Notes under the pieces: generated by a model
Told to the model about the DNA's origin: nothing
The model's input: the letters and a program-made list of their open reading frames with translations, nothing else
Database searches by the model: none
In this document: in pieces, positions 1 through 43,233 of the stretch
Layout of the letters: the number at the start of each line of letters is the position of its first letter
Position numbering within the stretch: the stretch's first letter is position 1
DNA from: Salpingoeca rosetta
Lineage: Eukaryota; Protista; Choanoflagellata
Assembly: GCA_033442325.1 (NCBI GenBank)
Contig: JAWQFM010000009.1
Span: 795,653 to 838,885 of the forward strand
DNA: 43,233 nt
Reading direction: 5' to 3'
Translations under genes and position numbers: made by a program

Positions 1-23
1 CTGCATGCACATGCGTGTTACAG

Positions 24-201
24 CAAGCGCTCGTGGAGTCAGGGGAGCTGCGCAGCGAGCAGGTTGAGTACTACAAGAAGTATGTCTTGCATCACCCGCG
101 CACGCATAGCCAACACAGCCACAATGGCAACAACGGCAACAACCAGCCATGACACTGCATGTTGCTCGCATCTGCGTTGCTCCCACAGATACGCAATGTG
201 A
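24..201 (+). CDS. 3' end of an unidentified spliced gene entering from the left (exons ~24-79, 189-201; ...QALVESGELRSEQVEYYKKYAM*)
   Basis: ttacag acceptor at 23, AA|gtatgt donor at 80, ccacag acceptor at 188, TGA at 199-201. Other frames are possible; product not recognised. Confidence 0.35.
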
Positions 202-701
202 TACTAGCAGTGGTATGTTGTGCGCATTGGTTGCGCAGTTTTTTTTTGGTTCATATTCCCAGTTCGAGCGCTGCTTGTCGTTATCCTTGAGCAAGCTTGC
301 CCACACTACATGTGCGTGCATGTGCATGTACATGTGTACGTGTGTGCGCGCATGCGTGCGCGCGTGGGTAAACGTGCTCCTTTGCCGTGTATGGGATGCA
401 ATCAGCGACACTGCCTCGCCAGCTGTTGTCTGTATAGACGCACGTGCGCATTGCACATGCGTCGATATCATATGTGTCTTTTCCAAGAAGATCTAATGGA
501 ATGAACCAACGACATATGTACATGCAAAGAGAGGTAGAGGTGTGTGTGGGAGCAACAGTCATATCCTAGCTTCTAAACGACACGAGAGAACAACAACAAC
601 AACAACAAAGTGCAACTATGGGGCGGAACCAATTGTGTCTGTGTGTGTGAGAGCGAGTGTGTGTGTGTGTGTGCGTGTCTGTGTGTGTGTGTGTGTGTGT
701 G

Positions 702-1087
702 NNNNNNNNNNNNNNNNNNNNNNNNNNNNNNNNNNNNNNNNNNNNNNNNNNNNNNNNNNNNNNNNNNNNNNNNNNNNNNNNNNNNNNNNNNNNNNNNNNN
801 NNNNNNNNNNNNNNNNNNNNNNNNNNNNNNNNNNNNNNNNNNNNNNNNNNNNNNNNNNNNNNNNNNNNNNNNNNNNNNNNNNNNNNNNNNNNNNNNNNNN
901 NNNNNNNNNNNNNNNNNNNNNNNNNNNNNNNNNNNNNNNNNNNNNNNNNNNNNNNNNNNNNNNNNNNNNNNNNNNNNNNNNNNNNNNNNNNNNNNNNNNN
1001 NNNNNNNNNNNNNNNNNNNNNNNNNNNNNNNNNNNNNNNNNNNNNNNNNNNNNNNNNNNNNNNNNNNNNNNNNNNNNNNNNNNNNNN
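702..1087. other. Assembly gap
   Basis: Run of N flanked by (GT)n and (CA)n. Confidence 1.
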
Positions 1088-1171
<84 letters not shown>

Positions 1172-1176
1172 CTCAC

Positions 1177-1740
1177 ATGATGGCGAAGATTTCGCCGCCC
1201 TTGAGCCGTTTCCTCCTGTGCGAATGCTGCGGCGTGGAGGTCGTGGTCGACGACGACGCCGAGGTTGACGGTGCCGATGCGGTGGTGATGGTGGTGTGTG
1301 GTTTGGTTGTGTCCTCCGTTGTGGTCGCATTGGCCGTGCTCGTAATTGTCGTCATGTTGCCCTGGGTACTTGAGGTGGTGGTGATGTTGGCGGTCGTGGT
1401 CGTGGTCGTGGTGCTATTGCTGTGCGTGGTGGTGGAGGAGGTTGTGTTTGCTGGGATGTGATGCCTCGTGCTTGTGGTGGTGATGTTGGGCGTTGTAGAT
1501 GCGTTTGCAGCAGAGGTGGATGTTTGTGCAGCTGCGGTGGATGGCAGCGGTTGCCCCACTGCCGCCGGCTGTCGTGACAATGCATTGGATGGTGCGGGCA
1601 TGGGCATGACCAGGCAACCTGTTGGGGGAGGGGATGGGGTACATGCGTGTGCATTCGTGTGATGAGCACATGTGTGAGGAGTATGGGCAGACAGATGAGA
1701 CGCACACAACTGGCATTGCCCGGCGAGCAAGGAGACAGAG

Positions 1741-1807
<67 letters not shown>

Positions 1808-2049
1808 AAGAGAGTGCGTGTATGTGCATACATATGGGTGGTGTGTGTTAGCCACAGACACATCCAAACACAAACACACACACACACACGCAGACACAAA
1901 CAAAAATCCATACTTTGAGTTGCGAGGATGCCCAGGAATGCAAACAGGAGCCACGTCCATCGTCGCCGCCACTTGAGGCCGCCAGCACCACCGCTGCCAT
2001 GGCCATCACTCGCGCGTTGCGCCATCATCATCGTTGTGGTTGTGGTCAT
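1177..2049 (-). CDS. Thr/Ser-rich mucin-like membrane protein, partial (3' part probably in the gap)
   Basis: Exon 2049-1914 has a hydrophobic stretch (WRRRWTWLLFAFLGILATQ) and a gtatgg donor. Exon 1618-1177 is in frame and Thr-rich (TTTTTTTANITTTSSTQ), ending ...LKGGEIFAII|gtgagc, which looks like the start of a TM helix. Start codon uncertain. Confidence 0.6.
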
Positions 2050-2374
2050 GTCACGGGCCACAGCAGTGTCTTCCTGCGCGCACGTCGCACACAGGGCTTG
2101 TTCGTCTCGGGACAGGCGTGTCGCCCATGCACCACTCGCGGGTTAAGGGTGTGCTCCAGCTGCACCGACAAAGATCACAATGGCAACAGCGCTGGCGGTG
2201 AGATACGTGCGCGCGTGTGCACTCGCGTCTTTGCGTACGTGTACGTGTTTGGTCGCGTGTGTGTTCGGAATTGGAGGGCCAGGCTGTTGTTGATAGTCGT
2301 CGTTGTTGTTTCTGCTTTTTTTTTTTTCGCACACACACACACACGAACGCAACAAACAACAACAAACAACGACG

Positions 2375-2984
2375 ATGATGATGAGGCTGAGGATCAGGCT
2401 GAGGAGGAACAACAGGGTGGGTGGAGGAGGTGTGTTCGCTGTTGCTGTGTTGCTGGCAGTGGTGGTAATTGCGCTTCTTGCCGGCGCTCAGGCACAGGAT
2501 GTCGACTGCAGCACCGAGCCAGACAACACGCCATGGTATGGGCATGATCGCTGTGCATGTGTGTGTGTGTGTGTGTGTGTTGGAGATGTAGTGCTGTGGC
2601 AGTGATGGAACGCCCACGCTTCAGCAAACATGATCACGATCACGCTGACGTGCTCACTTGACTCACTTGCTTGCTCACTTGCTTGGCTGCTTGCTTGCAG
2701 CGATGATGGCTCGTCCCTGACAGACAACGATCGCTGCCAAGGAGGTGTGGACCCCCCCCCCCGCTGTCCATGCGTGTGCCATGCGTGTGCAATGCTTGTG
2801 CCATGCGTGTGCCATGCATGCATCAATGGTGATTGGCGCCTTGCCCTGACATTATGATCACTCGCTCGCGCTCCTTCCACAGGCTCGTGCGTTGGCGTGT
2901 GTCGCAGATATGAGTTCAACGGCCAATGCTTGTCGAGCTGCCCATCTGGCTACGTACGTGACGCACACCTGAAATTGTGGACGC

Positions 2985-3066
<82 letters not shown>

Positions 3067-3533
3067 GTGTGTGTGTGTGTGTGTCAGTGTGCTTCTGCTT
3101 TTTGCATTGTTTTGTGTGTGTCAGTGTGCTTCTGCTTCTGCTTCTGTGTATGTAGCTTGTCGGCTTGAAAGTTGTCGTTCATGCTGCAGCAACCCTGGGT
3201 CCAACGGCCTTGTTCCTGTGGGCACAACAGGTAGAAGACACAAACACCTGCTCAGAGCTGCATGAGGAGTGTGGTAGCCATTGCCTGGACTGCGCCGACA
3301 ACGGCAAGAGCTGTGCCAGATGCCAGCGATCCAAGGTGTGATTCCCGTTCACTCTCGCTGTCACACCAATGTAGCATTGCATGATTAGCATGACAGCCCT
3401 TTTCACCCTCGCATTCATGTGTACATGTGTGTGTTTGTGGTTCAGTACCTTGAGGACGGGGAGTGCCGGGATGAATGCAGCATCAAGAGTTCAAGCGGCG
3501 AAAACAGGTGTGTGTATGTGTGTGTGTGCGTGT

Positions 3534-3583
<50 letters not shown>

Positions 3584-3744
3584 ATGGGTGTGTGGGTGTG
3601 CGTGCGCTGGGCCGCTCATCGACCAATCATCACGCCGCTGCACCAACAACGCACTGTCATGGCCAGCTTTCGAACGGAAACAAATCCATATGGCCGCTAC
3701 TGCAACACTCCGCCACCAACAGAGACTGTCCTTTCAGAGAGTGA

Positions 3745-3775
<31 letters not shown>

Positions 3776-4387
3776 CGTTGTGTATGTGTATGAGTGTGTG
3801 CGCACATGTGTCTCTATGGCGTACGCGTAAACCCAGCCAATGTCTGCTGTCACCACCCCATTCTTACTTCATCGCCACACTTGTCACCACCACCACCAGC
3901 GGTGATCATTGGCATTGCTGCGGGCGGGGGTGCGCTGGTGCTGCTCATTGTCTGTGTTGTCGTGTACATCACGTGCGACCGCCGCCGCTCCCGTCTTCGC
4001 CTCGAACTCGACGCCGAAGACGACAACACCCCGCACAGGCAGCGTGAGTGTGTGTGTGTGTGTCTGTGTCTCTGTGTGTCTGTGTCTGTCTGCGTGTGTG
4101 TGTCTGTCTGTGTGTGTGTGTGTGTGTGTCTGTGTCTGTCTGTGTGTCTGTGTCTGTGTGTGCAGTTGCACTAGAGTGTTTTTGGAACGAATGGTCCCCC
4201 ACCGCCCATCACACACACACACATACGCACATACACATACACACGCACACGCACATACGCACATACGCACACACACACACACGCATGTCTGCCTGCAGCG
4301 TCCACGCGAAGTGACACAGAATCCATTGCCCTCTCGACGTTTCCGCCACCGCCGGAATTCAGCGATAACACGTGCGTGCGACCTGTG

Positions 4388-4423
<36 letters not shown>

Positions 4424-4999
4424 GTGTGTGTGCGTGTGTGTCCGTGTGTTTGTGTCTGTGTCTGTGTTTGTGTGTGAGAGAGAGACCAGCAAGAAGAAGG
4501 TGTATTGATTGTTGTCTCTGACACACGCGCACCTATGCACACTCTCCAACACCTGCACAAACACAAACACAAACGCAAACACAAACACATGCACACATTG
4601 TGTGACTGCAGATCCGTCTTTGCAACAGCGTCGTCACCATCTGGCGTTAGCGATAAGCAGAAGAAGAAGGTTCACACATGCACATGCTCATGCACAGGCA
4701 CATGCACATGCACATGCACAGGCATACCTCAATGGACACACTGACACGCACTTGCACACATCCATGTGCGCGTCCAAGCGCTCACTCCTTCGTCAAACAC
4801 ATAAACACACGTAATACACACACAACACACTGCCCTCCACCCCTCTTTCACCACTTCAGTGGCAGAAAACGGTACGCCGGCTGTCGCAATCGCAGGCGCT
4901 GGACGCAACGACGATGGACATATCCGCACAGACGCAGCACATTATTGACAACATGCACACGGCAACGCTCGGTGCGGCTTGCAGTGGTTGCCAGGGGCA

Positions 5000-5071
<72 letters not shown>

Positions 5072-5656
5072 GGGTGTGTATGTGTGTGTGCCTGTGTGTG
5101 CCTGTGTGTGTGTGTGTGTGCCTGAGTGTGTGTGTCTGGCTGGCTGGCTGGCTGGCTGGCTGGCTAGCTGTGTCTGTGTGCAAGTGGAGCATGCTTGAAT
5201 GTGTGCTCACACGTCACCACCACCAACCGGCTCCAACCGCCACCAGATGCGTCCACGGCACAGCACGTGTTTGCGCGTCTTGCTGAAATGCGACACGACC
5301 GCGCCCTCTACTTCGTTCTCCTCAAAGTACCGAACACACACACACATGCCGTGCGTGGACATGCTCCGTGTTCTTGAAGGCGACCATTTGCTATTGCACA
5401 TGTCCTGACCCTTCTTCTTCTTCTTCTTCTTCTTCTTCCTCTGCTGCTGTCCACCACCACGACACGACACGCCACCGCCCTCACCAACCTCACACGCCAC
5501 CACCTTCACCCCCTCCCCTCCCCCGGGGGGCGCGTTGCAGGACATGCAGCGGCGGCAGAAGAAGAAGGCGGGGCAGCACCAGTCGACGGAGCGCTACGAC
5601 CGTCTCATCGCCGACCTCACAATCGTCCTCCAGCTCTTCCAGCAGAGCAAGGTCCG

Positions 5657-5695
<39 letters not shown>

Positions 5696-6200
5696 GTGTG
5701 TGTGTTTTTGTGTGTTTTTGTGTGTTTGTATTTGTGCTTGTATGCTGTGCCTGCCTGCATGTCTGCATGTCTATCTGTCTGTTTGTTTTACCGTGTCTGC
5801 TCGTTTCCTTGAACAGTACTGACCTTCTCCTCCGCCCTTCTCTCATCTCGTGTGCCGTGGTGCTGTGTTTGCTGCGTGGACGTGCAGTCGAATCGCACAT
5901 TTCCAGTCGACTGCATGCGCCTCCTCGATTGGGCTCAGGTGACACCACACCCTATGCGCGCGTGTGTGTGAACGTTTCTGTGTGTGTCGATGTGTGTGTG
6001 TCTGTGTCTGTGTCTGTGTGTCTCTGTGTGCGTGTGTGGACGACGGAACTGCATCCCACATGCTTCAATTCAACCCACCTCACACCATTGCCCTTGAACA
6101 CTTGATGTGTTGTGTTTCCCACTGCCAGTCGACATTGGACAAATACGTCAGCGCACGGGCAGCGAAGATGGGCGCGACTGTCGAGTCCTCGGAATCATAA
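2375..6200 (+). CDS. Type I membrane protein: signal peptide, CDDG-type Cys repeat, furin-like (FU) Cys-rich repeats, TM helix, non-kinase cytoplasmic domain
   Basis: About 13 exons splice in consistent phase: [21 protein letters not shown] (signal); [21 protein letters not shown]; [11 protein letters not shown]|VEDTNTC; [18 protein letters not shown]; [11 protein letters not shown]; [25 protein letters not shown] then RRR; STFPPPPEF; ...LLDWAQ|STLDKYV...ES* (TAA 6198-6200). Confidence 0.8.
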
Positions 6201-6745
6201 CGCGACACACACGCACGCACGCGCACACACACACACACACGTACACACGACACACACGTACACGTACACACGACACACACACACACGTGCTTCATCATCG
6301 TCATCACCGCCGTCATCATCATCATCATCGTTTGTGTCCAGGACAGATTACACATGCGCTGCTCCGGTCATCTCATCCACTTTCGTTCTTTCTGACCCCG
6401 CCCCCTTATCATGCTTCCAATGTAGACCACCTCCCTTGCACGCTTCCCTGCTTTTCCTCCTCTCATGCACACGTGCACGCTTGCTGCGTCGCTCCTTCAT
6501 GCGCGAGCTGTTGTGGCTTTTTTGTTTATCGCTTGGTCTTGCATGTACGGGTGTGTGACTCTCACAATCGCTCTGTAAAAATCCTCCCACAGACAGAGAC
6601 ACGCCATGTCCCAATCAAAGGCCAAAGCATGCGAGCGTGTCACACACTCACACATACGAACAACCCCACCGACAACACGAACAGCAGCAGCGCTTGCCAG
6701 CAACCCCTGTCATGAACGAGGGAGCGCGGGTGTGCATCTAACTTC

Positions 6746-10200
<3,455 letters not shown>

Positions 10201-10520
10201 CCCCCGGACCGCATACACACACACACACACAGCTGTACGTGAGCGCACTGACACATCAAAGCAACACAACACAACAAGGAGCATCAAACACACACACACA
10301 CACACACACACACATGCGCGCGCCCACAAAACACCAAACACACCAGTCATCTTGGCCGTTATTTTGGTGGTGGATGATGTGGTGGAGAATGTCGTGGCGC
10401 GCTCACACACGACCACCACCCCTGTCACGCCTTTCCCCCTCCTCAGCTAACGAGCGAAAGCTGGCTGGCTTTGTTTATTCTGGCTCTATGTTGACAGGCA
10501 GATGATGACTGCTGGCCTTG

Positions 10521-11364
10521 CTAGAGAGGGGTAACGCGTGTGGAGAGGCGTGTGAAGCGAGCCGTGTGTTCGTCACGATCGACGGTCCCAGGCAGACCTT
10601 CCGACTCAAGCGTGAAGCTGGCGGCTACAGTGCCGTGTAGCGCCGCAAACAGCAACCTGTCTCGATCATGCAGGACCCCATGCACCCACGACGCAACCTG
10701 CTCGGGCTCAACATCACCGCTGCCCACACCCTGTCCTCCTGCTTGTCGTTGCTGCTGCTGTCTTGCGGCGCCTTCAACACCACCATCATCACCATTGCGC
10801 TGACCAAGTACAGCACCATCATCTAGAGCATTGTCATCGTCGTCGTCATCACCAGCACCATCACGACTGTCACAGCACGGCTGGCACAGCGCAGCGAGGA
10901 ACGTGCCACAGAACGTGTTGCCGCACCCCGTGTCGTTGACGAAGCGTGCTGTATCGACTGTCGGGATGGAGGCTGCCCACGTGCGTGCAGCAACAATGCA
11001 CCCGTCCTCACCACAGCGCACGACAACAACAGGGCACGCGAGCTCGCCCAGCAGCTGCCGTGTGACGGCGACTGCGGGCATATCGGGTGGGGCGGACAGG
11101 AGGCGCCGTGCTTCGTGCACGTTGGGGGAGTACACGTGGAAGGAGGGCGAGAGAGCACGCATGGCAGGCAGATCACCTGCGCTCACCCGCTGCAATGTGG
11201 GATGTGTGATGTGGTGTGTGATGCGGTGTGTGATGTGGTGCGTGATGGCTGGGGTATGAGAAGCGAAGATATGTGACGTGAGGGGAGAGCACGCAGGCAA
11301 TGGATGGAAGCAGGTGGAAGCAGGTGGGAGGTCGAAGAACGCACAGCCAGTGACAGAGAGCTCC

Positions 11365-11437
<73 letters not shown>

Positions 11438-11613
11438 CGTACGACTAATTCTCCCAGTTTGAAATGACGCGATCACACCTAGTGTAGGTCCGCCGATGCG
11501 TTGTCGACTCCATAGGAAAACCGGGAGGTTAGGGCTACCAGGACGGAGGAGTGACACTGAGGGAAAACCCCATCCCTCTCGGAAGCATATTGCGGGGGTT
11601 TATGCCTAGAGAG

Positions 11614-11684
<71 letters not shown>

Positions 11685-11923
11685 CCACACGTACCGGTGA
11701 TGGCTCAAGCAATGCGAGTCCACGAAAGCCGCGACGTCTAAGGTTTGTGACAATGTCTGCTGCTCGCTGGGGCGCCGCCAGCAGATGTACGCCACTCGCA
11801 CCAATATAGTGGTCTAAGACGGTATGTGAGCGTGAATACATGAGAGACGGGCTGGCTCTTGCGCTCGTATGCACACACTCGCACGCACGCACACACACAC
11901 GCACGCACGCACGCACACACACA

Positions 11924-11959
<36 letters not shown>

Positions 11960-12213
11960 CACACAGAGAGCAATATGCATGGTGCGCAATTCTACATGCA
12001 CACAGAGCAGGGTTACACGCAATCACATGCATGGCACGCACCGGGAACATCTGCGACTGTTGGCCGAAAGCGGTCACGATAGGTTGCAGTGTCCATCATG
12101 GCAAAGTTGCGTGTCCCATCCATGTACGACACGAGACGGCCTCGAGGATTCGGTATATCGACTGTGGAGAAGCGTGGGTGGAGAGTGAGTCGGGAGCAAC
12201 CGACCTTGAGTCA

Positions 12214-12269
<56 letters not shown>

Positions 12270-13073
12270 GCACTCTCTGTCTTACGGATGGTGACGCCAG
12301 CTGTATCGATGTGCAGCTCGCGCATACGGTTGAGAAAGTCCACGTCGGTCAATATGTCGCGGCCAACACGCGCCACCATGGCCGCGGTTTGCTGGATATC
12401 AGAACGACGTTGACCAGTGATGGCAGTGTGAGCGTTGGCTGACACGTGAATGGATACACATCGCGCGTCGGGTGATACGCTGGTGAGGTCATCAATACAC
12501 TCACTCACTCACTCAATCAATCAATCACACACTCGCTCACTCACTCACTCACTCACTCACTCACTCACTCATACTCACTCATTCATTCACTCACTCACAC
12601 TCACTCACTCACTCACACTCACTCACTCACACTCACTCACTCACTCATTCATTCACTCACTCCTCACACACACACGCACACGCACACACACACACGCACA
12701 CACACACTCACGCTCACACACACACACTTACTCACTCACTCACACGAACCGGGAGCTGTAGGTGGTCGCACATGATGGCCATGCCGTTGCAGGCGAAGGT
12801 ATTGCCGCCCCCGAGGGCTTGTGTGAACATGTCATTGGTGTGGCTGGCGTGCTGAACCCTGTCTGGCGGCATCCCCGACGGTGACCGCGTCACACCTGGC
12901 TCCCTGCAGATGATGATATCATCCACAATCACAGCAGCCATGCTGAAGCACAGCGGCGGGCGCAAGTGCTCTTCTTCTTGCTGCTCTTGGTGACGCCACT
13001 GTCCTGGGTGATGCTGCTGCCCTTGGTGATGCTGCTCCTCGCCACAGCCGCTGTCTTCGCACGGCACCCCCAT
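10521..13073 (-). CDS. pfkB/ribokinase-fold carbohydrate kinase, Mak32-like
   Basis: VIVDDII, LGGGNTFA, VARVGRD, LLEPSP, YSPNVHEA, VVVRCGEDG, VNDTGCGNTFCG, AALHGTVAASFTLESEGLP. Terminal exon ~11191-10521. Confidence 0.85.
11364..11607 (-). mobile_element. Putative small retroposed element or structured RNA with (GT)n tail inside a pfkB intron, flanked by the 9-bp direct repeat AGAGAGCTC
   Basis: AGAGAGCTC at 11355-11363 and 11608-11616 bracket a ~72-nt CA tract and 172 nt of unique sequence with several minus-strand stems. Confidence 0.4.
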
Positions 13074-13632
13074 CGTGCAGGTCGGTAGCAGGTATTTGCT
13101 GCTCCCACAACAACACAACAACACAACAACAACAACACACCCGAAGCGAGCAAGCGAGGAAGGACTGCTGCGTGGTTTGTGCGTTTGGGCAATGGTCGTT
13201 GGTTCTCACGCAATCAATCAATCACGCACAAATCACCCACAACAGCGCTCAAGCAATACAGCCGGGGGAGGCAGGTTGGTCAGTGGCGCAAGCAAGTGAG
13301 CGAGCGAGCGAGCAAGGGTGGGGGGGGGGGGGCGAGGGGGGCGATTGCTTGATCCATGTTGATGGTGGTTGGTTGGCTGGTGGCGTGCTGTTGTGAAATG
13401 CTGGGGTGCTTGCTGCACCAGGGTGGTGGCATGATGTGGCGAACGAGCACGTGCCACCTATTGTTCATTCATCCTCTCGCTGTCTACCGCAGCTCATGCA
13501 CACACGCACGCACTCTCAAACGCTGGTTGTATCCATCGCTGACTACTGTGACTCTCATCCTCGATCCCACACATCTCGCTGCCGTCGCTGCAATCCACGC
13601 AGAGAGACACCGCCACACACTACAACAACGTC

Positions 13633-14326
13633 ATGACAAACGAGGACAAAGCATCGGGCCATCCCCGCCGTGCCGCCGAACCTGCCGTTGAGGAGCGTGG
13701 TGCACAGGGCTCGGGCCAGCCCACGGCAGTCGTCAAGAAACCACAGCCCTCGCTCCCGCCAATCCTCAAGTACGCACGCATCTCGTGTCCGTGTGTCTGT
13801 CGGTGTCAGTGTGTTTGTCTGTGTAAGTGTGTCTGTCTGTGTGTGTGTGTATCTGTTTGTGTTTGTGTCTGTGCCCATCTAGTTGTGCGATATGTGAGGC
13901 ACACTCAGGTACTGCACCTGCATCTTGCTCTCTTGTGCTCACTTACAGCGTGTGTGTGTGTGTGTGTGTGTGTTTGGTCAGGTATGGCACAGGTGCTGTC
14001 GCCACCATGGGAGCGTGTATCTTCAGCAATCCACTGGAAGTCATCAAGACGCGCATGCAGCTCCAGGTCTGTGTGTATGTGTCTGTGCGTGTGTGTGCGT
14101 GTGTGTTTGCGTGTGAGGGCTTCTGCCTCTGACTCTGTTTCTCTGTCTATCTGTCTCCTTGTGTTTCTGTCTGCTAGCTCATCCCCTGTACTCTGATGTG
14201 TGATGCTTTGTTGTGGTTTGTGTGGCAGGGCGAGATGAAGTCGTACGGCACGTACACCAAGTCATACCGCAACGTCTTCCACGCCGGTTACCTCATCTTC
14301 AAGAACGAGGGTTTGCGGTCCGTCAG

Positions 14327-14382
<56 letters not shown>

Positions 14383-15089
14383 ACGTAAGGTTACACNNNN
14401 NNNNNNNNNNNNNNNNNNNNNNNNNNNNNNNNNNNNNNNNNNNNNNNNNNNNNNNNNNNNNNNNNNNNNNNNNNNNNNNNNNNNNNNNNNNNNNNNNNNN
14501 NNNNNNNNNNNNNNNNNNNNNNNNNNNNNNNNNNNNNNNNNNNNNNNNNNNNNNNNNNNNNNNNNNNNNNNNNNNNNNNNNNNNNNNNNNNNNNNNNNNN
14601 NNNNNNNNNNNNNNNNNNNNNNNNNNNNNNNNNNNNNNNNNNNNNNNNNNNNNNNNNNNNNNNNNNNNNNNNNNNNNNNNNNNNNNNNNNNNNNNNNNNN
14701 NNNNNNNNNNNNNNNNNNNNNNNNNNNNNNNNNNNNNNNNNNNNNNNNNNNNNNNNNNNNNNNNNNNNNNNNNNNNNNNNNNNNNNNNNNNNNNNNNNNN
14801 NNNNNNNNNNNNNNNNNNNNNNNNNNNNNNNNNNNNNNNNNNNNNNNNNNNNNNNNNNNNNNNNNNNNNNNNNNNNNNNNNNNNNNNNNNNNNNNNNNNN
14901 NNNNNNNNNNNNNNNNNNNNNNNNNNNNNNNNNNNNNNNNNNNNNNNNNNNNNNNNNNNNNNNNNNNNNNNNNNNNNNNNNNNNNNNNNNNNNNNNNNNN
15001 NNNNNNNNNNNNNNNNNNNNNNNNNNNNNNNNNNNNNNNNNNNNNNNNNNNNNNNNNNNNNNNNNNNNNNNNNNNNNNNNNNNNNNNNN

Positions 15090-15169
<80 letters not shown>

Positions 15170-16138
15170 CGCCGTGTCCGGAGCTGTGTCGTCGTGTTTT
15201 GGTAGTCCGTTTTATCTCGTCAAGACGCAGCAGCAGGCGCAGTGTGCAACGCAGGCCGCTGTCGGCTACCAGGTCTGGTTCCTCCTGTTTGCTTGCAAGC
15301 ACGCACAGCACCAGTGAGGCTGCGAATGCGTCTGCATTTTGGGAATGGAACATTAAGCCCAACGCTTCCGTTCCACGCGCCCGCACACTCATTCGCATGC
15401 ACACACACTCACACACTCACTCACACACTCACTCACACACTCACTCACTCACACACTCACTCATTCACTCACACACACTCTCTCACACACTCACACATGC
15501 ACAACACACACACTCTCTCACCCACTCGCATGCACCATCCACGTGTACACGTGCATGACAGCACCACCACAAGTCTGGGCTGGATGCGTTTCGCGGTATC
15601 CTGCACGAGTCTGGCGTGAAGGGCCTGTGGCGTGGCGTGACAGGCTCCATCCCACGCCTCATTGTCGGATCGAGCGTCCAGCTCTCCACGTACTCGCAGG
15701 TTGGCTCGCGAGTTGGATCAGGGGTGGGCGGTGTTGCGGGGAGAGAGGTTGATGTTGGTCGTGGTGTAGTCCCCGTTCATGACCCTTGTGTCGCTGCTCT
15801 GTCTCGCTGCTCTGTGTGGCTGCTTGTCACTCACTCACATGACACCCTCTCTCGCACACTCGCACAACCAACCAACCAACAACCGCAACCAACCAGAGCC
15901 GTGAGGTGCTGCAGAAGTACACGCCAATGGAAGAGGGTGTGCTGCTCCACTTCTCCGCATCAATGCTTGCAGGCATGTTTGTCGCGGTCGCCATGAATCC
16001 GTTTGATGTTGTCGCCACGCGCCTGTACAACCAGCCCGTTGACCCCAAGACGAAGAAGGGCCTATACTACCGCAGCGTTGGCGACTGTCTCGTCAAGATC
16101 TTCCGCACAGAGGGGCTGCGCGGCCTCTACAAGGTGTG

Positions 16139-16184
<46 letters not shown>

Positions 16185-16564
16185 TGTCTGTCTGTGTCTG
16201 TGTCTGTGTGTCTGTGTCTGTGTGTCTGTGTCTGTGTGTCTGTGTCTGTGTGTGTCTGTGTGTGTATGTGCTTATGTGTCTCTCTGACCGTCTCTGTGCG
16301 TGTGTGTGCGTGTGCCTCTCTCTCTCTCTCCCTCTGGGTGTTTGTCTGTGTGCATTTACTTGCTTCTCTACCCCTATTTCTACCCCAGCCCTCATCTTGG
16401 CTCTGTTTGCTTCCCCCTCCCCCTGGCTCTGGCTCTGGCTCTTGCTTTCTTCCGTGCAGGGCGTGATGCCGCTGTATCTGCGTCTTGGGCCTCATACTGT
16501 GCTCACGTTTGTGTTCTGGGAGCAGCTGCGCAAACCCTTTGAGCAGCACCAAGTCCAGCTCTGA
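13633..16564 (+). CDS. SLC25A35: Mitochondrial carrier, OAC1/SLC25A34-35 (oxaloacetate carrier) type; middle exons lie in the gap
   Basis: Carrier motifs [13 protein letters not shown]|GE and [16 protein letters not shown]; YRNVFHA; AVGYQ|HHH; GLWRGV; [10 protein letters not shown]; [19 protein letters not shown]; TGA at 16562-16564. Confidence 0.92.
14397..15089. other. Assembly gap
   Basis: Run of N. Confidence 1.
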
Positions 16565-17282
16565 ACCGCACTACCGTAGTCAACCTCCAACAAAATCTGT
16601 GTGTGTCTGTGTGTGTGTGTCTGTCTGTCTGTCTGTGTGTGTGACTGTTGTGGACAACGATGGCTGTGCTATTGCTCTGCTTGTTGTTGGGTTGTGCCAC
16701 TTGCTTGTGTTCATACACGCCATTTAGCAACACAGTTCGCTCCATGTCTCAGCTTGCACTGCCCCTCTCCCTCCCTCCCTCTCCCTCTTGCACAAGCACA
16801 TTTTTCCGTGTGCGCGTGCCTGTTTGTGTGAGTGTGGGGACTGCTTTAATCACATAAACAACCCGCCATGCGCGTGCGTGCGTGTGTGCGTGCGTGTGTG
16901 CGGGACGCGCCAGACTGGATGCTGCCCATCATGTGATGTGGACAACATGACATGCAAGCACGCAAGCCTTTGCACAGCTGCACAGACACAGGCACAGCAT
17001 TGCGGTGAGGAGAAAAGCCCCTCGGGACTGTGAACCAAACAACCGATCACATGCACACATATGGCAAGCACAAAAAAAAAAAGAGGTTTAACTCAAGGAG
17101 AGAGAATGGTAGTAAGGCAGCGACAAACGGGGGGAGAGGGGGGGGAAGCAGAGTACAGGAACGAGCAAACAGCATGTTCGTAAACCGACACACAGCTGGG
17201 CTGAGACGACAAAGAGCAACGGTACACGAGATGCATCACATTGAGACACACGAAGGCGGGAACACGGACACAGACGCAGTGC

Positions 17283-17351
17283 TCATTCCTCCTCGTCATC
17301 GCCCTGTACACGAGAACAGAGAGCAGTGGACCGTACACAGGCGTGAGTGCG

Positions 17352-17436
<85 letters not shown>

Positions 17437-17526
17437 ATGCGGTGGAGGGCTTGGTGTCCACGTGTGTCCATGTGTATCTCAGTGTGTTTGTGTGCGACTG
17501 CGTGGGTCAGTGCATGTGCCTGCTGA

Positions 17527-17586
<60 letters not shown>

Positions 17587-19124
17587 CTCTTCATGGCGTG
17601 CTGTGGTACATACCAGGATGCAAGCCTCAAAGTCCTCGAAGCTCACCTAGAAGACAGACAAAATGCACGTGCGAGCGAATGAATGAGCGATTGGAAAAAC
17701 GACAGGACCATGAACACACGAACGGGGTGAACGCACACCGCTGTCATGCATGTGCATGCACGCGTCTGCTTGTGCCGCCACTTACAGCGCCGTTGCCAGA
17801 CTTGTCAATGGTCTTGATCATCTCATCAAGGTCCTGCGACGAAGAAACACGGCGAAAGCATGTGTGAGACGTCAACCGCAAGCCCAAACTCAACAGACAA
17901 CCACAATAGACAAGCTCAACAGCGACAGCGACGACCACTGTCGTGAAACTGCCACACTACAGTCACAAAACGCCTTCGCCCGCCGTCCTTTCAGGTGCAC
18001 TTGAAACCAAGTGACAAAACAAAAATGGCAGGCCAGTCCCGTGCAATGGTTGGATTACCTTCTCCTCGTACTTCTCGCCCAGCCTGTCCATCATAACCTT
18101 GAGCTCTGCCCGTGAGATTTGACCACTGAGAATGACAGCACACAAGCAAACGACGACGTAACACAAAAGGATGGAGGTTGTGAGTGGTGGGACGTGGCTG
18201 CTTGACGAAAATTGCTGTTGTTGGGTGCGGGAACGTGACGGACAATGAATGCACGCACGCGCCGCACATGCAACGACAGAGCACTCGTTCTTCTTGAGGT
18301 TCAGGGTGCGTTGAATGGACGCTGTCGGCACGCACCTTCCGCTCGAGTTGAAGATGCTGAAGGTCTCCTTGACCTCGCGTGCTGTGTCAGTGCCGTGCTT
18401 GGACATCATCTTCATGAACTCGGCAAAGTCGACAGCGTTCTTGCCTGTTGTGTGTGTGCGTGTGGGGGGGGGGAGGGCGAGCATCATGTGAATGTGTGGG
18501 TGACTGGCTGTTTTCATGGGTGACTGGCTGTTTTCATGTGGAAGGGTCTCATTTGCAGGTCATATGTGTGTGTGTGTGTGTGTGTTGTGTACCTGAGCCG
18601 TCGACCTCTGTGATCATGTTCTTCAGCTCATCGTCAGATGGGTCAAGACCAACAGCACTGTTGGGTAGTTTGGGTGTTAATTGTTGGTGTTGTTGGTGTT
18701 GTTGGTGTAGTTGGTGTTGTTGGTGTTGTTGGGTGTTGTTGGCCATAACAGAGGTGAGCCAGTTGTGAAGCGTAGAGTAGCCCACACACAGGATGAAAGT
18801 AGCGAACCACACACACACACGCACACACACCCCACAACGCACACACACACGTAGGCATAGGCGCATGTGGCTCACGACGCGGGCAACGAACCAAACGAAC
18901 CAATAAACACACACAACTCACAATTCAACACAAAAACTCAACCCACAACTCCACACACACACAACGCAACACACAACACACAACTCAACACACAACTCAA
19001 CACACACAAACACGCACCGCATGACGCGGCCGAGGCTCTCGACGTCGATGACAGACTGGTTCTTGTGGTCAAAGAGGGCAAAGGCCTCCTTGAAGTTCTC
19101 GACCATCTGCATGGAGTACGCCAT
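17283..19124 (-). CDS. Divergent calmodulin-like four-EF-hand protein (7 exons)
   Basis: [36 protein letters not shown]|[21 protein letters not shown]|[14 protein letters not shown]...[11 protein letters not shown]|[22 protein letters not shown]|[16 protein letters not shown]|[11 protein letters not shown]|GDDEEE*. Confidence 0.9.
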
Positions 19125-19414
19125 CGCTGGTTTTTTGTGTGTGTGTGTGTGTGGAGGGGGGTTGTGATGGAAGGAAGGACGTCAACGCGAGCGAGGTGGG
19201 GGTGGATATGCGTTGTTGGTTGGTGGGCGGTGGTTTGAGCAGTGCTGCCGCTGCTGAGCTGTGCGGAGACAGAGAGGAACGAAGCCGGCCGAAACAAAAA
19301 AAAAAAACACAAACAGTGCTGTGGTGCCGATTTTTTGTTGAAGGTTTGTCTGAATTTTCGATTCGAGTAAAAAATTGTGGATGAAACACCATAAATTAAC
19401 CAGAAGAGAGGGTT

Positions 19415-19420
19415 TATAAA
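19415..19420 (+). promoter_or_regulatory. TATA box of the U6 gene
   Basis: TATAAA ~28 nt upstream of the predicted U6 +1 G (19443), the typical Pol III TATA position. Confidence 0.7.
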
Positions 19421-19513
19421 GGCCAATGTAACAAACGCTAGCGTCCCCCCTTCGGGGGTGGACTCATACTAAAATTGGACAGATACAGAGAAGATTAGCA
19501 TGGCCCCTGCGCA

Positions 19514-19578
19514 ACAAAAGCTGAAAGTGTCTGGTTCGATGCCCCCTCGAGCTAGTTACTTGCAGACTTTGCCGCATG
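19514..19578 (+). other. 65-nt hairpin insertion in the U6 ISL; candidate tRNA-type (BHB/BHL) intron
   Basis: Ends ACAA...CATG, not GT-AG. Helix TGCG(19508-11)/CGCA(19573-76) with 3-nt bulges CAA and TGA. Removal restores CCCCTGCGCAAGGATGAC. Confidence 0.75.
19533..19543 (+). promoter_or_regulatory. Pol III B-box inside the U6 insertion
   Basis: GGTTCGATGCC matches the consensus GGTTCGANNCC. Confidence 0.7.
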
Positions 19579-19616
19579 AGGATGACACGCGAAACCCTGT
19601 GAAGCGTATGTTCAAC

Positions 19617-19630
19617 TTTTTTTTTTTTTT
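19617..19630 (+). terminator. Pol III oligo-T terminator of U6
   Basis: T14 run immediately after the U6 3' stem. Confidence 0.85.
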
Positions 19631-19869
19631 GTGGTTTTGCTGTGTCGTGTGTGGTTGTTGTGTGTCTTTGTGCGTGTGTGTGTGTGTGGGTGCATGCTTA
19701 CAGCGTTTGTACCTGCTCTCAGGCTCTCTTCCTTCCTTGTTTTTTTTGTTTGTGTAATTTAACCACTGCGTTAGTGCGTTCATGCGTGTATTCGTGTATG
19801 AAGCTATCAGAGCTATCAGAGTATCAACTCACAAGACCCACACGACCCAGCGGGCGGGGGGGGGGGTAA

Positions 19870-25475
<5,606 letters not shown>

Positions 25476-25697
25476 GCACGCGTTGTGTTCGTGGTGTTTG
25501 GTGGCGTGGTCCTGCTTGTTGAGGGGCGCAACAACACGTTCGGACGTCAATTTTGCCTCTGTGACAAAGTCAATTTTCACTTTGAACACACAAGATGCGC
25601 CCAGCTCAACAAGCCACGGTGAGAGGGGACACACGAGCAACAAAGTGATGATGGCAGACGATGTGATGAGCAGCGTGGCTGCAATCGATGGAAAGCA

Positions 25698-25740
<43 letters not shown>

Positions 25741-25742
25741 TC

Positions 25743-25777
<35 letters not shown>

Positions 25778-26003
25778 TGAGGTCTCAAGGGTTCGCTGCC
25801 GCGTGACACAACGAAGCACAGCTCAAGTGTCATGAGCATCACACGCACACGACCACATCACATCACACACACAAACACATCACACACGCCCACACTCACA
25901 CTCACACTTACACGCGCACACTCACCCTCACACTTACACGCGCACACTCACCCTCACATGAACACACACACACACATGCACACACACACACACATGCACA
26001 TGG

Positions 26004-26499
26004 ATGCAGACGTTTGCGTTTGGGGCGGCCATGATGGCCCTCCTCATGTGGTTGTTGCGCCGCAGACAACAACAGAAGAAGGTGCTCACCACGGGCGCCT
26101 CGTCCAGCGGCAGTGAAGGCACAGATCAGGCCGGCCAGGCCGGCGACGGACAGCGTGATGCCGCCGTGGAGGGCCTGTATGCCGTGTGCACCAGGATCGA
26201 AACAGCGCTCGTCTCCGCAACGCGTAAGCCCCACCAATGTCCTCCCAGCCACAAACGAACAAGCCTCTCGCCAGCTTCTCCTGTGTTTCTGTTCTGTTTC
26301 CAACGTGTATGCACGGTGTTGTTGAGCAAGCTGTTGTACTGCAATGACACCCACCCACTTGTTCACACACACGCACACTCTCTGTTTGTCTGTCTGTCTC
26401 TGTCTCTGTCCCTGTCTCACACACTCACTCACTCACACTCACTCACTCACACACACACGCTCGCACACACACACGCTCACGCTCACACACACGCTCACG

Positions 26500-26584
<85 letters not shown>

Positions 26585-27982
26585 AGGGAGCGGGGATGCG
26601 CGACGCATGCGGCGTTTGAGGCGCGTGCTGCGCAGGGTGTACGATGCACTGGAGACATTCGAGGGTGCAGACGGCATGGCCGGCCAGCGGGGAGGCGCCG
26701 TATCCCTGGGCCAGTTCCGCTTGGCCCAACTCGACCGCCTGTGCGAGGCCGGCACAGATGACACGGGCACCACGCCCGAGCACACCCACGCGCGGGCACG
26801 GCAGGGCAAGGCCCGGTGGCCTGGCGACGGTGGCGATGATGATGATGACGACGACGACGACGACGACGGTCGATACGACAGCGATGCAGATGCATTTGGT
26901 AGTGGTTACGACGACGAATATGCGGCGTCCGATGCGTCGTTTCAGTCTGCGCGCTCGACGATGAGCGCGTTTGAGGACAACGATGACGAGGATGACGCAA
27001 GCCGCGCGGGCGACATGATCTCATCAACACAACAGCAGCAGCAGCTGGAGGATGATGATGGCGAGCACGGCCGCCATCGCCATCGCCATCGCCGGCACCG
27101 CCACCACAGCCACCATAGCCACCATCGCCGCGTGCACCACCGCTCCAAGTCGCGCAAACGCCCGGGCCGCAAGCAGGCCGCAGCAGCAGCGGTGGCACGC
27201 AAGGAGACAGCAGAAGCAGGCGAAGCAGCGGGGGAGCCCACACGTGTCCCGCGCAGTGCAGAGGCGAAGCAAGCGGAGAAGAAAGAGGAGGAGGTAGAGG
27301 AGGAGGAAGGTGGCGTGAGCGTGTATGAGGAGGCGCTTGCCTTGGCGCAGCAAGGCGACGTGCCGTGTCGCGTGGAGCGCACGGAGGAGACCGGGTGTGC
27401 AGACAGGACAGACTTTCTCACGCGCCTGCACTGCGTGCGGGAGGCGTCTGACTTGATGATGGGCGACAAGGAGTTTCGTGTGTGGTTCACGCGCTTTGGG
27501 CGGGACCTCCTCGGCTCCTTGGTGGAGAAGGGCGGCGGAAATCTCAACACCTTCCACACCGCCTACGACAACATGATGTCCTTCCTCGACCAAGTCTCAC
27601 AGGAAGGTGTGCATGTGTGTGTTTGTGTGTTTGTGTATGCATGTGTGCATGTGTGCATGTGTGCACGTGTATGTGTGTGTTTGTGTGTGTATGTGTGTGT
27701 GCATGTGCACGTGTATGTGTGTGTTTGTGGGTGTGAATTTGTGCATGTGTGCATGTGGGTGTGAATGTGTGCATGTGGGTGTGGGTGACATTAATATGCG
27801 ATCATGTGTGCAGTTTTATTATGACATCCCTTGCTCACCCCTCAAGCACGATGCCATGTACCAGGGCGCACGTCGTCGCTGCTGGACGAGCTGAAGCCGC
27901 GCGGTGTTGTTCGCCTCTCCCTCTTTGACGCCGTCGTCGACATCATCCTCCTCGACGCCTTTGACGACATGAAGGTAGCTGC

Positions 27983-28054
<72 letters not shown>

Positions 28055-29490
28055 TGTTGTGCATGTGCTGTACTGGAGTTATGCATGTGCGTGTGTGTAG
28101 TTGTGTGTTGTGCTGTGTACGCGTGTAGTTGTGTGTTGTGCTGTGTACGCGTGTAGTTGTGTGTTGTGCTGTGTACGCGTATTCTTCCTCCGTCCCCTTC
28201 TCTCCTTCTCCCCTTCTCTCCTTCTCCCCTTCTCTCCTTCTCCCTTTGTCCCTTTGTCTCTTCCTGCTGCCTTTGTCTCTTTCTCCTGTTCTCCCCATGT
28301 CCATTTGTTCATTCATCCCCTTCACCCACTCACATTCAATCCCGACACTCATGCTTCAACGTTCTCCGCTCGTGGTTTTGCAGAATCTGCCAGGCACAGT
28401 GACCTCTGTCCTGCAAAACTCCTGGATTCCAACCAGCGTCAAGCAGAACGTACGCCACATGTATACATGCAGCGCACATGCAGTGCGTCTGGAGGGCGTC
28501 TTGTTTCCAGCTGACACTCATGACGCTGACTCCCCCCCCCTGCTGCTCACCAACTCCCACTCACACACTCACACACGCTCTCTTTGCATTTGCTCTCCTC
28601 CTCCCCTCTCCCCTCTCCCCTCTCCCCTCTCCCCTCTCCCCTATAACAGACACTGAACACAGCCATCTGGTCCGTCATCAGCGCCAAGGAGCGCACGTCG
28701 CCACCCGACGGCCTCCTCAAGAGGTGCGTGTGTGTACGAGTGTGTAGATGTTTATGCGTGTGTATGTGTGTGTCTGTGTGTGTCTGCACGTGTGTCTGCA
28801 CGTGTCTGACTACCTCAATCTCACACATCCGCCGCCTTGTCTGTCTGTCTGTCTCTCCCTGCATCTCCCTCAAACACACACACACACAACCGTGCGCACC
28901 CGCAGGTTGTACAGCATCTTCAAGGTTCTCAGCCCTGTATTGGCGTGCGGTTTGATGGGCTGCTCGTCACAACCACGGTTCAAAGAGCTTTGCGAAGACT
29001 TCAAGGTGTGTGTTGTGTGTGTGTGTGTGTTATGCGTGTGTTGTGTGTGTTATGCGTGTGTTATGTGTGTGTGTTATGCGTGTGATGACTTTCGCACAAC
29101 CCTCGTTGCCTCACGCTCTCACCTTCTCACGCTCGCCCAACACACTCCCATATACCCACACACACACACACACATACACACACATACACACACATACACA
29201 CATACACACATACACACACATACACACATACACACATACACACATATACACACACTCCCACTCCCACACACAATCCCCCTCCCCCCCCCCACACACACAC
29301 ACACGTTCCCACTCACACACAATCCCCCATCCCCCAATGCTCGCAGGCGTTTGTTGAGAAAGGGACGCGTGACTGGTTCCAGTTTGACAAGGACAAGTAC
29401 ACGTCCCACGCTGCCCTTGCCGAAGACATGAAGCACTTGTGGTACCGCAAGGCCGACGAAGCAAAGCAGATTGTCGCAAAGTACCAGTGA
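26004..29490 (+). CDS. MIGA: Mitoguardin (MIGA/FAM73) homologue
   Basis: N-terminal TM anchor; [37 protein letters not shown]; [28 protein letters not shown]; [14 protein letters not shown]; [10 protein letters not shown]; LSPVLACG; [18 protein letters not shown]. These match recalled MIGA1/2 C-terminal domain motifs. TGA at 29488-29490. Confidence 0.9.
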
Positions 29491-30175
29491 GGAGGCATCG
29501 GCAACAACGGAACTACAGTCACAGCGCAAGCAAGCAAAGAAGCAAGCCAGCCAGCACAGCAAGGCCGATTGATTGTCGTTGGTTGGTTGGTTGGTTGCGG
29601 TTCTTGTGGCACTTTCCTTTGCTTCTTTCTTTTTTTCGCCATTCCTTCGTGTGCCTTCTTTTGGTTGCAGTTTGCGCTTACTGTGTTGCCAATTGCACCC
29701 AGGACGTGCCTTTTTGTAGAAGGTATGCATCTATTTTCAGCATGCGTTTCTGGAGGCGTTTCTGGTGGTGGATATGTGCCTTGGTCAGCTTTTCCTCGTG
29801 GTTGTGTGCGAGTTGTAGGAATCCTGACGTGGCCAGCAACCGCTCCTCCGATTATTCATAAAAGACATCCACAATGCTTCCAGCCCAACCTTGCATCGGA
29901 ATTTTGTGAGTGTTGTGCGGGAACATCGTTGGTTGCCTCACCAAAACAACAAACAAACCAAACAGCCAAAGCCAAGAAAAAGAAGCAAAGAAGCAAGCGC
30001 CAGCGAGCAAGGCAGCGAAAGTGGGAGAGAAAAACTGAGAGCGCAGCAAAGGTAAGCATTCATCTTCCAAACACAAACAGTTCACTGCCGCACAAAGAAA
30101 CCGTCGCCGACCCCCAGCTCTCTCTTCCACAGAACAACTACAGGTGAGATACATGCACGGGATGGCGGTGGGTGA

Positions 30176-30724
<549 letters not shown>

Positions 30725-31403
30725 GCCGGCTGGCGCCGCTCCTTGTTTGCTGTTCTTTTTTGAATCTCGTCTCGTCTTGTGTCGCCATGTCTGTTGTTCC
30801 CCCTTCCTCCCGTGTAATTGTGTTATCGTGCTGGGTGTGTGAGTGACGCAAACTCGACTTTGTTTGCCGCTCTTCGCCTGTCTTTCCCCTCTTTCCTTTG
30901 CCCTCTCGAGTGCGTTGCTGGTTCTATATCTGTTGTGGTGTGTGCTTGTGTGCGTGTTGTTTCGCGTATGGCACTTGTGTGTTGACCGCATAAACTCGGA
31001 ACATGCGTGCCTTTCCCACGATTGTCTTAGTGTCGCTTCATGCACTCTTAACAAAGGCTCCTCAACAACCAAAAACACAAAGGCAACCTCCCCCCCCTCT
31101 CCTTTTTTTTTTTCTTTTTGTTCGTTTCTACTGCTGTGGACGCGGGTTGCGCCGCGCGCGTGTGAGACGTGGGAGCTGACACGCCTCTGTTTCTCTCCCT
31201 GTTTTCATCCAGCGCTTGCTAGACTCCGTGCATGGCAATTAAAGCATAGAAACATAGTTGATGGTCATGTGGAAATCACTCACATCAATTAAGGATGGAT
31301 GGGGAGTTTGTGCACGCTGGCTGGTGGTGGTTGTGTCTTTGTTGTCATGGTCAGTTTACTTTGAATTGGTTGCTGAACAAAGTGGTGGTGTGGTGTGGTG
31401 AGA

Positions 31404-31485
<82 letters not shown>

Positions 31486-31609
31486 CTAAGGACATTTCGC
31501 ACAGTAACTGTGCATGCGTGCATAGGCATAGGAATGAGAACGAGTGCGCAGAGGAAGAAAAACGACTGCGCAGAAGCATCACAATACCAACAACAACACC
31601 AATAGGAGC

Positions 31610-31676
<67 letters not shown>

Positions 31677-31677
31677 C
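31610..31677. repeat. (AAC)n trinucleotide microsatellite
   Basis: About 22 perfect AAC units. Confidence 0.95.
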
Positions 31678-32055
31678 CGCCTGATGTTATGTTAGACACA
31701 GCACGCTAGAGGAACGACTTTGGCAATAAGGTGATACAAACACGGGCAAAAAAACACAACCACATGGGGCAGTTAGTGTAGGACGAGTGCATGCTACAAT
31801 ACAAACTTGGTGACCACGTCTCTGAGCTTGATTTGTGTCTTGTTTGGTAAGGCTTGAGAACGCAGTGGCTAATGCGCGCTGCAAGTGAATAAGTAAAGAG
31901 GGAGGAGAAGAGGAAGGTGACGCCAGGGGCGGGGGGTGGTCAAAGAGGGGCCCATTAGTAGTCGTAACAAAGGGGTCGGAAACTGCCCTACGAGTTGTGC
32001 CATCATAATTATGGTGGATGGGTGTTGGGGGAGGGGGTAGGGGGTTCTGCCGTTG

Positions 32056-32156
32056 ATGGTGGTGGTGATGATGATGGCGGTAGTAATGGTGGTAGTGATG
32101 GTGGTAGTGATGGTGGTAGTGATGGTGGTAGTGATGGTGGTAGTGATGGTGGTGGA
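32056..32156. repeat. GGT/GAT-rich tandem repeat (12-mer GGTGGTAGTGAT)
   Basis: Direct tandem copies, probably in the 3' UTR of the minus-strand gene. Confidence 0.8.
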
Positions 32157-32216
32157 TACCGAAACAGACGTACTGCTGCTATGAGTTGGTCTTGGAAGCT
32201 TGACAGCACATGCCCA

Positions 32217-33376
32217 TCAGGCGGGCTTGGCGTGCTGCTGTTGCATCCGCTCATAAAACTCTTCCAGGCGCCTGCATGGCAAAGGGAAACCAACATGATG
32301 GGCGAGAGGGGGAGAAAGAGAGGGGAGAGGGTAGAGGAAAGGTTGAAAATGGAGCAAGAGGGAAGGGGTTCGCACGTGCGAGTGCTCACAGGCGAGGAGG
32401 GCAGGCAGACGGGCAGGCAGAGTGGGCGGAAGACCGACCAACGAACCGACAGACAGACAGGCAGACAGATAGGGAGACAACCGGGGAGACAGACAGGCAG
32501 GGAGACAGACAGGCAGGCAGGCACACACACGCACACACAAACAAGCAACACACACACACACACACACACACACAAAACCACACAGCAAACAAACAATACA
32601 CACACACACACACACACACAAAACCACACAGCAAACAAACAATACACACACAACCACACAGCAAACAAGCAAAACACACACACACACACACACCTGTTGC
32701 GGGAGCGGTGCAGGTGCATCTCGTTCTGGTCGCCGGCGGCAGCATTGTCGTTGCTGACGCCGAGGATGCTGCTGTTGCGCGCCACCTCGAGCTGCGGTTC
32801 CGTAAACTGCGCACCCGAGCGCAGGAACGCGTGGTTCACAATGGTCGGGGGCAGGTGCAGGCCAGCCGGGTCGCGCACAAGCACGCTGCCTTCCAGGGTG
32901 CTGCTCGTCTTAGGTACACGCCCGATACCGGAGGTGCTGGTGGCAGCAGCGGTGGTGGCGGTGAGTGCCGACGACGACGAGGAGGGGAAAGGGGTGGAGC
33001 AGGAGACAGTGCTGCGCAGGTTGAGCGCATGCATTGCCGCTGTGGCTGTTGGCACTGGCCGGCTGGCGGCCATGTCGGCGCTGCCGTTTGATGCAAAGAA
33101 GCGCTGCTGCTGCTGCTGCTGCTGCTGCTCCTTCTGCTCCTGGTGGTGGTGATAATGCCGCTGCTGATGGTGGCGATGCTGTTCCTCCTGCTTCTGCTGC
33201 AGTTGTTTTTGCTGCACGGCGGAGGGAGCTGCGCATGTGTGCGTTGAGTTTGCGCGAGGGCGGGAGGAGGCCTGTGCCACGGCCTGCAGCGTCATCTCAT
33301 GAAAGTCACGCAGCCGTTCCGATGTTGTTCGTGGCCGTCGCTGCACCTCTCCCGTACCCAACCGGCTCACATCAGG

Positions 33377-33443
<67 letters not shown>

Positions 33444-33731
33444 AGTGAGGGGAGTTGGGGGATCGCACAGCGAAACGCTAAGCGTACAAACAACGCCAAC
33501 GCTACAACAAAAGCACAGAGAAGAATTACACATCAAACAAGAACCAACACCAGAACACAGACACAGACACACCACAGACACACACACACACACACCAAAT
33601 TGAAAGCCGCTGCGAAGCATTTGGAGGTTGATGGGCATGCTGGTGGTTGCCGATGAAGAAACGACGGTGTACACGGGCAAGCGGTGTGCGTTGCGATACT
33701 CCAGCGGCTTTGTGCTCTCGTCGTCCCCCAT
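32217..33731 (-). CDS. Hypothetical protein with two copies of an unrecognised motif separated by a polyQ/Ser-Thr linker (3 exons)
   Basis: Exons 33731-33596, ~33378-32694 and ~32271-32217 splice in frame: ...INLQMLRSGFQF|EPDVSR...RLRDFHEM and ...VNHAFLRSGAQFTEPQLE...RN|RRLEEFYERM..PA*. Confidence 0.65.
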
Positions 33732-35122
33732 AGTCGCTGCTGTTGTTTGTGTGTGTGTGGGTGATGCGTGTGTTCTTTCTCCTGCTGGTGGTTTGAGGTC
33801 GGAGTAGCTCAGTCTGTCACGACTGGATGGCCTTGTCGTTGGATGTGTGTGTGGGGGGGGGGGGGGGGGGAGCGGCGCCTCCTGTCTCGCTCAATCCCTT
33901 TCGTCAGTCTCACAGAACAAAAACCGTGCGCTCGATCTCGTCCGCCTTCCGAGCTTCTTGCGTCGTCGTTGCGTCGTCTGGCTGCTTGTCTGTTGTCTGT
34001 TTGAAGCAAAAGGCAAAGAAGGGAAGGTTCACAACCACCACGAACAAAAAGGCGATACGCCATGTCATGTCATCAGTCACACATAGTATTGCTCGAACGA
34101 ACGAACGAACGAACACCAGCCTCTTCATTCTCCCACCGTTTGTTGTCACGCACAAGGCACGAACCGTGTTGTTGTTGTTGTTGCCACCTCACCTTCTCTG
34201 CTCCAGCAGCAGGATTGGTCGCGGGTTGTTTTGTTTGCTCGCGCCCTTGCTGGTTGTGGCTTGCTGGTTGTGGCTTGCTGGGAGGAGGGCGAACGCCATG
34301 GCAAGCACTTGCGCAATCGCGACCCACAGCAAGCAAGCAAGCAAGCAATGCGACTTCGAGCAACCCCCACCCAAATCAAAACAAACCCGCGACACGACAG
34401 GCAGAGGTGTTCCCGCGCACCGAATCCAAAACGTGTCCGCGTTCTTGCGATTTATTGCGCCACGGATTCCCAGGAACGGAAAGCGACCCGCCCCTTCGAA
34501 ATTAGCACAAAGATATCAACAACAATGCACGCGCATAATAAATTTTTTCAAAACAGAATGTGCGACGCCCCCCTCCCTGCCCGTCTTCTTTGTGCCCTTT
34601 GTGTTGGTCGCTGCCGCTTCCTTCCTCCTGCTGCTTCTCCTGCCTCTGCTTTCCCTTGCTTTCCTTTGCCTTTTTGCCAGCGAGACCAGCAGCAACACCA
34701 CACACCCACACCCACACACCCACGCGCGCGCGCTCTGCCACCTTCCCTCAATTTTCATTCGCAAGTCTCAACAAGTGACAGTTGACAGAGAGAGAGAGAG
34801 AGAGATAGAGCCCTCCCCTTGGATCCTTATCGCTGCCACTGACCACCACACACAGGTAGAATCAAGCGACTGCGCTTTAATGTGACGGCGCGTTGTCTGT
34901 TTGTCTGTCTGTCTGTCTTTGGTGTTGATCGACTGCTGTTTGTGTTTGTATGCTCAAAGACATGGGGAACATCACAACATATGCAACCACAGACACACAC
35001 ACACACGCACACAAGCCGACAGGCTCACACACACACACACAACACATGTCCACTCACACTCACTCACACTCACTCACACACACATTCACTCACACAACAC
35101 AACACAACACAACACACAACAC

Positions 35123-36427
35123 ATGCGCAGCATGAACGACGTGTTTACAATCGAGGACTGGCTTGGCCAGGAAATGCTTGTGGATGATGACCGCATGTTC
35201 GGCGGCGCTTCCCGCTCCTTCTCCTTCTTCGACTCGGCCCCAACAGTCTCCTTTGGCCAGCACCACCACAACCCACACAGCCACGACGAGCACCACCAAC
35301 ACAGCGAACACCCACACCACGCCCAGCAGCAGCCACTCGCACCCCCTCTCGCCTCCTTTGACGAGACGGCGGGCCTCGACATGGCCGCCCGCCACTCGGA
35401 CGTGCGACTCTTCAAGCGCGAGCCCAGCCCAGACATGTTCATGGGCAACGACGATGGCCTCACCACCCCACCCGCCCCCACCATGATGGACACCACCGAC
35501 ATGGACCTCCTCGCTGACCAGCACCCGCAGACCCCAGAGCTCCCAGCATCATCCTCCCACCAGCCCCACATGCTCTGCACTGCCCACACCTTCCACCACC
35601 CGGCCGTCGCCCCAGAATATTGCAGTGCCCAGGACCACAACGACAACAACGCCAACTCTCACATGTCCTCATCCTCCTCCATGGCCACCACTGCAGCACC
35701 CGAGACAACCACACAATCGCACTTTCCACCGCCACCGGCGCCCACTTCCTCTGGCCACGCCGAGCAGCGGCAACAGGAAGACTCCTCTCCCCCACACCAA
35801 AAGGTCAAGTCAGAGGAGGTTGCGCCGGCACCTCAGCCTTCCCTTGTCTTCACCCCAGTCCCCACCGCACCCCACATTGCTCCCCGTCAGCAACAGCAAC
35901 AACACCAGCAACACCAGCAACAACAGCACTCCTTCCCGCAACAACAACAACAACAACACCAACAACAACAGCAGTCGAGCACCAGGTCCAGCAACAGCAG
36001 CTCGAGCGGTGCGCCCACGTATGATGTGAAGCGCTTTGAGGACCTGACAGACCATCAGCTGGCCACCATCGACTTTAAGATCCTTATGGACCTGGCCTCC
36101 CGTGCAGGCCTGAGCAACGACGAGCTTGCCGAGGTGAAGGCCAAGCGGCGGCGCCTCAAGAACCGCCTCAGCGCCCGCATCTGCTCAAACAAGAAGCGCG
36201 AGAAGTGCAGCGAGCTCGAGGAGACAAACCGCAAGCTCTCTGCCCAGGTCAAGTCGCTCAGCTCGGAAAACTCAAGGCTGCAGAACATGAACGTCGTGTA
36301 TGCAAAGGACCTCGACGAATACCAGCAGGAGGTTGCGCGGCTCAACCACCGCATTGAGCACCTCACCCGCCTCCTCTTGCAGCAGGGCATCTCCCAATCC
36401 GACCTCGACGTCTCACACGCAGCTTAA
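35123..36427 (+). CDS. Intronless Maf-like bZIP transcription factor
   Basis: Extended homology region LTDHQLATIDFKILMDLASRAGLSNDELAEVKAKRRRLKNR (Maf: [34 protein letters not shown]), a leucine zipper, and an acidic/His/Gln-rich N-terminus. TAA at 36425-36427. Confidence 0.88.
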   Translation: MRSMNDVFTIEDWLGQEMLVDDDRMFGGASRSFSFFDSAPTVSFGQHHHNPHSHDEHHQHSEHPHHAQQQPLAPPLASFDETAGLDMAARHSDVRLFKREPSPDMFMGNDDGLTTPPAPTMMDTTDMDLLADQHPQTPELPASSSHQPHMLCTAHTFHHPAVAPEYCSAQDHNDNNANSHMSSSSSMATTAAPETTTQSHFPPPPAPTSSGHAEQRQQEDSSPPHQKVKSEEVAPAPQPSLVFTPVPTAPHIAPRQQQQQHQQHQQQQHSFPQQQQQQHQQQQQSSTRSSNSSSSGAPTYDVKRFEDLTDHQLATIDFKILMDLASRAGLSNDELAEVKAKRRRLKNRLSARICSNKKREKCSELEETNRKLSAQVKSLSSENSRLQNMNVVYAKDLDEYQQEVARLNHRIEHLTRLLLQQGISQSDLDVSHAA

Positions 36428-37307
36428 CAACTCCAACAACTACACCCCACGCCCCACGTGTCTGTGTGTCTGTGTACGCCCATCCATCGCTGTTGTTATG
36501 TCCTTTTGTGCCTCCAACCTCGACCCTGCACCTTCGGGTCCTGTAATACTTCCCCACCTCTCCAGCTTTTCCATATCTGCCTCTTTACCATTGATTCACT
36601 CACCCACTGATGGCCGCCGGTGCGGCTTACTTGCTTCTCTATTCGCTCCCGCTGCCTCCTCTGCGCACACGCCTTTTTCTCACCCTTTTCCTCAACGTGT
36701 TGCCTCACCTTCTGTGTGTTACCCCTCCCCCCGCCGCTCTGCTGCATTGGATTGGCATTCGCCTCTGTCTTACCTTACCCTCCCTCTCCCTTATTCATCC
36801 CACTCGCGGTGGTGGGTTGTGCCTCTTTCTTGCTTTCTGAAGTGGATTTGGCACACGTTGTTAGACGTGGACCCTCGTTCTCTCCACCCCGCACGTTCTT
36901 TCCGTGGTTTAGTTTTGGCGCTTTGGTGCACATGGACGCCAGTACACATTCGGTTTCCTGATTGTGCCTCACTGCTGGTTTGATTGCTTGTATAACTGCC
37001 CCCCCCCCCCTCATTGTTTGCATGCGCACACCTCTTCCACGCGCTAGCATCATCCGTTGCTTTCGTTTTGGTTTAATCTGCAATACAACTCCACCTTCAA
37101 CACTCGCAGCAATGCGCATCTGACGTGCACTTGGGTGTTACATTCCATCAGCCAACAACCACCCAGCATGCGGTGTCAGTCACGTGATGTTCGTGTGGCG
37201 TGCATGTGTGGTGGCAAACATACAGGGTCGATGACAAAGTGCAACAACAAACACAACGATACACGAGTGCTGCTGCCGCAATGTGCCCATGTGCAAACAG
37301 CAGCAGG

Positions 37308-37990
37308 TCAGGTGCTGGCTCTATCGTTGCCTGTGGGTGGCGGCGCGGCAAGGCCTTCCACGACCGACCGAACAAACGGAAGCACAGCCTGCGACAGGAC
37401 AGCAAACAGCGCGCACGGCAGGCACACATGCACAACAATTAGCTTGAAGGCGTCTGAAGACACGTGAAAGACCAACCTCCGCATGCATAAGAGTCACTCC
37501 GCAGACAGACACACACACACACACACACAGACACACACACAGACACACACACACACGCATACACACCTTGCGGGACTTTTTGATGTTGTGTTGTTGATAT
37601 GCAATTAGACTGTCGGGGGATTCGAGCGCCAACCGCTCAAGCTGCAGCTCACCGTTCCCTTCTAGCGCCTCCACAATCGCCGGCCACCACGCTGTCGCTC
37701 TGTTGGTCACGCAGCGACCACACGCGGGAACATGCGCACAAGCGTTAGAGGTGTGGAAGAGAAGCACGAGATGCCGCCCACGCGATCCACGCACACGCTC
37801 ACGCTCACACGCACCGAAGGCTGGCGTGTGTGTACAAAGCGAGCTGCCGTGCAAACTCGGGTGCAAACACCGTGGACATGATGACCACCAGGTCGAGGTG
37901 GTGGCTGCATCGAAACTCCTCAAGATCTTCAAGGAAGCGCTCCTGCACAGCGACAAGCAAGTTGGAGTGCGTGCGTGTGTGTCTGTGTCT

Positions 37991-38076
<86 letters not shown>

Positions 38077-38222
38077 GTCTGTCTGTCTGTCTGTGTCTGT
38101 CTGTCTGTCTGTGTCTGTGTGTGTGCTTTGAAATCACCTTTTGCACGAGCTGTTGCAGGTCCATGGTCACAGCCGGAAAGCCAACTGTCGCCTTTCTAGC
38201 GCCAATCTCCTTGTAGTCCTGT

Positions 38223-38271
<49 letters not shown>

Positions 38272-38446
38272 GTGAGCCACCGCATCCCCACAATAGTCTC
38301 TGTGCATATGTAGGGGTGCACTTGACTGAGACGAGGTGGATGTACCTTCCGCAAAAGCTGCATTGTTGTCAAGTGTGCGCAGTTGAACTTGGCTTCTTGG
38401 ATGGCACTGAACCATTTGTCAGCATCCACATCGCAGAACGGCTTCA

Positions 38447-38529
<83 letters not shown>

Positions 38530-39053
38530 CCCGCTAACAGATAGGTATAACATACGGAGACGGAGTCAGACAAGCAGACAGACAAAGATAGGAAGGATCA
38601 ACACAAACGATAATGCAACGGCGACGCGCTCCATGTGAACACACGCAACGCACCAGTGCCGCTGCTGCCTCATCGGTGTCGAACGTTCGACCTTTGCTCC
38701 GATCAAGGTTCACTGTGTCTGTCAATATCGCACCAAGCAGCAACTGCGCCACAGCTGGCTCACACTCTGTCAACACGGCGCAATGGAATCGAGACATAAA
38801 AGGTGCACACTGCTGGTAAGTTGCAGGGCATTCAATATCATGCACAACAGGCGGTGGGTACTGTAAGCTCAAGGCAACCTTCAAGAAGCGTTCACAACAG
38901 TAACAAAGCATCAAACCTGNNNNNNNNNNNNNNNNNNNNNNNNNNNNNNNNNNNNNNNNNNNNNNNNNNNNNNNNNNNNNNNNNNNNNNNNNNNNNNNNN
39001 NNNNNNNNNNNNNNNNNNNACATTGGCATGCACACGCATACGACGACAAACCA

Positions 39054-39096
<43 letters not shown>

Positions 39097-39479
39097 TGGC
39101 GAGCGACGAGAGATGAGCACGAGCCAATCATCTCGATGGTGGATACGGAAGGGTCAAAGTCGTGCTCGTCGACATGGTGGTCCACAATGTGTGTCACAAA
39201 CGGCTGCAGAAACGTCTGATGACCAGCCAGGCGATTGTGGTCCACGAGCGTCACGTCGAGACTCTGCGCAGCAGCAAACCCAGCCAGATCAACTTCGTCC
39301 CGACACACAAGATCGCCAGCGTCGATGCCAAGCTTCTCCAGAACAAATGTCACCTGAGCAACATGAACGCGCGCATATGTGTGACGTAAGACACAACGTC
39401 ACAGACAAGAAGCCCAAACATGCACACACACACGCACACACACACACACACACGCGCACACACGCACACACACACACAC

Positions 39480-39520
<41 letters not shown>

Positions 39521-39930
39521 TACACACACACACACACATACATACATGAGCAAGCGGAACAAGTGCAGTGACCTCACCTCGGTGCGAAGTGGAAGGTCAG
39601 CTCGCGAAACGTTGACGATGGGAATGATTGGCGACCCCTGGTGTAACGACAGGACACGAGCAGACGCATGAGATGTAGCCACTCTTGCTCACTTCCACAG
39701 AGCCTGCGCAAGTGAAGAGAGCGCACACAGCTTCACACAACTGGAAGCAGAGCCAGCCGTACCTCATCCGTCTGCTGGCGACGAGTGCGCACAAACGCGA
39801 GGCAGAGCGCAGATGCCACAGAGTCAAGGTCGGCAGACTCATTCCCAAGCACAACGCTGAGCTTAGTGGCGGGCGAGGCAGCAGCAAGCCAAGCCCGCGC
39901 TTTGCGCACAAACACAGGCAGTGAACTCAT
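37308..39930 (-). CDS. PRUNE: Prune/PPX1-type exopolyphosphatase (DHH family)
   Basis: VVLGNESADLDSVASA; LPLRTE; LVDHN; IVDHH; IGSCSSLV; GAILTDTVNL; LLRK|DYK; QHNIKKSRK|AVLPFV. TGA at 37308-37310. Confidence 0.93.
38920..39019. other. Assembly gap
   Basis: 100 N. Confidence 1.
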
Positions 39931-40171
39931 CGCGTTCCGTTCCGTTTGTGTTGTCTGTCAAGGTCGTTCGTTTATTGTTGAGACAGTGCGCTGAGTTTCA
40001 TGTCACAAAAAGTCATGTGAGATGTGATGTTATGACACAGCCAAGATGGAAGTCACGAACAGAGCAGCAACAAGAGACAGAGACACCGGCTGTTGTGGTG
40101 TGCAGCAACAGCAGTGGCAGCAAACAGCAACCAAACAAGCACATGTACGCGCATGCAGGGCACAGGGTCAG

Positions 40172-42753
40172 TCAAGTGGCGGATGCGATTGCGCCTGCTG
40201 TGCGGGCGACGACGCGGTCCAGCTGCGCCTTGATCTTGGTGATGGCGGTCGTGCTTGCATGCAACGCCGCGTGCAGATTGCCAATCGCAGCCTGCCGCCG
40301 CGCCATCTCCGCCCGCCCTTCGTCCACCAGCGCAAACGATAGCGACGATGCATCAACGTCAAACGCGCTGCTCGCTGTCGCCGCCACGGCTGGCCTGCCC
40401 CGCTTCGTGCCCTGACCAGAAGAGCCACCAGCATTCACCTCTCCACGGCCGGCACTGTTGCCGTAGTTGCTGTCGTTGCTGTTGCTGTTGCTGTTGTCGT
40501 TGCTGTTGCTGTTGCTGTTGCCGTTGCCGTTGCTGTCTTTGTTGCCGCCACTGCTGTTGCTGTGTCTATTGCATCCACTGCTACCCTCGACGCGCGTGTG
40601 CGTGTCCGCGCGCCCACGAGCGCTTCCCGTGGCGGCGCGGGTGGTGGCGGCGCTGATGGCGCGCAGTTCCGCCCGCAGCCGCGCCACGTTCTCCGTCGCC
40701 TCCCGCGCAGTCGCCCGCGCAAACGCGTTGTCGTGCCGCAGCCGCGCCAGCGCATCCTCCAGCCGCTGCTGGTGGCCAGACACCTGCCGTAGTGCCGTCG
40801 TGGTGGTGAGTTGGTTGGTTGGTGGGGCAAAGGTCAGTGAAAAAAACAAATAAACAAATAAAGGAAGCGCAGGAAGAGGCAATGGGGTTGCACGCGCAGG
40901 ATGAAAAACAAACACAGCCGAAACGCGCTGTACCCAACAACGTGAAGGGCGCCACACGCAAAGATGATGTGCACAACGATGCGTGCATACAAAACGCACG
41001 CACATATGATACAATACAAGCACACACACACATGATACAAGCACACGCACACACATGATACAAGCACACGCACCCAACTGCACAAAATGTTAACACACAC
41101 ATGAAATACACACACATGACATACACACACATGACATACACACATGACACACATGACACACCATGTCGTGCTTCTTCTGGACCAGGGCGAGCCGGTGTTC
41201 AAGCAACGCCTCCTTGTCTGCCTGCTGCCTGTCCAGCTTCGCCTTGGCCTCCTCCGTGCTGCGCAGGTGCTGTGTCGCCTCCGCGTGCGGGCCCTGCACC
41301 CGCTGTACCTCCTCCGCCATCGCCCGCAGCGCCTGATCCCGCGTCTCAAGCTGCTGCCGTCGCCGCTCCTCCCCTGCCCTCAGCTCCGCAACCTCCTTCC
41401 GCGCGTNNNNNNNNNNNNNNNNNNNNNNNNNNNNNNNNNNNNNNNNNNNNNNNNNNNNNNNNNNNNNNNNNNNNNNNNNNNNNNNNNNNNNNNNNNNNNN
41501 NNNNNNNNNNNNNNNNNNNNNNNNNNNNNNNNNNNNNNNNNNNNNNNNNNNNNNNNNNNNNNNNNNNNNNNNNNNNNNNNNNNNNNNNNNNNNNNNNNNN
41601 NNNNNNNNNNNNNNNNNNNNNNNNNNNNNNNNNNNNNNNNNNNNNNNNNNNNNNNNNNNNNNNNNNNNNNNNNNNNNNNNNNNNNNNNNNNNNNNNNNNN
41701 NNNNNNNNNNNNNNNNNNNNNNNNNNNNNNNNNNNNNNNNNNNNNNNNNNNNNNNNNNNNNNNNNNNNNNNNNNNNNNNNNNNNNNNNNNNNNNNNNNNN
41801 NNNNNNNNNNNNNNNNNNNNNNNNNNNNNNNNNNNNNNNNNNNNNNNNNNNNNNNNNNNNNNNNNNNNNNNNNNNNNNNNNNNNNNNNNNNNNNNNNNNN
41901 NNNNNNNNNNNNNNNNNNNNNNNNNNNNNNNNNNNNNNNNNNNNNNNNNNNNNNNNNNNNNNNNNNNNNNNNNNNNNNNNNNNNNNNNNNNNNNNNNNNN
42001 NNNNNNNNNNNNNNNNNNNNNNNNNNNNNNNNNNNNNNNNNNNNNNNNNNNNNNNNNNNNNNNNNNNNNNNNNNNNNNNNNNNNNNNNNNNNNNNNNNNN
42101 NNNNNNNNNNNNNNNNNNNNNNNGGAATGAGAGCTATGGGGAGAGGCAGAAGGGTCCTCGGAGGGCCCAGCGAGCGCGGGAGGACGGCGTGGACTCTGTG
42201 TGTGTGTGTGTGGTTTGTGTGTCATGCTCAGTGTGAGTGTGGGGGAGGGTGGCGATGCTGAAACCGTCCTCAGCTCACAGAAACTCACCCACGAATCAAT
42301 GTCCATGCTGACAGTCTGCTGACGGCGCGATAGAAGATGAGGTGCAGGATTGGCGGAAGCACTCGACCGGTTCTCCCACGACCCCGGGTTCTCCCCGTTC
42401 CGTGAAGAATACGAAATCCTCCTGGAAGGTGCGTCATGCCCGCTGTGGCTGGAGGCATGCATTCTTCTCGTCGTCGTTGGTAGCAGAAGCGTGGTGCCAT
42501 GGAGGAGCACAGGACAGGACACAGGCATTGCCCCATGTACCACGCATCCTTGTATCACGCAGACACATGGCCACACACAGCTACACACACCCACGCACAC
42601 ACACCCGTTGTCTGTTGCTTGATACGAGCCGTGGCCTGGACACACTCGCGCTCCTGTGCAGTAACAGAATCAATGTCCATGATCAAGGATGTCCGGTACG
42701 CGAGCGCTGTGTCACACACACACGCACATACACGCACACACACACGCACACAC

Positions 42754-42801
<48 letters not shown>

Positions 42802-43092
42802 CACGAAACACACAACGCATGCCACGCACGTGTGAGCTCAGTGGTTATGGCAACCAAGCGTGCAGTCATAACACGTGCAAGCAGCACACGACGCCACACC
42901 CGAGTCACCGCAGCCCACCAGTCACGAACATTGTGCCCACTACACATCTGGCTGTTGATTGTCTCGGAACAAAACATGCGCACCTGTGTTAAGGGCCTTG
43001 GCAGCATTGTTGTAGCTCTCCTGCGCCGTGATGAGGTCTTGTCGAAGCGCCTGGCATTCTCCCAGCAGTGCCTCTTCCTCTTGCTTTCCTTC
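40172..43092 (-). CDS. Coiled-coil protein, partial (5' end beyond the window; spans a gap)
   Basis: Heptad-rich exons EGKQEEEALLGECQALRQDLITAQESYNNAAKALNT; ERECVQATARIKQQTT; ..EVAELRAGEERRRQQLETRDQALRAMAEEV..KKHDM; VSGHQQRLEDALARLRHD...ASAT*. All have GT/AG boundaries. Confidence 0.7.
41407..42123. other. Assembly gap
   Basis: Run of N. Confidence 1.
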
Positions 43093-43233
43093 CTGTCGCA
43101 CGCACACAAGCACGAGAGCATGAGTGTACGTGAGAGAGCGACCAGTGTGCATGAGAGAAGGAGGGATGGAGCGAGGAAGACAGTTGGTGAGAGGCTGTGG
43201 TGTTTGTGTCGAGATGCAATGGCCTCAAGAACA

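What the first reader, a model, noticed from the sequence alone, without database searches (positions are those of the whole stretch)
19443..19630. U6 snRNA interrupted by a candidate tRNA-type (bulge-helix-bulge) intron in its catalytic stem-loop
Seen in sequence: an otherwise intact U6 gene (TATA, 5' UUCG hairpin, ACAGAGA, AGC, T-terminator) has 65 extra nt in the ISL loop. Neither possible junction register (ACAA..CATG or CAAA..ATGA) is GT-AG, GC-AG or AT-AC, so this is not a spliceosomal intron like those in some fungal U6 genes (e.g. S. pombe). The junction instead folds as an outer helix CC(19506-07)/GG(19580-81), a 3-nt bulge UGA(19577-79), a 4-bp helix UGCG(19508-11)/CGCA(19573-76), and a 3-nt bulge CAA(19512-14) opposite one unpaired C, followed by the intron stem. 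Established: tRNA splicing endonucleases (archaeal EndA, eukaryotic TSEN) cut BHB/BHL motifs after the second nt of each 3-nt bulge, and these bulges typically end in A. Applying that rule (CA^A, UG^A) and ligating gives CCCCUGCGCA+AGGAUGAC, exactly canonical U6. Inference: U6 maturation here depends on TSEN plus RtcB-type ligation, which would couple spliceosome biogenesis to the tRNA-splicing pathway. I know of no description of this, but could not search.
Basis: partly seen in the sequence, partly recalled or inferred. Interest (0 to 1): 0.96.

Follow-up and report, generated by a model that had tools for sequence, protein, structure and literature searches.

The report
U6 snRNA gene with tRNA-type intron
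The only U6 spliceosomal RNA gene in this 55-Mb eukaryotic genome is split by a 65-base insert that looks like a transfer-RNA-type intron rather than a spliceosomal one, so making the spliceosome's catalytic RNA here probably depends on the tRNA-splicing enzymes; no RNA data could be obtained to prove it.

Summary
Window 19443-19630 holds a complete Pol III U6 gene: TATA, 5' hairpin, ACAGAGA, AGC and a T14 terminator. Its ISL loop carries 65 extra bases (19514-19578). It is the only U6 in the assembly, and the insert is present in DNA runs from at least 9 studies.

The insert has no GT-AG, GC-AG or AT-AC ends in either register, and it is not a repeat. At the junctions it folds as helix, 4-bp helix (4/4 Watson-Crick, pair probability 0.82-0.96), and 3-nt bulges CA^A and UG^A. 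Cutting there restores canonical U6. Shuffled inserts give this geometry in 0.015-0.34% of trials.

The insert sits mid-way in U4/U6 stem II, which argues for removal. The genome encodes Sen2/Sen34-type domains, a Sen54-like domain and RtcB. Its tRNA-Ser(GCU) genes carry inserts of the same geometry in the T-loop (59/60), which is in-genome precedent for cutting outside position 37/38. The insert also carries a B-box, as the S. pombe U6 intron does.

Not shown: splicing itself. The scan had already noted this same stretch twice (s1-432374, s1-432544).

Verdict: probably a tRNA-type intron in U6 (about 0.6). I found no published description.

The parts
19415..19420 (+). TATA box (TATAAA), 23-28 nt upstream of the U6 start
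   Evidence: Read directly from the sequence.
19443..19513 (+). U6 exon 1: 5' UUCG hairpin 19443-19463, ACAGAGA 19485-19491, AGC 19497-19499, ISL 5' strand and loop
   Evidence: Rfam RF00026, 56.6 bits, model positions 1-68; fold.
19508..19511 (+). Central helix H, exon strand (UGCG); equivalent to tRNA loop positions 32-35
   Evidence: Pairs with 19573-19576 at probabilities 0.82-0.96.
19512..19514 (+). 5' bulge CA^A; proposed cut after 19513
   Evidence: Unpaired probabilities 0.68-0.87; tRNA-frame comparison.
19514..19578 (+). 65-nt insert (candidate BHB intron); a long irregular hairpin with no run of 4 or more T
   Evidence: Its 3' 60 nt are unique in the genome.
19515..19518 (+). Helix h', 5' strand (CAAA), pairing with 19568-19571
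   Evidence: Pair probabilities 0.51-0.63.
19533..19543 (+). B-box match GGTTCGATGCC (consensus GGTTCGANNCC), at +91 from the start, in the apical hairpin 19531-19555
   Evidence: It is the only match in the 43-kb window. The expected number in the insert is 4e-4. It has the same form as the B-boxes of this genome's tRNA genes.
19573..19576 (+). Central helix H, intron strand (CGCA)
19577..19579 (+). 3' bulge UG^A; proposed cut after 19578
   Evidence: U19577 is unpaired at 0.99 and A19579 at 0.91. G19578 is unpaired at only 0.27 because of the competing C19507-G19578 pair.
19579..19620 (+). U6 exon 2: ISL 3' strand and U6 3' domain
   Evidence: Read from the sequence. It occurs once in the genome. 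Its first 5 nt pair with U4 nt 1-5.
19617..19630 (+). Pol III terminator, a run of 14 T
   Evidence: Read from the sequence.

Best explanation
This is the organism's single, functional U6 snRNA gene. Pol III transcribes it from a TATA box together with a B-box that lies inside a 65-nt insert in the ISL loop. In the precursor, the ISL stem plays the part of a tRNA anticodon stem, and the 7-nt loop (UGCGCA|A) carries the insert between loop nucleotides 6 and 7, which is the equivalent of tRNA position 37/38. Four loop nucleotides pair with the last part of the insert to form the 4-bp central helix of a bulge-helix-bulge motif. The tRNA-splicing endonuclease (Sen2/Sen34 with Sen54) cuts after the second nucleotide of each 3-nt bulge (CA^A and UG^A). 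An RtcB-type ligase then joins the halves to give canonical U6 of about 113 nt, releasing a 65-nt linear or circular intron. Shown here: the gene anatomy, single-copy status, the fold, the B-box, the presence of the enzymes, and parallel inserts in tRNA-Ser(GCU). Inferred: transcription of this locus, removal of the insert, the cut positions, and which enzymes act.
For: (1) It is the only U6. The Rfam scan of the 55.4-Mb assembly and pattern searches for each half (up to 3 mismatches) each find one locus. Both halves are intact, with TATA and terminator.
(2) The insert is real DNA. Runs from at least 9 studies hold 0.80-0.95 of the words of 19520-19920, and four runs hold all sampled words of the gene.
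(3) There are no spliceosomal ends in either register. By contrast, a metagenomic U6 (L005/L007/L009) has a textbook GTAAGT..ACTAAC..CAG intron 2 nt away.
(4) Junction geometry. H is 4/4 Watson-Crick with probabilities 0.82-0.96, h' is 4 bp, the bulges are CA^A and UG^A, and joining restores U6 exactly. Only 0.015-0.34% of shuffled inserts reproduce this.
(5) In tRNA coordinates, the insert matches or exceeds this genome's own 37/38 introns in Lys-UUU, Ile-UAU and Ser-UGA: nt 37 is A, nt 38 is A, and nt 32 pairs with intron position -3.
(6) Removal is functionally expected. The genome's single U4 (85 bits) pairs its nt 1-12 without a break to spliced U6, 7 bp on exon 1 and 5 bp on exon 2, so the insert would sit mid-way in U4/U6 stem II.
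(7) The machinery is present: two tRNA_int_endo genes, a Sen54-type domain and RtcB.
(8) In-genome precedent. Two full-length tRNA-Ser(GCU) genes carry 53/56-nt inserts between T-loop nt 59 and 60, with the same geometry (7-nt loop, insert at 6|7, H 4/4, 3' bulge UG^U). Removing the insert gives a perfect tRNA-Ser(gct), and no uninterrupted copy was found.
(9) The B-box in the insert explains why it is kept. S. pombe likewise keeps its U6 B block in an intron (PMC5855946).
Against: No orthologous U6 was found, so helix covariation is untested. Eukaryal endonucleases normally place their cuts by measuring from the tRNA body, and purified S. pombe enzyme barely cleaves a mini-BHB (PMC3400036, PMC8707768, PMC3728597). 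U6 has no such body, and this genome's enzyme looks standard, with a Sen54-like domain present. The 5' bulge faces one unpaired C, so the motif is not the strict hBHBh' form. The shuffle statistics are post hoc. The tRNA-Ser(GCU) precedent is itself supported only by sequence.
Confidence: 0.6

Rival explanations
1. The insert is never removed. Mature U6 is about 178 nt and carries a long hairpin that extends the ISL loop, serving only as DNA-level housing for the B-box.
For: The insert sits in a hairpin loop and folds as a self-contained hairpin, so the ISL stem and the catalytic bulge could still form. The B-box alone explains retention at the DNA level. There is no evidence of splicing.
Against: It would interrupt the 12-bp U4/U6 stem II in the middle, in one of the most conserved RNA stretches known. 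A retained expansion has no need for a 4/4 helix between loop nucleotides and the insert's 3' end, with 3-nt bulges placed exactly at both boundaries (0.015-0.34% by chance). The 2018 U6 review I read (PMC5855946) describes no U6 with an ISL-loop expansion.
Confidence: 0.15
2. The insert is removed by some other route: the spliceosome using non-canonical splice sites, or an unknown endonuclease plus ligase (an IRE1-like mechanism, for example).
For: All U6 introns described so far are spliceosomal (PMC5855946). A metagenomic U6 has a spliceosomal intron 2 nt away.
Against: There is no GT/GC/AT start, no AG/AC end, and no branch-site or polypyrimidine signal at the boundaries in either register. 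Internal GT..AG pairs would leave 26 or more nt in the loop and give an intron of about 39 nt. The junctions are not in the paired 7-nt CNG|NNGN loops that IRE1 uses (that consensus is from my own knowledge). The structure present is the one the tRNA endonuclease recognises.
Confidence: 0.1
3. The precursor is cut at the bulges but not ligated, and U6 works as two pieces held together by the ISL stem and by U4 or U2 pairing.
For: The same cleavage logic applies as in the main model. Fragmented structural RNAs exist in some protists (my own knowledge).
Against: The ISL stem is short and irregular. RtcB is present. No split U6 has been described, and the U4 pairing favours a continuous strand.
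Confidence: 0.05
4. The locus is a dead or silent copy, and the working U6 lies in unassembled sequence.
For: Assemblies can miss small genes. The Rfam scan scored only 48 of 2063 first-look candidates.
Against: Exact-pattern searches allowing 3 mismatches find each half only once. Both halves, the TATA box, the B-box and the terminator are intact, and the 3' exon shows no decay. The assembly has only 68 contigs.
Confidence: 0.05

Closest known systems
S. pombe U6 gene intron (Tani & Ohshima 1989; Frendewey et al. 1990; reviewed in PMC5855946)
   Same: It is a single-copy U6 gene interrupted near the catalytic core, and the intron carries the Pol III B block, so a promoter element sits inside the gene and is later removed from the RNA.
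   Different: The S. pombe intron, like all fungal U6 introns, is of mRNA type, with canonical 5' splice site, branch site and 3' splice site, and is removed by the spliceosome. This insert has none of those signals and instead has a bulge-helix-bulge at its ends. It is also in a different position (the ISL loop rather than next to AGC).
Archaeal BHB introns in non-tRNA genes (rRNA, Cbf5 mRNA) and in tRNAs at non-canonical positions (PMC3978253, PMC8707768)
   Same: Two 3-nt bulges flank a 4-bp helix; recognition is by structure, independent of the host RNA; an endonuclease cuts and a ligase joins.
   Different: Those cases are archaeal, and the enzymes (EndA) are known to act without a tRNA body. 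Here the host is a eukaryotic nuclear gene and the enzyme would be the eukaryal heterotetramer.
Ectopic tRNA introns and permuted tRNA genes of Cyanidioschyzon merolae and green algae (PMC3728597, PMC3978253)
   Same: A eukaryotic nuclear endonuclease processes BHB motifs away from 37/38, including at 59/60. This genome shows the same kind of 59/60 insert in tRNA-Ser(GCU).
   Different: All those substrates are tRNAs. A spliceosomal snRNA substrate has not been reported.
HAC1/XBP1 unconventional splicing (IRE1 plus Trl1/RtcB)
   Same: A non-spliceosomal endonuclease-plus-ligase pathway acts on a non-tRNA, and RtcB is the ligase in animals.
   Different: IRE1 cuts in two 7-nt stem-loops with a sequence consensus, in the cytoplasm, on an mRNA. 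That motif is absent here.
Metazoan tRNA intronic circular RNAs (tricRNAs; PMC4536317, PMC6614914)
   Same: TSEN plus RtcB can turn an excised, structured intron into a stable circle. A 65-nt hairpin intron would be a candidate.
   Different: tricRNAs come from tRNA genes. Circularisation here is untested.

Membership tests
U6 spliceosomal snRNA (Rfam RF00026) | Score above the gathering threshold for the covariance model | tested here: met
   56.6 bits against a threshold of 44, E 9.4e-12, but only for model positions 1-68 because the insert breaks the match.
U6 spliceosomal snRNA (Rfam RF00026) | ACAGAGA box, AGC triad, ISL, conserved 3' domain, terminal U tract | tested here: met
   All are present at the coordinates listed under parts. 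The 3' domain resumes at 19579 and occurs once in the genome.
U6 spliceosomal snRNA (Rfam RF00026) | Base-pairing with the cognate U4 (stem II) across the ISL loop region | tested here: met
   U4 nt 1-12 pair without a break to the spliced sequence (-26.5 kcal/mol). The unspliced form gives -20.3 and a shorter helix.
tRNA-type (bulge-helix-bulge) intron | Central 4-bp helix H | tested here: met
   19508-11 pairs with 19573-76, 4/4 Watson-Crick, probabilities 0.82-0.96.
tRNA-type (bulge-helix-bulge) intron | Two 3-nt bulges on opposite strands flanking H, with exon-intron boundaries after the second bulge nucleotide | tested here: met
   The bulges are CA^A (19512-14) and UG^A (19577-79), and joining the cut ends restores U6. 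Caveats: the 5' bulge faces one unpaired C, and G19578 has a competing pair.
tRNA-type (bulge-helix-bulge) intron | Flanking helices h and h' of at least 2 bp (definition in PMC3978253) | tested here: inconclusive
   h' has 4 bp (probabilities 0.5-0.63). h is the ISL stem, with 2 Watson-Crick pairs followed by a C.A mismatch, and its register is ambiguous (0.15 for the BHB register).
tRNA-type (bulge-helix-bulge) intron | Splicing endonuclease and a compatible ligase encoded by the organism | tested here: met
   PF01974 twice (63.5 and 49.8 bits), PF12928 at 32 bits, and PF01139 (RtcB) across 7 exon-wise matches.
tRNA-type (bulge-helix-bulge) intron | Actual cleavage at the bulges, leaving 2',3'-cyclic phosphate and 5'-OH ends, followed by ligation in vivo | not testable with these tools
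No RNA holder was found.
tRNA-type (bulge-helix-bulge) intron | Conservation or covariation of the motif in orthologues | tested here: inconclusive
   No orthologous interrupted U6 was found in metagenome, genome or viral contigs. Those collections hold few relatives of this organism.
Spliceosomal (mRNA-type) U6 intron, as in fungi | GT-AG (or GC-AG, AT-AC) boundaries plus a branch site | tested here: not met
   The two registers read ACAA..CATG and CAAA..ATGA. Compare L005/L007/L009, which have GTAAGT..ACTAAC..CAG.
TFIIIC-dependent Pol III gene with an internal B-box | B-box consensus GGTTCGANNCC downstream of the start; TATA box; T-run terminator; no T4 run inside | tested here: met
   B-box at 19533-43 (expected number 4e-4; the only one in the window), TATA at 19415-20, T14 at 19617-30, longest T run in the insert is 3. 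The A-box was not assessed, and transcription was not tested.

The most novel reading that the evidence does not exclude
In this lineage the catalytic RNA of the spliceosome is itself matured by the tRNA-splicing pathway. A bulge-helix-bulge intron in the U6 ISL loop, which also houses the gene's Pol III B-box, is cut out by the Sen2/Sen34 endonuclease working without a tRNA body, and the halves are joined by RtcB. This would be the first BHB intron in a eukaryotic nuclear non-tRNA gene. Together with the T-loop inserts in tRNA-Ser(GCU), it would show that this organism's endonuclease works in an archaeal-like mode guided by structure alone.
Probability: 0.55. Interest if true: 0.9.

Novelty: new variant of a known kind. 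Interest (0 to 1): 0.82.

Why it matters
U6 introns have been used as evidence that the spliceosome's active site can reverse-splice into its own RNA, and every described case is spliceosomal and fungal. A tRNA-type intron in U6 would show a second, independent way for U6 to acquire and tolerate an intron. It would make pre-mRNA splicing depend on the tRNA-splicing enzymes. It would also extend the substrate range of a eukaryal tRNA endonuclease to an RNA with no tRNA body, a question so far addressed mainly with artificial mini-substrates. Finally, it offers a natural example of an intron kept because it carries a Pol III promoter element. All of this can be tested directly with one RT-PCR and one northern blot in a culturable organism.

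Tried and rejected
Later work on those bases was local folding and alignment only.

(2) Run searches. Runs X1-X3 hold all the U6 words, including those of the insert, but X1 and X3 also hold the untranscribed flank. They are genomic DNA and say nothing about RNA.

(3) Orthologues. A metagenome pattern scan for U6 with a 21-81-nt insert at this site gave 6 contigs: a spliceosomal-intron U6 (three contigs), a tandem partial copy, and two U6-like fragments lacking ACAGAGA. None is BHB-like. A pattern of B-box plus exon-2 start returned only bacterial chance hits in genome contigs and nothing in viral contigs.

(4) Mobile-element origin. The insert's 3' 60 nt are unique in the genome.

(5) A general habit of B-box inserts in Pol III genes. 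SRP RNA and RNase P RNA match their models end to end.

(6) ARAGORN without the intron option missed the intron-bearing tRNAs, and with the option it misplaced the boundaries. I reset them by hand to 37/38.

(7) Literature. Seven searches found no paper describing a BHB or tRNA-type intron in any snRNA.

(8) I did not confirm the organism's identity.

Full report
**What is there.** Window 19443-19630 (+) is a U6 snRNA gene. Rfam RF00026 matches 19443-19514 at 56.6 bits (gathering score 44), covering model positions 1-68 of 105, and the match ends abruptly. The sequence shows:
- TATAAA at 19415-19420;
- the 5' UUCG hairpin at 19443-19463;
- ACAGAGA at 19485-19491 and AGC at 19497-19499;
- the ISL 5' strand and loop up to 19513/14;
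- 65 unrelated bases;
- the rest of U6 from 19579/80, ending in a T14 run at 19617-19630.

Because an A flanks both sides, the insert is either 19514-19578 or 19515-19579.

**It is the only U6, and the insert is real.** An Rfam scan of the whole 55.4-Mb, 68-contig assembly finds one U6 locus. Pattern searches for a 29-nt exon-1 core and a 28-nt exon-2 stretch, each allowing 3 mismatches, also find one place each. DNA runs from at least 9 studies hold 0.80-0.95 of the sampled words of 19520-19920, and four runs hold all sampled words of the gene. The insert is therefore not an assembly artefact. Its 3' 60 nt are unique in the genome, so it is not a repeat or mobile element.

**It is not a spliceosomal intron.** The two registers read ACAA..CATG and CAAA..ATGA, so there is no GT-AG, GC-AG or AT-AC. 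A metagenome scan for U6 genes interrupted at this site returned a useful contrast. Contigs L005, L007 and L009 carry a U6 with a textbook GTAAGT..ACTAAC..CAG intron two bases downstream. This is the kind of intron known from fungi (review PMC5855946). The present insert looks nothing like it.

**Junction structure.**
- Both MFE and centroid folds place the 4-bp helix 19508-11/19573-76, the helix 19515-18/19568-71, and a long hairpin beyond.
- In the partition function, the central helix has pair probabilities of 0.82-0.96 and h' has 0.51-0.63. The bulge nucleotides are mostly unpaired: 19512-14 at 0.68-0.87, U19577 at 0.99 and A19579 at 0.91.
- The weak point is the outer helix. The CCCC run allows alternative registers.
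- The 5' bulge faces one unpaired C (19572). By the definitions in PMC3978253 the motif is therefore near-strict rather than strict hBHBh'.
- With the exons held fixed and the insert shuffled 200,000 times, the geometry recurs in 0.015% of shuffles (Watson-Crick H plus a 4-bp h') to 0.34% (GU allowed, 3-bp h'). These figures are post hoc but small.

**The tRNA analogy is exact.** Treat the ISL stem as an anticodon stem. The loop then has 7 nt, and the insert lies between loop nucleotides 6 and 7, the equivalent of tRNA 37/38. "Position 32" pairs with intron position -3, and "37" and "38" are both A.

I compared this with three intron-bearing tRNA genes of the same genome: Lys-UUU (31 nt), Ile-UAU (32 nt) and Ser-UGA (21 nt). 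All have the intron at 37/38 with nt 37 = A and nt 38 = A. H is 4/4 in two of them (mostly GU pairs) and 2/4 in the third, and h' is 2-4 bp. The U6 insert is more canonical than any of them. That is what one would expect of a substrate that cannot rely on a tRNA body.

**Why the insert probably has to come out.** The genome has one U4 gene (85.2 bits, full model). Its first 12 nt pair without a break to the spliced U6 sequence, 7 bp on the exon-1 side of the junction and 5 bp on the exon-2 side (-26.5 kcal/mol). With the insert present, only a shorter helix forms (-20.3). This helix is U4/U6 stem II, a universal feature of U4/U6 (established knowledge). A retained 65-nt hairpin would sit in its middle.

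**Machinery.** The genome has two tRNA_int_endo catalytic-domain genes (63.5 and 49.8 bits), a Sen54-type N-terminal domain (32 bits), and RtcB. The endonuclease therefore looks like an ordinary eukaryal one.

**In-genome precedent.** Earlier unchecked notes of this scan pointed to tRNA-Ser(GCT) genes with T-loop introns, and I tested this.
- C9:1700949-1701083 and C34:503067-503204 are full-length tRNA-Ser(GCU) genes with 53- and 56-nt inserts between T-loop positions 59 and 60.
- Removing the insert gives a perfect 82-nt tRNA-Ser(gct) according to ARAGORN.
- The geometry matches U6: a 7-nt loop with the insert at 6|7, H of 4/4 (UUCG with CGAA), and a 3' bulge of UG^U. The 5' site lies in a loop (the BHL form).
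- The only other Ser-like hits are Ser(AGA), and two further long tRNAs are Arg(CCT) and Leu(TAG). No uninterrupted Ser(GCU) was found. The limits are that the tRNA scan scored only 63 of 498 candidates and that BLAST was sensitive down to roughly 83% identity.

If AGY codons are to be read, these inserts must be removed at a position the canonical ruler cannot reach. That in turn implies BHB/BHL-guided cutting in this organism, as reported for C. merolae (PMC3728597). A permuted tRNA-Thr noted by the scan (s1-434342) would point the same way, but I could not locate it.

**Why the insert is there.** It carries GGTTCGATGCC at 19533-43, a match to the B-box consensus GGTTCGANNCC. This is the only match in the 43-kb window, and the expected number in the insert is 4e-4. 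It has the same form as the B-boxes of this genome's tRNA genes. It lies at +91 from the start, and the insert contains no T4 run. S. pombe likewise keeps its U6 B block inside an intron (PMC5855946). SRP RNA and RNase P RNA genes here are uninterrupted.

**What is not shown.**
- The apparent "RNA?" holders turned out to hold the flank too, so they are DNA.
- No orthologue was found, so covariation is untested.
- The literature gives a real objection. Eukaryal endonucleases normally measure from the mature tRNA domain, and purified S. pombe enzyme barely cuts a mini-BHB (PMC8707768). Against that, at least one eukaryal enzyme processes archaeal-type substrates (PMC3400036).

**Novelty.** Seven full-text searches found no description of a BHB or tRNA-type intron in an snRNA. 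The 2018 U6 review knows only spliceosomal U6 introns in fungi. BHB introns outside tRNA are described only for archaea (PMC3978253).

**Verdict.** The interpretation passes every sequence-level test available but lacks the decisive RNA test. My probabilities are:
- about 0.6 for removal by the tRNA endonuclease followed by ligation;
- 0.15 for a retained loop expansion;
- 0.1 for another removal route;
- 0.05 for a two-piece U6;
- 0.05 for a silent copy.

It is a new variant of known kinds (BHB introns; U6 introns that carry B-boxes) and of high interest.

Noticed in passing
G000:C9:1700949-1701083 (-) = L081:1501-1635; G000:C34:503067-503204 (-) = L082:1501-1638: Two full-length tRNA-Ser(GCU) genes carry a 53/56-nt insert between T-loop positions 59 and 60 (BHL form: H is UUCG with CGAA, 3' bulge UG^U). 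The 5' part of the insert differs between the copies while the 3' 41 nt are nearly identical. The first insert bases complete a B-box across the exon-insert boundary.
   Followed up: yes
L083:1478-1612 (+), L085:1478-1615 (+), L084:1501-1637 (-): Three further copies of the tRNA-Ser(GCU) unit lack tRNA positions 1-23, with unrelated sequence upstream, but keep the anticodon arm, the T-loop insert, the 3' exon and a T-run. Two lie in tandem on C18, and one lies about 70 nt from the full copy on C9. They could be truncated pseudogenes or parts of a split arrangement.
   Followed up: partly
L005:168-268, L007:5375-5475, L009:2785-2885 (metagenome contigs): An unidentified eukaryote in marine metagenomes has a U6 gene with a classic spliceosomal intron (GTAAGT..ACTAAC..CAG, about 76 nt) in the ISL, two bases downstream of the site studied here. 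This type is known from fungi. The organism was not identified.
   Followed up: no
L006:625-692, L008:659-725 (metagenome contigs Ga0126342): U6-like fragments have the AGC-ISL region duplicated and interrupted by about 35 nt, and lack ACAGAGA upstream. They are probably rearranged pseudogenes or part of a repeat.
   Followed up: no
L055, L063, L065, L069, L071, L079 (one Eubacteriales MAG), L066: A bacterial repeat of about 130 nt contains a tRNA-3'-end-like GGTTCGACTCC followed by a hairpin. It is found at or near the ends of six contigs of one MAG. It is unrelated to U6 and was hit by chance.
   Followed up: no
window 21434-22285 (-): An ORF gives weak SNF2-related and RING/U-box hits, both below the Pfam cut-offs. 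It is probably one exon of a Rad5/HLTF-like gene, the nearest recognisable coding neighbour of U6.
   Followed up: no
window 16596-19009 and 20012-22420: The U6 gene sits in a roughly 1-kb island free of tandem repeats, between dense GT/AC-type microsatellite arrays.
   Followed up: no
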